From the NCBI GenBank assembly GCA_937893495.1, contig CALBIE010000023.1:1-60022 (forward strand): a stretch of 60,022 bases of DNA. The letters run 5' to 3'. The notes beneath the pieces are model-generated. The model saw nothing but the letters and a program-made list of their open reading frames with translations. It was not told the DNA's origin and did no database searches. The stretch is from an uncultured Verrucomicrobiales bacterium (GTDB taxonomy: Bacteria; Verrucomicrobiota; Verrucomicrobiia; Limisphaerales; JAYPXF01). The translations under genes and the position numbers were made by a program. Positions 1-60,022 of the stretch are shown in pieces. Numbering within the stretch: position 1 is the first letter of the stretch; each line of letters starts with the position of its first letter.

Positions 1-1784
1 GTCTCCGAAAGCCCGTTTCGGGAACTGGCCAAAAGGATCAATAGGCTTCGCACAGCCTCTTTGCCAAATTCCTCCTCCAGGCGTTCAAGAACCTGTCCGA
101 ACAGGTCCGTAACTGCGTCGGCTCCCTTCGGGAATGCTTCAATATGAGCATTGAGCTGCTCGTAGGATCCAAATCCACGAAGCTCCTCCAATGCCACCAG
201 AAGAAATAGCGGATTCACTGTCGCCGGATTCTTCAACAGCAGTTGGACCTGACGTTCATCAAGCGTCTTGGCTGAGAGAGATGGGATTTCATGGATGATT
301 TGCGTGCGCTCCTCGTCGGTCAACGGCCCTACTTCAATGCTTTGATGGGGAATATGTTCGAATGCCTCCAGAACGGATTCCTCCCGGTCAGCGTCGTTAA
401 TGCAGCTGCAAACCAGTTTTACGTGGATCGGCAGGTGACGAGGCAGCCAGTTGACGGCATGCGCATTGTCCGTCTCGTCCAACTGGTTCAATGCGTCGAT
501 CGCCACCAGGATTTTTTGGCCTACGGGAACTCGTCCAAGAAATTCGCGAAACTGATCGACGAGCGTATTCGTCTCCTGTGCGATCTCTATCAATAGATCC
601 TGCTCCTTCCCATCCGGCTGTTTCACCTTTTCTGTGAATTGAAACTTCCCGTGCAGAATCGAGCAAAACCGATGCAGCATCTGCCTCAGATTCGTCGAAC
701 CGGGACTGGCACCGACGAAGTGGGGGATTACCAACACGTTGGGATTCTGTTCCCGATAGGTGGTGGTAAACCGAGCCATCGCCGCTGATTTGCCCGAACC
801 GGAGGGTGCGGTCACCAGGCACGGATGCGCTGCGTCACCGTTGGCGAACTCGATGAGATCGTTCAGTAGTTTCTCCCGCCCGACATACACCCGCAGCCGG
901 GATTCCATGAAGCGTTCGTGATAATCGGCTTCCTCAGCGAGCGGATCGGTTTCACCCAGTTGTACCGTCGGTGGCGTGTCGGAAAGTTTATGCTCGGCCT
1001 TGATGACATCCCAGATTTGTCCACGAATCCGTTCACCAAACTCCTCCAGCCCTTCGAGACATACGGTTCCCTGCCGATCCGCGAAGTCCCTCAGGTGCGA
1101 TTCCAGAGTGGCGTATTCCTCAGAATCCACGATGCCGTCCTCGGCAATTTCATGCAACGCCTTCTGGTCCGCTGCATCCAACTCCATCTTTACCAGGCGC
1201 CAATTGATACGCAGGCCACGGTAGCGACACGGATAGTTCTCGAAGGGCGCAGCCGGCAAATCCGCTTCTCGAATGGCCTGTTTCAGTCTGTTTAACTTTT
1301 TTTCAGCAGCCGAGTCCTCGGACTGCATCACGGATTGCTTGGCTTCGGGGACCTGCTCGACGAACGCCGGATCGCGGAAGTAGAAGAAGGCCCGGCTGCG
1401 CATCTTGTGCTTTTTGAGCACACCATGGAGAATTTCCAGTTCGGTAAGGCTTTTACCGGTCTCGTGCTGAATCCAGCCATAACGGGATACCGCGCTCTCA
1501 TCGAACTTCTTTGGTACAAAACCGTAGCGTTCGCCCAGAATACCCAGGAACAAGGGTCGGCACTCGTCCACCTGCTGCAGGCAGAGGTCCAGCACCTTGT
1601 CGTTCTCCGACTGTTCCTCGGTCAGACCCCAGCGCAGGTCGATGTCCACCAGGTGAATGCGATACTTCTCCAGCCGTTCACGCAGCGCGGGAAACACCAC
1701 CTTGACCAGATGGTCCCGCTCCGAGTGCATGTCGCTGAAAGTCGAGGAGATGAAAACCCGAACCGTTTTCCATTTCGTTGCCAT
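1..1784 (-). CDS. STAND-type P-loop NTPase with N-terminal DUF4062 (TIR-like) domain; 3' end runs off the window
   Basis: ATG at 1784-1782. Hand translation gives MATKWKTVRVFISSTFSDMHSERDHLVKVVFPALR, the DUF4062 signature. Walker A APSGSGKSA lies near 790-815. The ORF track lists no ORF in this minus frame, which fits a frame open to the window edge. Confidence 0.8.
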   Translation of the reverse strand, partial: MATKWKTVRVFISSTFSDMHSERDHLVKVVFPALRERLEKYRIHLVDIDLRWGLTEEQSENDKVLDLCLQQVDECRPLFLGILGERYGFVPKKFDESAVSRYGWIQHETGKSLTELEILHGVLKKHKMRSRAFFYFRDPAFVEQVPEAKQSVMQSEDSAAEKKLNRLKQAIREADLPAAPFENYPCRYRGLRINWRLVKMELDAADQKALHEIAEDGIVDSEEYATLESHLRDFADRQGTVCLEGLEEFGERIRGQIWDVIKAEHKLSDTPPTVQLGETDPLAEEADYHERFMESRLRVYVGREKLLNDLIEFANGDAAHPCLVTAPSGSGKSAAMARFTTTYREQNPNVLVIPHFVGASPGSTNLRQMLHRFCSILHGKFQFTEKVKQPDGKEQDLLIEIAQETNTLVDQFREFLGRVPVGQKILVAIDALNQLDETDNAHAVNWLPRHLPIHVKLVCSCINDADREESVLEAFEHIPHQSIEVGPLTDEERTQIIHEIPSLSAKTLDERQVQLLLKNPATVNPLFLLVALEELRGFGSYEQLNAHIEAFPKGADAVTDLFGQVLERLEEEFGKEAVRSLLILLASSRNGLSE

Positions 1785-1924
1785 GGGGAATCTGATGGGA
1801 CAATGCCGCCACCGGACATCGGGGGCCAGTCAATTCATGGCGGCTTGATGTGGGACGGATTTTCACCTGATTTTGGCGGCTGGACGCCGTTTGCACAACC
1901 ATCACCGGAAACGTCTTAGCCGGA

Positions 1925-3109
1925 TTACAGTTCCAACACACCGCTGGCCGGAATTCCGCGGAGAACCTCCCGAAGACTGGCGACCCTGACCGAATCGGAC
2001 AATGGGTAGGAATCGCCATCTGGAACAACATAGCAGCCTGAGCCCGCCCGGACGGTTTTCATGCTTTCGGAGAACCCGGACGTCATCTTCGGTGACAAGG
2101 TCCGCTTGATTTCAATCGCGATGGTTTCGCCCCGGGGAGTTTCAACGACCAGATCAATCTCCGCGCCCGCGTGCGTCCGGTAATGGCTGCACGCGTGGCC
2201 CGTTGGGAGTCGGGTGATAATCTGTTCAATGCAATAGCCTTCCCAGGAATGGCCACAAAGCGGATGACCGAACACCTGTTCGAGGTCATGGAGTCCGGCA
2301 AGCGTGTGCAGCAGCCCCGTGTCGCGCCAGTATACCTTTGGGGCACGGACAAGGCGTTTGCCGGCGTTCCGGTTCCAGGCGGGAAGTGAGCGGAGGAGAT
2401 AAAGGCCTTCCAGGAGATCGATGTATCGTCGGGCGGTCTTTCCGTCGATGCCAAGTGAACCGGCAAGTTTGGCCAGATTGAGCGTGGCCCCCTGCTGGTG
2501 CGCGAGCATCGAACAAAAGCGACGCAGTTGAAGCGGCGCGGCGGCGACGCCCAACTGGGGAAGGTGCCGCTCCACGTGGCTGGTGATGAAATCCTCACGC
2601 CATTGCGTGGAAACCGTGTCGTCGGCCGCCAGAAAACTTTCAGGATATCCGCCGCGAAACCAGTGACGATCCCTCGTGGAGTCGTCCGATTCCAACTCGG
2701 CCAGGCTGAATGGGTGGAGTTCAAGGTAACTGATACGTCCGGCGAGGGTTTCCGAACTCTGTTGAAGCAGGTCGGGTGAAGCCGATCCGAGAATGAGGAA
2801 TTGAGCCGACTTCTCACCCGCGCGACGACGCTCATCCACCAGACTCCGCAGGACGGGAAACAATCCCGGCAGACGTTGAATTTCATCGAGGATGACCAGT
2901 TGATCCGGGAATCGGCTGAGATACAGCTCCGGGTCGGCAAGTTTGGCCGCATCTGATGGCCGTTCCAGATCGAGATAGTGGGTCGGCTTGTCCAGTTTGA
3001 GGCCCCGCGCCAAAGTGGTCTTTCCAACCTGGCGTGATCCCAGAAGCGCCACGACAGGGACTGCCGCCAACGTCTCTTTTACGGATGATTCAAGTTCGCG
3101 GCCAATCAC
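1925..3109 (-). CDS. AAA ATPase (AAA_14) with C-terminal DUF4143 domain
   Basis: 394 aa with a GTG start. P-loop is LLGSRQVGKTTL and Walker B is LVILDEIQ. The C-terminal GAEIDLVVE...IAIEIKRT resembles a D..ExK nuclease-fold motif typical of this family. Confidence 0.85.
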   Translation of the reverse strand: MIGRELESSVKETLAAVPVVALLGSRQVGKTTLARGLKLDKPTHYLDLERPSDAAKLADPELYLSRFPDQLVILDEIQRLPGLFPVLRSLVDERRRAGEKSAQFLILGSASPDLLQQSSETLAGRISYLELHPFSLAELESDDSTRDRHWFRGGYPESFLAADDTVSTQWREDFITSHVERHLPQLGVAAAPLQLRRFCSMLAHQQGATLNLAKLAGSLGIDGKTARRYIDLLEGLYLLRSLPAWNRNAGKRLVRAPKVYWRDTGLLHTLAGLHDLEQVFGHPLCGHSWEGYCIEQIITRLPTGHACSHYRTHAGAEIDLVVETPRGETIAIEIKRTLSPKMTSGFSESMKTVRAGSGCYVVPDGDSYPLSDSVRVASLREVLRGIPASGVLEL

Positions 3110-3110
3110 T

Positions 3111-3150
3111 TACATTGAAATTAGGGGATTAATTCCTCAATTTCAATGTA
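3111..3150. promoter_or_regulatory. Perfect 12-bp inverted repeat (tacattgaaatt N16 aatttcaatgta), AT-rich, directly upstream of the AAA/DUF4143 start
   Basis: The arms at 3111-3122 and 3139-3150 are exact reverse complements. The 16-nt spacer is itself partly palindromic. It sits 2 nt upstream of the GTG at 3109. Confidence 0.45.
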
Positions 3151-3207
3151 ATATTATCAGCAAATCAAACTGGCACAAAACGCTGTTCCAGATGGTTTGT
3201 TGGCATT

Positions 3208-4992
3208 TTAGAGTTCCACGCGACTGCGCGTAGACCCCATCAGCTTGGGAATATCCCGGATATGGGCACGGTCCTTTTCCTTGTCCTCTTCCGACAGCTT
3301 ATCCCACGGGACAATGCACTTGTGAGTCATCTGTTTCTTGTCGGTCAGTTCGCCGTAGCTGAATCCCTGCAACACCTTGTCCGCCATCCAGCGGTCATGT
3401 TCCATCCGGGCCAGGGCCTCCATTTGTTCCTCCAGTTTTTCACCGGTCGGGATGCCGTCCTTGTCCCGGCCCGTATCGCAGCCGACGGTGAGACATTTTA
3501 TGATGATGTGCTCCGCAGCGGCACGATTGGCCTCCTTGAGATACTCCGGAAGTTTCTGCCACGATTCCCGGGCGGCGGGATCGGTCGGTGAACGATTGCC
3601 TTCCATGAAATGAATGTGAATCGCCTGGGCCAGTCCGTTTATTTTCGTGCGACAAATGGCCGGCAACGAGAACGTCTCCTGAAACAACCCGAATCCATTC
3701 AGGTTTCGCAGCGGGTCCTCTTTCTTGCGATTGTCCACGAGGAATTTGTTGATGCCGGCTGATTGGGTCAAGCGAACGAAAACCCGTATTTCGTCCTCAT
3801 CGGCGTGACGGATCATCTCGTTGATGTCGATGGCCAAATCGAGACTTTTGGCGTCGGTCTCGCGGCAGACGATATGCGTCAACAGCTCCCCATCGGTCGC
3901 CAGCAATTCCTGCACGGCCTGGCGGGCAACGCGACTGCCCGGGGCAGCGGGAATCACCTTCAGATCCAGCACCCGCGAACACCGGCTCAGCCGTTCGTCG
4001 GTAAACCCGTCCCCCTCGGATGCCGAATAATCATCAAGACAGGCATCAATCAGGGTGACACGGGTCTGAAGACCGTTGGCAAAATGGGCCAGTCGGGCCA
4101 GTTGAAAAAGAATGGCGCGCCCCACGGTTCCAAACCCGTGAATGACGACGTGCGCCCGTCGTTTTTCATCGGATGCGAGGGGCAGGCATCCTTCACTTTT
4201 ACGGGCCAAGGCCACCATCTTTTCCCACAGGTCGCGCGCGGCGGCCTGACTGATGTTGGACACACCAATCTGGAGATTTGCCCTCGGCTCCAGATACCCG
4301 GTATGAATCGGAATGAGATCGCTCAGTTTGAGATCACTGATGCTCAGGTAACAATCCAGCCGATCCAGCGCGCCATCCTCAGCCGCCTTGAGGCGTGCCT
4401 CCACGATGGCATGAACAATCTCCAGGTTGACGTTGTCATCTCGCGTGAAGACGAACGCTTCTTTTGCCTGAAGGATACCGGCCGCGAACAACGCGGAGGG
4501 GTCGGCGGCATTTCCCGTAATCAGGCTGATGCCTTGTTTCTTGCAGGCAGCCAGCACATCCGGTTCCGGATTGGAATCAATTGCCGCAACGGTTTGTCCG
4601 GCTTCGGACCGATCCAGGATCAGGAATCGGCCGCGCTGGCCCAGACCACAAACAACCGTGTGACCGTGCAATCTCCGGCGTCGCATCCGTTCGTGAAATC
4701 TCTCCAATAGAACCAGCGCTCCCTGAAGGACCGCATAGCCCGTCAAGGCCGGCGCCAGGAACCGCGCAATGTTTAATTCCAGGGGCAACAACTGTGAGTC
4801 CCCGACTCGTAACTCCATCAGGAACAGGCTCAGGGTATTGAAAATGGCGTCATCAATTTGGAGTGGGCCGCCGGGTGGCGGGAGCATGAGAAAACCAACC
4901 AGCCCCATGCTGAACGCGGCGACGGCAAGCGCGCCGAAAACGAAGGGGAGAAAACCCATCAACCGCCGCCAGATACGTCCATCAAAGCCCAT
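3208..4992 (-). CDS. Membrane protein: N-terminal TM helices, two Rossmann (TrkA-N/RCK-like) domains, C-terminal RyR domain
   Basis: 594 aa. N-terminal hydrophobic helices are present. Gly-rich Rossmann loops are VVCGLGQRG and IHGFGTVGR. The C-terminus EALARMEHDRWMADKVLQGFSYGELTDKKQMTHKCIVPWDKLSEEDKEKDR matches the RyR (PF02026-type) consensus. Confidence 0.8.
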   Translation of the reverse strand: MGFDGRIWRRLMGFLPFVFGALAVAAFSMGLVGFLMLPPPGGPLQIDDAIFNTLSLFLMELRVGDSQLLPLELNIARFLAPALTGYAVLQGALVLLERFHERMRRRRLHGHTVVCGLGQRGRFLILDRSEAGQTVAAIDSNPEPDVLAACKKQGISLITGNAADPSALFAAGILQAKEAFVFTRDDNVNLEIVHAIVEARLKAAEDGALDRLDCYLSISDLKLSDLIPIHTGYLEPRANLQIGVSNISQAAARDLWEKMVALARKSEGCLPLASDEKRRAHVVIHGFGTVGRAILFQLARLAHFANGLQTRVTLIDACLDDYSASEGDGFTDERLSRCSRVLDLKVIPAAPGSRVARQAVQELLATDGELLTHIVCRETDAKSLDLAIDINEMIRHADEDEIRVFVRLTQSAGINKFLVDNRKKEDPLRNLNGFGLFQETFSLPAICRTKINGLAQAIHIHFMEGNRSPTDPAARESWQKLPEYLKEANRAAAEHIIIKCLTVGCDTGRDKDGIPTGEKLEEQMEALARMEHDRWMADKVLQGFSYGELTDKKQMTHKCIVPWDKLSEEDKEKDRAHIRDIPKLMGSTRSRVEL

Positions 4993-5037
4993 GGTGGAGT
5001 CAACTAACAGAATTTGACGACAAAAGCCAATCTACGA

Positions 5038-7014
5038 TCACGAGGGAGAAACAATTGGCCGATCCAGGAAAACAACTCGCCAATCGAGTGATTCGTTCAC
5101 CAGCAACTCGGCGACATTTGTGGTCAGGGCGGTCACTTCACGGGAAGACGGTGCCTGACTGGTCTCCGCCGACGCCTCGGAAAATTTCTTCCTCAGCTCA
5201 ACGACTTCCTCAAGAATCTGTTTAAGCTGTCCAACCATGGCATGAGAGCGTTTGGCGATTCGTCGAAATTCGCCCTGATTGTTGATACCGGCAAGGGCCG
5301 CGCCCAGCGCCGGGAGGAAACCACAAAAGAAAGTCAGCAGCGAGGGGAGCCAGGGTGGGAACGACTTGTCAAATCCGAGTGATGGAAACAGCGGAAGCAC
5401 GTGAATTCCGCAGGAGATAAGCGTGAGTGCCAGAAGGGTCACGCCGAATGAATGCAATCGATGCTCGATGTTCTCGCATCGCCGTGCCGTTGACCCATGG
5501 TAATCAACCTGACGTTCCAGAAGTTCAGCCGATTGATCCAGTGATTCAACCAGTTGTTTCGAATCGAGTCGGGTGGACGGCAGACCAATATCACGCTCAA
5601 CCGCGCGAATATACGAGGCAACCCAGGTTGATTCCGGATGATCATACTCTTTCAAGTGCCCTGCCGTTGGGGGAAACGGGCGCTGACCTCCCAGCGGGGC
5701 GACCAGTCGCAAATGCCGCACAAATTCCGCGGCGATCCGGTAGTCGAGCCAGCGTTCATGCCAGCGCTTCCGTCGTCCGAAATGGACGAGTCCAAGAATG
5801 GTCAAGATGATGAATAACTCAGAGACAATGCAGACGCCCTCAATCCAGTGATGATGCCCCTGTTGGCCGATTCCAAAAGGTAACAAGGCCATGAATACCG
5901 CAGCAGCAGCCAGAAGAAAGGCGAGGACAAACGCGCTGCGATAGGTATCCGAGTAGATCACCGCGAGCTTGTCCGGCCACGCGTAAAACGGGCGCAAGCG
6001 GTTGACCACCTTTGCCGCGGGTGTGGATTCGTCGCGAGGCCACGCGTATTCCACGGATTCTTCAAAATCCGGGACTGACAACGGTGGGATTCCAACTCGG
6101 TTGTTCCCGACAAAATCGCGAAAACATTTCCAGACGATGGCCGGGTTAAAAAGTGGTTTTCGCTCCGAATAAAAGTCACGAATCGTGAGTAGCGACCGCG
6201 CGTTCTTGGGTGGCCCGCCTCGCCCCTCTTGTTCATCGATGTCGGAAAACCCAACGGTTCTTTGAATGAAATCCTTAATGTCCTGCGGATTCTGATCCGA
6301 AGACGGAGTCACACGGCCATTTTTCGATTCCGGCAGCAACCTGCCCCCACAAACGACTTGCCACGAATGAGGCGAATGGCCATCGATCCACACTGTGGGG
6401 ACGCCCCTGCGAACGGCTTCGTCCAGTGTTTCCTCCGTTCCGCCTCGTTTACCAAGACGCTCTCCGTCCCATACCACAATCAACAAGTCCGCCTGATTCA
6501 ATACTATATTCCCTGCCGCACCATAGGCGGCACCTGAATCATTCCGGCTACCATCCAACTCAAATTTTCTCAGGCTGGATTTCCTGCTCGCCGATTCAAG
6601 GAGACTGCGAAAGGAATTCAACGAATCCGGTTCCTCTGCCCGGTCGCCAATAAAATCCTTCTCGTATTCCTCCTGATGAAACGGCATCGGAACACAGAGT
6701 TCGTAATCGAGTTTGAGTGCCGCTTTGGCAAAAATTCGGTCAGTCCCTTCAGCGAGAGGAGAAACGGCCCGGAGCACGGGCTTCGAATCATCGAATAAAT
6801 CACTTTGCTTGTCGCCGAGTCTCACGACTTCCTGGTGAATTGCATTCAGCATGCTGGCGATTACCTCCTCAAGCCTGGTCGTGTCACCTGGCAGCCGGTT
6901 CGGGCGATGACCGACGACCCCGACCCGGAATACCAGCCGTGGCTTGGGCGGTCGTCGTGTTTTGGAGTATTCCGCTTCCATTTGTCCTCGGTGAATAAAG
7001 CCTGATCGGAGCAT
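5038..7014 (-). CDS. SLOG (YpsA/DprA-like Rossmannoid) domain fused to SLATT/DUF4231-type 2TM modules (4 TM helices)
   Basis: The N-terminus has VGVVGHRPNRL and PLAEGTDRIFAKAAL (GHRP and GxDxxA SLOG-type motifs). TM pairs lie at about aa 362-414 and 524-578. The first pair is followed by RWHERWLDYRIAAEFVRHL, which is DUF4231-like. The track start at 7020 is TTG; ATGs occur at 7014 and 6981. Confidence 0.7.
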   Translation of the reverse strand: MLRSGFIHRGQMEAEYSKTRRPPKPRLVFRVGVVGHRPNRLPGDTTRLEEVIASMLNAIHQEVVRLGDKQSDLFDDSKPVLRAVSPLAEGTDRIFAKAALKLDYELCVPMPFHQEEYEKDFIGDRAEEPDSLNSFRSLLESASRKSSLRKFELDGSRNDSGAAYGAAGNIVLNQADLLIVVWDGERLGKRGGTEETLDEAVRRGVPTVWIDGHSPHSWQVVCGGRLLPESKNGRVTPSSDQNPQDIKDFIQRTVGFSDIDEQEGRGGPPKNARSLLTIRDFYSERKPLFNPAIVWKCFRDFVGNNRVGIPPLSVPDFEESVEYAWPRDESTPAAKVVNRLRPFYAWPDKLAVIYSDTYRSAFVLAFLLAAAAVFMALLPFGIGQQGHHHWIEGVCIVSELFIILTILGLVHFGRRKRWHERWLDYRIAAEFVRHLRLVAPLGGQRPFPPTAGHLKEYDHPESTWVASYIRAVERDIGLPSTRLDSKQLVESLDQSAELLERQVDYHGSTARRCENIEHRLHSFGVTLLALTLISCGIHVLPLFPSLGFDKSFPPWLPSLLTFFCGFLPALGAALAGINNQGEFRRIAKRSHAMVGQLKQILEEVVELRKKFSEASAETSQAPSSREVTALTTNVAELLVNESLDWRVVFLDRPIVSPS

Positions 7015-7163
7015 GACCAAACTGGAAATGGGTAACCAGCAAATTCAGTCAGAGATCAACGCAAGCGACATCCCTTGCCGGTTTGACACGAGTGGAGAGC
7101 TTGTGGGACGGTCACCCGACCAAGTAGCGAGTGGGATCTGTTCAACCGGTCATTTCATCAAAT

Positions 7164-8579
7164 ATGCTGATACGAGTAACCTGCGAATGTGGACAAAGTT
7201 TTCACATCGATGATGTTCACAAAGGGAGCCAGTTCGAATGCTCCGAATGTGGCGAAAACCTGACGGCGGACGGCGAGTTGATATCCAGCCACGATGTCTT
7301 TATCAGTCACTCGACCAAGAATAAAACCATCGCCGACGCGGTTTGCGCGACACTGGAAGCTCACGGAATCCGTTGCTGGATGGCGCCGAGAGACATCAAA
7401 CCCGGCGCTGATTGGGGGGAATCAATTCTCGATGGAATCGAGAACTGTCGCCTGTTTCTTCTGGTATTTTCCTCGCACGCCAACGACTCGCGGCATGTGA
7501 TGCGCGAAGTTGAAAGAGCGGTTAACAAAGGACTGTACATCATTCCTTTCCGCATTGATGATGTCACGCCTTCCAAATCGATGGAGTACTTTCTGAGTTC
7601 CCAGCATTGGCTGGATGCGATGACGTCTCCCCTGGAAAAACATCTTGAGGAGTTGGCCGGGATCATCGCCAATCTGCTGGAGGGAAACCAAGGCTCGGCG
7701 AAGGGCCCATCCGCGGAAAATACTAAAGTCGCATCACAGCCAAAACGCACCAAAAGCAAATCGAAAACCATTCTGGCGGCCGTATCCCTTTTCATCGTGG
7801 TGCTGGCTGCGGCTCTGGTAATTCCAAAGTTTTTTAAACCTGCTGAAAAAAGTCCTCCGGGAAACTCATCGACACCGGTGCCGAAAAAAAGCGCATCTGA
7901 AACAAAGATACTCGAAGCCCTCGACAAGCCGTTCAAGACTTATTTCATTGATACGCCCCTCAGCGATGTTGCGTCCTGGATTGCAGATGCATTCAAGGTC
8001 AACGTGGTTATCGACAGGGCATCACTGATGTCAGAAGGATACGATATTGATGAGCCGATTACCATCGATCAGAAAGAGATTTCCCTCCGGTCCGCTCTAA
8101 ACCTGATGTTGGACGCCGTTGGCGGGGGCTTGGATGGCGGGTTGAGTTTTGTCGTGCGGGATGAGGTTCTCTTGATTACGACCAAAAACTACCGTGATTC
8201 CGTGGGTGCCGAATACCTGGCGCCCAAGCCTGACAAGATTGAAGGACCGGTCCCGCAAAAGCTGATCGATTCGCTGAACAAGGCGCATTCTGAGGAGTTG
8301 GTGGATTATCCCCTCGAAGAACTCCTGAACATGTATCAAGCCAAATACGGATTGGCCTATTCAGTCGATCCAAACTCCTTGGTGGCAATATTGAACATGG
8401 GCGCCAATCCAATGGATCCGGTGACCCTGAAGGTCGACAACATTTCTCTCCGATCCATCCTTCGTTTGCTTCTCCTTCAAGTTGAAGCCCGATACGAAAT
8501 TCGCAATGAAGTCGTCTATATCATGGACTGGGAGGAACCGGCGACCGACAAGAACGCGGTTATGAAAAAGGCGAAATAG
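7164..8579 (+). CDS. Zn-ribbon + TIR domain + single TM + two STN/secretin-N-like repeats
   Basis: The N-terminus carries CECG...CSECG. The TIR_2 pattern is DVFISHSTKN..GIRCWMAPRDIKPGADWGESI..LFLLVFSSHANDSRHVMREVERAV. The TM helix is ILAAVSLFIVVLAAALVIP. The C-terminus has two repeats of a ...ISLRS(A/I)L.L.L...V..EV..I motif. ATG at 7164; the track start at 7131 is GTG. Confidence 0.85.
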   Translation: MLIRVTCECGQSFHIDDVHKGSQFECSECGENLTADGELISSHDVFISHSTKNKTIADAVCATLEAHGIRCWMAPRDIKPGADWGESILDGIENCRLFLLVFSSHANDSRHVMREVERAVNKGLYIIPFRIDDVTPSKSMEYFLSSQHWLDAMTSPLEKHLEELAGIIANLLEGNQGSAKGPSAENTKVASQPKRTKSKSKTILAAVSLFIVVLAAALVIPKFFKPAEKSPPGNSSTPVPKKSASETKILEALDKPFKTYFIDTPLSDVASWIADAFKVNVVIDRASLMSEGYDIDEPITIDQKEISLRSALNLMLDAVGGGLDGGLSFVVRDEVLLITTKNYRDSVGAEYLAPKPDKIEGPVPQKLIDSLNKAHSEELVDYPLEELLNMYQAKYGLAYSVDPNSLVAILNMGANPMDPVTLKVDNISLRSILRLLLLQVEARYEIRNEVVYIMDWEEPATDKNAVMKKAK

Positions 8580-8611
8580 TTCGGACAGGGAATTTTTTCG
8601 CACGGATTACC

Positions 8612-9400
8612 ATGACTGAACACGACGTTTTCATCAGCCATTCGTCGAACGATACCGAAACGACGGACAAAGTCAGACAAACTCTGGAAGCCCGCGGTAT
8701 CACCTGCTGGATTGCGCCGCGCGACATCGAGGCAGGCGCGGACTGGGGCGAGGCCATTGTCAGCGGCATCGAACGAAGTCGATTGTTTCTTCTGATCTTT
8801 TCCGAGCGGGCGAATCAATCGCAACACGTGATGAGGGAGGTCGAGCGAGCGGTGAATCGGGGACTCTACATCATCCCCTTTCGGATCGATGCGGTCGTGC
8901 CATCGAGGTCAATGGAGGATTTTGTTGTGAAGAATGAAGTAATCTTGATCACAAGGAAATCCACCAAGGAGGCACTGGGAACAGACTTCATTCCTTCCCC
9001 CGAAGACAAAATCATTGGAAAGCGGCCGGTGGCGTTGATGGAGACACTGGATCACATTGTTTCCGTGGATTACGAGAATGCCCAGTTTCCCGCTGTCCTC
9101 GCCGACCTCCGTTCGAGTTACAATCTGATCAGTTCGATTGACAAGAATTCCGGAGTCGCCCTGGAAAAACCGGAAGACCTGTTGGTTACCTTGAGGGTGA
9201 ACGAGTTGCCACTCCGGTCAGTCCTGCGTCTGCTCTGCGATCAGGTCGAAGCCCGGTATGAGATTAGAAACGGCGAGGTCTTTGTTTTCGACGCACGGCA
9301 CCTGGAATCGACCGCTTTACGAAGGATGAAACTGAAGGAGGCCGCATATTCGAAACAGATGAAATTATTGGAAGAATTGACAAAAAAGAGGAAGAAATAG
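8612..9400 (+). CDS. TIR-domain protein, truncated paralog of the preceding gene (no TM, one STN-like repeat)
   Basis: MTEHDVFISHSSND...GITCWIAPRDIEAGADWGEAI...HVMREVERAVNRGLYIIPFRID is collinear with the upstream protein. After SRSMEDF it jumps straight to VVKNEVILITRK, matching VVRDEVLLITTK of the paralog. Confidence 0.85.
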   Translation: MTEHDVFISHSSNDTETTDKVRQTLEARGITCWIAPRDIEAGADWGEAIVSGIERSRLFLLIFSERANQSQHVMREVERAVNRGLYIIPFRIDAVVPSRSMEDFVVKNEVILITRKSTKEALGTDFIPSPEDKIIGKRPVALMETLDHIVSVDYENAQFPAVLADLRSSYNLISSIDKNSGVALEKPEDLLVTLRVNELPLRSVLRLLCDQVEARYEIRNGEVFVFDARHLESTALRRMKLKEAAYSKQMKLLEELTKKRKK

Positions 9401-9420
9401 ACCTGATCGAGATTACTGAA

Positions 9421-10062
9421 ATGCGCCGCGCTCTCCCAATCTTGGTCATGACCCTTGTCACCACATTCGGTTGGTGGTGGTGTCGGGTACCCGGTTCGGG
9501 GGACTGGGTAAATTTTCCGCCGGCCGCTGATGGGCCGTGGATAGCGTATGGCGACAGCCTGACGGCGGGGTTTGGGGCCGATAAAGGAAATGACTACCCG
9601 ACTCTGCTCGGCAAAAAACTAGGCATCCAGATTCGCAATTTCGGTGTTTCCGGCAACACGACCCATGACGGTTTGGCGCGCATTGACCAGGCGCTGGCGG
9701 TGAAACCAAAGGTCGTTCTGCTTTGCCTCGGAGGGAACGACAGCCTGCGTAATCTGCCGAAGGATCAGACGTTCGCGAACTTATCACAAATGATCGATCG
9801 TTTTCATGGGGTCGGTTCGTTCGTCGTGTTGGTGGGGGTGCGCAGCGCGAGTTTGCGCGATAAGAATGCCGACCGTTTCGAGGCCCTGGCCCGGGAGAAG
9901 AAGGTCATGTTGATTCCGAACATCCTCGAAGGCGTGCTGTTCAATTCCAGCCTGATGTCTGATACCATTCATCCAAACAGTCAGGGTTACGAAAAGGTTG
10001 CTGAAAGATTGTTTGTGCTCCTCGCACCGTTGCTGGCGCAACTGAACGCGGCGCGGGAGTAG
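9421..10062 (+). CDS. SGNH/GDSL hydrolase (arylesterase/lysophospholipase L1-like), secreted
   Basis: Block I is AYGDSLTAG, block II is GVSGNT, block III is LGGND, and block V is DTIHPN. An N-terminal hydrophobic signal is present. Confidence 0.85.
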   Translation: MRRALPILVMTLVTTFGWWWCRVPGSGDWVNFPPAADGPWIAYGDSLTAGFGADKGNDYPTLLGKKLGIQIRNFGVSGNTTHDGLARIDQALAVKPKVVLLCLGGNDSLRNLPKDQTFANLSQMIDRFHGVGSFVVLVGVRSASLRDKNADRFEALAREKKVMLIPNILEGVLFNSSLMSDTIHPNSQGYEKVAERLFVLLAPLLAQLNAARE

Positions 10063-10072
10063 GAGGATTGGT

Positions 10073-10522
10073 TTATGCCTTGCCGCCAAAGGTGACGAAG
10101 TCGTCGAGGTCCAGCAGGTCAAACCATGTCTCAATATCTTCGCGGTGCGCGGCGGCTTCCTTGTGCAATCCGTTGAAAAAATCGCGTGAGTCCGGATCCG
10201 AAGGTACGCGCGCACTCTGATAATTGGACCAATCGCGAATTTCGAGAATCGTTGGTTTGGTCGTCGAGTTTGTGGAAATCCACGCTAACAACTCGGCGTC
10301 GCTCCGGCCGCTGGCTGCTTCGGCTTTCAGATCGTCCTGATTGATGCCGACAAATTCAAAGTAGCGCTGGTCCAGTGGGCAGGCATAATGATACTCGCCG
10401 TTCTTTCCCGCGAGTTCAGCGCGGCATTTGTCCAGCAGGCGCGGAAGCATTACGTAGCCCCCAAGTCGGACACGGGCGCTACGGGGCGGGTTCTCGGTAA
10501 GGTCAGGAGCGGAGTAATTCAT
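10073..10522 (-). CDS. DUF5069 domain-containing protein
   Basis: PRSARVRLGGYVMLPRLLDKCRAELAGKNGEYHYACPLDQRYFEF is characteristic of DUF5069. ATG at 10522. The upstream gene's stop codon starts at 10529, 6 nt from this start. Confidence 0.7.
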   Translation of the reverse strand: MNYSAPDLTENPPRSARVRLGGYVMLPRLLDKCRAELAGKNGEYHYACPLDQRYFEFVGINQDDLKAEAASGRSDAELLAWISTNSTTKPTILEIRDWSNYQSARVPSDPDSRDFFNGLHKEAAAHREDIETWFDLLDLDDFVTFGGKA

Positions 10523-10528
10523 TGCCAA

Positions 10529-12259
10529 TCAGATCAAGGTGAACGCCGCGTCGAGATAAGCCTGCATATACGTCGGCACTCGCGCCTTCTTACTCTTGCT
10601 CTTCGGTTTCTGAACCGGTTTCGGCATCGGACGTTTCGCGGTCTCGACAATTCCATTGGAAAACTCGAGGACATGGCCCTGATGAATCAGCCAGTGCAGA
10701 TCCGCATTGACTGCCCTTTGCACCGGGGTCATCTCCGGTTCGCTGCGGGCTGGAGGTGCCGGACTTGCGGCGGCGGGTTCAGCATTCGTATCAGTTTCTG
10801 ATGCAGACTGCGCTTCGCCGGTCTTTTCCGTTGGTTCGGTGGGCTCAGCCGTGGCTTCCGGCGCAGGAACTGGCGCGGTAAGTTCTATCTTCGGGGCCGG
10901 CGCGAACTGGTCAAATATCTGTCGGCGGGTGCAGCGCTTCGTTGCGTCAATAAACTCGATGATGCTGCGAATGCTGTCCGACACCGGCGTGGCTTCCATG
11001 TCGAGAAAGTGCGGACGCGATACGGAAACGTGCGTTACACTTTTGTCTTTCTTGAAAAACTGAAGACCATGTTTCGCAAATTCATCGCACAGCGCGGTCA
11101 CTATCTTAATCGGAAAGCGGCGTTGATCCTCGAAGGCTCGTTGAAACAAGCGGCGCAGCGTCGGGTCTGGAACTGCCTGGGCGTCTTTTCCGGAGATGTT
11201 TCGCGAATCCACGCTGACGACGATATTGGGCATGTGGACGTCGCGAAAGTGCTTCTCGACCTCATCACGACTGCCAAGCTTCAACGTCTCCGGGACGTTC
11301 AGCACGGTGTATTCGATCTTGAAACTCTGATTCTCGATCCATTTCTGCACCACCTCCTCGTCACGTACGATCTTGACGCGTGATTTGTAAACATCGAACG
11401 GCATGTTCTTGAATCGCTCACTGTGCAACAGGACGAGGTTTTTCTGGTAATCGTGATAGTTGGGTGGCCCGAGTATCGTGCCGCTCATACCGCACTGGGC
11501 AACAAAGGTGTAGGTGCCCTTGGGCGGATCGACAGGCGTCTTGTCAGTCTGGTAAAACGCGGCGAAATGTTTGCGTAACAGGTGCCGCCTCGCATCTTCC
11601 TGCGACAGCCAGAGGGTGTCGTCGAATTCGCACAGGAATAATGGCTGTTGAACCTTGTCTTGTCTCCTCACCACGCTAAAGCGAGCACGAAATCGGTCGC
11701 CCGACTTGAGCACTAAATGCGCAATGTCAAAAACCGGATAGGAACGGCCGGTCAATTTGATTTGCCTCGAAATGGCCGCAATGCCGTCGGAATCCGGAAG
11801 GATGGCGGTGTCCACGTCCGGCAATGGCGCCGGTTCGTCCCGCCGATCACGTGGACCATCAAAGCGATCACGCGGCCCACGATCGCGACCCGGCCCGCGC
11901 CCGTCTCTGTTAAAGGGCCGGTTCCCCTGGCGGTTATCGCCGCGTTGCCCCGGACCCGAATCCCGCCGCGCTCCTGGTCCCGGTCTCGGGCCATCGCGAC
12001 GCGGGCCATCGCGACGTGGTCCGCCCCGATCACCTCGCGGGCGCGATTCCTCGTCACCCCGATACTTATCGAATTTTTTTTCATCCGGCGACTGCTTCGC
12101 CCAGGCGGGCAGAAGTTCCAGTTCCAGATCCAGTTCCACTTTATTCAACGTACTCATCAACTCGGTCTCCGGGCTGCAATTCCGGCTTACCTCAAAAGAG
12201 TTGCGAGAATGGAACCTCGCCGAAGGGAATGCAAGTGCGCCTTTGGCCCTGATCGACAT
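10529..12259 (-). CDS. Hypothetical protein with Arg/Gly/Asp/Pro-rich low-complexity N-terminal region
   Basis: Long ORF with coding-like composition. It contains RPRGDRGGPRRDGPRRDGPRPGPGARRD...GRGPGRDRGPRDRFDGPRDRRD. An alternative ATG at 12157 gives MSTLNKVELD. I recognise no family. Confidence 0.6.
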   Translation of the reverse strand: MSIRAKGALAFPSARFHSRNSFEVSRNCSPETELMSTLNKVELDLELELLPAWAKQSPDEKKFDKYRGDEESRPRGDRGGPRRDGPRRDGPRPGPGARRDSGPGQRGDNRQGNRPFNRDGRGPGRDRGPRDRFDGPRDRRDEPAPLPDVDTAILPDSDGIAAISRQIKLTGRSYPVFDIAHLVLKSGDRFRARFSVVRRQDKVQQPLFLCEFDDTLWLSQEDARRHLLRKHFAAFYQTDKTPVDPPKGTYTFVAQCGMSGTILGPPNYHDYQKNLVLLHSERFKNMPFDVYKSRVKIVRDEEVVQKWIENQSFKIEYTVLNVPETLKLGSRDEVEKHFRDVHMPNIVVSVDSRNISGKDAQAVPDPTLRRLFQRAFEDQRRFPIKIVTALCDEFAKHGLQFFKKDKSVTHVSVSRPHFLDMEATPVSDSIRSIIEFIDATKRCTRRQIFDQFAPAPKIELTAPVPAPEATAEPTEPTEKTGEAQSASETDTNAEPAAASPAPPARSEPEMTPVQRAVNADLHWLIHQGHVLEFSNGIVETAKRPMPKPVQKPKSKSKKARVPTYMQAYLDAAFTLI

Positions 12260-12407
12260 GCGAAACCAGCGACTTCAACTTTTGATCTCTTCAACAATCT
12301 GATTTCGAGTCGATCATATCCCGAGGACACCAGTAAGTTTTCGGTTTTGGTACTTGCCTTGGACCGCCGTGCTGTCTTGGATTTGGTCAGGCACTTTATC
12401 CGGGCGG

Positions 12408-13868
12408 ATGCAGGACTATCCAAAACATTATTGCGGAGTATTTGGCGTTTACGGTCACCCAAATGCAGCCGAGTTGACCTACTATGGTCTGTACGCGCTG
12501 CAACATCGCGGACAGGAGAGCGCCGGCATCGTCACGTGCGATGGAACGGAGTTCCGCGCCCACCGTGGCATGGGGCTCGTGCCGCAGGTGTTCAAGGGAG
12601 ATGTTATCCGTGATCTCGTCGGGCATATGGCGATTGGCCACACCCGCTATTCGACGACTGGCAGTTCGCACATGCGCAACGCCCAGCCGTTGACAGTTGA
12701 CTGTTCTCGCGGCCAGATTGCGATCGCCCACAACGGTAACCTGACCAACGCCGCCGCCCTGCGCGAGGAACTTGAGGCTCAAGGCTCCATTTTTCAAACT
12801 TCGGTTGACAGCGAAATCATCCTCCACCTGCTCGCTCAACCGTCGACGAGTGCCACCAGCAGTACCCTCGTGCAGGCGATGCACAAGATTGAGGGTGCCT
12901 ATTCGCTCGTCATCATGACCGAAAACGAACTCATCGGCGCGCGCGACCCGTACGGGTTCCGGCCGTTGTGCATCGGGAAACTGGGCGACGGCTGGGTTCT
13001 GGCCAGCGAAACGACCGCGTTGGACCTGATTCAGGCCAAGTTCGTGCGCGAAGTCGAGCCAGGTGAAATTGTCATTCTGGATCAGGACGGCATCAAGAGT
13101 GTTCAGACGCACAAGGGTTTTAAGGAGCGCGCCTTCTGTATTTTCGAGTACGTCTATTTTGCGCGGCCGGACAGCATCATCATGGACCGCAGCGTGTATC
13201 GAACGCGGGTGGAAATGGGCCGCGAACTGGCCCGGGAAAGTCCGATTGACGCTGACATCGTAGTGCCGGTGCCCGACAGCGGCAATTGCGCGGCCCTCGG
13301 GTTCTCGCTTGAATCAGGCATCCCGTATGAAATGGCCTACGTGCGGAACCATTATGTCGGGCGCAGTTTTCTCCAACCGTCCCAGTTGATTCGCGACTTC
13401 AACGTGCGCGTGAAGCTCAACCTCATTAACGAACTGGTTGAGGGTAAACGGGTTGTCATCGTGGACGACTCAATCGTCCGGGGCACCACCTGCAAAACGC
13501 GCGTCAACAACCTCAAGGAAGCCGGCGCGAAAGAAGTGCATGTGCGCGTCAGTTGTCCACCGCATCGAAACCCCTGCTTCTATGGAATTGACTTTCCGGA
13601 TCGCAGTAAGTTGATGGCGGTCAGTCACTCGATGGAAGAGATCCTGAAATATCTCGATGCCGATTCCCTGGCCTATCTCTCCCAGGATGGCATGGTAAAG
13701 GCGACCGGATTGCCCGCGAGCGCGTTCTGTATGGCGTGTTACGACGGGAATTATCCGGTCGGATACGATCCCGCCGTGCACAAACACATCATGGAGAAGC
13801 GCCGCGAGCGTGTCGAAAGCCTCGGGCAGACCCTCAAGAAGCACGACGAGCAACCCAGACTGCTCTGA
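12408..13868 (+). CDS. purF: Amidophosphoribosyltransferase
   Basis: CGVFGVYGH...YGLYALQHRGQESAGIV is the Ntn glutaminase N-terminus. The PRTase motif is VVIVDDSIVRGTT. ATG at 12408 places the Cys a few residues from the start. Confidence 0.95.
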   Translation: MQDYPKHYCGVFGVYGHPNAAELTYYGLYALQHRGQESAGIVTCDGTEFRAHRGMGLVPQVFKGDVIRDLVGHMAIGHTRYSTTGSSHMRNAQPLTVDCSRGQIAIAHNGNLTNAAALREELEAQGSIFQTSVDSEIILHLLAQPSTSATSSTLVQAMHKIEGAYSLVIMTENELIGARDPYGFRPLCIGKLGDGWVLASETTALDLIQAKFVREVEPGEIVILDQDGIKSVQTHKGFKERAFCIFEYVYFARPDSIIMDRSVYRTRVEMGRELARESPIDADIVVPVPDSGNCAALGFSLESGIPYEMAYVRNHYVGRSFLQPSQLIRDFNVRVKLNLINELVEGKRVVIVDDSIVRGTTCKTRVNNLKEAGAKEVHVRVSCPPHRNPCFYGIDFPDRSKLMAVSHSMEEILKYLDADSLAYLSQDGMVKATGLPASAFCMACYDGNYPVGYDPAVHKHIMEKRRERVESLGQTLKKHDEQPRLL

Positions 13869-13876
13869 CTTTGGTG

Positions 13877-14932
13877 ATGAAAAAATCTGCATACGCTCAA
13901 GCGGGCGTCGATCTCGTTCTCGGAAACCGGGTCAAGGAAACACTCCCCGCATTGCTGGCCTCAACCAAACGGGCCGAGGTGCTCGGCAAGGTTGGCGGAT
14001 TCGGCGGTTTGTTTGCCCTAAACACGCGCAAATTCAAACAGCCCGTGCTCGTGTCCAGCGTGGATGGCGTGGGCACAAAACTGAAAGTCGCGTTCGAATG
14101 CAATCGGCATGACACGATCGGGCAGGACCTGGTCAATCACTGTGTCAATGACATCGCGGTGTTGGGCGCCGAGCCGTTGTTCTTCCTCGATTACCTCGGC
14201 ACCGGCAAACTCAAGGCGAACGTGTTCGAGGAAATCGTCCGCGGTTTTGCCATCGGCTGCCGTGCCAATGGCTGTTCGCTTATCGGTGGCGAAACAGCCC
14301 AGATGCCCGGCTTTTACCAGAAAGGCGAATACGATGTCAGTGGAACCATCGTTGGCGTAGTGGACAAATCGCGGATGCTCAACGGGCAGAAGACGATCAA
14401 GCGCGGAGATGTTATCATCGGGATGGCGTCCAACGGCTTGCACACCAACGGCTACTCGCTCGCGCGCCGGATATTTTTCGACCAACTGAAGCTCAAGCCT
14501 CGCACGAAGCTCAAGGAATTGGGCTGCACTGTCGGGGAAGAATTGCTCAAGGTTCACGTCAGCTACTGGCCTGTGGTTCGTAGCCTGATTGGCAGATTCA
14601 ATCCACCCCGCAATCCGGGTGCATTGAAGGCGTTGGCGCACATCACGGGCGGCGGATTCATCGACAACATTCCCCGCGTGCTGCCGAAGAATTGTGACGC
14701 CGTGATTCATCGCGGCATGTGGGACATGCCATCCGTTTTCAACCTGATGCAGGCTGCCGGCAAGGTTGATGAAACGGAGATGTATCAGGTCTTCAATATG
14801 GGAATCGGAATGATCGCCGTGGTGTCGGCGGGAGAGGCGGCCGCCATGCTCCGCGGCATTCGCGCCCGCAGGATCAAGGCTTGGCAGATCGGCGAAATCG
14901 CCAGAGGAACCGGCAAGACGGTTCTCGACTGA
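13877..14932 (+). CDS. purM: Phosphoribosylformylglycinamidine cyclo-ligase (AIR synthetase)
   Basis: MKKSAYAQAGVDLVLGN...GGFGGLF...VSSVDGVGTKLKVA...GQDLVNHCVNDI is the canonical PurM pattern. ATG at 13877 lies just after the purF stop. Confidence 0.95.
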   Translation: MKKSAYAQAGVDLVLGNRVKETLPALLASTKRAEVLGKVGGFGGLFALNTRKFKQPVLVSSVDGVGTKLKVAFECNRHDTIGQDLVNHCVNDIAVLGAEPLFFLDYLGTGKLKANVFEEIVRGFAIGCRANGCSLIGGETAQMPGFYQKGEYDVSGTIVGVVDKSRMLNGQKTIKRGDVIIGMASNGLHTNGYSLARRIFFDQLKLKPRTKLKELGCTVGEELLKVHVSYWPVVRSLIGRFNPPRNPGALKALAHITGGGFIDNIPRVLPKNCDAVIHRGMWDMPSVFNLMQAAGKVDETEMYQVFNMGIGMIAVVSAGEAAAMLRGIRARRIKAWQIGEIARGTGKTVLD

Positions 14933-14935
14933 ACC

Positions 14936-16135
14936 CTATTTTTTCAACGGCACCTGTCGCGTGCTTTGCAGATACGCGAGAAGTGCCCTGACTTCCGCGA
15001 GCTTCAGCGGTTGCAGCAACCCCTCGGGCATCATCGAGAGCTGGCCCTGCTTCATGTACTCGATGTCCTTGCGACCGATCGTCAAGGTTTCCGTGGCGGT
15101 GACCACCGTGACCGAGTGCGGGTCCTCACGTGTCACGATGCCCGTGATACTGCGCTCGTCCTTCGTGTCGATGTTGGTGGTGCGATACTCGTTTGGAATC
15201 TCCGCGTTCGGGTCGAGAATATTGTGCAGGAGATAATCGAGATCGCCCCGATTGGCGCCGGTGATGTCCGGACCCACTTTTCCGCCAACCCCGAACAACG
15301 TGTGGCATTGACCGCAGATCAGATTAAATATCTCACGCCCGCGCACTGAATCCGGTTTCGATGCCGGCTTGCCCAGCAACTGTACTTTCAATAGTGCGAT
15401 TTCACGTTTCTTTTCCTCCGGACTTTCACGAATGACTCCCCATAACTTGACGACGGCTGCCGTGATATCCGGTTGATTGAAACCCCGTAGTTGACGCACC
15501 ACGTCCGCCGTCAAGTCTCGCGATTGAATGCGGCCCTTCGCTATCTCGGTGAGCAATGCGCGGGCATTCGATGGACGGGAAACCAGCACGTTGAGCACGG
15601 CCCTCTTCTCTTGTGCGGTCTTAAGGGTGGGATAGAATTTGATCAGCTCCGGCGCGATTCGTTCATCAGCATATCCCGCCAGGGCGCGCAGCGAATCGTT
15701 TCGCAGGGCGGCGACCTGCAACAGTGGCAACGCGAGATTCACCAGTTCCGCATCCTTCCCGGCAGTCAGTGAATTCAACGCCTTGCGGCGTTCGTTGATC
15801 GGGCTGTTCGCATCGGACAGCACGGCGCGTAATCCCGCCATTGCGGATTGGCTGCCGAATTTGACTGCGAGTGACTTCGTGAGCTCCCGCACTTCCGCGC
15901 TTGGACTTTTCAGCAGGCGCAGTTCGACCTTCTGCCAGCCTTTGGGCATGACCATCCGGGAGGAACCGGCATATCCGTCACGCATTCCGCGCAGGAGATC
16001 GAGATCCAGTTGCGCGTCCGTATTACTCAGCAGAACTTCAACCAGCGCATCCAGCGCCTCATCGGCCCGTGCGGATGGCGCGACAAGGTGTCCGATCAAC
16101 ACCAGCAGAACAGTCAGGAATCGTTTCATCTTCAT
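14936..16135 (-). CDS. Secreted HEAT-repeat protein with C-terminal PVC-type heme-binding (CxxCH) domain
   Basis: The signal peptide is MKMKRFLTVLLVLIG. The heme motif is CGQCH, followed by ILDPNAEI...SMMPEGLL. It is paralogous to the C-terminal part of the 1200-aa protein at 39567. Confidence 0.8.
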   Translation of the reverse strand: MKMKRFLTVLLVLIGHLVAPSARADEALDALVEVLLSNTDAQLDLDLLRGMRDGYAGSSRMVMPKGWQKVELRLLKSPSAEVRELTKSLAVKFGSQSAMAGLRAVLSDANSPINERRKALNSLTAGKDAELVNLALPLLQVAALRNDSLRALAGYADERIAPELIKFYPTLKTAQEKRAVLNVLVSRPSNARALLTEIAKGRIQSRDLTADVVRQLRGFNQPDITAAVVKLWGVIRESPEEKKREIALLKVQLLGKPASKPDSVRGREIFNLICGQCHTLFGVGGKVGPDITGANRGDLDYLLHNILDPNAEIPNEYRTTNIDTKDERSITGIVTREDPHSVTVVTATETLTIGRKDIEYMKQGQLSMMPEGLLQPLKLAEVRALLAYLQSTRQVPLKK

Positions 16136-16263
16136 CTGCGACTTGAAATTGTTGCGGGCATTCAATCATTTCCGAAACCCGATGACTCGGGAAAAATGCG
16201 GGAAGAACACACGGGTCGAGCGGTGTCCACAATATCCGACAGTTGAAAAAACCATTCGCCAGT

Positions 16264-16338
16264 GTAGCCGCCGAGGTAAGGAGGCGGATTCCCATGGATT
16301 CTGTCACCGTGAGTCCGCCTCCTTACCTTGGCGGCTAC
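16264..16338. repeat. 25-bp-stem hairpin (REP-like; possible terminator or processing site)
   Basis: gtagccgccgaggtaaggaggcgga (16264-16288) pairs with tccgcctccttaccttggcggctac (16314-16338). The stem has one G-U pair and the loop is 25 nt. Confidence 0.75.
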
Positions 16339-16541
16339 GAGTTGGTGAACGCCCGTTGGCTTGATTGGTCGGCACTGTCAAACGAGTGCACCGCAGGCCG
16401 GGTGCCCTCAACCGGTGAAGCCGGACATCGCAACCTTCATCCGGTGTTTCTTGCTGACCAACAGTGTTTTAGCGCCCGGGATTCCGTGAGTCGCAAGAAT
16501 GCGCCGGGTGAGGGCACCCAGCCTGCGATAGACGCTTCGCT

Positions 16542-17057
16542 TTATTTTTGGTCGGCCCTTAAGGCAGCAGCATACAGCTCCAAAAAGCCCACCTGCTGAG
16601 TCGTTTCTACGGCCGATTTTTCTACCGCCCTGATTCTCTGAACTGCACTGACTGCACTCTCACCTTCGGAAATCAAGTAAACGGCGATGAGCGTCCCCGT
16701 CCTGCCGATGCCTGCTTCACAATGCACGGCGACTGGTCTGTTATTTGAGCGCTGCTCGCGAACGAAGCGCACGAATATTGACGCCTGATCAATTGTTGGT
16801 GCGCAGCCGTCTGGCACCGGCAAATCAAGAAAAGAAAACCCGGCGGATTCGTAAACGAATGAGTCTACGGAAATGCCTAAAAGTGACACAACCGCTCTGA
16901 TCCCCGCACGATGCAAAAGTGTTAAATCGTCATCATACTTCGTTAGATTGCCTCCGCGGTTCATTCGCCTGTCAGGGTGAAGAAATGGCATTGGCATACC
17001 AGCCAATACCCCGGGTATTACCCACCACAACAAACTGCTCTCTTGAGTATCGTTCAT
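16542..17057 (-). CDS. Dual-specificity / protein-tyrosine phosphatase
   Basis: The active-site loop VAVHCEAGIGRTG matches HCxxGxxR(S/T). The 171-aa size fits the family. Confidence 0.85.
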   Translation of the reverse strand: MNDTQESSLLWWVIPGVLAGMPMPFLHPDRRMNRGGNLTKYDDDLTLLHRAGIRAVVSLLGISVDSFVYESAGFSFLDLPVPDGCAPTIDQASIFVRFVREQRSNNRPVAVHCEAGIGRTGTLIAVYLISEGESAVSAVQRIRAVEKSAVETTQQVGFLELYAAALRADQK

Positions 17058-17102
17058 ATCGCCGCATTACTCACGGCTCCGTACTAACGGGTCGGCGTGA
17101 GG

Positions 17103-18437
17103 CTACACTTTCCACTCACCACGGTAATCGCGGGTAAGCCATGCGGGATCGCCACCTTCGGCAAACGTGTTCTTCTTCGGATTCCATTTGATGCCGGCCT
17201 GGTTGTAGTAGGTCTGGTTGAGTAGATGGCAGGCGATGGCTGTGCGGCCGCCGACGATTTCGTTCGTAATCGATTTCTCGCGGGTGCGCATCGAGTTCAG
17301 GAAGTCACCGATGTGATTGGTGCTGCGATAAAGTTTCACTTTCGGATCTTTGAGATACTCGGCCTCAGCCTTGTCGAGTTCCTTGCCGAGGTTTGTTTCT
17401 TTGTCGCCGCGATCGATTTTTCCGGCGACAAGCTTGTCACCGATCCAGAGGCCAAAGATTCCGCGATGCACCTCCACCTTGCCTTTGGTTCCGTAGAAGC
17501 TCGCGCCCATTCCATCGCCGTGCATCATCGGAACGTCGCCTTCATAAACCAGTTGCGCACCTTTCGTCGCTTTCGGATCTTTGGCCGGTATCGTTGCCAC
17601 CGGGCCACTGTTGTCCTTGCCGAGTCCCCATTGGATGATGTCGATCATGTGGGCGCCCCAGTCACAGACCATACCACCGCCGTATTCCTTGTACGTGCGC
17701 CAATTCGGGAAATGACGATGATCCCCTCGTGGACTGAGGATGGAGTTGTACCCGCGTGACGGACCGGGTCCGATCCACATGTCCCAATCCAACCCCGGTT
17801 CAAGTTCCTCGGTCGGCAAATTACAAGGTGCACCCGGTCCACCGACGTTGACGGCTGTTCGTTCAACCTTGCCAATCACGCCATTGCGCACCAGTTCACT
17901 TGCAACGCGAAACTCGCGTGACGATCGCTGCATGGAACCGGTCTGGAGGACACGTTCGTATTTCTTCACCGCGTTCATCACGGCGACAGATTCATTCACG
18001 TTGTGTGTAAGTGGCTTTTCACAATAGACATCCTTGCCGGATTTTAATGCGGCAATGGTCTGATAGGCATGCCAGTGATCCGGGGTCGCGATGCAGACCG
18101 CGTCAATGTCCTCGCGCGCGATGAGGTCGCGGAAGTCCTTGTAGGCCTTGCAGGTGTTGTTCTTGTATTTGTCATCCGCCCGCTTCTTCGCGGCATCGCG
18201 CCGGGTGGTGTCGCATTCCGCGACGGCGACACAAACCGCGGACTTGTCTCCCATGAAACGATTCTGCAGTCCGCGGTTCTGCATGCCTAATCCGATGAAA
18301 CCGACAGCAATCCTATCATTCGGTTTCGTCTCGGCAGACCAAATGCCTGACGGGAGAATGAATGGTCCGGCAGCAATGGCGCTGGACTGGAGAAAACGAC
18401 GGCGGGTCGAGCTGGTGGATTTCATGAGGCGGAGCAT
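17103..18437 (-). CDS. Gfo/Idh/MocA family oxidoreductase with Tat signal
   Basis: The twin-arginine signal is STSSTRRRFLQSSAIAAG. The Rossmann motif is VGFIGLGMQNRG, followed by EKPL. ATGs occur at 18437 and 18425. Confidence 0.85.
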   Translation of the reverse strand: MLRLMKSTSSTRRRFLQSSAIAAGPFILPSGIWSAETKPNDRIAVGFIGLGMQNRGLQNRFMGDKSAVCVAVAECDTTRRDAAKKRADDKYKNNTCKAYKDFRDLIAREDIDAVCIATPDHWHAYQTIAALKSGKDVYCEKPLTHNVNESVAVMNAVKKYERVLQTGSMQRSSREFRVASELVRNGVIGKVERTAVNVGGPGAPCNLPTEELEPGLDWDMWIGPGPSRGYNSILSPRGDHRHFPNWRTYKEYGGGMVCDWGAHMIDIIQWGLGKDNSGPVATIPAKDPKATKGAQLVYEGDVPMMHGDGMGASFYGTKGKVEVHRGIFGLWIGDKLVAGKIDRGDKETNLGKELDKAEAEYLKDPKVKLYRSTNHIGDFLNSMRTREKSITNEIVGGRTAIACHLLNQTYYNQAGIKWNPKKNTFAEGGDPAWLTRDYRGEWKV

Positions 18438-18551
18438 AAGTGAACTTCCGGCGGCGTGAAGTCTTTTTGGCGGGGGGCGACCAATAAACCCGTTGCATCT
18501 TAAAATAATCTGGCGGATTTTAACCACCGGCGGGTGCTTACGGGTGAAACG

Positions 18552-20357
18552 ATGAATCAGGATCTGGAATTGTTGCGGAAATTCGTCCGAACCGGTGACG
18601 AGACGGCCTTTGCCCGAATCATGGAGGAACAGTCAGGGTTGGTCTTTCACACTGCTTTACGGCGACTCAATGGTGATTACGCATTGGCCCAAGATGCCAC
18701 CCAGACGGTCTTTGTCGATTTGGTAAAGAAGGCCGAATCCCTGCCGACTGACACGATCCTTGCTGGTTGGTTGCATCGCCAGACTATTTACGTGACCAGC
18801 AAACAGGTGCGCACAGAGGACCGTCGGCGCGTACGTGAACAAACCGTCGGCGAAGATGGGGACCAGGTGGAAGAGCCGGGTCATTTGTGGCGAGAAATCA
18901 AGTCGCTCGTCGATCGGGCCATCAACCAGTTGGGCGAAACCGAACAAAACCTGGTGCTCTTGCGTTATTGGAACGGGATGGGTCTGCGCGAAGCAGGCAA
19001 GGCAATCGGCCTTTCGGAGAACGCCGCTCAAAAGCGATTGGCACGCGCCGTTGAAAAACTCCGCAGCAGCCTTTCTCGATACGGCATCACCGGCAGCGTG
19101 GCAACTTTGACGCTGGCGCTCTCTGAGAACGCCATGGCGACTGTGCCGCCATCCGTTATCAGCAGCGTGTCAGGCGTAGCGCTGGCGGCGAAAGCATCCG
19201 GCTCCTCATCATTTGTTGGTGCTCTCAATCCGTTGGACTGGCTGATTGGATTGAAGGCCAAGCCGGTGATCGCGACGGCACTTTCATTGATGGCGATCTC
19301 GCTTGGAACCACCGGTTTCGTGGCCGGACGAACCGCTGCCCAACGTCACCATACCGCGACTCACTGGCAAGGTGCAGTGGATCAAGCTGCCGCAGACATC
19401 GCCACCAAAGCTGACTCACCCGTGGCGCGTATTGAATCGCCCAACACGGTTGACAGTAGTTCCACGAATGAACCTCCCGGAATTCGCGCGCCGTTGACGG
19501 TACGGGAGATTGTGCAACAAGCCGCCGTGAATTTCCGCACTCGCATCGCAAGTCATAATGCCCGCGCATTGGCTTACATCAATCTCAGCAAGCTGTCTCC
19601 CGAACAGGTGGATGAAGCAATTCGGGAACTGGAACAATATCGTGGCGAATCAAAAGTCTTTGACGGAATCGGCCCGATTCTAACCGGCTTGCTGGCAAGG
19701 CGCGATCCTTCGGGCGCGTACGAATTTGCCTGCACCAATTTTAACGGCCACGCCCGCGGACTTGCCGTCGTCAACGTGATTCGCGCCTGGGGAAAGAAGA
19801 ATCCACCCGAGGCGTGGAAATGGTATCACGACGTGACGGCGTCGGGCGAATTGCCGATTCGACAGGACACCTGGAGGTCAGCCGCCAACAACATTTTCAC
19901 GGAGTGGACATCGGCCGATCCGGTTGCGGCATTCTCGCAGCTCGAAGGACTTTCGGTCACGGCGGAGCGGGCCGTGCTATCAGGAATTGCCGATGCGGCT
20001 CTGGGCTCGCCTCGACGCGGGGAGATTCTCGAATTGATCAGCCAAATGCCGGACGAACGATTAAAGCGACGTGTCGCGCAGGATCTGGCGGGCGATTGGG
20101 GACGCCTGAATCCGCACGAAGCATCCGCATGGGCGGCCACCCTGAAATTTGAAGATCCGACCGCGCATCTCGAAGTCCTTGGCGAGGTTGCCGAAGAATG
20201 GTTCGTCAACGATCCGCATGAGGCGGCCAAATGGTTGCTCGCCAATACACCGGCACCGCTGAAACAAAAAGTTACCGGTTTGATCGGGCAGGCATTCATG
20301 AGGCTCGAAACCGAAAAAGGTGGATCCAGCAACAAGCGAACGCCCCCGCGTCCGTAG
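18552..20357 (+). CDS. ECF (sigma-70 family) sigma factor fused to a TM segment and a long repeat-containing C-terminal domain
   Basis: Region 2 is FARIMEEQSGLVFHTALRRLNGDYALAQDATQTVFV. Region 4 is LVLLRYWNGMGLREAGKAIGLSENAAQKRLARAVEKL. A hydrophobic segment and about 330 aa of W..DP..A..W-type repeats follow. Confidence 0.8.
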   Translation: MNQDLELLRKFVRTGDETAFARIMEEQSGLVFHTALRRLNGDYALAQDATQTVFVDLVKKAESLPTDTILAGWLHRQTIYVTSKQVRTEDRRRVREQTVGEDGDQVEEPGHLWREIKSLVDRAINQLGETEQNLVLLRYWNGMGLREAGKAIGLSENAAQKRLARAVEKLRSSLSRYGITGSVATLTLALSENAMATVPPSVISSVSGVALAAKASGSSSFVGALNPLDWLIGLKAKPVIATALSLMAISLGTTGFVAGRTAAQRHHTATHWQGAVDQAAADIATKADSPVARIESPNTVDSSSTNEPPGIRAPLTVREIVQQAAVNFRTRIASHNARALAYINLSKLSPEQVDEAIRELEQYRGESKVFDGIGPILTGLLARRDPSGAYEFACTNFNGHARGLAVVNVIRAWGKKNPPEAWKWYHDVTASGELPIRQDTWRSAANNIFTEWTSADPVAAFSQLEGLSVTAERAVLSGIADAALGSPRRGEILELISQMPDERLKRRVAQDLAGDWGRLNPHEASAWAATLKFEDPTAHLEVLGEVAEEWFVNDPHEAAKWLLANTPAPLKQKVTGLIGQAFMRLETEKGGSSNKRTPPRP

Positions 20358-20364
20358 TGTGAAT

Positions 20365-21663
20365 ATGAACCGGCTGCTCATCATCACTCGCTGGATATTT
20401 AGAAGCGTCAAGCTGGCGGCTTCGCTCTGCCTGAGCGCCTTCATCCTGGTCACGGGCGGTTATCTGCTCGGGTGGAATACGGTGTCATCGACGCCGGTGT
20501 CCGTATCGACAGATTCGAAACCGCAGTCCCATGGTCTCGCGGAGTCTGGAGGATTTTATTCGCGACCGGGTAGCGGTACGAAGTCCATTTCCACGGGTGG
20601 TGCTGATTCGGTTGACGAGGAGGATATCAAGCATCGAATTCTGCAACTGGCCGCGAGGCTGCGACCCGGAATGAACAGGTACGAACAGGCTGCTTACGCT
20701 CACGCCGAGGTCGCGACAATGACCATGGCAGAGGTGCAAGCCGGTTTGAAACAGCTCGCCGATGCCCCGCAGAATCGTGTCTTTCATGAATTACGGATGA
20801 TGATGCTGGACCGCTGGATGACTCTTGACCCGGAGAGCGCCTACAATTACGCGAGAGAGTATGTGGAGATGGCGCCACGACTGCTGCGCCGGGAATCACT
20901 GGATGGAATCATGTTGTCGATTTGGGCATCCAAAGATCCCGAGGGGGCATTCAAGAAATGGCAGAGCCTGCCTCCTGATGATCGCCCCACCGGATATCGC
21001 CTGGGCACAATATTTCGCAGCATGGGAGAGGTGGATTTCAACCTCGCACTCGGCACGGGCCTTTCGCTGCCTTCTGAGAATCATTATCACCTGCTCCGCG
21101 GCCTTGCCCGTTCGCCGGACAATGATGTCGAGCGGCAACAGTTGTTTGAAAAAGTCGCCCAGCTCCCTGACCGCGAACAGCGAGATGAAATCATCGCCAT
21201 GAGTCTTCATGGCTGGGCGAATGATTCCGGACCCGAAGCAGTGGTCAAGTGGCTTGATACGTCGAATTTGCCCTCGGTCGAACTGAACGAAATCGAAGAC
21301 AATCTCGCGATGCATTGGTTCTATGAAAATCATCAAGCCGCCGCTGACTGGCTCATGTCCCGGGCGGATTCCCCCGAACGGCGCGCCGACGCGCTTGATC
21401 GGATGGCGCGTCATTGGGCCACCTACGATCCGGTTGCCGCGGGCGAATGGCTGATTGCCCAGGGACTCGACGCCTCCGCCTCCCGCGCCATGCGGAATTA
21501 CGCCGATCGCATCGCGCGAAACTATCCAGAGGATGCCGTCGCCTGGGCTCGCGCCATTCCGGATAAGAGTATTCGAGCTGAAGCCCTGCGGCGCGTCCAT
21601 TTGACTTTCAGTGAGCGCTATCCCCGGGAAGCGGCGGAACTGTTTGGCAAAAACACGCCGTAA
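20365..21663 (+). CDS. Membrane-anchored protein paralogous to the C-terminal domain of the adjacent sigma factor
   Basis: The N-terminal anchor is LAASLCLSAFILVTGGYLL. The repeats (DPESAYNYA, KDPEGAFKKW, AAADWLMS, AAGEWLIA, DAVAWARAI) are collinear with sigma-protein residues from about 340 onward. Confidence 0.7.
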   Translation: MNRLLIITRWIFRSVKLAASLCLSAFILVTGGYLLGWNTVSSTPVSVSTDSKPQSHGLAESGGFYSRPGSGTKSISTGGADSVDEEDIKHRILQLAARLRPGMNRYEQAAYAHAEVATMTMAEVQAGLKQLADAPQNRVFHELRMMMLDRWMTLDPESAYNYAREYVEMAPRLLRRESLDGIMLSIWASKDPEGAFKKWQSLPPDDRPTGYRLGTIFRSMGEVDFNLALGTGLSLPSENHYHLLRGLARSPDNDVERQQLFEKVAQLPDREQRDEIIAMSLHGWANDSGPEAVVKWLDTSNLPSVELNEIEDNLAMHWFYENHQAAADWLMSRADSPERRADALDRMARHWATYDPVAAGEWLIAQGLDASASRAMRNYADRIARNYPEDAVAWARAIPDKSIRAEALRRVHLTFSERYPREAAELFGKNTP

Positions 21664-21795
21664 TCGAAGGCGGTCGGTGCTGGCTTGAATATGATTCAGG
21701 AGAACAATGAGAGCCCGGCAGGGTTCGATTACTGCTGTACGCGATGGCGGGATTTCAGATTTCCAATTTTCGCTTTTTACAACTAACGTGCATTC

Positions 21796-22644
21796 ATGGA
21801 AACGACGGCGGAACATTCCCCGGACACAACGGTACCGTCACCGTCGTTTATTCGCCGCTATTTCGATTTCATCGGGCATCAGTGGCTGGTGCTCATTCAA
21901 ACGATTCAGGGAGTTGGCGCGTTTGCCTTGATTACCCTGGGGGTTACGGTCACGAAGTTCAGTGTTTCCAGCCGGGTGATTCATCCGGCCATTCGTCAAC
22001 AGATTGCGCGCGCGGGGGTCAGGTTGCTGCCCGCGATTGCCTTCGTTGGGTTGGCCCTGGGGCTGGTGATCATCGGACAGACGGTCGCAGTGGCGACGCT
22101 CGTTGGCGCCAAACAATACATCGGGATTGTCATGGTTTCGGTGGTCGTGCGTGAGCTGGGTCCGTTGTCCGCCGCGCTGCTGGTGCTCGCGCGTGTCGGC
22201 ACCGCCATCGTGATTGAGCTGGGCACGAAACGCGCGCAGGGTGAAGTGGAGGCTCTGGAGGCGCTGGGGATTGATCCGGTGCATTATCTTGTCGTGCCAC
22301 GCGTCATCGGTCTGGCCATCTCGATTTTTTCCCTGACGATTTACCTCATCCTGACAGCCATCCTGAGCGGCTACTTGTTCGCCTTCCTGCAAGACGTCCC
22401 GTTGACACCCGGGGAATATTTCCGACAGGTCACTTCCGCGATCACGTGGCAGGATTTTGTGTTGCTGGCGGCCAAGACGTGCAGCTTCGGAGCCATCATC
22501 GCGGTCACGACCTGTTACCAGGGCCTGGCGCGGCACCTGCAGATTGAGGAAGTGGCGCCGGCAACGACCAGCGCCGTGTCGCACAGTGTCATTGCCTGCG
22601 TCCTGCTGGATGCGGTCTTCATCGTCGTTTACCTGCTGATGTGA
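21796..22644 (+). CDS. mlaE: MlaE-family ABC transporter permease
   Basis: VRELGPLSAALLVLARVGTAIVIELGTKRAQGEVEALEALGIDPVHYLVVPRV is the MlaE/YrbE signature. Multiple TM helices are present. Confidence 0.9.
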   Translation: METTAEHSPDTTVPSPSFIRRYFDFIGHQWLVLIQTIQGVGAFALITLGVTVTKFSVSSRVIHPAIRQQIARAGVRLLPAIAFVGLALGLVIIGQTVAVATLVGAKQYIGIVMVSVVVRELGPLSAALLVLARVGTAIVIELGTKRAQGEVEALEALGIDPVHYLVVPRVIGLAISIFSLTIYLILTAILSGYLFAFLQDVPLTPGEYFRQVTSAITWQDFVLLAAKTCSFGAIIAVTTCYQGLARHLQIEEVAPATTSAVSHSVIACVLLDAVFIVVYLLM

Positions 22645-23453
22645 TGAGCAAGTCGAAACAACAACGCGACGGGGTGCCGCTGATTGAATTGGCGGACGTA
22701 TCTGTCATGGCTGCCCCCAATCCGGGCGCGGTTTGCGTCGAGGGCGTGAATTGGCGATTGCAGCGTGATGAATTATGGATTGTCGCCGGGCTGAATTGGT
22801 CGGGCAAAACGGATTGGTTGGCGACCGTGGGCGGGCTGCAGCGGCCGGTATGCGGAGACCTCAGGATGTTTGGTCACGCGACCGCGGAACTCAAGCCGGA
22901 TGAATTACAGGACCTCCGCGTCCGCGCGGGGTTTGTGTTTGAGAACGGTGGACGGTTGTTTGGCGGCATGACCGTTGCGGAGAATGTGACGCTGCCCGTC
23001 TGTTATCACTCCAACTGCGACTCAGCGGAGGCGATGAAGCGCGTGACGCCGTTGCTCGAGTTGACCGGCTTGATGGAGGTGGCAAATCGTCTGCCTGTGG
23101 AATTGAGTCGAGGGCAACGACAGCGAGCGGCATTGGCCCGGGCTCTGGTGCTCGAACCCGAGGTGTTGTTGATTGACAACCCGGTTGCCAATCTCGATCC
23201 CCGCAATGTCCGCTGGTGGGTGAATTTTCTGGGATCATTGGCGCGGGGGCATGAACATTTTCAGGGGAAGAAGATTGCCGTGGTGTTGACGGCGGAAGAC
23301 TTTCGGCCCTGGCTGGAAGTTGGAACGCATTTCGGCACGCTGGCCAACCGCAAATGGAGGGCGTTTGGATCGAAACAGGAATTGACGTCCTCCACCGAGC
23401 CGTTGATCCGCGAGATGTTGTCGGATGTTTCGGTGGAAACGGTGACGCTTTGA
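22641..23453 (+). CDS. MlaF-like ABC ATPase subunit with degenerate catalytic motifs
   Basis: Walker A is GLNWSGKT. The signature is LSRGQ rather than LSGGQ. Walker B is LLIDNP, with Asn where the catalytic Glu is expected. The Q-loop position reads VFENG, and the H-loop position reads LTAED with no His. Confidence 0.8.
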   Translation: MMSKSKQQRDGVPLIELADVSVMAAPNPGAVCVEGVNWRLQRDELWIVAGLNWSGKTDWLATVGGLQRPVCGDLRMFGHATAELKPDELQDLRVRAGFVFENGGRLFGGMTVAENVTLPVCYHSNCDSAEAMKRVTPLLELTGLMEVANRLPVELSRGQRQRAALARALVLEPEVLLIDNPVANLDPRNVRWWVNFLGSLARGHEHFQGKKIAVVLTAEDFRPWLEVGTHFGTLANRKWRAFGSKQELTSSTEPLIREMLSDVSVETVTL

Positions 23454-23461
23454 TTCAGATC

Positions 23462-23613
23462 AACCACGAATGGACACGATTGAACACAAACAGGGGCATG
23501 AACAAGATTTCAACCAGGATGGCCGGCTGGTGTACCGAACTGTGAATGAAAGCGAAGAACCCATGTTTCTGAGCCGGTCCTTTATTCGTGTCAATTCGTG
23601 TGCATTCGTGGTT
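23462..23613. repeat. Long imperfect inverted repeat of the 'HEWTRI/VHSW' REP class between the mlaF-like gene and mlaD
   Basis: aaccacgaatg (23462-23472) is the exact reverse complement of cattcgtggtt (23603-23613). Pairing continues imperfectly for about 25 bp per arm, and the arms lie about 110 nt apart. Confidence 0.7.
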
Positions 23614-23652
23614 TCCCCACTGTATCGACACCGCTAAACTCGACGTCAATTC

Positions 23653-24831
23653 ATGCCACTTCAGGATTTAACACCTCAACTACGCACTCGCCTGAACCGC
23701 GTCGAGCACGCAGTGGGAATCTTCGTGATTCTGGCGCTGCTGATTCTGCTCGGAGGATTCTCCTATTACATCTACTTCACGGCGCAGAAGAAGGGCTGGT
23801 TCGTCCTCAAGGCGAAGTACTTCACCTACGTGGACAGCGCGACCGGTTTGTCGCAGGGGCAACCGGTAAAGATGATGGGATTCGACGTGGGCGAAATTAC
23901 TCACATCACCGCCGAAGCTCCGGGCATGGATCAGAACGTCTATGTGGAATTCATCATCAAGGGCGAGTTCATCGGTTATATGTGGACGGATTCCAAAGTG
24001 CGGTTGAATGCGGGAGACCTCCTTGGCAACCGCCAGCTTGAGGTGCTCAAGGGCAATTGGCAGGGAGGCTGGACGAATTCAGACGGGTCCACCGTTCAGG
24101 CGATTTACAAGACCGATGACAAGTTGGCCAGAATCGCGCAAGTGATCACCAACAGCGCGCCGGGCAAGTGGGATTATCAAGAATGGATTCCCGGGTCGAA
24201 GCCCTACTACATGGACATCCTCGAGGACCCGGCGCTGACCGAACGCGCCAGCAGTCTGGTGGGGATGGTGGAAAGCGCGATGCCGAATATCCTGTCGTTG
24301 ACCAACCAACTGCAAGAGACGTTGAAGACTGCAAACATGGCAATGATGAGTCTGGACCAGCGCATCAAGGAGTTTGAACCCATCCTCACCAATGCCAACG
24401 CCATCATCGCCGGCTTCAAACCTGCGGCCACCAACATCTCAATTATCACCGGCAACCTGACGAATCAAAATGGTGGTCTCGGGCAATGGCTGTTGCCGAC
24501 GAATCTCAATCAGGAAACCGAGCTGACTCTCATCTCACTGAGGGAAGCAATGACCGACTCGCGGGAGACCTTGACGAATGCCACGGCTGCCTTGAAGGGA
24601 ATTAACACCATGGTCGGCAACACCGATACGAACCTGATGGGCGTCATGGCGAGCGTCGGTGATTCCATCGACAATCTCGCCATGTTGACAAGCAACCTGA
24701 ACGCGCAGGTGGAGAGCAACACCAATCTCCTCGGTGAGGTCTCCACCATTATCCGGAACACCGACGAATTCGTTCAGGGCCTGAAAAGGCACTGGATGTT
24801 CCGGTCATTGTTCAAGAAGGAGAAAGAGTAG
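23653..24831 (+). CDS. mlaD: MlaD/MCE-domain protein with extended C-terminal coiled region
   Basis: An N-terminal TM helix is present. The MCE core is KAKYFTYVDSATGLSQGQPVKMMGFDVGEITHI. The gene follows mlaE and the mlaF-like gene. Confidence 0.85.
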   Translation: MPLQDLTPQLRTRLNRVEHAVGIFVILALLILLGGFSYYIYFTAQKKGWFVLKAKYFTYVDSATGLSQGQPVKMMGFDVGEITHITAEAPGMDQNVYVEFIIKGEFIGYMWTDSKVRLNAGDLLGNRQLEVLKGNWQGGWTNSDGSTVQAIYKTDDKLARIAQVITNSAPGKWDYQEWIPGSKPYYMDILEDPALTERASSLVGMVESAMPNILSLTNQLQETLKTANMAMMSLDQRIKEFEPILTNANAIIAGFKPAATNISIITGNLTNQNGGLGQWLLPTNLNQETELTLISLREAMTDSRETLTNATAALKGINTMVGNTDTNLMGVMASVGDSIDNLAMLTSNLNAQVESNTNLLGEVSTIIRNTDEFVQGLKRHWMFRSLFKKEKE

Positions 24832-24861
24832 AATTCGTGCCCGATCAATGGCCGCCGCGCA

Positions 24862-25317
24862 ATGAGCCTCGTCGAAGAATTCAAGCGACTCGTCACTGCC
24901 TTGCGCGAGGATGAGTTCGATTACGCCTTGTGCGGCGGGTTTGCGATGGCCGTCCATGGGTTTCCTCGGGCCACAATCGACGTCGATATTGTCGTGGAGA
25001 CGGATTCACTGGAAGGGTTGCGAAAGATCACGGGCAAGCTGGGTTATCGGGAGAATCCCGAGCCAATGGTGTTTCAGAATGGAACAATCGTGATTTATCG
25101 ATTCAATCGATTTGAGGCCGGCGATCCGGGCTTTATCACACTTGATGTCCTCTGTGTTACCGATGCGATTCAGGATCCGTGGCAGTCTCGTTACTCAGTT
25201 GACACAGAGTTTGGTCGGGTTAGCGTGGTTTCGAAAGAAGGCTTGATCAGCCTGAAATCGATTCGAGCGTCCGGACAGGATCTTGATGACATAGCCAATC
25301 TGAAAAAATCCGAATGA
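24862..25317 (+). CDS. Minimal nucleotidyltransferase-fold protein (AbiEii/DUF2204-like)
   Basis: The motif is CGGFAMAVHGFPRATIDVDIVV (GG..A...HG..R.T.D.D). The C-terminus has QDLDDIANL. The protein is 151 aa. Confidence 0.6.
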   Translation: MSLVEEFKRLVTALREDEFDYALCGGFAMAVHGFPRATIDVDIVVETDSLEGLRKITGKLGYRENPEPMVFQNGTIVIYRFNRFEAGDPGFITLDVLCVTDAIQDPWQSRYSVDTEFGRVSVVSKEGLISLKSIRASGQDLDDIANLKKSE

Positions 25318-25493
25318 AGGTCGATTACTCTCCGGCAGCCGTCACCTCCCGAATTAGGCAGGTCGGAGAACTGCTGGACATATGTCGCGGCCTGGATGCC
25401 AAACGTTGGGCTACGCGCGAGCGGGATAACGAGAGGGTTTCCGAAAGCGATTCTCCGCCGGACGAGCGTGACGAACAGCGGTCAACTACTTAA
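25314..25493 (+). CDS. Small 59-aa ORF translationally coupled (ATGA overlap) to the nucleotidyltransferase gene
   Basis: Hand translation gives MKVDYSPAAVTSRIRQVGELLDICRGLDAKRWATRERDNERVSESDSPPDERDEQRSTT. The ATG at 25314 overlaps the TGA at 25315-25317. It is absent from the supplied track, presumably for length. No family is recognised. Confidence 0.35.
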   Translation: MKVDYSPAAVTSRIRQVGELLDICRGLDAKRWATRERDNERVSESDSPPDERDEQRSTT

Positions 25494-26862
25494 CCGGCGG
25501 CTGCCAGGGAACGCGGCCACCGTTCTGAATGTGCTTCCGAATAGCGACACTCATGGAGTTGAAAATGGCCTTGTTCGCCTGTGCGAGATTCTGCTTTTCG
25601 AAAGGGTCGTCTTTGATGTTGTAGAGTTCGAACGGTTTGAACGGGCTGTTGTGCAGGATCTTCCAATCCCCGCGAATGAGCGCCTCGATGGTCAATCCCT
25701 GATAGCTCAGGTTTCCCTCGCGCCGGCAAAAATAGAGTTCGCCGTGCGTCTGTTTCTGCGGTTTGCCAAGCAACGTCGGCAGGAATGATAGACCGTCGAT
25801 CGGGTGGTCTATTTTGACCCCCGTCAATTCAGCCAGCGTCGGGTAAATGTCCATCGTGGCGGTATTGTGGGCGCTTAGCGAACCGGCCTTGATGTGCCCC
25901 GGCCAACGGGCGATACCCGCGACGCGCAGGCCGCCATCATACACGCTTTGTTTACCATCGCGATAGGGGCCGTTGTTGGCGCCGACACTAATCTGGCCGC
26001 CGTTGTCGGAGGAAAAGATCACCAGCGTATTCTTTGACTGGCCGGTTTCATCGAGGGTCTTGAGCACCTTGCCGATGCCGTCGTCCATGTGTTCAATGAG
26101 GGCAACCAGCCTCGCGCGTTTTTCGGTGATGCCTTTCTCACGTGCCTTCACTTTCGCGACCCATTCCTCAGGCGGCTGAATCGGCGTGTGTGGCGCATTG
26201 TAGGCGAGGTAGAGGAAGAACGGTTGCTTTGCTTTCTTCCGGTCGCGGAGGTAGTCGCACGACCACTGGGTGAACAAATCCGTCGCGTGACCTTTCGGAT
26301 CAATCTCAGTCTGGTTCCGATACATGTAGTTGATCCCGTGCCGGCGGTGATTGTAATAGTCGTCCATCATGTCCCCGCGAAAGCCGTGGAAATAATCGAA
26401 CCCCCGTTCGTTCGGCGTGTTGGGGGATTCCAGACCAAGATGCCATTTTCCGACAATCGCCGTGTGATATCCGACGGTCTTCAGGATATCAGGCAGCGTT
26501 TTCAGGCTGGTATCGAGATAGCCCCACGAATCTTCGGGGCGGGTGCGAATGACACCGGGAACGCCGGCAATGTCGGGATATCGTCCCGTCATCAGCGACG
26601 CGCGGGTAGGTGAACACACGGGGCAATTCGCAAAGAAGTTTGCGAACTTCATTCCATCGTCGGCCAGTTGATCGAGGTTCGGCGATCGCAAATCCTTCGC
26701 GCCATAGCACGAGAGATCCCCCCAACCGAGATCATCCGCGAGAATGACAAGGATATTGGGCTTGTCTGCCGCCTTGATAGACAGCATATCGGCGATGAAC
26801 AGTGAGGCGCAACCGATCAGAATTGCGGTTTGTCGGCAAAACTTTTTGATGGCAGATTTCAT
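25486..26862 (-). CDS. Sulfatase (arylsulfatase / N-acetylgalactosamine-6-sulfatase-like), secreted
   Basis: The formylglycine motif is CSPTRASLMTGRYP. The metal site is ILADDLGWGD. A signal peptide follows the ATG at 26862; the track start at 26871 is TTG. Confidence 0.9.
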   Translation of the reverse strand: MKSAIKKFCRQTAILIGCASLFIADMLSIKAADKPNILVILADDLGWGDLSCYGAKDLRSPNLDQLADDGMKFANFFANCPVCSPTRASLMTGRYPDIAGVPGVIRTRPEDSWGYLDTSLKTLPDILKTVGYHTAIVGKWHLGLESPNTPNERGFDYFHGFRGDMMDDYYNHRRHGINYMYRNQTEIDPKGHATDLFTQWSCDYLRDRKKAKQPFFLYLAYNAPHTPIQPPEEWVAKVKAREKGITEKRARLVALIEHMDDGIGKVLKTLDETGQSKNTLVIFSSDNGGQISVGANNGPYRDGKQSVYDGGLRVAGIARWPGHIKAGSLSAHNTATMDIYPTLAELTGVKIDHPIDGLSFLPTLLGKPQKQTHGELYFCRREGNLSYQGLTIEALIRGDWKILHNSPFKPFELYNIKDDPFEKQNLAQANKAIFNSMSVAIRKHIQNGGRVPWQPPVK

Positions 26863-26977
26863 GGGTTTCAACAGTCTGAAAGACGATAGGATTCTCCCCG
26901 CGTATCGACCAGTTCAAAACTGACGGCGCCTGAATCGTGCTGCGGAAAAGACTGTTCTCGGACGGGTGAAAAAGGGG

Positions 26978-27128
26978 CATATTCGGGAAGAGCCCCGGAG
27001 CGCGGCGTTTACGCCGCAGAAACGTCCGCCTGCAACCATCGTCGCCGGAATACGGAAGATTTCGGCACTGCAATACCTCTGCGGACTGAAGTCCGCGCTC
27101 CTGCGGCGGGGCTTCGCCCGAATGCGCC
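26978..27128. repeat. Intercistronic repeat, copy A (about 150 bp, multi-hairpin)
   Basis: About 90% identical by hand alignment to 28661-28811 in the same orientation. It contains gcggcg-ttta-cgccgc and gcggac-tgaa-gtccgc stem-loops plus a ggggcttcgccc hairpin. Confidence 0.8.
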
Positions 27129-27152
27129 CGTGAAGGAGCGGACGAGCCGTGC

Positions 27153-28589
27153 TTACGCCATGATCTCGTGCACGACGTGGCCGTGGACATCGGTCAGGCG
27201 GAAATCACGGCCGTCGTGACGGAAAGTCAGATGCTCGTGATCCATTCCAAGCAGATGAAGCAGGGTCGCGTGCCAGTCATGCATGTGGACCTTGTCCTGA
27301 ATCGCGTGGTGTCCGTACTCATCGGTCTCGCCAAAACTGAAGCCCGGCTTCACTCCGCCACCAGCGAGGAATATGCTGAATCCCGACGGATTATGATCAC
27401 GCCCGGTGCCATTGCTTTGCGCATAAGGAGTTCGTCCAAATTCGCCTCCCCACCAGACGAGTGTGTCTTCTAGCAAACCTCGCTGCTTGAGATCGGCCAA
27501 TAGTCCGGCCACGGGCTGATCCGTGTTGAAGGCATGCTCTTCATGCTTGGGCAGATTGGAGTGTTGATCCCAACGCGGGTTGTTGGTGTTGTCGCCGTAG
27601 TTGACCTGAATGTAGCGAACGCCGGACTCGGCCAGGCGCCGCGCCATGAGACATTGGCGGCCGAAATCGTCCGTTCCCTTGTCGCCAATGCCGTAAAGTT
27701 TTTTCACCGATTCAGGCTCCCTGGAAAGATCCATCACATCGGGCGCGTGATGCTGCATTCGCCAGGCAAGTTCGTACGAATTGATGACCGCGTCCAGTTC
27801 CGCATCACCGGCGTCGCCGCGCGATTGTTCGGCGTTGATGGCGCGGAGCAGATTAAATTGTTCGCGCTGGTCTTTTGCGGAAAGGAGATGGTTCGTCAGA
27901 TTGCGAATCTTCGCATCGTCGGCCGACACACCGGCGCGCCCAACCGCGGTTCCCTGAAAGACCGCGGGCAGAAAGGCATTGCTGTAGTTGCGCGGACCGC
28001 CATTGCCCATCGACGGTTGAATCGTGACGAAGCCCGGGAGGTTATTATTCTCGCTGCCGAGTCCGTAGAGTACCCATGAGCCAATCGATGGTCGGACCAG
28101 ATTGATGGAGCCCGTGTGCATGAACAACGTGGAAGGTCCGTGCGCCACGCCATCGGTATGCATGCTCTTGACGAAACACAGGTCGTCCACATGCCGGGCG
28201 ATGTGCGGGAACAACGTCGAGACATGCTGGCCGCATTGTCCGTATGGTTTGAACTCCCACAGATTTTGATAGACCCGGTGCTCCTTGATTTCCTTCGTTT
28301 TTGCGAGCGTTCGTGCATCGTCGAACCGGACCATCTTCCCGTTCTCCTTCTCAAGACGCGGCTTGTAGTCAAAGGTATCGACGTGACTCGGACCACCCTG
28401 CATGAACAGGAAGATCACGCGCTTGGCCCGAGGCGCGAACTGTGGTTGGCGAGCGAGCAAAGGATTAACGACACCCGCCATGGCCTCACGATGCGCGAGA
28501 CCAGCCGCAGCCAGATAACCAAAGCCGCAGCCCATCGATTTAAGGGCCTGCCGGCGGGAAAACGTCGGTCTGTTGTTGAACCAGTCCAT
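27153..28589 (-). CDS. DUF1501 domain-containing protein (sulfatase-fold) with Tat signal
   Basis: The signal is SRRQALKSMGCGFGYLAAAG. The sequence continues VIFLFMQGGPSHVDTFDYKP...WGGEFGRTP...GRDHN, the typical DUF1501 pattern. It sits next to a DUF1549/1553 gene, as is usual. Confidence 0.9.
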   Translation of the reverse strand: MDWFNNRPTFSRRQALKSMGCGFGYLAAAGLAHREAMAGVVNPLLARQPQFAPRAKRVIFLFMQGGPSHVDTFDYKPRLEKENGKMVRFDDARTLAKTKEIKEHRVYQNLWEFKPYGQCGQHVSTLFPHIARHVDDLCFVKSMHTDGVAHGPSTLFMHTGSINLVRPSIGSWVLYGLGSENNNLPGFVTIQPSMGNGGPRNYSNAFLPAVFQGTAVGRAGVSADDAKIRNLTNHLLSAKDQREQFNLLRAINAEQSRGDAGDAELDAVINSYELAWRMQHHAPDVMDLSREPESVKKLYGIGDKGTDDFGRQCLMARRLAESGVRYIQVNYGDNTNNPRWDQHSNLPKHEEHAFNTDQPVAGLLADLKQRGLLEDTLVWWGGEFGRTPYAQSNGTGRDHNPSGFSIFLAGGGVKPGFSFGETDEYGHHAIQDKVHMHDWHATLLHLLGMDHEHLTFRHDGRDFRLTDVHGHVVHEIMA

Positions 28590-28660
28590 AAGTGAGAGGT
28601 TACTATCTCATACTACATCGCTTGGGCAATTGCCAATATTGACGGCAAAAACAATTGGGC

Positions 28661-28811
28661 GCATTCGGGTGGTGCCCCCGGCGCGCGGCGTTTACGCCGC
28701 AGAAACGTCCACCTGCAACCATTGTCACCGGGATACGGAAGATTTCTGCACTGCAACGCCTCTGCGGACTGAAGTCCGCGCTCCCGCTGTGGGGGCTTCG
28801 CCCGAAGGCGT
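28661..28811. repeat. Intercistronic repeat, copy B
   Basis: This is the same element as 26978-27128, with the same three hairpins conserved. It lies between the DUF1549/1553 stop and the DUF1501 start. Confidence 0.8.
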
Positions 28812-28827
28812 CCAAAACGATTCCAAG

Positions 28828-31800
28828 TCAGTGCAAATACCGAAAATCGAGGCTCTGAAACAGTGTCTGGTAAAACATCTGCCAGCGATTTAACTCGTCT
28901 TCGGGTCCAATAAACTTTCTGGTCAGGTCCAGTTCACGAGCGGTCGGTTTGCGACCAAGGACCTGAAGATAGGCCATGTCGATTCGCTCTTGAGTCGTCA
29001 ATTCACTCCGCTTTAAAAGCGTTTTGGCTGCTGCTTCAGCGCTGTTGATGACGAACGGATTGTTCAACAACAGCAGGGCCTGTGGGGCGATGGTGCTGCT
29101 GGTTCGTCTTCCGTTCTGGATATTTGGATCAGCGAAGTCAAATGTCTCGAAAATCTCCGGTAAGGCATTGCGAAAGACTGGCAGATAGACGCTGCGACGC
29201 GTGCTCTCGAATTGGTAGCCGTACTCACTTTTAGTCCCGCTTTTGATGTTTGAGCCGCCGACCTTCAAGTCAAGCTGACCGCTCACAAACAGGAAGGCAT
29301 CTCGAATGCATTCCGCGTCGAGTCGCTTGCGATTCATGCGCGCGAGCAGCCGATTGTCCGGGTCCACTTTAAGCGCGGCGGAATCAGATGCCGTGCTCAT
29401 CTGATAAGTACGGGATAAAACAATTTTGCGAATCAGTTGCTTGAGCGACCAACCGTTTTCCATCAGGGAAGCTGCCAGGTAATCCAACAGTTCCGGATGC
29501 GAGGGGCGTTCGCCAGTCGCGCCGAAACTATCCACGGTGCGCACGATTCCCTGGCCGACAAGCCAGTGCCAGATGCGGTTGACAATGACCCTGGACGTCA
29601 GTGGATTGCCCGGGTCAGCCAGCCATTCCGCCAGGTCGATGCGCCCACTTTTTCCGTCTGGTATTGAAGGCATTGGTCCAAGGGTGGCGATCTGTAGCAT
29701 GCCGCGGCTGACAATCGGTCCCTTATTGTGAACGACTCCACGAATGGCCAGCGGGATGTCGCCCACCTCTTCCTCTTCCGTCACTGCCATGGCAATGGGC
29801 CGCGCGGGCCCGCTCTTTTCCAGCCCGGTAATTTCCTTCCCGAGCTTCGCAATCTGGCTGCTCAGTTCCGATCGGTGTTTTTCAGCCTCACGGCTGGCCT
29901 CGGCCGCCGCAAGTTCGGCGGCATTCTGCTGGCGAATAAACTGGACCGAATCGACGATGACATACTTGCCCTCGGTGCCTTCGTTCGAAATCGTGACGGA
30001 ACCTTTTCGGCCCCGTTCAAAGCGAAACTTTCCGAGCGAACGAAAGAGATTGTCGATCGGCGCCGCCTCGCCTTCATTGACGCGAAGAACTGTCTCACCA
30101 TCGGCATGGCGAATCGTTACCGGTGCGTTGGTCGAGCGGCGAATGTTGGTGTTGTGCGAGAGGCGCACTTCGTATATTCCCGATTGCGAAAGGTTTGGTG
30201 TAAAGGTCGCGGACTTTTCTCCTTTTCCAGTCTTCTGGTCGTGAAGGTAGCCGGCGCCAACGAACGGCGGCGTGTGAACCGATTGACCCCATTCTCCCAC
30301 CAACTGTGCTTCGGTATCGTCGAGCACGATTCCGGGCAGCTTGGATGAATCTGAAACGATGAATTTGATGTTTTCCGGGATATCGACCTCGTCCGGATTG
30401 GGCAGGGACGGAACAGCCCTGGCGACCGTCGCTCCAGACTTTGGAATGAACAATACAGCGTCGGCGATGACCACTCCGTCGTCCGTGTCTTCGTTAGAAA
30501 GCACGACACGTGGATTGGCACGGGGATCGAATTCGTATTCACCCAGCGAAGTACGATAACCCTCGATTGGACCCGTTGCCTTTTGATTGACACGAATCGT
30601 TTTGCTGCCGCCGGTGAAGTGAATCGTCACGGGTACATTGGCCGAACGATTGCTGAAAGGCACGCAGGCGATCTGCACTTCGTATCGTCCGGCTTTGGGA
30701 AGTTCCGGTGAAAACGTAATGGTTTTCGCTCCCTTGTCCTCGTTGGCGTCATGAATGTAGCCATCGCCGACATAAAACTTCGTCGATGTAGAGCTTGTCC
30801 AGTTGCCTTCCCGCGTCGCTTTCGAGTCATCAACGACAATTCCCGGCAGGGAGTCGAGGGGAATGGATTTGCCGGACGCCGCAGCCTTCTTTTTATCCAA
30901 CTTGCCGCCCAGCTTGTTGAACTCGGCCTTCAGTTTGGTCAATTGAGAATTCAACGCAGCCAGTTTCTCTGAATGCAATGCGTGGACTTTTTCCTCTTCC
31001 GGCGGCAGTGGCAGTCCGGTTTCGTTCCACTTTGAGACATTGGAGTGAATGACCGATTTCGTGCTCTTGAGAATGCCGGCCATGGCGTAATAGTCCTTCG
31101 TCGGAATGGGATCAAACTTGTGATCATGACAACGTGCGCAGCCGATGGTCATTCCCATGAAGGCTTTCCCCATCGTGTCAAGTTGCTCGTCGATGATGTC
31201 CATCTCAAGCATGTCCTTGTCCTGCAGTTCGTAATTGGTCGGTCCCAGAACGAGAAAAGCGGTCGCGGTAATCTGCCGCCGCCGCTCGCGCCAGTCAGCG
31301 GTCTCAGTCAGGTCGCCGGCGATCTGTTCGCGGATGAATCGATCATACGGCAGGTCGTCGTTGAAAGCGTCAATGACGTAGTCCCGATAACGCCAGGCAT
31401 TCGGCATCAGGAGCGTTCGCCCGCCACCGCTCGATTCGGCGAAGCGAACGACATCCAGCCAGTGCCGTCCCCAGCGTTCACCAAAGTGCTTCGATGCCAG
31501 CAGGCGATCAACGAGAGTCTCGTAGGCTTTGTCCGAACGATCATCCGCGAACGCGCCAATCTGTTCTGGTGTCGGTGGCAGTCCGAGAAGATCGAAGAAA
31601 AGCCGGCGAATCAGGGTGGCTTTGCCAGCGTCGCTTGCGGGCTGCAACTTTGCGGCGTTCAAGCGGTCGATAATGAAGCGGTCGATATCCGATCGCGACC
31701 AGGCGGATTGGTCGGACGCTGGAACGGCCGGCTTCCTGATAGGCTGGAAAGACCAGAAACCACGACCTTCTTCGACGGTTGGCTCCAGCCGTCTTTTCGC

Positions 31801-32223
31801 CACATGAGGGATGGTCTTCCGCGGATCCGGTGCACCCAGTTTGACCCATTCCTCAAACGCCCGAATGGTTGCGGTCGGCAACTTTCCTTTCGGAGGCATT
31901 TTCAGGTCGGCACTTTCGTAACGGACCGCCTTGATCAGGAGGCTTGCATCGAGTTCACCGGGGATGAGTGCCTGCCCATTGTCGCCACCCTTCAACCAGC
32001 CGGCCCGTGAATCCAGGCGAAGGCCACCTTTTTGCTTTTTCTCACCATGGCACTTGCCGCACGTCTCGACGAACACCGGCCGAATCTGTTTCTCAAACAG
32101 TTCCAATCCGGCATCCGCGCTTTTTACCGAGGCAATACCAAGCAACCAGATAAAAACGACGGAGCCCATTCGTGCGGCTAATCGGTGTCTGACCGGAATT
32201 GTCGATGAATGACTGGTGACCAC
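28828..32223 (-). CDS. PSCyt/DUF1549/DUF1553 (PSD1) protein with two internal beta-sandwich-like repeats
   Basis: The N-terminus has CGKCHG. DUF1549 reads FFDLLGLPPTPEQ...RWGRHWLDVVRFAES. DUF1553 reads CARCHDHKFDPI. The PSD1 C-terminus is present. An alternative ATG at 32169 gives the signal peptide MGSVVFIWLLG. Confidence 0.9.
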   Translation of the reverse strand: MVTSHSSTIPVRHRLAARMGSVVFIWLLGIASVKSADAGLELFEKQIRPVFVETCGKCHGEKKQKGGLRLDSRAGWLKGGDNGQALIPGELDASLLIKAVRYESADLKMPPKGKLPTATIRAFEEWVKLGAPDPRKTIPHVAKRRLEPTVEEGRGFWSFQPIRKPAVPASDQSAWSRSDIDRFIIDRLNAAKLQPASDAGKATLIRRLFFDLLGLPPTPEQIGAFADDRSDKAYETLVDRLLASKHFGERWGRHWLDVVRFAESSGGGRTLLMPNAWRYRDYVIDAFNDDLPYDRFIREQIAGDLTETADWRERRRQITATAFLVLGPTNYELQDKDMLEMDIIDEQLDTMGKAFMGMTIGCARCHDHKFDPIPTKDYYAMAGILKSTKSVIHSNVSKWNETGLPLPPEEEKVHALHSEKLAALNSQLTKLKAEFNKLGGKLDKKKAAASGKSIPLDSLPGIVVDDSKATREGNWTSSTSTKFYVGDGYIHDANEDKGAKTITFSPELPKAGRYEVQIACVPFSNRSANVPVTIHFTGGSKTIRVNQKATGPIEGYRTSLGEYEFDPRANPRVVLSNEDTDDGVVIADAVLFIPKSGATVARAVPSLPNPDEVDIPENIKFIVSDSSKLPGIVLDDTEAQLVGEWGQSVHTPPFVGAGYLHDQKTGKGEKSATFTPNLSQSGIYEVRLSHNTNIRRSTNAPVTIRHADGETVLRVNEGEAAPIDNLFRSLGKFRFERGRKGSVTISNEGTEGKYVIVDSVQFIRQQNAAELAAAEASREAEKHRSELSSQIAKLGKEITGLEKSGPARPIAMAVTEEEEVGDIPLAIRGVVHNKGPIVSRGMLQIATLGPMPSIPDGKSGRIDLAEWLADPGNPLTSRVIVNRIWHWLVGQGIVRTVDSFGATGERPSHPELLDYLAASLMENGWSLKQLIRKIVLSRTYQMSTASDSAALKVDPDNRLLARMNRKRLDAECIRDAFLFVSGQLDLKVGGSNIKSGTKSEYGYQFESTRRSVYLPVFRNALPEIFETFDFADPNIQNGRRTSSTIAPQALLLLNNPFVINSAEAAAKTLLKRSELTTQERIDMAYLQVLGRKPTARELDLTRKFIGPEDELNRWQMFYQTLFQSLDFRYLH

Positions 32224-32274
32224 GGTATGTTTCCAGACGGAGAATGGAGACTGCTTATTTAAATTGGAAATCGA

Positions 32275-33441
32275 TCAGGAAACGTCCCCGATGGACAGCC
32301 ATCCGCGTGTGGGTTCAGGAATCGGCACGACCGACATCGGCACTTCTGGACTTTCGATCAGCAGATTGTCGATGCGGCGGCGGGTCAGGATGTCGCCGGT
32401 AGAAAGTAAAACGATCTGCGATGTTTCCGGGGACATGACCTGTTCAAGAACGACGTCGCCGGGCTGCAGGTCTTTGGCTGAGCGATTGATTGGCGCAAGC
32501 GTACGTGAAAACTCACTGACGGTTACGAAGGATTCGCCCAGTTGAATCGAATAACGGGCTGACGCTGATTGGCTGGCCAGGGTTTCCTGCTTCTCCCTGG
32601 ACAATTGCACGGCCATCAGACTGATCAATCCGGAGGACTGTTTCAATCTGCCGATGGAGCCGGTGTTCGGAATCAAGTGTACGGTCTCGACGAGTACGTC
32701 CTGCAATTCGATTGCCGAGCGCGCGCTGCGTTGCAACACGGCCCGGCAGATTTCGTGCGCCGCGCCGCGCTGAACATCCAGACGGAGATCCGTCCAAGTC
32801 TGTTCCCGGGTAAGATAGAGTGGCAGCCAGATGGAGAATTCCGGCGCGCGCCCGGATTCGATCTCCGCAGTCACCGTCGCCGAACTTAGCCCGACTTCCT
32901 TGAAGGCATTGGCCAGCAAAGTGGGTAATTCTGTTTTGCCGGCAACCGGTTCGGTTGAATCATTTGCGGCGGTCGCGTTGATTTGACGATTTCCGGCAAT
33001 TTCGCCCAGAAGATTGTGCCGGCGCACCAGTCGTTCCAATTCAGAAATCGTCTTGCGCAACTGTGCATCGTGCTTGAGCGCCCGCTCCGCCACTCGCAGA
33101 CGCGCTTGGAGTTCCGCGAGGTCGCATGGCTTGACCAGGTAGTCATCGGCCCCCGCCTCCAGCCCCTTCACGATATCCAACTTGCTGTTTCGCGAACTCA
33201 GCAGGATGACATAAGGCCGGACCGGTCTCTTGAGGGCGCGCAGTCGTGAACAAACCTCCAGTCCGGACATTCGTGGCATCATCCAATCGAATATCGCCAG
33301 GCTGGGCGCCATATTGCTCTGCAGGGCAGCCCACGCCTCGGCACCATCGTTGACGACGTGCGTTTCATAACCGAACCGGGAGAGAAAACTGGCGATGATG
33401 CGGCGACTGATTTCGTCGTCGTCTGCGAGAATGATTTTCAT
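32275..33441 (-). CDS. Response regulator (REC domain) with an uncharacterised about 270-aa C-terminal region
   Basis: The REC domain is MKIILADDDEISRR...AIFDWMMPRMSGLEV...LLSSRNS...AGADDYLVKP. The C-terminal LQPGDVVLE...VLLSTGD faintly resembles FliN/SpoA-type motifs; this is tentative. Confidence 0.8.
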   Translation of the reverse strand: MKIILADDDEISRRIIASFLSRFGYETHVVNDGAEAWAALQSNMAPSLAIFDWMMPRMSGLEVCSRLRALKRPVRPYVILLSSRNSKLDIVKGLEAGADDYLVKPCDLAELQARLRVAERALKHDAQLRKTISELERLVRRHNLLGEIAGNRQINATAANDSTEPVAGKTELPTLLANAFKEVGLSSATVTAEIESGRAPEFSIWLPLYLTREQTWTDLRLDVQRGAAHEICRAVLQRSARSAIELQDVLVETVHLIPNTGSIGRLKQSSGLISLMAVQLSREKQETLASQSASARYSIQLGESFVTVSEFSRTLAPINRSAKDLQPGDVVLEQVMSPETSQIVLLSTGDILTRRRIDNLLIESPEVPMSVVPIPEPTRGWLSIGDVS

Positions 33442-33682
33442 GGTGCTATCTGCTGACCAGCCACGGCGAAACAAAGTTATCGAGTACGCCACCGGCTTTG
33501 ACGACGAATTCTAGTAGAAACGTCGTATTCTTCAAGCGCAGGCGTATGCCGAGTCATTGGCTGGAACAATCCGTTTGATTAGGGATTTCCCGATAGCCGT
33601 TCTACCCAGCGCTTACAATACTTGGCTTGAATCGCCCGGTGACGCGAGTAACCTTTTTTGCGACAGGTAAGATTCGGCCAGC

Positions 33683-34084
33683 ATGAAAGCCTCAGAACAA
33701 TTGGAAAGCGGTGTTTCCTTTAACGCCAAAGCCAGCCGCCATGTTTTCCAGATGTGGCTGGTGGACCTTGAGACCGGCCAGCGCCTGGGGAAGGACGGTC
33801 AGCCGGTTTCAGACAACAGCGAGACGTTTATTGCATCAGCGAATTCCGAAACGGTTCTGATGACTCTCCGCAGCGAGTTGTTGGATCGCTTTGCCTACGC
33901 GTCGGTAGCCATTCGGGATTTGCGAACAGGGAAGGAGCGTCGTTTTACCAGTCCGCATCTGGACCAATACACGCGGGAACGGATCCAGTATCTCGAATGG
34001 TGCCGTCGCGGCATGTTGCGCAAGCTGTTTGGTGCGAAACCGGAACTGACGTACTACCGACCTGATCGGCTGGTCCATAAGTAG
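33683..34084 (+). CDS. Hypothetical protein
   Basis: A 133-aa ORF in an otherwise empty gap. No overlapping recognised gene and no family recognised. Confidence 0.4.
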   Translation: MKASEQLESGVSFNAKASRHVFQMWLVDLETGQRLGKDGQPVSDNSETFIASANSETVLMTLRSELLDRFAYASVAIRDLRTGKERRFTSPHLDQYTRERIQYLEWCRRGMLRKLFGAKPELTYYRPDRLVHK

Positions 34085-34156
34085 CACGGTTGCAACAATG
34101 CTTTAAGAATCCGGCTGGTCAAGAATAGCTACGGCTCGTATTGATCGTCACGCGAC

Positions 34157-35197
34157 ATGCCGGTCATCGAAGTCAAAAAACTCTCTAAAACCTACCGAAC
34201 CTACCAGAAGCAACCGGGCATTGCCGGAGCCTTCAAAGGATTGTTCCACCGCGAGTATGAACAGGTACACGCCGCGCGTGACGTGAGCTTCACGGTTGAG
34301 GAGGGAGAGTTGGTCGGATTTCTCGGGCCCAACGGTGCGGGCAAAACCACGACCTTGAAAATGCTCTCCGGGTTGCTTTATCCGACCGAGGGCACGGCGC
34401 GCGTGCTTGGTCATGTGCCTTGGGAGCGTGATGACGGATATCGTCGGCAATTCGCGCTATTGCTGGGTCAGAAAAACCAATTGTGGTGGGACCTGCCGGC
34501 GCGCGAATCGCTGGAACTGAACGCGAAGATTTACGGTATTTCGGATCGGCAACGCGACGAGATCGTGGAGGAACTCACCGGCCTGTTGGAGGTGAAGGAC
34601 AAGCTTAACGTGATGGTGCGCGAATTGTCGCTGGGCGAGCGGATGAAAATGGAACTCATTGCCGCGCTGCTGCATCAACCGAAGGTATTGTTTCTTGATG
34701 AGCCGACGATTGGCCTGGACGTGCTTTCGCAGAAGAAGGTGCGCGAGTTTCTCCGGCACCACAATGCGATGCGCAAGACGACCGTGCTCCTGACGAGCCA
34801 TTACATGGCCGACATCGAGGAGCTTTGCCAACGGGTCATTGTCATCGATCACGGCACGATTTTTTTTGACGGGAAGCTGAGTGAAATTATCGACCGCTTC
34901 GCCGATTTCAAGCTGGTCACGATCGAATGTGATCGGGCCGACCAACTGCCGCGCGCGAAACTGGCGGCACTGGGTGAGTTGGTGGAACAGACCCCGGCGC
35001 AAATCCGGTTGAAGGTGAAGCGCAATCGCGTGGTCCCGGTCTGCAAAAGCCTGTTCGACGAGCTCGACATCAAGGACATCGACATCGAGGAGGTCCCCAT
35101 CGAGGACATCATCCGCGATCTGTTTGACCGGAACGACGCGACGCAACGGGGGAGCACAGCCGGCCCGGCTGTCCATTCCGGCGGCTCGCCGGAGTGA
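34157..35197 (+). CDS. ABC transporter ATP-binding protein (ABC-2 type)
   Basis: Walker A is GPNGAGKTT, the signature is LSLGERMK, Walker B is LFLDEPTIGLD, and the H-loop is TSHYM. No permease gene lies adjacent. Confidence 0.9.
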   Translation: MPVIEVKKLSKTYRTYQKQPGIAGAFKGLFHREYEQVHAARDVSFTVEEGELVGFLGPNGAGKTTTLKMLSGLLYPTEGTARVLGHVPWERDDGYRRQFALLLGQKNQLWWDLPARESLELNAKIYGISDRQRDEIVEELTGLLEVKDKLNVMVRELSLGERMKMELIAALLHQPKVLFLDEPTIGLDVLSQKKVREFLRHHNAMRKTTVLLTSHYMADIEELCQRVIVIDHGTIFFDGKLSEIIDRFADFKLVTIECDRADQLPRAKLAALGELVEQTPAQIRLKVKRNRVVPVCKSLFDELDIKDIDIEEVPIEDIIRDLFDRNDATQRGSTAGPAVHSGGSPE

Positions 35198-35211
35198 TCG
35201 GTGGGTCCGCC

Positions 35212-35424
35212 TTAATTCAACCCGCAACGCCCGCAGGCGCTTGGGGTGCCGCTGCACGGAGGCAGGTCGTCCGCGCCATCGCCACCCGAGGCGAAGACGG
35301 AAAGTTTCTTCTCCAGTTTGAGTGAGCCGCAGTGCGGGCACTTGGTACCTTTCCAAGCCGTCGTGCGGACCAGCACTTCGCTGTCCTTGCTGCAGCTTCC
35401 ACAATGAAACTCGTAAATCGGCAT
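35212..35424 (-). CDS. FmdB-family zinc-ribbon protein
   Basis: MPIYEFHCGSCSKDSEVL...CPHCGS is the CxxC...CxxC FmdB signature. The protein is 70 aa. Confidence 0.85.
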   Translation of the reverse strand: MPIYEFHCGSCSKDSEVLVRTTAWKGTKCPHCGSLKLEKKLSVFASGGDGADDLPPCSGTPSACGRCGLN

Positions 35425-35438
35425 GAGAATTTTCTACC

Positions 35439-36542
35439 TCAAACGTTGAATCGAAACAACATCACGTCGCCGTCTTTCACCACGTATTCCTTGCCTTCCA
35501 TCCGATACTTTCCGGCATCGCGCGCTGCCGCGACCGAGCCTGCGGCCATCAGAGCATCGTAACCGACCGTCTCGGCCTTGATAAAACCACGCTCAAAGTC
35601 GGTGTGAATCACTCCGGCGGCTTGCGGCGCGGTGTCGCCGGAATGAATGGTCCAGGCCCGAACCTCTTTTTCGCCGGCCGTGAAATAAGTGCGCAAGCCC
35701 AGCAGATGATAAACGCTGCGAATCAGCGAACCGACTCCACTTTCCTGAACACCAAGGTCGGTCAAAAATTCCTTCGCTTCATCTTCCGAGAGATCGATCA
35801 GCTCGCTTTCAATTTGAGCGCTGATGATGACCGTCTCGCAACCGATGTGGTTCTTTGCGTAATCCCTGACCACCTGCACATGCGGGTTGTCATCGGCCGT
35901 CGCGAGGTCGGTTTCCTTCACGTTCGTTGCAAAGATCGTCGGCTTGTTGGTCAGGAGATAGAATTCCCGGGCCACTTCGCGTTCCGCCTCTTCAAGGTCG
36001 AGGGTGAGCGCCGGTTTGCCGGCATCGAGGTGGGGGATGAGCCTGGTCAATACTGCTTCCTGGGCAATGGCGTCCTTGTCTCCGCGCTTGGCGTCCTTGG
36101 CGACGCGATCCCGTTTTTTTGTCGCGGCCTCCAAATCGGCCAGCACGAGTTCGGTAAAGACTGTCTCGATGTCGCGCAGGGGATCGATAGTGCCCGCGAC
36201 ATGATGAATGTCGCTGTCCTCGAAACAGCGCACGACCTGGACGATCGCATCGACTTCGCGAATGTGGCTGAGGAATTTATTGCCCAGTCCTTCGCCCTGG
36301 CTGGCCCCTTTCACCAACCCGGCGATATCAACAAACTCGACGGCCGCCGGGATGATGACGCTGGTCCTGGCGATTTTCGACAACGGTTCCAACCGCGCAT
36401 CGGGGACCGTGACCACGCCGATATTGGGGTCAATGGTGCAAAAGGGATAATTTGCCGATTCCGCCTTGCGGGTGCGGGTAACGGCGTTGAACAGGGTGGA
36501 TTTGCCCACGTTGGGCAGTCCGACAATTCCGGCTTTGAGCAT
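35439..36542 (-). CDS. ychF: Redox-regulated ATPase YchF
   Basis: [20 protein letters not shown]...[10 protein letters not shown]... is followed by a C-terminal TGS-like [12 protein letters not shown]. The protein is 367 aa. Confidence 0.95.
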
Positions 36543-36659
36543 AATTCAGTTGCGCCGCCGCGAATGGGCGGCGGGGCAAAGGTGCAAATGATTTCGCCGG
36601 AGGCAAGATCAATCTGCCCCGGAGACGGGGATATCCAGACTTGCCGCTCGGTTTTGTCG

Positions 36660-37691
36660 CTATCGGTTCCGGTGATAGTGAAGGCCGTGATTGATTATCA
36701 ACTGGAGAAGTTCATCATACGGCACGCCGGAATGTTCCACCGCCTCAGGGAAATCCTCGCCATAGGACAGGCTCGGATTCGGGTTGGCTTCGAGCAGGTA
36801 GAACTCACCTTCTTCCGTCATGCGGAAGTCCAATCGCGCGTAGCCGCTCAGGTAGAGTGCCCGGTAGATACGTTTGGCCAACCGACTCAGCTTGCGTTCC
36901 AGTTCCGGTGACAGGTTGGCGGGTTGGTTTTTCAGGCCGACCTTCTTCTGATATTCGTAATCCCATTTGAGCTTGCTGGTAGCGATGTTGGGTGCGCCTT
37001 CGGGCAGGTTCTCAATGACGAGTTCCCAGGGCACAAAGGTTTGCAGGCGCTCATTGCCGACGACGCTCGAGTAGATTTCCCGGCCCTTGATATACTGCTC
37101 GGCAATGGCCGGGCCGTCCGACTGCCGGTGGATGAACTGCGCTCGTTCGGCCAGGCTTTCGTCGTCGTTGCAGATGGAGGCATGAGAAATTCCGATCGAA
37201 CCTTCGGCATCCAGAGATTTTACCAACAAGGGAAACTTAAGGCGTTTGGGCCGCTTGACCTTGCGGCCGTATTGAAACACCGCGAATTCGGGAACCGGAA
37301 TTCGATGGTAGGAGAGTATTTTTTTGCAGAGTGCTTTGTCGTGCGCAAGGGTCAGTCCGCGCGGATTACAGCCGGTGTACGGAACCTTTTTCAACTCAAG
37401 ATAGCTTACCACATTTTGATCAAAGAGGAACTGCCCGTCAAACTCCTCCAACATGTTGAAGACGATATCGGGCTTGATCGTGTCCAGTGCCTCACGAATC
37501 ACCACCAGATCGCTGCGGAGACCGATCTTGTGCACCGTATGCCCCATCCCCTCCAGCGTGACGCAGACGTCGTACTCCATTTTCCATGGCTGGATCTCCT
37601 TGTCCGTCAGGCCGTCCGTCGAATCGGGAGGAACAAGATCTTCGTGCATCAGGGCGATGATGCACAGGGGCTTTTTGGCGATAAATTTCAT
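36660..37691 (-). CDS. ATP-grasp enzyme of the D-Ala-D-Ala ligase-like family
   Basis: The architecture is Ddl-like: HDKALCKKIL...FPLLVKSLDAEGSIGIS...EQYIKGREI...YARLDFRMTEEGEFYLLEANPNP. Confidence 0.8.
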   Translation of the reverse strand: MKFIAKKPLCIIALMHEDLVPPDSTDGLTDKEIQPWKMEYDVCVTLEGMGHTVHKIGLRSDLVVIREALDTIKPDIVFNMLEEFDGQFLFDQNVVSYLELKKVPYTGCNPRGLTLAHDKALCKKILSYHRIPVPEFAVFQYGRKVKRPKRLKFPLLVKSLDAEGSIGISHASICNDDESLAERAQFIHRQSDGPAIAEQYIKGREIYSSVVGNERLQTFVPWELVIENLPEGAPNIATSKLKWDYEYQKKVGLKNQPANLSPELERKLSRLAKRIYRALYLSGYARLDFRMTEEGEFYLLEANPNPSLSYGEDFPEAVEHSGVPYDELLQLIINHGLHYHRNR

Positions 37692-38698
37692 ACGGCGATG
37701 GGCAGGTAACCACTGTGGGCGAAATGCACGGCGTGGACGGTGAGAATCAACATGACCGTCTCACGGGTTGTCGTCGGCGTATCGCACAGTCGCAGTTTCA
37801 TTGCTTTGGATCGTTCCACCATGTTACGCACCAAAAAGTTGATGGCGTAAGGATGCATTCCCGATGCATGCGCAACCTTTTCACAGAGCTCGATTCGATG
37901 GCTCCGAAGGAACGCCGCCGCGGACATGCGCGATTTATACCTTGGCTCGTTGGAAAAGACACGCCTCAAATCGCGATCGTAATAACCAGGCCAGTCCACG
38001 GCGTAGAGCGTGCGCTTTTTTCGGTAATGCTCGACCAAAGTCATTTTGATTTCGCGGAGTGGTTCGACCTTGCGGCGGGTCTTGATGATCATCGGTTGGG
38101 ATCCGATCTCCTGCATCAACTCATCGACGTATTCGAGTTTCTCCAGGGCGGGCCAGCCTGCGTAGCGCTTGCGCCATGGGTAGCCGGGGGTCAGCCACAC
38201 GGCGAACGTCTCGGCGAAATCCTCGGCGGGATGCGCCTGGGCGTACCAACCGTTGAGATGGAGCACAAACTTGCGACTGTTCGGGCGCGGTTTATATGAA
38301 TCCGGATACCGGATGCTGGAGGGTCCGAACAATTCGCGCCAGCGTTTCCGCCGATGCAGGCGATAGGCATTGTCGATGGCGTGGCCGGCCTCGTGCCGCA
38401 GGATGCGCATGCACTCAAATTCGCTGGCACCTTCCGCTTCGAGCATGAATTTGCGCTCCAGCTTTATGAGCCGCGGGTGCGCGAGGTAAAACGGAATGGC
38501 AATGCCCGGCACGCCGTCGGGTGTGAACCATTCCTCACCCAGCCAGTAGTGCGGCCGAAAGCGCAGGCCCTTTGCGGCGAGTTCTTCATTCAGCTTTGCC
38601 ACGCGTTTGCGCAACACGGCATTGAGATCCAGCGCAAGGTCACTAAGTCGCAGCTTGAGCAGATTCCTTTCCGTGTACCTTTGCCAGCGGCGATTCAT
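37688..38698 (-). CDS. Putative zinc-binding metallopeptidase (HExxH)
   Basis: ILRHEAGHAIDNAY supplies the HExxH motif. Its stop overlaps the ATP-grasp start (ATGA at 37688-37691). ATG at 38698; the track start at 38716 is TTG. Confidence 0.7.
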   Translation of the reverse strand: MNRRWQRYTERNLLKLRLSDLALDLNAVLRKRVAKLNEELAAKGLRFRPHYWLGEEWFTPDGVPGIAIPFYLAHPRLIKLERKFMLEAEGASEFECMRILRHEAGHAIDNAYRLHRRKRWRELFGPSSIRYPDSYKPRPNSRKFVLHLNGWYAQAHPAEDFAETFAVWLTPGYPWRKRYAGWPALEKLEYVDELMQEIGSQPMIIKTRRKVEPLREIKMTLVEHYRKKRTLYAVDWPGYYDRDLRRVFSNEPRYKSRMSAAAFLRSHRIELCEKVAHASGMHPYAINFLVRNMVERSKAMKLRLCDTPTTTRETVMLILTVHAVHFAHSGYLPIAV

Positions 38699-38728
38699 CT
38701 TGTAGGCGATTCCCAATCTCCTAAACCG

Positions 38729-39409
38729 CTACAAGTTCCTGATAAACTCGTCGGCCCGGGCAATCGAAGTGTTCATGTCTGCGATGAGCTTGGTGATTTC
38801 CTCCTGAATGTTGATGGCCTCGCCTTTGAGCGATGCGATGGCTGCGGCGTTGAGATTGTGCTTCAGGAACAGCACGTGATCTTTGAACTTGGTGAGTACG
38901 GGGTCCATGCTTGCTTCGGCCTTCTTCAGCGCGGTCACCAGGGAATTGTAGCGGGTCTTTGTTTCGAGCATGGCGCTCTTGCTCTTGACCTTGAGGTTGA
39001 CCGTCTGGATTTCTTCAATCTCGCGCTCCCACTCTTCAAACAGAGCACCCGCCACCGCCTCGACCCCGGTAATCCGATCGCGCACGGCTTCTGCCTTTGC
39101 TTCGGATTCCTTGTATTCGCTTTCGAGCTGTTTGTAATGCTTCTCGATTTCGCCGCCGTCGAAGGCGTACATCGCTTTTAACTTGGTCAATGCGTCCTGG
39201 AATTGTTCACCCGCCTGCTTCTGCTCATCCCGTGCTGAGGCAACCCGCTTCTTGAGAATGTCTCGCTTGTGAACCCCGAAGGTTTCGGCGGTGGCGTAAT
39301 AAGCTGTGTTATAGGCTGTCTTGACCGTGCCGCAGCCAACTCCGGCTAGAAGGGCGGCGGATACGAAAATGATTTGAAGTTGTCTGGCCGTCGAAGTGCC
39401 GTTTTGCAT
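38729..39409 (-). CDS. DUF2959-family lipoprotein
   Basis: The lipobox is LLAGVGC. The sequence KTAYNTAYYATAETFGVHKRDILKKRVASARDEQKQAGEQFQDAL is typical of DUF2959. ATG at 39409. Confidence 0.7.
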   Translation of the reverse strand: MQNGTSTARQLQIIFVSAALLAGVGCGTVKTAYNTAYYATAETFGVHKRDILKKRVASARDEQKQAGEQFQDALTKLKAMYAFDGGEIEKHYKQLESEYKESEAKAEAVRDRITGVEAVAGALFEEWEREIEEIQTVNLKVKSKSAMLETKTRYNSLVTALKKAEASMDPVLTKFKDHVLFLKHNLNAAAIASLKGEAINIQEEITKLIADMNTSIARADEFIRNL

Positions 39410-39566
39410 TGCCGGTGAATCATTGGTCAAATCCAGTCCACGTCAAATAAATCTGACGGGCTTTCACGAAATCTCCACCGTCTCGGGTCGTTTAGGAAAA
39501 TACGGCTGTGGCTGGTTGGGCAAACGATTGACCGGGAACGGTTTTTCCCTATTTTAGCCGGACCTT

Positions 39567-42500
39567 ATGAAACGTTTGTTCCTTTCGGTTCTGACCTTGC
39601 CCTGTGTGGTGACACTCGTTGCCGCGGAGGTTGCTCCGACAAAGTTCGATTTCCCAATCTACAAAAATACGCCTCCTGGCAAGCAGGTTGGTGGTGTCCG
39701 GGCCGCGACGGCGACCGAGCCGCTCCCGGCGGCGGAGGCCCAGAAGCGTTTCAAGGTGCCGGACGGCTTTGAAGTCCGGCTCTTCGCCACGGAACCGGAG
39801 GTGGTCAATCCCGTGACCATGACGTGGGATTCGCGGGGTCGGCTTTGGGTGCTTGAGCTTTATGATTATCCGCTCGGAGCACCCAAGGGACAGAAGGGAC
39901 GCGACCGCATCAAGATTCTTGAGGACACCGATGCGGATGGCCGCGCGGACAAGGTCCACGTCTGGGCCGATGGTCTGAGTCTCGCCACCGGATTGCTCCT
40001 TGGCAACGGCGGCGCCTATGTCGGACAGGCGCCGCATCTGCTTTTCCTCAAGGACACGGATGGGGACGACCGCGCGGACACGCGTGAAGTGGTGATGACC
40101 GGTTTCGGCCTGGAGGATCGGCACGAGTTGCTCAACGGATTCACCTGGGGGCCGGACGGTTACCTCTACATGACCCACGGTGTCTTCACACGTTCAAAGG
40201 TGAAGAATCCGGATGACCCGAACGACGACGGCATCTACGTGGACGCGGCGGTGGCACGCTGGCATCCGCGCACAAAGAAATTCGAGGTGTTCGCCGATGG
40301 AACGAGCAATCCGTGGGGGGTCGATTTTGATTACGCGGGCAACGCCTTCATCAGCGCCTGTGTCATCGATCACATGTGGCACATGGCGCCTGGCGGCCAG
40401 TATCTGCGACAGGGCGGCACCTGGCCGAATCCATATGGCTATGCGGACATGCATTCGCAGCGCGGCGGCCTGCCCTCCATCGTGGATCATCGCCATCACA
40501 TGGCGGCCTATTGCGGCATCCAGATCTATCAGGGCAATCAGTATCCCGCAGAACACCTCGGCACCGTGCTCTGCGGCAACATCCACGACAACTCCGTTCA
40601 TCAGGATGTGCTGACGTCGAATGGTTCGAGCTTCAAATCGTCCTTCAAGCAGGATTTTGTCCGGGCGAATGACGGATGGTTCCGTCCCACCACACAGCTC
40701 GTCGGTCCCGATGGCGCGATTTGGATCTCTGATTGGTATGACAAGTATCCTTGCTACCAGAACGCGCGGGCGGACCCGGCGGGTGTGGACCGTGAGTACG
40801 GCCGCATCTGGCGCGTCGTTTACACCGGCAAACAAAAAGGGAAACTCGTGCCTTCGCGACCGGAGCGCGACATGGACGTTGCCGGATTGTCATCGATACA
40901 ATTGCTCAAGCTGCTGGAGCACGACAACATCTGGCAACGGCGGCAGGCTGCTCGACTCCTTGATGAGCGGCGCGAACCAGGTTCGCAAACAGGTTTGTTG
41001 CGGTTGCTCAATGGTGGAAGGAAAATTGAGCATCGCCTGCTCGCCCTGTGGACGCTGCACAACTGCGGTCAACTGACCGACAAACTGCTCGACACCCTTG
41101 GCAGCGATTCGGCCTTCGAAATCCGCGCCTGGGTCGCCCGCCTGACCGGCGAACGCGCCATCGGAAACGACCAGACGCTCGCGCGATTACAGGATCTTGC
41201 GCAGGACGACAGCCCTGTTGTTCGGCTCGCGGTCGCAACTGCCGCGCGGCAATTCGTGTCCGGCCAACTGACCGTCAACACGCCCCCTCCCGCAACGGTG
41301 GACAACGTGAGCATCAAAGACCTGCTCGCCACATTGATTCAATCTTCGCAGAAGGGCGACGACCCGTTGATTCCCTTTCTCATCTGGATGGCCGCCGAAC
41401 CGGTCGTGGTGGCTTCTCCGGCCGAATCGCTGGGTTGGCTGCGCGATCACGGTGAAGCCAACCTGCCCCTGAGCGGCCATATCACCCACAAGGCCGTGCG
41501 GCGTGTCTGCGATCTTCCCGGCACGACCGGACTGGATCGCGCTGTGGGATTGGTAGGCGAACTGAGAAACGACTCCGGTTTGCTCGTGCATGCGTTGCGC
41601 GGCATTGCCGCCGGCATGAAAGGGCGAGCGGAATCACCGACGGTGGCGACGGAAGATTTGATCGCCCGGTTGCTGAAACATTCGGACAAGGAAGTGCGCG
41701 GCCTCGCGCAACGCCTCGGTTCGCAATGGGGCAATGCCAGCGCCATGGAAAAGACCATCTCCGTCATCGCGGACGCCTCCGCGTCCGTGGCCGATCGCGT
41801 CAAGGCCGTGCAGGCCACGGCGCGATTGAAAAACAAGTCCGCGCGCGATTCACTCGTCGCCGCGCTGGGACGGAAAAACCCCGAGCCTCTGACGCTCGAG
41901 GTGATTCGTGCGCTCGGTCCGTTTGGATTGAACGAACTGCCCGACGTCTTTCTCGACCATTGGAGCGGGTTCAGCCCCAATGCCCGACGTGCCTCCGTCG
42001 AAGTGCTGGCCTCGCGCGATCGCTGGGCGTCATCGCTCCTCTCGGCGCTCGAACAGAAAAAAATCTCCCGAGACGATGTCCCCGTGACGGCCATGCGGAC
42101 ACTGCTGCGGTCCGGCGCGGATTTCGGGATGCTGGCCAAACGCGCCGGGCAGGTGTTCGGCAAGGTGCGCGACGCCGACAAGGACAAAGCCAAATTGATC
42201 GCCGCGAAGAAGAACATGATTCTCGGTTCCAAGGCAAAGGCCGATCTCAAACGCGGACGGGAACTCGCGACTCTGATCTGCCTGACCTGTCACAAACTGC
42301 ACGACGAGGGAACGGATTTGGAGATTGGCCCCAACCTCACCGGCGCCGGTCGCTCGACGCTCGACGCGTTGCTGGCGAACATCATCGACCCCAACCAGAT
42401 CATCGGCGCCGGATACGAGATGACCGAAGTTGTGACGAAAGACGGACAGACATTGAACGGACGCGTGGTCGAGAACAGCGCGACGCGCATTCGCCTGCTG

Positions 42501-43169
42501 GCGGCGGGTCCGCGCGAGGAAGTCGTGGCGAAGGCGGGCATCAAGTCGATGATGACCAGCGAGCTGTCGTTGATGCCGGAGGGACTCGCCGAACAGATGA
42601 GTGACGATGATTTCCGCAACCTCGTCGCCTACATCCTGAACCCGCCCGGCGACCAGCAGCCGTTCAGTTGGAAGAACGTGACGACTGACGCGCTGGTGAA
42701 TCCGAAGACTGGCGGCAACAAAACCGCAGGCAAATATCCGCGCATCGATTGGGAATCCGTTTCACATTGGAACCCGGACTGGCACGTCGTCGCTCCGGAA
42801 TTCGAAGGCACCCCGGTCAAGTTGGCCGATTACGAAGGACGCAAGGACGTCTTACGTACCCACCCATACGATCGCGAGAAGGCCAGCGGCATTGAGCGCG
42901 AAATCAACGTGGCGAAAGAAGGCAAAACCGCGTTGAACTTCTGGGTCGCGGCGTCCGAAAAGGGCGACTGGGAACTGCGCGTCCTCGCCGACGGCAAACC
43001 GATTCACCGGCAGACCGTTGATCAAAAGGCGGAACGCTGGAAACAGGTCAACGTGGATCTGTCGTCCTTCGCCGGAAGGAAGGTGAAGCTCCGCCTTGAA
43101 AATGCCGCCAATGGTTGGTCCTGGGAATTTGGGCATTGGGCTGGGATTGAAGTACGTAGTGGGAAGTAA
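39567..43169 (+). CDS. PVC-type heme-binding CxxCH protein (membrane-bound dehydrogenase-like beta-propeller + HEAT repeats + cytochrome c domain + C-terminal beta domain)
   Basis: A signal peptide is present. The N-terminus reads FEVRLFATEPEVVNPVTMTWDSRGRLWV. HEAT-like repeats follow. The heme motif CLTCHK is followed by IIDPNQII...SLMPEGL. The protein is 1200 aa. Confidence 0.85.
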   Translation: MKRLFLSVLTLPCVVTLVAAEVAPTKFDFPIYKNTPPGKQVGGVRAATATEPLPAAEAQKRFKVPDGFEVRLFATEPEVVNPVTMTWDSRGRLWVLELYDYPLGAPKGQKGRDRIKILEDTDADGRADKVHVWADGLSLATGLLLGNGGAYVGQAPHLLFLKDTDGDDRADTREVVMTGFGLEDRHELLNGFTWGPDGYLYMTHGVFTRSKVKNPDDPNDDGIYVDAAVARWHPRTKKFEVFADGTSNPWGVDFDYAGNAFISACVIDHMWHMAPGGQYLRQGGTWPNPYGYADMHSQRGGLPSIVDHRHHMAAYCGIQIYQGNQYPAEHLGTVLCGNIHDNSVHQDVLTSNGSSFKSSFKQDFVRANDGWFRPTTQLVGPDGAIWISDWYDKYPCYQNARADPAGVDREYGRIWRVVYTGKQKGKLVPSRPERDMDVAGLSSIQLLKLLEHDNIWQRRQAARLLDERREPGSQTGLLRLLNGGRKIEHRLLALWTLHNCGQLTDKLLDTLGSDSAFEIRAWVARLTGERAIGNDQTLARLQDLAQDDSPVVRLAVATAARQFVSGQLTVNTPPPATVDNVSIKDLLATLIQSSQKGDDPLIPFLIWMAAEPVVVASPAESLGWLRDHGEANLPLSGHITHKAVRRVCDLPGTTGLDRAVGLVGELRNDSGLLVHALRGIAAGMKGRAESPTVATEDLIARLLKHSDKEVRGLAQRLGSQWGNASAMEKTISVIADASASVADRVKAVQATARLKNKSARDSLVAALGRKNPEPLTLEVIRALGPFGLNELPDVFLDHWSGFSPNARRASVEVLASRDRWASSLLSALEQKKISRDDVPVTAMRTLLRSGADFGMLAKRAGQVFGKVRDADKDKAKLIAAKKNMILGSKAKADLKRGRELATLICLTCHKLHDEGTDLEIGPNLTGAGRSTLDALLANIIDPNQIIGAGYEMTEVVTKDGQTLNGRVVENSATRIRLLAAGPREEVVAKAGIKSMMTSELSLMPEGLAEQMSDDDFRNLVAYILNPPGDQQPFSWKNVTTDALVNPKTGGNKTAGKYPRIDWESVSHWNPDWHVVAPEFEGTPVKLADYEGRKDVLRTHPYDREKASGIEREINVAKEGKTALNFWVAASEKGDWELRVLADGKPIHRQTVDQKAERWKQVNVDLSSFAGRKVKLRLENAANGWSWEFGHWAGIEVRSGK

Positions 43170-43372
43170 TCGGAAATCGGTGCGACAAGCACTGACCTCT
43201 GAAAAGGCCTGGCGCAAGAATTCCGTCGGACGGTGGATTCCAATTCATCCAGAAAGCGGTTTCCCAAGCCGGTTGCTGCCGACTGGTTGGAAAATTCTCA
43301 GGACCGCGCATCGTTCAGTGTTTTAACTGCACAAAACATTGCGCTATTTGCAATCTTTTGTAGAGTCTAGTC

Positions 43373-43915
43373 ATGCAGCCGCTCAAGCAGTTGTCCCAGA
43401 CGCTCCGCTCGCTTGCGGACCGGGAGCACTGTGTGTTTGCGCCGTCCGATCTCGCGGGCGCCGTTCCAGGGTGCGGCCAGTTGGCGGTGCTGCTCTCCCG
43501 GGCGACAAAGGCGGGCGTGTTGAAGCGGGTTTGCCGGGGCATTTATCTGTATCCGGTTCCAGATTATCCGGCGGGGAGTCTGCTGTTTCACGCGGCGGCC
43601 CGGCTGCGGGCGGGCGAGTTCAATTACGTCAGTTTGGAAACGGTGCTGTGCGATGCGGGCGTGATTTCGCAACTGCCGATGAACTGGATCACCCTGATGA
43701 CCTCGGGTCGCAGCCACATCGTGGACTGCGGGGACCACGGACGCATCGAGTTCGTGCACACGGCGCAGCGGCCCACGGACGTGAGCGGTGAACTGACCTA
43801 CGACGCACCGCTCCATCTGTGGCGAGCATCGGTGAAACAGGCGTTCCGCGACATGAAGGCCACGCGGCGCAGTCTGGATCTCGTGGACCAGGAGGCGTTG
43901 CATGAGCTTGTTTGA
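43373..43915 (+). CDS. abiEi: AbiEi-family antitoxin (type IV TA / abortive infection)
   Basis: The sequence is CVFAPSDLAGAV...LLSRATKAGVLKRVCRGIYLY (AbiEi_4-type wHTH). It overlaps the downstream AbiEii gene by 14 nt. Confidence 0.8.
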   Translation: MQPLKQLSQTLRSLADREHCVFAPSDLAGAVPGCGQLAVLLSRATKAGVLKRVCRGIYLYPVPDYPAGSLLFHAAARLRAGEFNYVSLETVLCDAGVISQLPMNWITLMTSGRSHIVDCGDHGRIEFVHTAQRPTDVSGELTYDAPLHLWRASVKQAFRDMKATRRSLDLVDQEALHELV

Positions 43916-44768
43916 CCAACTGGTGGACGAGGCGCTCAAGTCACGCGCCGAACTCGCCACCTTGCGTTCCGTCGTGGAAAAGGAACTGCTGCATCACGAC
44001 ATCCTGCGCGAGATGAGCGAGGCCGGAATGCTCGCGGGGCTCACCTTCATCGGGGGAACCTGTCTGCGGGCCTGTTATGGATCCGCGCGACTGAGCGAAG
44101 ATCTGGACTTTACCGGCGGCAGCCATTTCCAGCGCGGAGACCTCGCCGATCTCGCGCGGGTGCTGACGGAACGGATGGAAATTCGATACGAACTGCCCGT
44201 GAGCGTCAGCGAGCCGGTCAGGACCGCCGGCCGGGTCTCGACCTGGAAGCTCATCATCGAGACGCGTCCGGGCCGCAAGCATCTGCCTGCGCAGCGCATC
44301 CATCTCGATATCTGCGCCATTCCGAGCCGCGATCCGCGCCCGATGATGCTGCGCAATCTCTACGGCGTCGATCTGGGCACCTCCGGCCTGCTCCTCCGTG
44401 CGCGGAGCCGTGAGGAAATTTTGGCCGACAAGATCATCGCGCTGGCATTCCGCGAGAACCGCGTGAAGAACCGTGACCTGTGGGACATCGCCTGGCTGGT
44501 GCAACAGGGCATCGAACTGCCTGCGGGACTGATCCCGCTCAAGGTGCGGGACCATCAACGCGAAAACGCGGAGTTTATCAGTCTGCTTCGGGAACGCGTG
44601 ACTGCCTTGAAGACATTGCCGGAAACGCGCGCGGATTTCATGCGGGAGATGCGTCGTTTCCTGCCCGCCGCGACGGTGCGGGACACGCTCGAAAAGCCGC
44701 CCTATTGGGAATACCTGACGCAGGTGCTGGAGGACCAAAGCGCGCGCGCCATCGGAGCGCTGGATTGA
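43902..44768 (+). CDS. abiEii: AbiEii/AbiGii-family nucleotidyltransferase toxin
   Basis: The motif is LTFIGGTCLRACYGSARLSEDLDFTGG, followed by RDLWDIAWL. A GGAGG Shine-Dalgarno sequence lies 6 nt upstream of the ATG at 43902. Confidence 0.85.
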   Translation: MSLFDQLVDEALKSRAELATLRSVVEKELLHHDILREMSEAGMLAGLTFIGGTCLRACYGSARLSEDLDFTGGSHFQRGDLADLARVLTERMEIRYELPVSVSEPVRTAGRVSTWKLIIETRPGRKHLPAQRIHLDICAIPSRDPRPMMLRNLYGVDLGTSGLLLRARSREEILADKIIALAFRENRVKNRDLWDIAWLVQQGIELPAGLIPLKVRDHQRENAEFISLLRERVTALKTLPETRADFMREMRRFLPAATVRDTLEKPPYWEYLTQVLEDQSARAIGALD

Positions 44769-44859
44769 AGAATCCACCGTTCAGTGTTCGAGAGCGGCAG
44801 AATGAAATGGATTTGTTCCTCACAAATCGGCAACACATGGCCGGTAGTATCTGACATTT

Positions 44860-46161
44860 GTGAAATCAATCTACCTGACACCCTCATCGAAGCGGACGGA
44901 ATCGCGCTCCCCGCAAACCAGCCGCCTCGTCGCGGTTCTTTTCGTTTCCATTGCGGGCCTTGCCCCCGGCCTCGCCGCGCTCCACGCCGCCGCAGCGCCC
45001 GATCCCATTACGCCGGTCCTGGAGTCGCTGGTGGACAGGCAGATTGTTCCCGGCGCGGTCGCGCTGGTCGCGAACCGGGAAAAGGTGCTGGCGCTCAAGA
45101 CGGCCGGTTGCACCAGTCTCGCGCGCAAGACGCCGATGCGGGCGGACGCGGTCTTCTGGATCGCCTCGATGAGCAAGTCCCTCACCGGCACGGCGCTGAT
45201 GATGCTCGTGGACGAGGGCAAGATCCGCCTCGCCGATCCGGTGGAAAAGTTTCTGCCTGAGTTCAAGGGGCAGCAGGTGAGGGCGGCGGACGGCACGCTG
45301 CATCCGCCGAAGCCAGTCCCGACCCACGCCGATGTCTCGTTCGGTCCGCATCCGCACCAGCTCATTGACATCTATCTGCCGAAGACCGGCAAGGGGTCGT
45401 TCCCGGCGGTGCTGTGGTTTGGCGGCATCTGGAAGGCGGCGAAGCATCCGGCCAATCTCGGCTTCTTCAATCCCAAGGGCATCGCCGTCATCGCCGTGCA
45501 GGTGCGCACAATGGAGGACGCGGTGGCGGTGAAGGAAAAGGTGCCAATCTCCTACGTGCAGACCGACGCCATCCGCGCGGTGCAGTTTGTCCGCCATCAT
45601 GCCGCGAAGTGGAATCTCGATCCGCAACGACTCGCCGTGGGCGGCGGTTCGCAGGGCGCGCAACCCGCGCTCTTCGTCGGTTGCACACGCGATCAAGCCA
45701 ACGCCATGTCTGGCGATCCCGTTGAGCGCGAGTCGTCATTGGTCACGTGTGTCGCCGCATTCCGATGCCAGCCGACGCTCGACCCCGTGCGGATGCAGGA
45801 ATGGGTTCCGGGCGTCAAATGGGGCGCGCCCGCGCTCGGCGTCTCGTTCGAGGAATCGCTCAAACGTCACGATGAACTTTTGCCCATCATCCGCAAATGG
45901 TCGCCGGACCACCTCCTGCACAAGAACGCAGCACCGATGTTCTTCGAGAACGAATGGAGTCTCTCCAGGCCCGACGACGTCACGCAGGTGAACTACGACG
46001 TGCATTCACCCGCGTGGGCACTGGGCTTTCAAAAGTCCGCGGTTGCCGCGGGCGCGAAATGCCACGTGAAATTCCCGGGCCATCCCGCCGACCATCCGGC
46101 CAAGGACATCTGGGACTTTGTCTTCGTCGAATTGAAGAGACCCATTCGTTCGAAACTGTAA
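44860..46161 (+). CDS. Chimeric secreted hydrolase: truncated beta-lactamase-family N-terminus fused to an alpha/beta-hydrolase (esterase)
   Basis: About aa 45-150 read IVPGAVALV...FWIASMSKSLTGTALMMLVDEGKIRLADPVEKFLPEF; SxxK is present, and I found no clear YxN or KTG-type box (checked only by eye). From about aa 152 the sequence is DVSFGPHPHQLIDIYLP...VLWFGGIW...AVGGGSQGA (GxSxG). The start is GTG. Confidence 0.65.
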   Translation: MKSIYLTPSSKRTESRSPQTSRLVAVLFVSIAGLAPGLAALHAAAAPDPITPVLESLVDRQIVPGAVALVANREKVLALKTAGCTSLARKTPMRADAVFWIASMSKSLTGTALMMLVDEGKIRLADPVEKFLPEFKGQQVRAADGTLHPPKPVPTHADVSFGPHPHQLIDIYLPKTGKGSFPAVLWFGGIWKAAKHPANLGFFNPKGIAVIAVQVRTMEDAVAVKEKVPISYVQTDAIRAVQFVRHHAAKWNLDPQRLAVGGGSQGAQPALFVGCTRDQANAMSGDPVERESSLVTCVAAFRCQPTLDPVRMQEWVPGVKWGAPALGVSFEESLKRHDELLPIIRKWSPDHLLHKNAAPMFFENEWSLSRPDDVTQVNYDVHSPAWALGFQKSAVAAGAKCHVKFPGHPADHPAKDIWDFVFVELKRPIRSKL

Positions 46162-46164
46162 AGG

Positions 46165-46341
46165 TTGACCGTTGATCACGATGGCGAACGTTGGAAACAG
46201 GTCACCGTCGAGCTATCATTGTTCGAGGGAAGGACTGTGAAAGTTCGACTCGAGAACGCCGCCAACGGCTGGGCATGGGAGTTCGGTCACTGGGCGGGGA
46301 TTGAGGTGAGGAACGGGAAGCAGGCATTTCGATTGAAGTAG
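46165..46341 (+). pseudogene. Orphan 3'-terminal fragment paralogous to the last about 52 codons of the 1200-aa gene (43011-43169)
   Basis: Hand translation gives LTVDHDGERWKQVTVELSLFEGRTVKVRLENAANGWAWEFGHWAGIEVRNGKQAFRLK*. The gene end reads QTVDQKAERWKQVNVDLSSFAGRKVKLRLENAANGWSWEFGHWAGIEVRSGK*. That is about 40/52 identical by hand. No in-frame ATG start is present. Confidence 0.8.
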
Positions 46342-46344
46342 GGA

Positions 46345-46692
46345 ATGAACACAGAAACTAGATCGGGCTGGCGAATCGGGAACGGCTATTGGGCCATCAT
46401 CTGGACTGGTTTATCCGTGTTCACATACGCGATTCGTCCGGTTCCGGTCGGGTATATGTTCCTGGCCATGTTCTTTGCGGTTCTTCTCTATGTGATGGCC
46501 CCAACAATCTTTCAACCTATCCGCATCGACGCCCTATTAATCTTTGTGATGGGACCCCAGATAATTGTCTGGCCGGATAATGGAATCGCGTTCGGCGTCA
46601 TTGCCGGTGCCTGTGTCGCCACCGCCGGGATTCACGCGTTGTATTATTGGTTCGGATCCATGAATTCAATGGGGAACACCGACCCAGAGTAG
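46345..46692 (+). CDS. Hypothetical small membrane protein (3-4 TM)
   Basis: A 115-aa ORF with hydrophobic segments WAIIWTGLSVFTYAI, MFLAMFFAVLLYVMA and GVIAGACVATAGI. No family recognised. Confidence 0.45.
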   Translation: MNTETRSGWRIGNGYWAIIWTGLSVFTYAIRPVPVGYMFLAMFFAVLLYVMAPTIFQPIRIDALLIFVMGPQIIVWPDNGIAFGVIAGACVATAGIHALYYWFGSMNSMGNTDPE

Positions 46693-46722
46693 GCTTCCCG
46701 GTGGGCGCATCGCCCCGGTAGC

Positions 46723-46825
46723 GCAGGCTTCCAGCCTGCACAAGGCTCACGCCAGACCAAACCGCTCAAGGTCCATCCGTGAGCGTCCGTTTCCAGTTGG
46801 ACGCTCCCCACAGGCGGGACGCCTG
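46723..46825. repeat. Cluster of three short GC-rich hairpins (REP-like)
   Basis: The hairpins are gcaggc-ttcca-gcctgc (46723-46739), gagcgtcc-N10-ggacgctc (46781-46806) and caggcg-gga-cgcctg (46811-46825). Confidence 0.6.
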
Positions 46826-46882
46826 CGCCACGAGTCGCCCTTCCCTTTGCCATGACCGCCATTCGTCGTTACACGTTTGCGC

Positions 46883-46984
46883 ATGGCTGATCTCAATGTC
46901 CTTGCTGTCGCCGCGAGCCTGAACCCGGACTCCGTCACCAGGACGGTCATCGACAATCTTGCCGAACCCTTGCGCGGTGCCGGC
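46883..46984 (+). pseudogene. 5' fragment of an NADPH-dependent FMN reductase-like gene (copy 1), truncated at the vapC stop
   Basis: MADLNVLAVAASLNPDSVTRTVIDNLAEPLRGAG matches copy 2 at 47801 and the usual N-terminus of this family. Homology ends where vapC (minus strand) begins. Confidence 0.6.
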
Positions 46985-47410
46985 CTAAAGCAGAACCAAA
47001 TCCAAACCAGCGTACTTTCTGAATCCTTTGTCGAAAGTGACGAATCGAATTCCCGCGCGGATCGCGAAAGCGGCCAGGTAGGCGTCCATCCAGATTTTGG
47101 GGGCCGCATCGTCTGTGTCCGCGAATTGAAGCCATGTTTCCTCGATTCCGGTCGGCTCGGCACAGAATCCAATTCGTGAATCCCTCCGAAGTGATCGGTA
47201 GATGGAAATCGCCCTGCGGTTGGTCAAAGGGACGTAATCCGGCGCAAGTGACTGACACAGCAGTCGCATTACGGAATTCTGTGTGGCGCGACAAAATTCT
47301 GCCGTGTCCGACTCAGTCAGTCCATCAAACCAGTCACGAGCCGATTCATGGTTTGGATGGGCCTCGATGATCGCCGCCAGGAATACGTTTGAGTCACATA
47401 GATGCCTCAT
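46985..47410 (-). CDS. vapC: PIN-domain toxin VapC
   Basis: The sequence is MRHLCDSNVFLAAI...WMDAYLAAFAIRAGIRFVTFDKGF, with the PIN acidic residues in the expected positions. ATG at 47410 overlaps the vapB 3' end. Confidence 0.85.
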   Translation of the reverse strand: MRHLCDSNVFLAAIIEAHPNHESARDWFDGLTESDTAEFCRATQNSVMRLLCQSLAPDYVPLTNRRAISIYRSLRRDSRIGFCAEPTGIEETWLQFADTDDAAPKIWMDAYLAAFAIRAGIRFVTFDKGFRKYAGLDLVLL

Positions 47411-47657
47411 GACGTTGCAGGTCCGTTTCCAAATCCGCACCTTTGACCGAGTCGTCAGTGATTGCCAGTTTGCGCGCCCCAATCGGCGATTCTATCAAAG
47501 GGAATTTGGTCCGGCGTAGCCGACCGGACGACGAGTTTCCAGATGTGACCAACCTCAGGCCTTCCGTCATAAGATCCTTCAACTTGCGCCCCTCCAGCGC
47601 GGCCTTGGCCTTGGCTTCCCTAAATAGTTCATCGGGAATCTCAAGCGTCGTTTTCAT
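47394..47657 (-). CDS. vapB: VapB-type antitoxin
   Basis: MKTTLEIPDELFREAKAKAALEGRKLKDLMTEGLRLV is a typical antitoxin N-terminus. The gene lies immediately upstream of and overlaps vapC. Confidence 0.8.
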   Translation of the reverse strand: MKTTLEIPDELFREAKAKAALEGRKLKDLMTEGLRLVTSGNSSSGRLRRTKFPLIESPIGARKLAITDDSVKGADLETDLQRHEASM

Positions 47658-47800
47658 ATTCCCATATTCCCATATTCCCATTATCTGTCAATCCGTTTTA
47701 ATCGTGTATTCCCTGAGCTGTCCGGTGATTCGTGGTCATACTGACGAGTCGACCGTCCCAATCGTTGCACATTCCAAGAAACGTCGTTACACGTTTGCGC

Positions 47801-48004
47801 ATGGCTGTACTCAAAGTCCTTGCGGTGGCCGCGAGTCTCAATCCGGATTCCGTCACCAAGACCGTCATCGACAATCTCGCCGAACGATTGCGCGCTGCCG
47901 GTTCGTCGGTGGATTTACCGGATTTCCACACTTCTCCCCTGTTTCGAGGTACGAACGGACAAATTGCGGCACATTTCGATGTGTCATATTGGCACATAAA
48001 CTGA
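47801..48004 (+). pseudogene. 5' fragment of an NADPH-dependent FMN reductase-like gene (copy 2), 67 codons only
   Basis: The sequence is MAVLKVLAVAASLNPDSVTKTVIDNLAERLRAAGSSVDLPDFHTSPLF..., then a stop at 48002-48004. The family is normally about 180 aa. Confidence 0.6.
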
Positions 48005-48094
48005 CCTCAGTATCTTCATAGCATCTGCAATTTGGCATTTCTCAAGGTTTTTTGCCCCCTTTCAAATGGCATGCTTGGTGCGTAATCATCCGGA

Positions 48095-50716
48095 ATGAAT
48101 GTTGAAAAACTGACTACCAGGGCGCAGTCCGCGTTGCAGGAAGCGAAACAGGTCGCCCACGAATTGAGTCATCAGGAACTCGACTGTGAGCACCTGTTAA
48201 TGGCTCTCAGTCGCGACAACGAGAGTCTCGTTCCGAACCTACTGAAGAAGATGGGTGTTCCGTTGGATGGACTCCAGGCAGATGTCCTGGCTGAGCTTCA
48301 GCGGCGACACAAGGTGGAAGGGACAAGTTCGAGTGATTTGTACATTAGCCAGCCGCTGAAACAGGCTTTTGACGCCGCCGATGCCGAGGCGAAAAAGCTC
48401 AAGGACGAATACCTGAGTACAGAGCATCTGCTGCTTGGGCTGGTCGCCAAGGCCGGTCCCAAACTCGAGGAAATCTTCGCGCGCCATCAGGTAAAACGCG
48501 ACGCGTTGCTGAAGGCGCTTGCCGACCTGCGTGGCAATCAACGCGTGACCGATCAAAATCCCGAAGAAAAGTTTCAGGCGTTGGAAAAGTATGGACGCGA
48601 TCTCACGGAGATGGCGCGTCAGGGCAAAATTGATCCGGTGATTGGACGTGACGATGAAATACGCCGCGTGATGCAGGTGTTGACGCGCCGGACAAAGAAC
48701 AACCCGGTTCTGATTGGTGAGCCCGGTGTTGGCAAGACCGCGATTGTTGAAGGATTGGCTCGCCGGATCGTGAGTGGCGATGTGCCCGAGTCATTGAAGA
48801 ACAAGCAATTGGTGGCGATGGATTTGGGCGCGATGATTGCCGGCGCAAAGTATCGCGGTGAATTTGAGGATCGGTTGAAGGCGTTTCTGAAGGAAGTAAC
48901 GAGCAGCAACGGCCGAGTGATTCTTTTCATCGACGAACTGCACACCATCGTGGGTGCCGGTCAGGCCGAGGGCGCGGTGGATGCGGGCAATCTGCTTAAG
49001 CCGCAACTGGCGCGGGGTGAATTGCGCTGCATCGGCGCGACAACCTTGAAAGAGTATCGCAAGTACATCGAGAAAGACGCGGCGCTGGAACGGCGCTTTC
49101 AACCTGTGATGGTCGCGGAGCCGACCGTCGAGGCGACGATAGCGATACTGCGAGGATTGAAGGAGCGCTACGAGGTCCATCATGGCGTGCGCATTCAGGA
49201 CGCGGCCATCGTCGCGGCGGCGACGCTGTCGCATCGCTACATCGCCGATCGCTTCCTGCCGGACAAGGCGGTGGACCTGATGGATGAAGCGGCCTCGAAA
49301 CTCCGCATGGAGATGGATTCGATGCCGACGGTGATCGACCAGTTGGAGCGACAGATAATGCAACTGGAGATCGAACGGACGGCGTTGAAGAAGGAGAAGG
49401 ACGCGGCTTCAAAGGAACGACTGGCCAAGCTCGAACGAGAGCTGGCGGATTTGAAAGAACGCTCCACGCGGCTCAAGTCGCAATGGGAAAACGAGAAAGC
49501 CGCGCTCAATGCCATCAGCATCATCAACGAGCGACTGGAAGAAGCGAAGGGGGAAATGGAGAAAGCGCAACGGTCAGGGAATCTGAACGTGGCGGCGGAA
49601 ATCCAGTATGGCAAGGTTCCCGAGCTGGAGATGAAACTTGCGGCGGCGCAAAAGGCTCTGTCGGAAGAGCCACAGGCGGGTCGGTTGCTGTCACAGGAAG
49701 TGACCGACGAGGACATTGCGGGGGTGGTTGCCTCGTGGACCGGCATCCCTGTCACCAGGATGCTGGAAGGGGAACGCGAGAAACTCGTGCGGATGGAAGA
49801 GCGATTGCGATTGCGAGTCGTGGGTCAGACTGAAGCGGTCACTGCGGTGTCCAATGCCGTCCGGCGCGCTCGCAGCGGGCTGCAGGATCCGAACCGCCCG
49901 GTGGGTTCGTTTATTTTTCTTGGCCCGACCGGTGTCGGAAAGACCGAACTGGCCCGGGCGCTGGCGGAGTTTTTGTTCGATGACGAAGGCGCGGTGGTGC
50001 GTATCGACATGAGCGAATACATGGAAAAACATTCCGTGTCGCGCCTCGTCGGAGCGCCTCCCGGATACGTCGGTTATGAGGAGGGCGGGCAGTTGAGCGA
50101 GGCGGTGCGACGACGACCTTATTCAGTCGTGTTATTTGACGAGATCGAAAAGGCGCATAGCGACGTCTTCAACATTCTGCTTCAAGTGCTCGACGACGGC
50201 CGGTTGACGGATGGGCAGGGCCGCACGGTGGATTTCAAAAACGTCATTGTCATCATGACCAGCAATATCGGGTCGCCGATCATTCAGGACTTTTATGCCA
50301 AGGGCCAGCCGACCGGGGCGAAGGCGAGGGAGTTGGAGTCGCTGGTGACGAACGAGCTGCGCCATCATTTCCGGCCCGAGTTTCTTAATCGTTTGGACGA
50401 TACCATTCTCTTCCACAGTCTGAGCGAAGAGCATCTGACGCACATCGTGGAAATTCAGTTGCGTCAGATTGAGAAGCGTCTGGAAGCACAGCATTTGCGA
50501 TTGACCCTCTGTGACGAAGCGAAACGCTTCCTGGCCAAAGAGGGCTATGACCCGCAGTTTGGCGCGCGACCGCTAAAACGAACCCTTCAGGAACGCCTGC
50601 TGGATCCGATGGCCGGCCAGCTATTGGCGGGGGAATTCAAGCCCGGCGAAATTGTCAACGTGGACGTGGCGAATGATGAACTGGTGTTTACCCACCGTTC
50701 CGGCGGCGTCGATTAA
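48095..50716 (+). CDS. clpB: ATP-dependent chaperone ClpB
   Basis: 873 aa. It has a Clp N-domain, NBD1 [15 protein letters not shown], a long coiled-coil M-domain, NBD2 [15 protein letters not shown] and the sensor motif GARPLKR. Confidence 0.97.
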
Positions 50717-51741
50717 AAGTCGCGCTTGGGGATATCGAGAATGATTGGTCGGGGGGCCAGCTTGATTGGGCGCGACGCTTCGCTGCCGAAACTGCCTGGA
50801 CTGGAAAGCGAAGGACCGCGGGAATTGAATGCGCCGACACCAAACGCCGGGTTGGCACCACCAAAAGCTGAGCCTCGTGCGGCTGGTGCGCCGATGCCGG
50901 CGGTGGGGCGAAGGCCACGGGTGATCTGTACGCCCGGCAATGACTCAACACCGGCTTTGAGATCGGACTGTCCGAAGGAATTGTTGAATCCCGATCCGCT
51001 GTTTTGAAAGGGGTTGTTGATCATTTTCCGAAAGCTTTCGATGTCTGCCTTGCTTTGCAGTTCGAGTCCTTCCTTCTTGAATGCCGCAGAAATGCGATCC
51101 ATTCGGTCGAGCTTGATATTGTCCGCTCCCGACAATGGCTGCGCTTCGAGCATTACCGCCGGCTGCGAAAGCCCGGTGCCGGGAAGAGTTTGTGTGAGTG
51201 GACCCGAACGAATCGAATTTAGGGTGGACTCGCGCCTTCCGGCATCCTGTCTTGATTCTCGTCTTTCTGGATCACCCGCCGATCGGTTCGCGTCCGATTC
51301 CTTGTCGCCGTTGAACCCCTTCTCCATAAAACGCCTCATGGAGTCCGGGGACTCTTCACCCCCGAACAATTCCGGTTCTTTCTTCTCCCGATCAGATTCC
51401 GACTGCCCAATCAGAAATGAATCAGTTTCCTGAAACATCCAGTTCCTGCGGCGATCGAGCAGTTCTTTGTCGCGCCGACTCTGTCCGGCGGTTGGAGTGA
51501 CGGCAGGCGCGGATAAGTTGAACAGGCTGGCACCGGGGCTGTCGGATCGGGATTGTCCCAGATCCGGTTCCTCCAGGCCCGCTGGTAGCAATGGCTTACG
51601 GACACTGAAATCAAACGAGACTCGCTGGCCATTTCGCCCGGAGAATATAATTTTTTCCGCGAACACTGGGGACAACAACAGACTGCCCAGAACGAAATAC
51701 ATCAACTTTCGCAGCAGGATGTTAATTGCGCGCGCGGTCAT
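50713..51741 (-). CDS. Hypothetical secreted low-complexity protein
   Basis: The signal-like N-terminus is [16 protein letters not shown]. The body is Ser/Gly/Pro/Arg-rich. It is convergent with clpB, with a 4-nt stop overlap. No family recognised. Confidence 0.5.
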
Positions 51742-51889
51742 TACCCTCAACCATTACTTCACGCCTGACGGCGCGTCAAAGCCGGAAAATACCTGATTCG
51801 GCGCGGCGGAGAAAATTAATGGTTGCCCCGGAGTGCGGTTCCCCCCTATTTTGGGGCTCGTTACAGAAGCAATAATAGAAATATTCGTC

Positions 51890-52156
51890 ATGAAAATGTG
51901 GGAAAAGCTCAATAAAAAATCCATCGTATTGGCCGCCATCTTTTCCGTTGGTCTGCTGGTGACCGGCTGTCAGACACTTGGCAGTGGCGGCAAATCTGTC
52001 GAAGAACTGACCTCCGCCGCTGAAGCAGGTGATCCGAACGCCTCTCTCAAGTTGGCTGATCTCTATTTCAATGGCCGAGGTGGGCTGGAGAAAAACTTTG
52101 TCGAGGCTGAGAAGTGGTACAAGAAGGCCGCTCAGCAGTTTGAGGCAAATAAATAA
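51890..52156 (+). CDS. Sel1-repeat lipoprotein
   Basis: The lipobox is LLVTGC. AEAGDPNASLKLADLYFNGRGGLEKNFVEAEKWYKKAA is a canonical Sel1/SLR repeat. Confidence 0.8.
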   Translation: MKMWEKLNKKSIVLAAIFSVGLLVTGCQTLGSGGKSVEELTSAAEAGDPNASLKLADLYFNGRGGLEKNFVEAEKWYKKAAQQFEANK

Positions 52157-52241
52157 TTGCGTGCGCCAGACGGAGCGCGTGGATCGCATTTTACCAGGCG
52201 TATCGCTACCGGCGGTGCGCCTCTTTTTGCGTACCGCTGAA

Positions 52242-54173
52242 TCAAGGAACCCACCGGACGCGCACATAGATCGCGCTCCCGTTGAACTCGAAAAAATTGG
52301 TCACGCTCTGATTCGTGGACGTGGCAATCACGGGCAAAGCGACATCAAACCAATCAGTGAGATTGGTGGTCCCCTGCACTTGGTACAAATCGCCGGGACG
52401 GGCGAGAAAATCGATTTGTTGACCAGCGAGACCGCCGATGATTTTCAGCACGGAATTCGTGCTGGTCGGATCCGTGCCGATGCGAAACTCATCCAGATTG
52501 CTGATCCCATCACCGTCGAAATCATCACTCGCGCCGCGCTTGGCACCGGCCGCGGGATCGGAATTGCCGAAGAACTGGGTCATCCATGCATCGGGAATTC
52601 CATCCGGACCGCCGGAGGGTTTCGTGTCTCCGAGGAGTGAAAGAATTTTTACGATTGCCCAGGGCGAGGAGTTAGTGCCGTCAGATAAGCGATAGGAAAT
52701 CGCGTCCGAAAAACTGTTACCGAACGGGTCATGACGCGAAGTTGAATCCGTGAACAATCCGAGCGGCGCGTATTTGATGGTCGTGCTGACCAGCGAAAAT
52801 GTTCCATTGAGGTTGCTGGGGTTGGCGACTACGACAGAGAGATTTGTGTTGGATGTCTGCAAGTCCCCCCCGCTGACCGTGATTTCGTTAATGCCGCTGA
52901 CATTAAGAGCCGACGAAGTCGTCACCGCGTCAAACACCCGGTCAAAGGTAAACGGCGGCGTGTTATTAGTTGGATGAATCTGTTGGATGGTTGCCTTGTC
53001 ATAGCCTTCGACCCGTGCGCCGCGACCGTCATCGTGCGCCGTAAAATACATGATCGCCTGAGTGAGGTTCGTGTTGGCTTCCGACGGGTTTTCGCTCGAA
53101 TGCCCCATGCTCAGGACATGGCCGATCTCATGGGTAAGCACCTCTTCAAACAAAACCGGATTGCCGTTGAAGGCGGAGTTGGTGTGTTCCATCGTCAGAT
53201 ATCCCGCCACCGAATGATTGAACTCGTTTCCCGCGACGTTGCCCCCGATTCCGCCGTTCGGAAAACTGCCGGAGGTTATCGCCAATCGTCCGCCCTCGCC
53301 GAGTATGGACGAACTGTTGATCTGGTTGTAAAGGTCGTGCAGTTGCACGCGAATGCGCGAGTCACTGACGTTCGTGCTGGCATCCACCGCGGATTTTCCA
53401 AAGCTTTGCGGACCCGAGTAGCGAAAACTCACGCTGGCAACGCCTGCCCACGCTGCGAACGCATTCGACAGCGCCGTCAGCGCCTGGTTGGTCGAGATGC
53501 CCGAAGGTAGCGCGTCCGTGTCCACGAGGTACTCGATCGGCTCGCCGCGGTCTCCGTTGAGGAATCGCGCGGCAATGCCACTGCTGGTCAGCAGCCCGGT
53601 GACGGCGGCGCTTTTCAATCCGTTCCCGAATCCCGCCGCGGCTTGTGAAGTGACATCGGCTCCCGCGCCCGGAGAATCGGGGATCAGCCTCCTGATCTGT
53701 TCGGCGATCTCCACGCCAGCATTCAAATAACCGGTCGTCGCCTTTTGCGAAGAAGGTGTTCCGACGCGGAAAACCCCTGCGCTGCCGTTGTCGATAAACA
53801 GCGTTCCGTCAGGTCGCTGGCGGAGGAAAGCGATGATTTGATCCCCTGCGTGAAGGTTCGGCTTTGTGCTCAGAGTTTCCTCACGGTTGTCGAGAATACC
53901 TCCGCGATGAATCACGTTGATTGCCGAAGGAAATGTTCCCTTGATCGCGTCGTCGATCTTCAAAACCGTCCGGGTATGGATGCCTCCATCTCCGCCGCGG
54001 AAGCAGGTCCAACCAAGAACCGTCGCGCGGCAAATCGCATCGGCATTTTCAACTTGTTCGGGAAGGGCGATGGGCAAAACGGACGTAGCCATCGAACGGG
54101 TTGCGATGAGCGGCAGAATAATCGCCAGGAGAAGAAACCGGATGGTGCGCATACGGCGGATAAATTGCCCCAT
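52242..54173 (-). CDS. Secreted matrixin-like zinc metalloprotease with thrombospondin-type-3-like Ca-binding repeat
   Basis: The zinc motif is HEIGHVLSMGH (HExxHxxGxxH). DDFDGDGISNLDEFRIGTDP lies near the C-terminus. A signal peptide is present. Confidence 0.85.
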   Translation of the reverse strand: MGQFIRRMRTIRFLLLAIILPLIATRSMATSVLPIALPEQVENADAICRATVLGWTCFRGGDGGIHTRTVLKIDDAIKGTFPSAINVIHRGGILDNREETLSTKPNLHAGDQIIAFLRQRPDGTLFIDNGSAGVFRVGTPSSQKATTGYLNAGVEIAEQIRRLIPDSPGAGADVTSQAAAGFGNGLKSAAVTGLLTSSGIAARFLNGDRGEPIEYLVDTDALPSGISTNQALTALSNAFAAWAGVASVSFRYSGPQSFGKSAVDASTNVSDSRIRVQLHDLYNQINSSSILGEGGRLAITSGSFPNGGIGGNVAGNEFNHSVAGYLTMEHTNSAFNGNPVLFEEVLTHEIGHVLSMGHSSENPSEANTNLTQAIMYFTAHDDGRGARVEGYDKATIQQIHPTNNTPPFTFDRVFDAVTTSSALNVSGINEITVSGGDLQTSNTNLSVVVANPSNLNGTFSLVSTTIKYAPLGLFTDSTSRHDPFGNSFSDAISYRLSDGTNSSPWAIVKILSLLGDTKPSGGPDGIPDAWMTQFFGNSDPAAGAKRGASDDFDGDGISNLDEFRIGTDPTSTNSVLKIIGGLAGQQIDFLARPGDLYQVQGTTNLTDWFDVALPVIATSTNQSVTNFFEFNGSAIYVRVRWVP

Positions 54174-54206
54174 GGGCGGCGATTACGCAAGCGGGTGATG
54201 GGAAAA

Positions 54207-55664
54207 TCAACCCGCTACGGAAGTGTCGCGGGCTGCCTCAAGGTCTTCGCGCCGCTGCGCCATACTACTGAAAAACTCGTAACCCTCGCGGCAGCGCCGC
54301 ATAAAAACATCCTTGTCCTCCATCATACTGCGGATAATACGCAGGATGGGTTTCGGGCGCAGGAAATACTTCTGATAGAAATGTTCGACGCTCTCGAATA
54401 TTTCCTCTTTCGAAATTCCGGGATACTCAAGCGCGCTTTGCTGAAAGCCATCGGAATGAACTATGTCTGTTTTGCTCTGCCTGGCAAACCAACCGTTCTG
54501 ACGGGCCATTTCGTACAACTCGGTACCCGGATATGGTGCCGCCAGTGAAACCTGAATACTGAATACGTCCAGTTCCTGCGCAAAGCGAATCGTTTGTTCA
54601 ATAGTCTCGCGCGTTTCCACGGGCAGGCCGAGAATGAAGGTGCCGTGGATGGTCACGCCAGCCCGGTTGCAGGCTTTCGTGAAGTGCCGCATCTCGTCGG
54701 TGGTGACGCCCTTCTTGATATTCCGCAGGATTTCATCATTGCCGCTTTCGTAGCCGACAAGAAACAGACGCAGTCCATTGTCCTTGAAGAACTTGATCGT
54801 GTCGTAATCCAGATTCGCCCGACTGTTGCATGACCACGTCAGTCCCTGCTTTCCGAGATGACGCGCAATCTCTCTCGCGCGCGGCAGGTTGGCCGTGAAT
54901 GTATCGTCATCAAAAAAGAATTCTTTCACCTGCGGAAACTGCTTTTTCATGTAGGCCATTTCCGCCACTACATTCTCGGGCGAACGCACGCGATATTTGT
55001 GTCCGCCAATCGTCTGGGGCCAGAGGCAGAACGTGCATTGCGCGGGACAACCCCGACCTGTATAGAGGCTCACATAGGGATGCAGCAGGTAACCAATGAA
55101 ATACTTCTCGATCTCCAGGTCGCGTTTGTAAACATCGGCGACCCACGGGAGGTCGTCCATGTTGCTGATGAGTTCGCGCTCGGGGTTGTGGCGAATCTTT
55201 CCGGTCGAATCCCGATAGGACAGGCCTGCGACATCCTTCAGCTCTCGCCCTTCGGCCACTTCCTTGCAGGTAAAATCAAATTCCTTGCGGCCCACCCAGT
55301 CGATCGCTGGCGATGCTTTCAGTGTTTCGGTCGGCAAAACCGCCGCGTGCGCGCCGACAAATCCGATGATAGTATCGGGGTTCTGCTCCTTGATGGCCTC
55401 AGCTACCTTGCAGTCGTTTGGAAGTGACGGTGTCGAAGTGTGAAGAATGACGTGGTCGTAACCCCGGGCGATGCGAAGGCATTCCTCGACACCAATGTCG
55501 TGCGGCGGGCAGTCAAGCAACTTTGCTCCGGGAACCAATGCGGCCGGTTGGGCCAGCCAGGTTGGATACCAGAAACTGGTGACCTCGCGCCGGGCCTGAT
55601 AGCGGGAACCTGCGCCACCGTCAAACCCGTCAAAGCTGGGGGGCGATAGAAAGAGTGCGCTCAT
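54207..55664 (-). CDS. hpnJ: Hopanoid biosynthesis-associated B12-binding radical SAM protein HpnJ
   Basis: PPSFDGFDGGAGSRYQARREVTSFWYPTWLAQPAAL...YTGRGCPAQCTFCLWPQT matches my recollection of HpnJ (TIGR03471-type). It lies adjacent to an HpnH-like gene. Confidence 0.8.
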   Translation of the reverse strand: MSALFLSPPSFDGFDGGAGSRYQARREVTSFWYPTWLAQPAALVPGAKLLDCPPHDIGVEECLRIARGYDHVILHTSTPSLPNDCKVAEAIKEQNPDTIIGFVGAHAAVLPTETLKASPAIDWVGRKEFDFTCKEVAEGRELKDVAGLSYRDSTGKIRHNPERELISNMDDLPWVADVYKRDLEIEKYFIGYLLHPYVSLYTGRGCPAQCTFCLWPQTIGGHKYRVRSPENVVAEMAYMKKQFPQVKEFFFDDDTFTANLPRAREIARHLGKQGLTWSCNSRANLDYDTIKFFKDNGLRLFLVGYESGNDEILRNIKKGVTTDEMRHFTKACNRAGVTIHGTFILGLPVETRETIEQTIRFAQELDVFSIQVSLAAPYPGTELYEMARQNGWFARQSKTDIVHSDGFQQSALEYPGISKEEIFESVEHFYQKYFLRPKPILRIIRSMMEDKDVFMRRCREGYEFFSSMAQRREDLEAARDTSVAG

Positions 55665-55701
55665 TGGCGAATCGGCAGGTGAAACTTCCGGGAAGCACCG
55701 G

Positions 55702-57033
55702 CTAATTCTTTGCAGCGGCAGTCGCTATGACGGCGACTTCTTCCGAAGAACAGCCGCCGCCTTCGGAAGCTCCGGCCTTAATGGCCGCCTGGGCTTCCGC
55801 GAGATGTCCTTTGCCAATGGTGCAGCCGTTGAAAATCGTTACTTGATCGCCGTTGGGATACGGAGCCGGTTTGGTGCCAAAATTGTAAACCGCGTTTTTG
55901 ATCCCGTCGCTTATTTTCGGGCTCAGTGCGCCGCTCGGGTCGTAGCCACAATGCACCATGCAATTCTCACATCGGGGATCGCGTGCCTTGCCATCGACGA
56001 CGCCGTAGCTTTCCCAGTCCACCTTGTCGAGCATCTCCTGGTAACCATCGTAATGCCCGTCCGTCATCAGGTAACAGGGTGCCTTCCATCCGCGAATATT
56101 CCGGGTGGGAATCGCCCATGCCGTGCAAGTCAACTCGCGCAGGCCGGCGAGAAATTCCTGATAAACCACGGTGCCGAAAATCGTGAACCGCTTGCCCCAG
56201 TCGAGGATGTTCTTGAACTTTGCGCGCGTCATTTCCCGCGTCATGAAAAACTCCTTCGGATCTTTGCCGAGGCGCTTGACCATGTCTTTCTTGGCAGCGT
56301 CGTAATCGTAGCCGGGCGAAATCGTGTGACCATCCACGCCCAGCCAGGAGAAATACTTGAACATGTCTTCGATTTCCGAAATCTCGGTCTCCCGGTAAAC
56401 CGTCGTGTTGGTGGCGACCTGGTAGCCGAGCATCTTGGCCATCTTGATTGCCTTGACGCATTCCTGAAAGACGCCCTCGCGTTCCACAATCAGGTCGTGC
56501 GTGTATTCCAGACCGTCAACATGAACATTCCAGTACATCCATCGGGTCGGAGAAATGACCGGGCGATCATTCTGTTTGCCTTTGCGAATGACTTCGGCGT
56601 CTTTTTCGGAAATGAGTTCATCGGTGATGAGTTGCTTGAGGGTTGGCTCCTGCGCGACCGAGTAAGTTGCCGCAAGGTAATCTTTCATCTTCTTCCGCAT
56701 GAACATGGCGTTCGTGCAGACATAGACGATGCGCTTCTGCTTGAGAATGCCTTCGATGAGTTCCTCGATCTTCGGATAAATCAGCGGTTCGCCGCCGCAG
56801 ATGGAGACCATCGGTGCATCACATTCCGTGGCACTGCCCAGACATTCCTCCAGCGACATCATGTCCTTGATGCTGGTCGAGTATTCTCGAATGCGTCCGC
56901 AACCGGTGCACGTCAAATTACAGGTATGAAGAGGTTCAAGCTGCAACACCATGGCAAATTTAGGTGTTCGCTTGAGGCGATGTTTAATGATGTGGCCGGC
57001 GATTTTCACCGACAGCGCGAATGGAAATCGCAT
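55702..57033 (-). CDS. hpnH: Adenosyl-hopene transferase HpnH-like radical SAM enzyme (Radical_SAM + DUF3463)
   Basis: The sequence is VLQLEPLHTCNLTCTGCGRIREY...SICGGEPL...VHVDG. The C-terminal DUF3463-type region is GWKAPCYLM...CENCMVHCGY. It has an extra internal segment and an Ala/Gly-rich tail compared with my memory of canonical HpnH. Confidence 0.65.
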   Translation of the reverse strand: MRFPFALSVKIAGHIIKHRLKRTPKFAMVLQLEPLHTCNLTCTGCGRIREYSTSIKDMMSLEECLGSATECDAPMVSICGGEPLIYPKIEELIEGILKQKRIVYVCTNAMFMRKKMKDYLAATYSVAQEPTLKQLITDELISEKDAEVIRKGKQNDRPVISPTRWMYWNVHVDGLEYTHDLIVEREGVFQECVKAIKMAKMLGYQVATNTTVYRETEISEIEDMFKYFSWLGVDGHTISPGYDYDAAKKDMVKRLGKDPKEFFMTREMTRAKFKNILDWGKRFTIFGTVVYQEFLAGLRELTCTAWAIPTRNIRGWKAPCYLMTDGHYDGYQEMLDKVDWESYGVVDGKARDPRCENCMVHCGYDPSGALSPKISDGIKNAVYNFGTKPAPYPNGDQVTIFNGCTIGKGHLAEAQAAIKAGASEGGGCSSEEVAVIATAAAKN

Positions 57034-57037
57034 AAAG

Positions 57038-57247
57038 CTAGTTTTTGGAGGCGAGCAACGGAGCTGAACCTTTTTGGGTGGCTTCCGTCTCTGGTTTTGG
57101 TTGCAGGTTGTCGTTCTTCACCAGTCCGGGCAAAAACAGGGAAGCCGGGGAAACTGAATAGCTGCCATTCAATCCGCCGCAACCGATGCCGGTAGTCAAC
57201 GCCAATCCAAGCGTTGCCAACCGTAGCCTTTTCCAATTAAAACGCAC
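57038..57247 (-). CDS. Small putative lipoprotein upstream of hpnH
   Basis: The signal and lipobox are MRFNWKRLRLATLGLALTTGIGC. The start is GTG. The stop lies 4 nt before the hpnH start. Confidence 0.45.
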   Translation of the reverse strand: MRFNWKRLRLATLGLALTTGIGCGGLNGSYSVSPASLFLPGLVKNDNLQPKPETEATQKGSAPLLASKN

Positions 57248-57276
57248 CTACACACTATACAAAATTGGCTGATTTA

Positions 57277-58116
57277 ATGGCAATAACCAATTCGAGATGG
57301 TCAGAATCCGGCGTTTGGACCGCTGTGTTCCGGTCTCTGCCGATTTATTGGTCGCGGAATTCACGGCGCGCGGCGCTGTTCGGAATTGTGATCAGCTTCC
57401 TTTCACCAGTAATGGGCGAAGAGGTTCGGATGCCGTCGTATTCCTTGGAATTTGCTAAAGAGGCAATGAATGCCTTGGAAAAGGCCCGGTTTGCAACGGT
57501 GGGATCCACCAATCAGACCGCCTCGGCGCTGAAGCTCGGTAAAGCCTGTTTCTGGGCCGGTGAATTCGCCAGCAATTCCACCCAAAGGGCAGAATTGGCC
57601 GAGGAAGGCATTGCCGTCTGCCGGCAAATCCTGGCCGTGCAGCCCGCATCTGCCGAAGGACACTACTATCTTGCGATGAATCTGGGGCAGTTGGCCCGCA
57701 CGAAACTGCTCGGTGCCCTTCCACTCGTGCGCGACATGGACCGTTCTCTCAAGCACGCGGCGGCGGCTTCGCCCGCCCTTGATTATGCCGGCCCTGATCG
57801 TTGCCTCGGGCTGCTTTATCGGGACGCACCCGGTTGGCCGATCAGTGTCGGGAGCCGATCCAAAGCAAAGCGGCATCTGCTCAACGCCTTTGCCCGGGCG
57901 CCGGATTATCCGGAGAACATTCTGAACCTCGTCCAGACTTGGATTGAATGGCGGGACAAGGACAGCCTGCGTCGCGATTTGAATGCTGGAGAGGCGGTGC
58001 TGAAAAAGGCGGCCACAATATTTACCGGTCCTGAGTGGGTTCCTCATTGGGATACCTGGAACCGGCAATGGTCCACCCTCAAAGCGAAGGGTGATCGAAT
58101 CTTGAAGAATCGATGA
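57277..58116 (+). CDS. TPR-like (TatT-like) hypothetical protein
   Basis: The helical-repeat pattern EGHYYLAMNLGQLA...GLLYRDAPGWPISVGSRSKAKRHLLNAFARAPDYPEN resembles the TatT/TPR family. The assignment is weak. Confidence 0.5.
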   Translation: MAITNSRWSESGVWTAVFRSLPIYWSRNSRRAALFGIVISFLSPVMGEEVRMPSYSLEFAKEAMNALEKARFATVGSTNQTASALKLGKACFWAGEFASNSTQRAELAEEGIAVCRQILAVQPASAEGHYYLAMNLGQLARTKLLGALPLVRDMDRSLKHAAAASPALDYAGPDRCLGLLYRDAPGWPISVGSRSKAKRHLLNAFARAPDYPENILNLVQTWIEWRDKDSLRRDLNAGEAVLKKAATIFTGPEWVPHWDTWNRQWSTLKAKGDRILKNR

Positions 58117-58274
58117 CCAATCCGGTGGCCGTACTTTTTCGTTTCCGCGATCCCTATCGTGACGAACTGGTAAAAATTTCGCTCGGTATGCTGAAGATTG
58201 CGCTGCGGTTTTCCTGATTCAAACCGGTTCCCGCTTGTCAGTCGATCCCCTTTCCACTACTGCTGGCGCGCCCG

Positions 58275-59450
58275 ATGGCCGCGCGCGACAATAAAACCGG
58301 AATCTTTATCCTGGAGGGGCTCAACGCCCTGTCGCTCGCGTTTTATTTTCTCTTCATCTTCTTCTTCATGCAGAAGAAGTTCGGCTTCGGCAATATGGAG
58401 AATCTTCTGCTCGGCGGCCTCGCGGGATTCGTTTACATGATTGCCTCGTACATCTGCGGAAGAATCGCGCGTCGTGCCGGTTATCTCAGGATTCTCGTCA
58501 TCGCGTTTGGCGTGGTGACGATCGCGCTGCTGGTCGGCAGCCAATTGCAGAGCGTCACCGGGCATCTCGTCGTGGTCTGTGTGGCGGTCGCCGGCATTGG
58601 ATTCGTCTGGACACCGCTGCAGGCGCTCGCCTGTCAGCATGAACCGGCCCATCGCGTCCAGCGAATGGTCGGGCTCTACAACGTGATCTGGGCCACTCTG
58701 GTGGCGATAGGGTATTTTGCCGGCGGCGCCATGTTCGAGGCATGGAACCTGAGCATCTTCATCGTCACGGCGGGAATTCACTTCACCCAGTTTCTCATCG
58801 CGATTCACCTCCTGCGTTCCAGTCGGTTACGGGATAAACTGGGAACGCAACCCGCCATCGCGGCGGATGAGACAACGACCCGGGTTGCACCCTCGATTGC
58901 CCGCGCCTTTCTGCGCATGGCGTGGATTGCCAACCCGGCGGCTTTCATCGCGACGAACGTGGCCGTCCCGACCATTCCAACGATCGCCAAACGATTCGAC
59001 CTGTCACCGACATGGGCGGGGATCTTTTGCTCCGTCTGGTTGTTCGCCCGCGCGGGCGCTTTCCTGCTGTTCTGGAAATGGCCGGGATGGCATTACCGGC
59101 TCGGCTGGTTGTTGGCGGGATACATCGTCATGGTAATCAGCTTCGCGGCGATCCTTGTAGGATCGAATCTGGTCGTTCTCCTGGTTGCCCAGGTTTTCTT
59201 CGGCCTCGCGCTCGGCCTGCTGTATTATTCGTCACTCTACTATTCCATGCATGTCGGTGTCGAAAACCAGGGTGAGCACGGAGGCATGCACGAGGCAGTC
59301 ATTGGCGCGGGAAACTTTGCGGGACCGGTCGTGGGAGCGCTCGCGCTCTATTTTTACCCGGCCAATCCACACGCGGGAACGTGGGCCGTCTCGGTCGCGA
59401 TGGGAGTCGGATTGATTTGGATGCTGCGGGTGTGGGCTTTGCGGAGATAG
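58275..59450 (+). CDS. MFS transporter
   Basis: 391 aa with about 12 hydrophobic helices. The loop motif CGRIARRAGY lies between TM2 and TM3. Confidence 0.8.
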   Translation: MAARDNKTGIFILEGLNALSLAFYFLFIFFFMQKKFGFGNMENLLLGGLAGFVYMIASYICGRIARRAGYLRILVIAFGVVTIALLVGSQLQSVTGHLVVVCVAVAGIGFVWTPLQALACQHEPAHRVQRMVGLYNVIWATLVAIGYFAGGAMFEAWNLSIFIVTAGIHFTQFLIAIHLLRSSRLRDKLGTQPAIAADETTTRVAPSIARAFLRMAWIANPAAFIATNVAVPTIPTIAKRFDLSPTWAGIFCSVWLFARAGAFLLFWKWPGWHYRLGWLLAGYIVMVISFAAILVGSNLVVLLVAQVFFGLALGLLYYSSLYYSMHVGVENQGEHGGMHEAVIGAGNFAGPVVGALALYFYPANPHAGTWAVSVAMGVGLIWMLRVWALRR

Positions 59451-59712
59451 GAGGGCATTAACATTTCTGGACATTTCAATTACGTTTCGAATCATTGGAA
59501 TTACATCATCGAACGTTCGCCAGGCAGTTGGGGGTATCGCCGCGAAGGATTGGGATTCCGACGAACGAATGGCAATGGCCAGGACGTTCAAGATGTTCGC
59601 GCGGCAACTCGAGGTATCGTCAAACATCCTCGGGCAACCGGATATTGTGCGGCGCCATCCAATGCGACCACTGGCCAGACACAAGTTGGCTTTGAACTAG
59701 GGGCGGGGAAAG

Positions 59713-60021
59713 TTAAGCAGGGATGGGTTGCGCCGAGGGAACGATTCTTGCCTTGGCCAGCATGGCGGCCGGGACTTTAAGTCGGGCTTGTTTCATCATC
59801 ATCGTTAACTGCAGCTCATTGAACCCGATTGACTCGACCCCAACAACTTCGCCTTTGGCATCCAAATCAATGGCCATGTGGATGGTGCTTCCGCTTCTGT
59901 CCACTGTTTTTGCTACCTTCGTATTCTTAAATCGGACATAGGCCGCCCACGCGTCCATATCGATTTCGACCACGGGTGGTTTTTTTACTTGTACCTGCAA
60001 AAAGTGTTGTTCAGTCTTCAT
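59713..60021 (-). CDS. DUF2283 domain-containing protein
   Basis: The sequence is VEIDMDAWAAYVRF...IHMAIDLDAKGEVVGVESIG, the 'YD.e.D.lyI.f...id.d..G.ivgiEi' pattern. The ATG lies at the window edge. Confidence 0.6.
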   Translation of the reverse strand: MKTEQHFLQVQVKKPPVVEIDMDAWAAYVRFKNTKVAKTVDRSGSTIHMAIDLDAKGEVVGVESIGFNELQLTMMMKQARLKVPAAMLAKARIVPSAQPIPA

Positions 60022-60022
60022 G

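Follow-up and report, generated by a model that had tools for sequence, protein, structure and literature searches.

The locus described here raises the question of what two adjacent genes for putative ligand-sensing membrane proteins do in an uncultured Verrucomicrobiales bacterium, and with which partners they do it. We analysed them within the window, that is, the whole stretch of 60,022 nucleotides of contig CALBIE010000023.1. On balance, and with modest confidence, we favour reading the locus as a Thoeris-like conflict system in which TIR-based nucleotide signalling acts on two membrane effectors.

Organization of the locus

A sequence-only reading of this DNA had described two co-directional genes 45 bp apart, and ORF analysis of the window bore out both their limits and their spacing. 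Genes A and B lie on the minus strand. Two TIR genes lie directly upstream of A in divergent orientation, TIR1 being 110 bp from A; these genes were absent from the sequence-only reading.

5038 to 7020, minus strand: gene A, SLOG plus four-transmembrane (4TM; SLATT/DUF4231) protein (ORF, homologs, AF2 model)
3208 to 4992, minus strand: gene B, channel-like membrane protein with a 2TM pore-like region, tandem RCK domains and an RyR domain (ORF, Pfam, AF2, Foldseek)
7131 to 8579, plus strand: TIR1 (Pfam TIR_2, hydropathy)
8612 to 9400, plus strand: TIR2 (Pfam TIR_2, BLASTP against TIR1)

The ORF of gene A, read from 7020 to 5038, encodes 660 aa from a TTG codon. The database copy of A (P0001) starts at an ATG 13 codons in; the real start is probably this ATG, at position 6981, which gives the 647 aa of the database copy. 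The ORF of gene B (4992 to 3208) encodes 594 aa. Both are real genes, backed by families of homologs, and PADLOC returned no match for either. The flanks of the window consist of housekeeping genes, except for one PDC-S01 candidate gene.

Gene A joins a SLOG domain to four transmembrane helices

More than 420 full-length homologs of A were found at 43-54% identity, and the family has 278 confirmed stretches in a species-level genome set. The homologs bear the RefSeq name 'DUF4231 domain-containing protein', taken from a Caballeronia plasmid homolog. The AF2 model of A (pLDDT 86, pTM 0.85), together with alignments and hydropathy, divides the protein as follows.

6346 to 6939, minus strand: SLOG Rossmannoid domain of the Smf/DprA-LOG type, aa ~28-225 (Foldseek, invariant motifs)
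5707 to 6006, minus strand: first 2TM unit and the amphipathic helix after it, SLATT/DUF4231-like, aa ~339-438 (profiles, hydropathy)
5065 to 5562, minus strand: second 2TM unit and C-terminal helices, aa ~487-652 (model helices, hydropathy)

The earlier assignment of a SLOG domain to A is upheld by its fold rather than by a Pfam threshold, which no Pfam model reaches for this domain. Foldseek placed the N-terminus of the AF2 model with ShosA (8zva) and DprA (3uqz, 3uqz_A) at probability 1.0, and the weak sequence matches, to DNA_processg_A, YAcAr, YpsA and cpYpsA, all fall in SLOG-superfamily families. Every motif quoted in the sequence-only reading is present in A and B; those of A are VGVVGHRP at aa 33-40, PLAEGTDRIFAKAAL at aa 88-102 and RWHERWLDYRIAAEFVRHL at aa 419-437. 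The conserved motifs of the SLOG domain are GHR, (P/A)LAEGxDR, DF, AYxxxG, WDG and GGT.

The first 2TM unit has transmembrane helices at 364-382 and 396-414. Its proposed SLATT/DUF4231 identity holds at the level of the family, in which DUF4231 was matched by 32 of 32 members and SLATT_1 by 8 of the 32; the window's own protein scores below threshold (Pfam DUF4231, E 0.006; NCBIfam SLATT_1, 7.8e-6). The name SLATT reportedly comes from the SLOG-SLATT association described by Burroughs et al. in 2015. The second 2TM unit (helices at 527-545 and 561-579) gave only faint PspC-TM and holin-like matches, and hhalign detected no relationship between the two 2TM units of A (probability 0.1).

We predict that the SLOG domain of A is a sensor of a TIR-made nucleotide. 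It could instead be an enzyme of the LOG-like glycosidase or phosphoribohydrolase kind, making or processing the signal; the true receptor would then be the RyR domain of B, with SLOG and B as the functional pair. In proposals by Aravind and colleagues, SLOG and TIR-fold domains generate signals, and the subfamily of A keeps the LOG-like 'GGT-x-[DE]' and other invariant polar residues. Additionally, standalone SLOG proteins of this subfamily, about 150-210 aa long and without the SLATT part, lie directly beside B-like genes (L084/85, L086, L130, L144, L155, L159, L166 and the Sinorhizobium plasmid pEm1132b). However, no catalytic residues could be assigned in the SLOG domain of A, the only characterised Thoeris case (the SLOG domain of ThsA) is a non-catalytic 3'cADPR sensor, and the 4TM fusion fits the sensor-effector logic of other systems. 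We consider an enzymatic role improbable and retain the sensor reading.

Gene B resembles an RCK-gated channel

At E<=1e-30 the B family counts 978 cluster representatives, and almost all are about 570-620 aa long. Foldseek related the AF2 model of B (pLDDT 82) to TrkA, GsuK, MthK, Slo1 and RyR3; for GsuK, MthK and TrkA, E values were 4e-9 to 1e-7, with up to ~560 columns of full-length GsuK aligned. Judged from this model, B combines a GsuK/MthK-like 2TM pore that lacks a K+ filter with a pair of RCK domains and, at its C-terminus, an RyR domain.

4669 to 4980, minus strand: pore-like module, aa ~5-108 (model secondary structure, GsuK alignment)
4258 to 4659, minus strand: RCK1/KTN (TrkA_N) domain, aa ~112-245 (Pfam TrkA_N, Foldseek)
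3673 to 4158, minus strand: RCK2, second Rossmann-type domain, aa ~279-440 (model, Foldseek)
3214 to 3648, minus strand: RyR (Repeat12/RyDEP-like) domain, aa ~449-593 (Pfam, Foldseek, tblastn, residue spacing)

In the model, the pore-like module consists of TM1 (17-35), a short re-entrant helix (46-59; 'DDAIFNTLSLFLME') and TM2 (71-108), which carries a conserved 'ARFLAP'. Where a TVGYG filter would be expected, B has the loop 'LRVGDSQLLP' and no K+ selectivity filter. Because this 'filter' loop is variable across the family and the pLDDT of the transmembrane region is moderate (54-77), the conducting pore of B is only putative.

The two Rossmann domains that had been noticed in B are present and correspond to tandem RCK domains, which align with the TrkA gating ring and GsuK. 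RCK1 was matched by Pfam TrkA_N (50.3 bits against a cut-off of 23.8; E 3.7e-13). It contains the motif VVCGLGQRG at aa 113-121, with a GxGxxG (G116, G118, G121) whose glycines are invariant in the family and an acidic D139 at the end of strand 2. Foldseek aligned it with KTN bound to NAD+ (1lss), TrkA bound to ATPgammaS (4j9v) and GsuK bound to ADP (4gx1) or NAD (4gx2). We predict that RCK1 is a site for an adenine dinucleotide or for ATP/ADP. RCK2 carries the motif IHGFGTVGR at aa 283-291.

The RyR domain of B is clear by Pfam (56.6 bits against a cut-off of 27.4; E 3.1e-15), as had been claimed, and Foldseek aligned it with Repeat12 of RyR3 (residues 848-1055, 6uhb_B). The motifs EHDRWMADKVLQGFSYGE and HKCIVPWDKLSEEDKEKDR fall within aa 531-575, and the domain shows an EANRA helix, H532-x-x-W535, H557 and K573-D574. 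The sequence-only reading also held that bacterial RyR domains have no assigned function. This does not apply to phage members: two preprints from 2026 report that phage RyR-domain proteins either cleave the TIR-made 2'cADPR, 3'cADPR and cADPR or bind these isomers with nanomolar affinity (PMC13232231; 10.64898/2026.06.04.730250). For this domain, tblastn matched 177 phage records carrying RyR proteins. The spacing of its ligand residues (+3, +25, +42) equals that of H75/W78/H100/D117 in RyDEP and H129/W132/H154/D171 in RyR Tad, and 125 members of the B family keep H532 in 121 cases, W535 in 110, D574 in 94 and H557 in 55. We predict from these residues that the RyR domain of B binds (or hydrolyses) a cADPR-type signal.

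Such a site would also suit a built-in regulator. B might sequester or hydrolyse the TIR signal as RyDEP and RyR Tad do, setting the activation threshold or resetting the system, with A as the sole killing effector. The equivalents of the RyDEP catalytic dyad, H532 and D574, are kept. Host-encoded RyR-only mini-proteins occur in such neighbourhoods (in L017, a 96-aa ORF with A on one side and a TIR-STAND gene on the other; in L068, a 94-aa ORF), as do RyR domains fused to non-membrane modules (AAA/STAND in L072, L016 and L018; TPR-S in L063), which implies that the recurrent element is the RyR domain, not the channel. Yet a sponge or hydrolase needs no 2TM and tandem-RCK scaffold, and this scaffold is kept across ~1000 family clusters. 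Only one of the eight phage homologs tested was catalytic although the residues are conserved. In one locus (L083), moreover, two B-like genes are followed by a TIR_2 gene, with A absent and no other effector visible; since B sometimes accompanies a TIR without A in this way, it can be the sole candidate effector. We regard a purely regulatory B as possible but unlikely and treat B as a candidate effector below.

The TIR genes

TIR1 begins with a zinc-ribbon-like CxxC..CxxC, followed by its TIR_2 domain (aa 54-171, nt 7290-7643; Pfam 2.3e-24), a single transmembrane helix by hydropathy (213-231) and two C-terminal repeats that are predicted to lie outside the membrane. We predict that TIR1 is a signal generator and sensor. 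TIR2 is an internally deleted paralog in which, by BLASTP, TIR1 residues 51-155 are joined to residues 340-466. Absent from TIR2 are the last part of the TIR domain, the transmembrane helix and the first C-terminal repeat, and Pfam TIR_2 matched it at 1.1e-21 over profile positions 1-98 of 122. Against the NCBIfam type III ThcB4 model, the TIRs gave matches far below the cut-off only.

TIR domains of the TIR1 type that adjoin A are 50-63% identical across phyla, and A itself is ~33-44% identical in those loci. Against our reading, many partner TIRs carry fused STAND, TPR or WD40 modules; AVAST/Avs-type TIRs, which have such fusions, were left out of the signalling-TIR set of Yirmiya et al., according to the accessible part of that preprint (10.64898/2025.12.03.692087).

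Genomic linkage of TIR, SLOG and RCK-RyR genes

Of 73 A loci, 31 had a TIR gene no more than 1.5 kb from A. When distances were taken from domain to domain, 28 of 80 loci (25 of the 66 that were at least 8 kb long) had a TIR within 2 kb. Around A, TIR density was 1.8 per 10 kb in the nearest 500 bp and only 0.25 per 10 kb at distances of 5-10 kb. Nine of the 80 loci had a B-like gene at most 2-2.5 kb away from A. Conversely, 80 independent B-anchored metagenome loci had a TIR within 2 kb in 23 cases and an A-type SLOG in 14; one or the other was found in 20 of the 41 loci of at least 8 kb. Loci with TIR, A and B together occur repeatedly, with the genes in either order. Against our reading, 32 of the 66 A loci that were 8 kb or longer, about half, had neither a TIR nor a B-like gene nearby, and no A-like gene was found upstream in the locus of the closest B homolog (L002). 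From these counts we define the module as TIR + SLOG(-SLATT) + RCK-RyR. The unit is wider than the two-gene module that had been described: its most consistent partner is a TIR gene, of which there are two here. A physical complex of A and B found no support, and each gene also occurs with a TIR without the other.

It is very hard to credit that A and B are unrelated membrane genes that adjoin by coincidence, although the majority of A loci lack B and the majority of B loci lack A. The A-B adjacency recurs with gaps of 4-50 bp, although the proteins are only ~25-35% identical, in Planctomycetota, Acidobacteriota, Gammaproteobacteria and Bacteroidota as well as on many metagenome contigs, and the SLOG subfamily of A adjoins B as a standalone gene too. 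The low identities argue against one recently transferred element behind this recurrence.

We likewise give little weight to the idea that the module is a housekeeping ion-homeostasis or stress unit responsive to NAD+/ADPR, with the TIRs as envelope or environment sensors and no anti-phage role. The transmembrane helix and extracytoplasmic repeats of TIR1 would fit it, as would the negative PADLOC result, the usual service of RCK channels in K+ homeostasis and the housekeeping flanks of the window. In Caulobacteraceae, A is fixed in the chromosome in conserved housekeeping synteny, adjoining IMPDH and RsmB. However, B has no K+ selectivity filter, the partner genes are typical of conflict systems (TIR-STAND-TPR, WD40, patatin, cpYpsA, DUF4062), and phage RyR-domain counter-measures to TIR signals exist. 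The distribution is also patchy over many phyla, plasmids included; A loci were found in Planctomycetota, Acidobacteriota, Proteobacteria, Gemmatimonadota, Dadabacteria, Bacteroidota and on a Caballeronia plasmid.

A model for the locus

The adjacent TIR genes supply the missing signal generator and place the locus in the Thoeris-like class. The analysis above shows how the genes are built, which folds and domains they encode, that the ligand residues are conserved and that the three kinds of gene are linked in genomes; our model starts from there. Signal identity, binding, gating and defence we infer for this locus.

By homology, membrane-anchored TIR1 would respond to phage infection or an envelope cue by converting NAD+ into an ADP-ribose-derived messenger, probably a cADPR isomer. 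This signal would bind the cytoplasmic SLOG domain of A, and the 4TM SLATT-type part would then oligomerise or open and breach the membrane; this step is proposed by analogy with the sensing of 3'cADPR by the SLOG domain of ThsA and with the SLATT effectors of CBASS and type VII Thoeris. The same signal may bind the RyR domain of B through H532/W535/H557/D574 and gate the 2TM pore through the tandem-RCK ring. As B has no K+ selectivity filter, its opening would dissipate ion gradients non-selectively. RCK1 may also read NAD+, ADP or ATP. The membrane would end up depolarised, and infection would be aborted or growth arrested. It is plausible that A and B are both nucleotide-ligand-sensing membrane proteins, as the sequence-only reading had it, and its domain assignments were right. 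If the model is true, the RCK-RyR channel-like protein is a previously undescribed second effector of a Thoeris-type system.

Comparison with known systems

One close counterpart is a candidate. Yirmiya et al. (bioRxiv 10.64898/2025.12.03.692087, December 2025, Tables S1 and S2) list TIR + 'SLOG and 4TM' as a candidate Thoeris configuration which, compared by its description in the accessible part of the preprint, has the architecture of A, with a TIR beside a SLOG and four-TM effector, and is likewise predicted to be a membrane effector activated by a TIR signal. Two such systems were tried in E. coli, one from Streptomyces sp. GKU 895 and one from Ca. Nitrospira nitrosa, and neither protected the cells, as reported there; their TIRs are at best weakly similar to those of A and B loci. 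The accessible text and supplements contain no relevant mention of RyR, TrkA, RCK, Rossmann or potassium (10.64898/2025.12.03.692087); the only mentions of 'potassium' there are in buffer recipes. Our literature search turned up no account of host RCK-RyR proteins as parts of TIR systems. The earlier claim that a SLOG-SLATT protein paired with a TrkA-N/RyR protein is undescribed survives literature and PADLOC checks; as to novelty, the RCK-RyR pairing stands, whereas TIR + 'SLOG and 4TM' had already been catalogued.

Validated Thoeris effectors include SLATT (type VII) and an ion channel (type X), and dual-effector operons exist. In type VII, a TIR producing canonical cADPR is paired with ThsH, a SLATT-type effector thought to oligomerise into a membrane-breaching assembly upon signal. 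The annotation of ThsH is SLATT alone, and its ligand pockets are predicted to lie where SLATT protomers adjoin, whereas A has a separate N-terminal SLOG domain, a second, unrelated 2TM unit and sub-threshold SLATT scores. Type X pairs a TIR with an 'ion channel' effector, ThsK, validated once in B. subtilis (10.64898/2025.12.03.692087). B is also channel-like and TIR-linked, but the description of ThsK, as far as the accessible text gives it, mentions no RyR or RCK domain. A type VII TIR had no match among A and B loci, nor did the TIR of type X, a different, small family, in the window or any A or B locus.

The SIR2-SLOG protein ThsA of type I uses SLOG as the receptor for a TIR-made cADPR isomer, as we predict for A, but the output of A is a 4TM membrane module, not SIR2, and A matched no NCBIfam Thoeris model. 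The layout of type III, with several TIRs and a SLOG effector, is echoed by loci with several tandem TIR genes beside the SLOG effector (L145, L146, L152).

B is built like the RCK-gated K+ channels GsuK and MthK and the TrkA gating ring, with tandem RCK domains behind a 2TM pore topology. Its RCK1 has the GxGxxG...D nucleotide motif, and GsuK structures hold ADP and NAD. Unlike these channels, B has a variable loop in place of the TVGYG filter, an added C-terminal RyR domain and a context of TIR/SLOG conflict genes instead of K+ transport.

Last, the RyR domain of B belongs to the same Pfam family (PF02026) as phage RyDEP (PMC13232231) and RyR Tad (10.64898/2026.06.04.730250) and shares their helical module (EANRA, HxxW, GWxYG, HPxLVPW, KDR). 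The phage proteins are small and soluble, form dimers and degrade or sequester the signal of the host, whereas the RyR domain of B is encoded by the host as a C-terminal appendage of a membrane RCK channel scaffold. Its position on this scaffold, beside a signal generator, implies host-side sensing or regulation.

A widespread gene pair in the window

Genes A and B are real, widespread genes. The sequence-only reading had described two co-directional ORFs, and both are found on the minus strand at the limits it gave, 45 nt apart, with every peptide motif quoted there present in the two proteins. The pair and the gene next to it are as follows.

7020 to 5038, minus strand: gene A, encoding a SLOG plus 4TM protein; 660 aa from a TTG start, or 647 aa in the database copy, which begins at an ATG 13 codons in
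4992 to 3208, minus strand: gene B, encoding a protein with a 2TM pore-like region, tandem RCK domains and a RyR domain; 594 aa
1925 to 3109, minus strand: AAA_14 plus DUF4143 ATPase, 98 bp downstream of B; PADLOC candidate PDC-S01 (1e-91)

Full-length homologs of A (43-54% identity) number more than 420, and 278 stretches were confirmed in one-genome-per-species contigs from many phyla. The B family comprises 978 representatives (50% identity clusters, E<=1e-30), almost all of them 570-620 aa long. The 45-nt gap between A and B contains no terminator-like site, and co-transcription is therefore plausible. A scan for promoters and terminators from 1.5 to 9.8 kb returned fewer sites than did shuffled sequences and is uninformative.

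The flanks of the window consist of housekeeping genes apart from the AAA_14-DUF4143 gene, and PSCyt1, PSCyt2 and PSD1 proteins, from which we read the stretch as planctomycete, are also encoded in the window. We considered the AAA_14-DUF4143 gene as a member of the system and rejected it, since it had no counterpart at the other A loci first examined; it is probably an independent neighbour. When A, B and their neighbours were searched with PADLOC, A and B had no match; the only matches were PDC-S01, for the AAA_14-DUF4143 gene, and generic TIR models. A scan against NCBIfam gave only SLATT_1 and TrkA matches, both below cut-off. Elsewhere in the window (10529-12259, minus strand) there is a 576-aa ORF without a Pfam family, whose N-terminus carries low-complexity Arg/Gly/Pro/Asp repeats (RGDRGGPRRDGPRRDGPRPG...).

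Gene A joins a SLOG fold to four transmembrane helices

An AlphaFold2 model of A built on 32 homologs (pLDDT 86, pTM 0.85) places an alpha/beta Rossmannoid at residues ~28-225. The only specific PDB matches of this domain were ShosA (8zva) and DprA (3uqz_A), both with a Foldseek probability of 1.0 over ~185 columns. Thus, the SLOG assignment made from the sequence is borne out by the fold, which is of the Smf/DprA-LOG kind. None of the curated SLOG-family sequence models reached threshold for the A N-terminus. The sub-threshold matches of the region were to DNA_processg_A (0.0065), YAcAr (0.0019), YpsA (0.02) and cpYpsA (0.076), and a profile of the region searched against PDB sequences gave YpsA at E 0.72 and otherwise noise; apart from that noise, all of the weak matches came from SLOG-superfamily families. 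The domain represents a SLOG subfamily without an existing model. Its invariant motif set is GHR, (P/A)LAEGxDR, DF, AY..G, WDG and GGT. VGxxGHR, SxLAEGxDR and WDG..GGT parallel the DprA motifs VGSR, SGxAxGID and SGS.

The remainder of A is helical and includes four hydrophobic helices by hydropathy (364-382, 396-414, 527-545 and 561-579). The first hairpin and the helix that follows score below threshold in A itself (DUF4231, 17.4 bits vs 24.7; SLATT_1, 25.9 vs 41). Among the 32 homologs, all match DUF4231 (best 1e-6) and 8 match SLATT_1; RefSeq names the homologs 'DUF4231 domain-containing protein'. Through its homologs, the first hairpin and next helix of A are a probable SLATT/DUF4231 unit; the second 2TM unit has no SLATT sequence match. 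An internal duplication of the two 2TM units was rejected because hhalign detected no relationship between them (probability 0.1).

Gene B resembles a GsuK-type channel with an added RyR domain

B matches the Pfam families TrkA_N (3.7e-13) and RyR (3.1e-15), both above cut-offs. Its model (pLDDT 82 overall, 54-77 in the membrane part) runs from TM1 through a short re-entrant helix, a loop and a long TM2 to two Rossmann-type domains and a four-helix C-terminal module. Foldseek aligned it with the TrkA gating ring (4j9v, 3.9e-9) and with full-length GsuK over ~560 columns (around 4e-8); MthK, Slo1 and Repeat12 of RyR3 (6uhb_B, 7e-5) were also matched. The two Rossmann domains noticed earlier are therefore confirmed, as a tandem RCK arrangement, and the RyR domain is supported both by this structural match and by a Pfam score of 56.6 bits against a gathering score of 27.4. 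The predicted architecture of B is a GsuK-type 2TM pore, at moderate confidence in the TM part, followed by tandem RCK domains and an added RyR domain.

B should not be classed as a potassium channel, because a TVGYG-like selectivity filter is absent and the loop at the filter position, ELRVGDSQLLP, is variable among homologs. It is possible that B is a non-selective pore, or that it is a non-conducting protein. RCK1 keeps GxGxxG and the acidic residue ending strand 2, which together form the usual adenine-nucleotide site.

The RyR domain of B carries the ligand residues of phage anti-Thoeris proteins

Two phage RyR-domain anti-Thoeris proteins have been described. RyDEP acts on 2'cADPR and 3'cADPR by cleavage or sequestration, using H75, W78, H100 and D117 (PMC13232231), and RyR Tad binds 3'cADPR, 2'cADPR and cADPR through H129/W132, H154 and K170/D171 (10.64898/2026.06.04.730250). 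The RyR domain of B aligns with phage RyR proteins along the whole module, and B residues H532, W535 (+3), H557 (+25) and D574 (+42) have spacing identical to that in RyDEP and RyR Tad, with K573 before D574 as K170 is before D171 in RyR Tad. In the RyR regions of 125 members of the B family, H532 is kept in 121, W535 in 110, H557 in 55 and D574 in 94. As all four ligand residues are present, the RyR domain of B is a candidate binder of cADPR isomers. Host membrane RyR proteins are discussed neither in PMC13232231 nor in 10.64898/2026.06.04.730250, and beyond these two phage-protein preprints we found no literature linking RyR with Thoeris, SLOG or SLATT.

RyR domains also occur in other proteins at the comparison loci, which carry A or B homologs from other genomes and metagenomes and are denoted by L-numbers. 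In a Planctomycetaceae MAG, a 96-aa RyR-only ORF (L017, 4970-5260, plus strand; HEVW...KEYDR) is flanked by the A homolog on one side and a TIR-STAND gene on the other, and it resembles a host-side equivalent of the phage RyR sponges or glycosidases. A similar ORF of 94 aa is found at L068 (3883-4167). AAA+/STAND NTPases of ~900-1000 aa with a C-terminal RyR domain are encoded directly upstream of A at L072 (6993-9779), just downstream at L018 (6693-9710) and ~6 kb upstream at L016 (841-3555). At L063 (3-2063), RyR is fused to a TPR-S 'sensor' repeat ~8 kb from A.

Host RyR-only ORFs and the conserved H/D dyad support a rival role for the RyR domain of B, namely that of a host-side sponge or glycosidase which sets a threshold for the signal.

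Two TIR genes adjoin the pair

The sequence-only reading described a two-gene module. The A-B pair stands, and the reading had missed two TIR_2 genes that are adjacent and divergent, upstream of A across a 110-bp gap.

7131 to 8579, plus strand: TIR1, whose TIR domain follows a zinc-ribbon-like N-terminus and precedes one TM helix and two C-terminal repeats
8612 to 9400, plus strand: TIR2, an internally deleted TIR1 paralog by BLASTP comparison

The zinc-ribbon-like motif of TIR1 (CxxC...CxxC; VTCECGQSF...FECSECGENL) precedes the TIR domain at residues ~15-45 (nt 7131-7290), and the TIR protein of L013 has a similar N-terminal extension. In TIR2, the counterpart of TIR1 residues 51-155 (68% identical) is joined directly to that of residues 340-466 (41% identical), so that the TIR domain is cut short at its end and both the TM helix and the first C-terminal repeat are gone. 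TIR2 may represent a duplicate in decay or a soluble modulator.

TIR, A and B are linked across phyla

We assembled 80 A loci from species-level genomes and, by a scan with a 6-sequence B alignment, 80 independent B loci from metagenomes. ORFs were scored with separate HMMs for TIR, for the SLOG and 4TM parts of A type, and for B. Stop-to-stop ORFs were preferred, since B went missing from 15 loci when ORFs were called greedily. TIR genes were identified with an iterated TIR-domain HMM and domain distances; a single-linkage 'TIR' cluster was contaminated by repeat proteins.

A TIR domain lies within 2 kb of A in 28 of the 80 loci (25 of the 66 that are at least 8 kb long), and TIR density drops with distance, from 1.8 per 10 kb in the first 500 bp around A to 0.25 per 10 kb between 5 and 10 kb. 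B-like genes are found within 2 kb of A in 9/80 loci. Around B, the same distance contains a TIR gene in 23/80 loci and an A-type SLOG in 14/80; of the 41 B loci that reach 8 kb, 20 have either of the two. Co-location of A and B, read initially from a single stretch, therefore recurs across phyla, and TIR is linked to both. Roughly half of the A loci lack both TIR and B in their vicinity.

Among the taxa represented are Planctomycetota, Acidobacteriota, Gamma-, Beta- and Alphaproteobacteria, Bacteroidota, Gemmatimonadota and Dadabacteria, and Caballeronia and Sinorhizobium plasmids are also among the loci. TIR1-type TIR domains beside A are 50-63% identical across phyla, against only ~33-44% for the A proteins of the same loci. 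Genes for TIR-STAND, patatin, cpYpsA and WD40 proteins occur at related loci; many of the partner TIRs are STAND fusions.

Three layouts recur. The first has one or more TIR genes with A and B, in both gene orders. For instance, L145, L146, L152 and L157 have two to four tandem TIR1-like genes (three or four at L145, L146 and L152) on the opposite strand, beside B and then A, each encoding a TIR domain, a TM helix and a large C-terminal region; this multi-TIR arrangement is reminiscent of type III Thoeris. The second has A and B on a contig without TIR (several Acidobacteria). In the third, B adjoins a standalone SLOG of about 150-210 aa. Such SLOGs, without SLATT, occur at L084/L085, L086, L130, L144, L155, L159, L166 and L174 (Sinorhizobium meliloti plasmid pEm1132b), and they share GHR/AEGxDR/WDG/GGT motifs with the A N-terminus. 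At L083, two B-like genes are followed by a TIR_2 gene, so that B occurs with TIR alone. The ORF upstream at L002 is unlike A.

The pairs of standalone SLOG and B support a rival division of labour, with the SLOG as a signal-processing enzyme and B as the receptor.

Several neighbourhoods have further features. Those of L086 and the Sinorhizobium plasmid also contain patatin and a TraG/VirD4-like ATPase. In Caulobacteraceae (L027, L033, L038, L040, L045, L048, L055 and others) the A homolog is syntenic with housekeeping genes, its neighbours being IMPDH, an RsmB-type methyltransferase and an FAD monooxygenase; at some of these loci a giant TIR-cyclase-STAND-TPR protein is encoded convergently, downstream of A. 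In Acidobacteria loci where no TIR was detectable, a conserved protein of ~1300 aa without a Pfam match follows the A-B pair (L073, 14197-18144; L078, 14329-18480; L082, 8604-12560), and it is perhaps a sensor or generator of another kind.

A model for the locus

The analysis shows how the genes are built, how the proteins fold, that the ligand residues are conserved and that TIR, A and B are linked; the identity of the signal, its binding, gating and a role in defence are inferred. The best-supported reading of the window locus is a Thoeris-like system. We propose that TIR1 would make an ADPR-derived nucleotide. A may sense this nucleotide via its SLOG domain and permeabilise the membrane via its 4TM SLATT-type part. 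B may sense it via the RyR domain and open a non-selective pore, and RCK1 of B could integrate NAD+/ADP/ATP. The weak points of this Thoeris-like reading are the failed heterologous tests of 'SLOG and 4TM' systems, the roughly half of the A loci with neither partner nearby, the many STAND-fused partner TIRs and the moderate confidence of the B pore region. A module with a non-defence signalling role is a rival explanation.

Bacteria, plants and animals all use TIR-derived cADPR isomers as immune signals, and a direct action of cADPR on animal ryanodine receptors has been debated for decades. The RyR Repeat12 fold was reported in 2026 to bind these nucleotides, in small phage decoys only (PMC13232231; 10.64898/2026.06.04.730250). 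We propose, tentatively and at rather less than even odds, that RyR domains encoded by hosts serve as the native receptors of cADPR-type nucleotides made by TIR proteins, that the one in B directly gates an RCK-type membrane channel, that RyDEP and RyR Tad are captured host copies, and that the SLOG protein and the RyR channel are two arms of one TIR-triggered membrane-collapse response. If so, B would be a prokaryotic prototype of 'cADPR opens a RyR-domain channel'. The B family (~1000 clusters) places a RyR fold with ligand residues on a simple bacterial channel scaffold, beside TIR genes, and so is of interest as a simple case in bacteria where a cADPR-type signal may open a channel by way of a RyR domain. 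If the RyR domain gates the pore, B would provide a tractable model of nucleotide gating through this domain and a new class of Thoeris effector, and a host origin of the phage counter-defence proteins would be likely.

Comparison with known Thoeris systems

Yirmiya et al. catalogued 29 TIR-effector configurations, whose validated types include type VII (SLATT effector ThsH, canonical cADPR) and type X ('ion channel' effector ThsK, with no signal assigned), and noted that dual-effector operons are rare (10.64898/2025.12.03.692087). The two 'SLOG and 4TM' systems tested in E. coli did not protect it (10.64898/2025.12.03.692087); a candidate of this kind may depend on its cognate TIR type or on a partner like B. 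RyR, TrkA, RCK and Rossmann are absent from the text and the examined supplements of that preprint, and the TIR1-type motif CWIAPRD and its variants do not occur in the part of its Table S1 that was searched (10.64898/2025.12.03.692087). As far as we found, the literature describes neither a host RCK-RyR channel-like protein in TIR/SLOG systems nor the pairing of such a protein with SLOG-SLATT.

The 4TM-SLOG, type I, III, VII and X TIRs of the preprint gave weak matches or none when compared with all of our loci. The catalogued 'SLOG and 4TM' TIRs matched weakly (E 3e-6 to 2e-4), one of them beside an A homolog (L063). All five plasmid-borne relatives of the type X TIR that we inspected are type II, with a Macro effector; L173 has no annotated effector gene.

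Compared with the catalogued effectors by description, A fits the unvalidated 'TIR + SLOG-4TM' configuration in its architecture: it has a SLOG fold, four TM helices and an adjacent TIR gene. B, compared with ThsK by description, is like type X only in being 'channel-like'. As in Thoeris-type systems, a TIR gene stands beside putative effector genes in the window, and the SLOG fold of A and the RyR residues of B are predicted to supply domains able to bind a TIR-derived ADPR-type signal.

Follow-up and report, generated by a model that had tools for sequence, protein, structure and literature searches.

Two TIR genes beside SLOG-4TM and RyR/RCK genes: a possible Thoeris-like signalling locus in an uncultured Verrucomicrobiales bacterium

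The direct action of cADPR on ryanodine receptors, and the site at which it would bind, have been argued over for decades. A locus in an uncultured Verrucomicrobiales bacterium, in which TIR genes lie next to genes for membrane proteins with SLOG and RyR domains, raises the question of whether these products form a Thoeris-like signalling system, as an earlier note on this DNA had proposed. We analysed a window of 60,022 nucleotides (contig CALBIE010000023.1, positions 1 to 60,022) and compared the locus with its relatives in other genomes and metagenomes. The genes concerned are:

1925..3109, minus strand: AAA_14/DUF4143 ATPase (Pfam AAA_14 and DUF4143; PADLOC candidate family PDC-S01, 1e-91)
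3208..4992, minus strand: RyR/RCK channel-like gene, 594 aa (ORF call)
5038..7020, minus strand: SLOG-4TM gene, 660 aa (ORF call)
7021..7130, no strand: intergenic region from which the SLOG-4TM/RyR operon and TIR genes diverge (ORF coordinates)
7131..8579, plus strand: TIR_long gene, 482 aa (ORF call)
8612..9400, plus strand: TIR_short gene, 262 aa (ORF call)

Gene callers begin SLOG-4TM with the ATG at position 6981, for a product of 647 aa, and translation of TIR_long likely starts at the ATG at 7164, giving 471 aa; with these ATG starts the intergenic region is 6982-7163. Depending on the choice of start codons, 110-182 bp separate the first TIR start from the SLOG start, in agreement with the divergent spacing of about 150 bp read earlier. 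Both promoters, for the operon on one side and the TIR genes on the other, presumably lie within this region. On the minus strand the RyR/RCK gene starts 45 bp 3' of the SLOG-4TM gene, and the ATPase gene lies 98 bp 3' of the RyR gene. No homologue of this ATPase was found near any of 80 SLOG-4TM loci, and it is probably a neighbour outside the TIR/SLOG-4TM/RyR system. Housekeeping genes, purF and purM among them, surround the locus in place of a defence island, which counts against a Thoeris-like reading. The divergence of the TIR genes from the effector operon in the window was likewise counted against it.

All four genes and their domains proved real, as judged by ORF calls and Pfam and, for the SLOG domain, by fold and motif. 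GC content is 50.5% and 51.8% in the TIR genes, 54.6% in the SLOG-4TM gene, 57.4% in the RyR gene and 56.5% over the whole window. The contrast claimed in the earlier note (47-48% in the TIR genes against about 60% in the SLOG-SLATT gene) shrinks from 12 points to 3-4, and the separate acquisition that it was taken to suggest therefore finds little support in base composition.

Both TIR proteins match the Pfam model TIR_2 (TIR_long, 2.3e-24; TIR_short, 1.1e-21), and ThsB models match TIR_long only weakly. TIR_long begins with a zinc ribbon (CxC...CxxC), and the further features of the pair are:

7296-7643, plus strand: TIR domain of TIR_long (TIR_2), aa 56-171
7506-7508, plus strand: catalytic Glu E126 of TIR_long, aligned with the AbTir catalytic Glu
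7767-7823, plus strand: single TM helix of TIR_long, aa 213-231
about 7878-8576, plus strand: two C-terminal periplasmic FecR_C/STN-like repeats of TIR_long (FecR_C 2e-4, below the Pfam cutoff)
8627-8902, plus strand: truncated TIR domain of TIR_short, aa 6-97 (TIR_2 model positions 1-98 of 122)
8837-8839, plus strand: catalytic Glu E76 of TIR_short, equivalent to E126 of TIR_long

The TM helix and periplasm-like repeats that had been noticed in the longer protein are thus one helix and two sub-threshold repeats. TIR_short carries one FecR_C/STN-like repeat and has neither a TM helix nor the zinc ribbon. The two proteins share 68% identity over 105 aa of the TIR domain, followed in TIR_short by a 186-aa internal deletion, through which the TIR domain loses its end, the TM helix disappears and little of repeat 1 is left. 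Judged by its sequence, TIR_short is an old paralogue of TIR_long and, with the last TIR helix missing, may be inactive. The glutamate proposed as catalytic, in the motif HVMREVE, is E126 at exactly the predicted nucleotides; aligning the TIR domains placed it and its paralogue E76 on the AbTir catalytic Glu, and the residue is kept in 57 of 58 partner TIRs at related loci (35/35 and 22/23 in two sets). The clade to which these TIRs belong is large: hundreds of TIR-TM-periplasmic-domain proteins are 45-67% identical to them, with fusions to DUF4189, FGE-sulfatase, OmpA, YARHG, CsgG, BON, PDZ and EF-hand domains.

Across the divergent region, the SLOG-4TM protein is laid out as follows:

about 6346-6948, minus strand: cytoplasmic SLOG (Smf/DprA-LOG) domain, aa ~25-225
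5707-6006, minus strand: first SLATT 2TM unit, aa 339-438
5065-5562, minus strand: second 2TM helical unit, aa ~487-652
TM helices at aa 364-382, 396-414, 527-545 and 561-579

The AF2 model of this protein is confident (pLDDT 86.9, pTM 0.86), and Foldseek matched it to ShosA (8zva) and DprA (5mll and 3uqz), all with probability 1.0. PLAEGxD and GGT motifs are invariant in the family, for which we collected at least 420 homologues. None of the Pfam SLOG models matches the N-terminal domain, and a profile search of the protein against PDB sequences found nothing. The earlier assignment to SLOG is therefore borne out by the predicted fold (DprA, ShosA) and the motifs and by no Pfam SLOG model, so that membership stands at fold and motif level only. 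The SLATT assignment also stood: DUF4231 was found in 34/34 aligned homologues (best 1e-6) and SLATT_1 in 8/34, and NCBIfam SLATT_1 matches the protein at 7.8e-6, the window protein's own SLATT/DUF4231 scores lying below curated cutoffs.

The second gene of the operon encodes a protein with these features:

TM1, aa 17-35, followed by a short pore-helix-like segment
TM2, aa 78-96
4399-4656, minus strand: first Rossmann RCK/KTN domain (TrkA_N), aa 113-198 (Pfam 4e-13)
minus strand: second RCK/KTN domain, aa ~279-440
3238-3444, minus strand: C-terminal RyR domain, aa 517-585 (Pfam RyR, PF02026, 3e-15)
minus strand: RyR-domain residues H532 (3397-3399), W535, H557 and D574 (3271-3273)

The AF2 model has a pLDDT of 82, falling to 55-77 in the TM region. 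Foldseek matched it to the TrkA ring, GsuK, MthK, Slo1 and an RyR3 repeat, all with probability 1.0, and its structural matches include phage RyR-domain proteins. A 2TM pore-domain-like region with a short helix between the TMs precedes the RCK/KTN domains, and the prediction for the whole chain is a GsuK/MthK-like 2TM, tandem-RCK protein with a C-terminal RyR domain. The inter-helix segment reads ELRVGDSQ, has no GYG and varies across homologues. With the TVGYG selectivity filter absent, K+ channel was ruled out as a label for this protein. Its family comprises 4,920 clusters at E<=1e-30.

The RyR domain scored 56.6 bits against a gathering cutoff of 27.4 and matched the animal RyR1-3 repeats (R12, R34) at E 3e-21. 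The earlier hunch that this domain pointed to cADPR-type signalling was better founded than its author could know, as two 2026 preprints show RyR (PF02026) domains binding or cleaving TIR-made cADPR isomers. In these studies phage RyR-domain proteins bind 3'cADPR, 2'cADPR and cADPR with nM-uM affinity or hydrolyse them via H-W-H-D residues (PMC13232231; 10.64898/2026.06.04.730250), and the residues that bind cADPR isomers are common to the animal RyR repeats (same preprints). The spacing of H532, W535, H557 and D574 (Trp +3, His +25, Asp +42) equals that of H75/W78/H100/D117 in RyDEP and H129/W132/H154/D171 in RyR Tad, the match resting on this spacing and on an alignment with RyR repeats, not with the phage sequences themselves. 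The set is intact in the window protein and in 22/24 TIR-adjacent homologues, versus 25/45 others.

Do these genes belong together? Counting how often they co-occur, as the earlier note had suggested, gave a clear answer from both sides of the operon. In 34 of 80 genomes or loci the SLOG-4TM homologue has a TIR gene no more than 2.5 kb away. Where full flanks were available the count was 22/46, an about 10-fold excess over the distal flanks (p = 4e-9), with 35 TIR genes within 2.5 kb versus 5 beyond 5 kb. The linked loci come from Planctomycetota, Acidobacteriota, Caulobacteraceae, Gemmatimonadota, Dadabacteria, Methylococcales, Bacteroidota and others, and across them the TIR domains are 50-62% identical while SLOG-4TM identity falls to ~33%. 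An RyR-domain protein adjoins SLOG-4TM in 8/80 loci; at two of them an AAA/STAND NTPase replaces RCK as the fusion partner of the RyR domain, and such exchange of partners is the behaviour of a modular sensor domain. About half of the SLOG-4TM genes have no nearby TIR and instead have housekeeping neighbours, IMPDH and NAD synthase for example, which counts against a Thoeris-like reading. Approached from the TIR side, two of four sampled TIR homologues adjoin a SLOG-4TM gene, and the closest full-length TIR_long orthologue (P0131, 46% identity) has none within 8 kb.

Among 71 metagenome loci collected around RyR/RCK homologues, a TIR gene adjoins in 22, and in 10 of the 19 with full flanks (p = 3e-6; 23 TIR genes near versus 0 far). 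It mostly lies directly upstream, 0-30 bp away, co-directional and in the same operon. SLOG-only genes also accompany RyR/RCK genes (LSDAT_prok in locus L095, DprA-like and cpYpsA genes in L093, and further cases in L081, L084 and L131), and NUDIX genes occur in seven of the neighbourhoods. Loci that combine TIR, SLOG-4TM and RyR genes come from unrelated phyla (L016, L048, L072, L079 and L081), the trio recurring in at least five phyla and often co-directional and overlapping. Sensors of the STAND NTPase, TPR or WD40 kind are found on other partner TIRs. The arrangement described earlier, divergent rather than co-transcribed, holds for the window and recurs between TIR and SLOG-4TM genes in L010, L026 and L091/L092, but fails as a general rule: several loci are co-directional, and the window's divergent layout is therefore only one variant. 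The linkage of TIR, SLOG-4TM and RyR/RCK genes is statistically strong, phylogenetically broad and not due to chance.

Gene co-occurrence and the conserved catalytic Glu thus support the Thoeris-like logic, and we somewhat favour a reading of the locus as Thoeris-like, with TIR-based nucleotide signalling that acts on two membrane effectors. TIR_long would be membrane-anchored, its TIR domain in the cytoplasm and its FecR_C/STN-like repeats in the periplasm, and would be switched on by phage attack or envelope perturbation, possibly jointly with TIR_short. Through the conserved Glu the activated TIR would convert NAD+ into a cyclic-ADPR-type signal, read by the two proteins of the divergent operon. 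Binding of the signal by the cytoplasmic SLOG domain would lead the two SLATT-type hairpins of SLOG-4TM to breach or permeabilise the membrane. In the RyR/RCK protein the signal would be bound by the C-terminal RyR domain, which would have to dimerise, because each chain carries one RyR repeat, and would thereby alter ion flux. The membrane would finally depolarise and the cell stop growing or die, much as in abortive infection. An anti-phage or conflict role seems the likelier purpose, with physiological signalling a serious contender. Further points that weigh against the two-effector reading are the missing TVGYG filter and poorly modelled TM region of the RyR/RCK protein, the lack of a Pfam SLOG match or PDB profile match for the SLOG-4TM protein, the closest TIR_long orthologue with no SLOG-4TM neighbour, and the shortened TIR domain of TIR_short.

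The best-surviving alternative, though an unlikely one, keeps this wiring and drops immunity: a periplasmic cue would act through TIR and an ADPR-type messenger to gate RyR/RCK and SLOG-4TM reversibly, adjusting ion balance or envelope physiology. The cue sensors would be the FecR_C/STN-like repeats or, in relatives, DUF4189, PDZ, OmpA and BON domains. The very large TIR-TM-extracytoplasmic-domain family, the housekeeping surroundings of the window locus and of about half of the SLOG-4TM loci, and the resemblance of the large RyR/RCK family to the ligand-gated physiological channels GsuK and MthK all fit such a role. So does the finding that two assayed systems of the '4TM SLOG' type gave no phage protection in E. 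coli (10.64898/2025.12.03.692087), which also counts against the Thoeris-like reading. The non-immune role is opposed by the STAND NTPase, TPR and WD40 sensors of other partner TIRs, typical of conflict systems, by SLATT modules being known cell-killing effectors, by the immune context to which phage RyR sponges and glycosidases directed at TIR signals point, and by the PADLOC candidate PDC-S01 adjoining the locus.

Both RyDEP catalytic-dyad residues, H532 and D574, are kept in the window RyR domain besides the binding residues, so signal degradation instead of sensing is possible. The RyR domain, and possibly SLOG, would then be a host module that degrades or buffers the signal, a RyDEP-like glycosidase or LOG-like enzyme setting or resetting the TIR threshold, and the effector would be one of the membrane proteins or lie elsewhere. 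The ADPR-degrading NUDIX hydrolases and the small stand-alone SLOG genes that recur beside RyR/RCK genes agree with this, as does SLOG being the fold of LOG and DprA enzymes. We nonetheless regard it as improbable: of eight assayed phage RyR proteins that share the conserved residues, six bind signals without cleaving them (PMC13232231), a degrader would have no evident need of fusion with a 2TM, tandem-RCK membrane scaffold or with STAND NTPases, and SLOG is the receptor in type I Thoeris. That the TIRs work independently, depleting NAD+ or serving as scaffolds, and came to lie next to a membrane operon with which they have no functional tie is very improbable, since the divergent orientation, the TIR genes' GC content 3-6 points below their neighbours, the solitary closest TIR_long orthologue and the many orphan SLOG-4TM genes are set against reciprocal, highly significant enrichment in two independent locus sets, a trio found across at least five phyla, and recurrence of the divergent layout itself.

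Within the two-effector reading, the locus and its relatives would supply the missing host side of RyR-domain signalling: an RyR domain on a channel-like scaffold, gene-coupled to TIR enzymes and often accompanied by a SLOG protein. If true, this would define a new effector class for TIR/Thoeris signalling and a small, tractable bacterial model of RyR-domain ligand gating, and would support a prokaryotic origin of the TIR - cADPR - RyR/TRPM-SLOG channel toolkit. Phage RyR-domain sponges may be captured host receptor domains, which would explain why phages carry them. A bolder version, which we consider doubtful though worth stating, makes 2TM-RCK-RCK-RyR an ion channel gated through RyR by a TIR-made cADPR-type messenger and a forerunner of the animal axis, with SLOG proteins, including TRPM-type LSDAT, as a second receptor and the periplasmic-sensor TIR lineages as a transmembrane second-messenger system beside or instead of phage defence.

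Among known systems, the nearest in architecture is "TIR + 4TM-SLOG", already catalogued as a putative, predicted Thoeris type (10.64898/2025.12.03.692087, Table S1/S2). As in the window, a TIR gene there stands beside a SLOG-domain protein with four TM helices; the window protein shares this architecture and TIR adjacency, a likeness judged on domain layout. The TIRs of those systems are only 19-31% identical to the TIRs here, and the catalogue holds no RyR/RCK partner, 'RyR' and 'TrkA' being absent from its supplements (10.64898/2025.12.03.692087). We found no description of a TIR-RyR/RCK pairing in the literature. Type I Thoeris (ThsB TIR and ThsA SIR2-SLOG; 3'cADPR) shares a TIR generator, sometimes multi-copy, and a SLOG-sensor effector, but the output in the window is a 4TM SLATT-type membrane domain instead of a SIR2 NADase, and its TIR is membrane-anchored with periplasmic repeats. 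The effector has no SIR2 domain, as ThsA does, and type I membership was rejected. Type VII Thoeris pairs a TIR with the SLATT effector ThsH and signals with canonical cADPR (10.64898/2025.12.03.692087). It resembles the window in placing a SLATT-family membrane effector, predicted to breach the membrane, beside a TIR; in the window the SLATT units are instead duplicated and fused to SLOG, and type VII TIRs have no detectable similarity to the TIRs here.

RyDEP (PMC13232231) and RyR Tad (10.64898/2026.06.04.730250) share PF02026 and its H-W-H-D residues with the window protein. Both are phage-encoded, small and soluble, and they remove the signal by destroying or sequestering it, whereas the window RyR domain is host-encoded, sits on a 2TM, tandem-RCK scaffold and is gene-linked to TIR. 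That scaffold is shared with GsuK/MthK/TrkA-type proteins (KTN Rossmann; Foldseek probability 1.0), of which GsuK is regulated by NAD+ and ADP and has been solved with NAD and ADP; unlike GsuK and MthK, the window protein has no TVGYG, carries the extra C-terminal RyR domain, is operonic with SLOG and is linked to TIR genes. To our knowledge, animal RyR is not proven to bind cADPR directly. With animal RyR and TRPM2 the window protein shares the RyR repeat match and the theme of a channel that responds to an ADPR-type ligand, while its pore and overall architecture are unrelated; a TRPM-type SLOG gene (LSDAT_prok) adjoins the RyR/RCK homologue in L095, recalling TRPM2. The recurrence of these partnerships in many phyla suggests a bacterial counterpart of the animal idea that cADPR acts on RyR channels.

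Four neighbouring genes and an adjoining ATPase gene are considered here:

1925–3109, (−) strand: AAA_14/DUF4143 ATPase, PADLOC phage-defence-candidate family PDC-S01 (1e-91)
3208–4992, (−) strand: RyR/RCK gene, 594 aa, starting 45 bp downstream of the SLOG-4TM gene
5038–7020, (−) strand: SLOG-4TM gene, 660 aa
7131–8579, (+) strand: TIR_long gene, 482 aa
8612–9400, (+) strand: TIR_short gene, 262 aa

The TIR_long and SLOG-4TM genes are divergent, with a gap of 110–182 bp depending on the choice of start codon. The TIR genes have GC contents of 50.5% and 51.8%, the SLOG-4TM gene 54.6%, the RyR gene 57.4% and the window 56.5%. The figures of the earlier note (47–48% for the TIR genes, about 60% for the SLOG gene) were wrong, which leaves its GC argument for separate acquisition unsupported.

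SLOG and SLATT were reportedly defined by Burroughs et al. in 2015. Neither the 660-aa protein nor its N-terminal domain alone (E≤1) matched a SLOG model in Pfam, NCBIfam or PADLOC, and a 34-homologue profile compared with PDB sequences returned coiled-coil noise only; the SLOG call was therefore based on an AlphaFold (AF2) model and Foldseek. The model (pLDDT 86.9, pTM 0.86) has an N-terminal alpha/beta domain resembling DprA and ShosA (Foldseek probability 1.0), and the motifs PLAEGxD and GGT are invariant in the family, of which we collected at least 420 homologues. Model, fold match and motif together identify a predicted Smf/DprA-LOG (SLOG) fold. C-terminal to it are two helical-hairpin units with four TM helices. 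DUF4231 (SLATT clan) was matched by 34/34 aligned homologues and SLATT_1 by 8/34; NCBIfam SLATT_1 also matches. The initial description of a SLOG domain fused to a membrane effector is thus correct, its SLOG part by predicted fold and motif. Full-length Foldseek hits were mostly ABC-transporter helical bundles and were discounted as long-helix artefacts of low TM-score.

Both (+)-strand proteins match Pfam TIR_2 (2e-24 and 1e-21). TIR_long consists of a zinc ribbon, the TIR domain, one TM helix (aa 213–231) and two repeats with sub-threshold similarity to FecR_C/STN. TIR_short is an ancient paralogue of TIR_long: the two share 68% identity over the TIR domain and 41% over the final repeat, and an internal deletion of 186 aa has cost TIR_short the last part of the TIR fold, the TM helix and most of repeat 1. 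A candidate catalytic Glu, which aligns with that of AbTir, is encoded at nt 7506–7508 in TIR_long, where it had been placed from the sequence, and at nt 8837–8839 in TIR_short. The surrounding TIR clade (homologues P0131–P0249) is very large, with 893 matches at E≤1e-5 among 8000 candidates scored. Its members, mostly uncharacterised, combine a conserved TIR domain (45–67% identity) with a downstream TM helix and highly varied extracytoplasmic domains (DUF4189, FGE-sulfatase, OmpA, YARHG, CsgG, BON, PDZ, DUF1080, LRR, EF-hand).

We fetched 80 SLOG-4TM loci, spanning many phyla, from one-genome-per-species data. A TIR ORF was present ≤2.5 kb from the SLOG-4TM gene in 34 loci, including 22 of the 46 that extend ≥3 kb from that gene in both directions, and was its immediate neighbour in approximately 30. 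TIR genes numbered 35 near SLOG-4TM versus 5 beyond 5 kb (binomial p = 4e-9), a density of 10 versus 1 per 100 kb. Adjoining TIR and SLOG-4TM genes are often co-directional, separated by 13–61 bp, and in some loci take the divergent layout of the window. The linked TIR domains are 50–62% identical to those of the window even where SLOG-4TM identity is 33%, and the catalytic Glu is present in all 35; everything C-terminal of the TIR domain is variable (TM + DUF4189, PDZ, PD40/WD40, STAND NTPase + TPR). When four TIR homologues were sampled, two adjoined a SLOG-4TM gene; the closest full-length TIR_long orthologue does not. At TIR-less SLOG-4TM loci we saw neither an alternative conserved partner nor another signal generator, the neighbours being assorted, unrelated housekeeping genes.

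The 594-aa protein matches Pfam RyR (3e-15, above the gathering score) and TrkA_N (4e-13). In its AF2 model (pLDDT 82), a pair of TM helices on either side of a short helix precedes two RCK domains of Rossmann type, and a helical RyR domain forms the C-terminus. The best Foldseek matches, all at probability 1.0, were the TrkA gating ring, full-length GsuK (structure determined in the presence of NAD and ADP), MthK, Slo1 and a repeat from human RyR3; in a viral library the protein also matched a phage K+ channel and numerous phage proteins with RyR domains. We do not call the protein a K+ channel, because the TVGYG filter is absent. A word-index search had found only 9 relatives, whereas an exhaustive HMM search revealed a large family of 4,920 clusters (50% identity) at E≤1e-30, the best 150 of which match end to end.

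The window RyR segment is similar to each of the four repeats in animal RyR1–3 (E 3e-21). The phage protein RyDEP (PF02026) hydrolyses 2'/3'cADPR using catalytic H75 and D117, with W78 and H100, and other phage RyR-domain proteins bind 2'/3'cADPR at nM affinity (preprint PMC13232231, May 2026). Independently, a phage 'RyR Tad' was reported to bind 3'cADPR (Kd 43 nM), 2'cADPR and cADPR through H129/W132, H154 and K170/D171 (preprint 10.64898/2026.06.04.730250, June 2026). Host RyR-domain proteins linked to TIRs are discussed in neither paper. The window protein has H532, W535, H557 and K573-D574, at spacings (+3, +25, +42) identical to those of the phage residues. The last two positions (H, D), which lay outside our search pattern, are intact in 22/24 TIR-adjacent homologues versus 25/45 others; the E-H-x-R-W core is invariant among RyR/RCK homologues, partly by ascertainment.

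Gene neighbourhoods place the RyR protein in one putative system with TIR and SLOG-4TM. An RyR-domain protein lies directly beside the SLOG-4TM gene in 8/80 loci, several of which also have a TIR gene. In a Methylococcales locus (L072) SLOG-4TM, TIR-PDZ and RyR/RCK genes follow one another on a single strand, and the locus of the nearest RyR/RCK homologue with context (L081) reads TIR, SLOG, 4TM, RyR/RCK, all co-directional. The SLOG (289 aa) and 4TM (459 aa) parts of the latter are separate overlapping ORFs (L081:2740–4936), owing either to a frameshift or to a truly split architecture. Locus L083 has two RyR/RCK paralogues and a TIR gene without SLOG-4TM; tandem paralogues also occur in L106, L126, L133, L135, L144 and L150. 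Other RyR/RCK genes adjoin a SLOG-only gene (L084) or a small DprA-like SLOG gene, a TIR-STAND-TPR gene and a cpYpsA gene (L093). In L095 the stop codon of the homologue is overlapped by a 189-aa LSDAT_prok gene (PF18171; L095:1568–2137), the TRPM-type SLOG and prokaryotic relative of the SLOG domain in TRPM channels. Two loci carry RyR fused to an AAA/STAND-type NTPase instead of RCK (L016:6693–9707, 1005 aa; L068:6993–9776, 928 aa), each directly beside a SLOG-4TM gene, which suggests that RyR serves as a sensor module portable between proteins.

A reciprocal metagenome scan, using an alignment of closer RyR/RCK sequences, gave 71 loci with a called homologue. TIR genes lay ≤2.5 kb from the RyR/RCK gene in 22 of these (10/19 with full flanks), and numbered 23 near it versus 0 beyond 4 kb (p = 3e-6). 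The usual arrangement is a TIR gene directly upstream on the same strand, with a 0–30 bp gap or an overlap; L148 and L152 are examples of simple two-gene operons of TIR followed by RyR/RCK. The Glu is kept in 22/23 of these TIRs, the exception being a 75-aa fragment. Genes for NUDIX enzymes, which hydrolyse ADP-ribose, were seen in 7 RyR/RCK neighbourhoods (7/109 neighbour proteins scanned, L096–L175).

Elsewhere in the window, the AAA_14/DUF4143 gene shares its strand with the RyR gene and follows it after 98 bp. It was dropped as a fourth component because it is not conserved in related loci, no homologue being found near any of the 80 SLOG-4TM loci. Positions 1–1900 hold no convincing gene, just several overlapping 60–190-aa ORFs on both strands without a Pfam match, and may represent decayed or non-coding DNA at the locus edge. 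A 576-aa ORF at 10529–12259(−) has an Arg/Gly/Asp/Pro-rich low-complexity N-terminal region with repeated 'GPRRDGPRRDG' motifs; local GC in this region reaches 61–62% (11.5–12.25 kb). The purF-like (12354–13868(+)) and purM-like (13736–14932(+)) ORFs overlap by ~130 nt, and the upstream GTG start of the latter is probably over-extended.

The simplest account, towards which we lean slightly, is a Thoeris-like module whose TIR signal is read by two membrane proteins. A TIR enzyme with a variable sensor would produce an NAD-derived cyclic-ADPR-type signal; the SLOG-4TM protein would read it through SLOG and respond with a SLATT-type pore, and the channel-like RyR/RCK protein through its RyR domain. 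As in GsuK, the RCK Rossmann sites may also respond to NAD+ or ADP. The account is built on domain identities, conserved residues and gene linkage, from which signal chemistry, binding, channel activity and biological role are inferred. The co-occurrence and catalytic-Glu checks that the earlier note proposed for its Thoeris-like interpretation both support it. The same wiring could serve non-immune transmembrane signalling, a reading that the periplasmic domains of the TIR clade and the housekeeping gene context favour and that we consider unlikely. Less probable still, the RyR and SLOG domains might be host modules that degrade or buffer the signal, in keeping with the RyDEP catalytic dyad retained in the window RyR domain. 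That the adjacency is meaningless is very improbable and contradicted by the reciprocal TIR enrichment.

Read as a Thoeris-like module, the system can be compared with those surveyed in a December 2025 preprint on TIR systems, which widens Thoeris to eleven validated types (10.64898/2025.12.03.692087). Among these, type III is multi-TIR + SLOG, type VII is TIR + SLATT with the canonical cADPR signal and type X is TIR + an unspecified 'ion channel'; '4TM SLOG' and 'SLOG and 4TM' are listed as unverified putative effectors, and two '4TM SLOG' systems gave E. coli no protection. 'RyR' and 'TrkA' are absent from its text and the supplements examined, and the clade motifs APRDI, MREVE, IPFRI and GADWGE from the examined part of its TIR table. 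Of the survey TIRs compared, those of types VII and X bear no detectable similarity to the TIRs of the present loci, whereas those of '4TM SLOG' systems are 19–31% identical. The TIR + SLOG-4TM pairing adds a new member to this catalogued, unverified class. No description of a partnership between TIR and RyR/RCK, or of TIR, SLOG and RyR linked three ways, was found in the literature searched; these represent a new TIR-signalling variant, whose putative effector echoes the connection between cADPR and RyR channels in animals.
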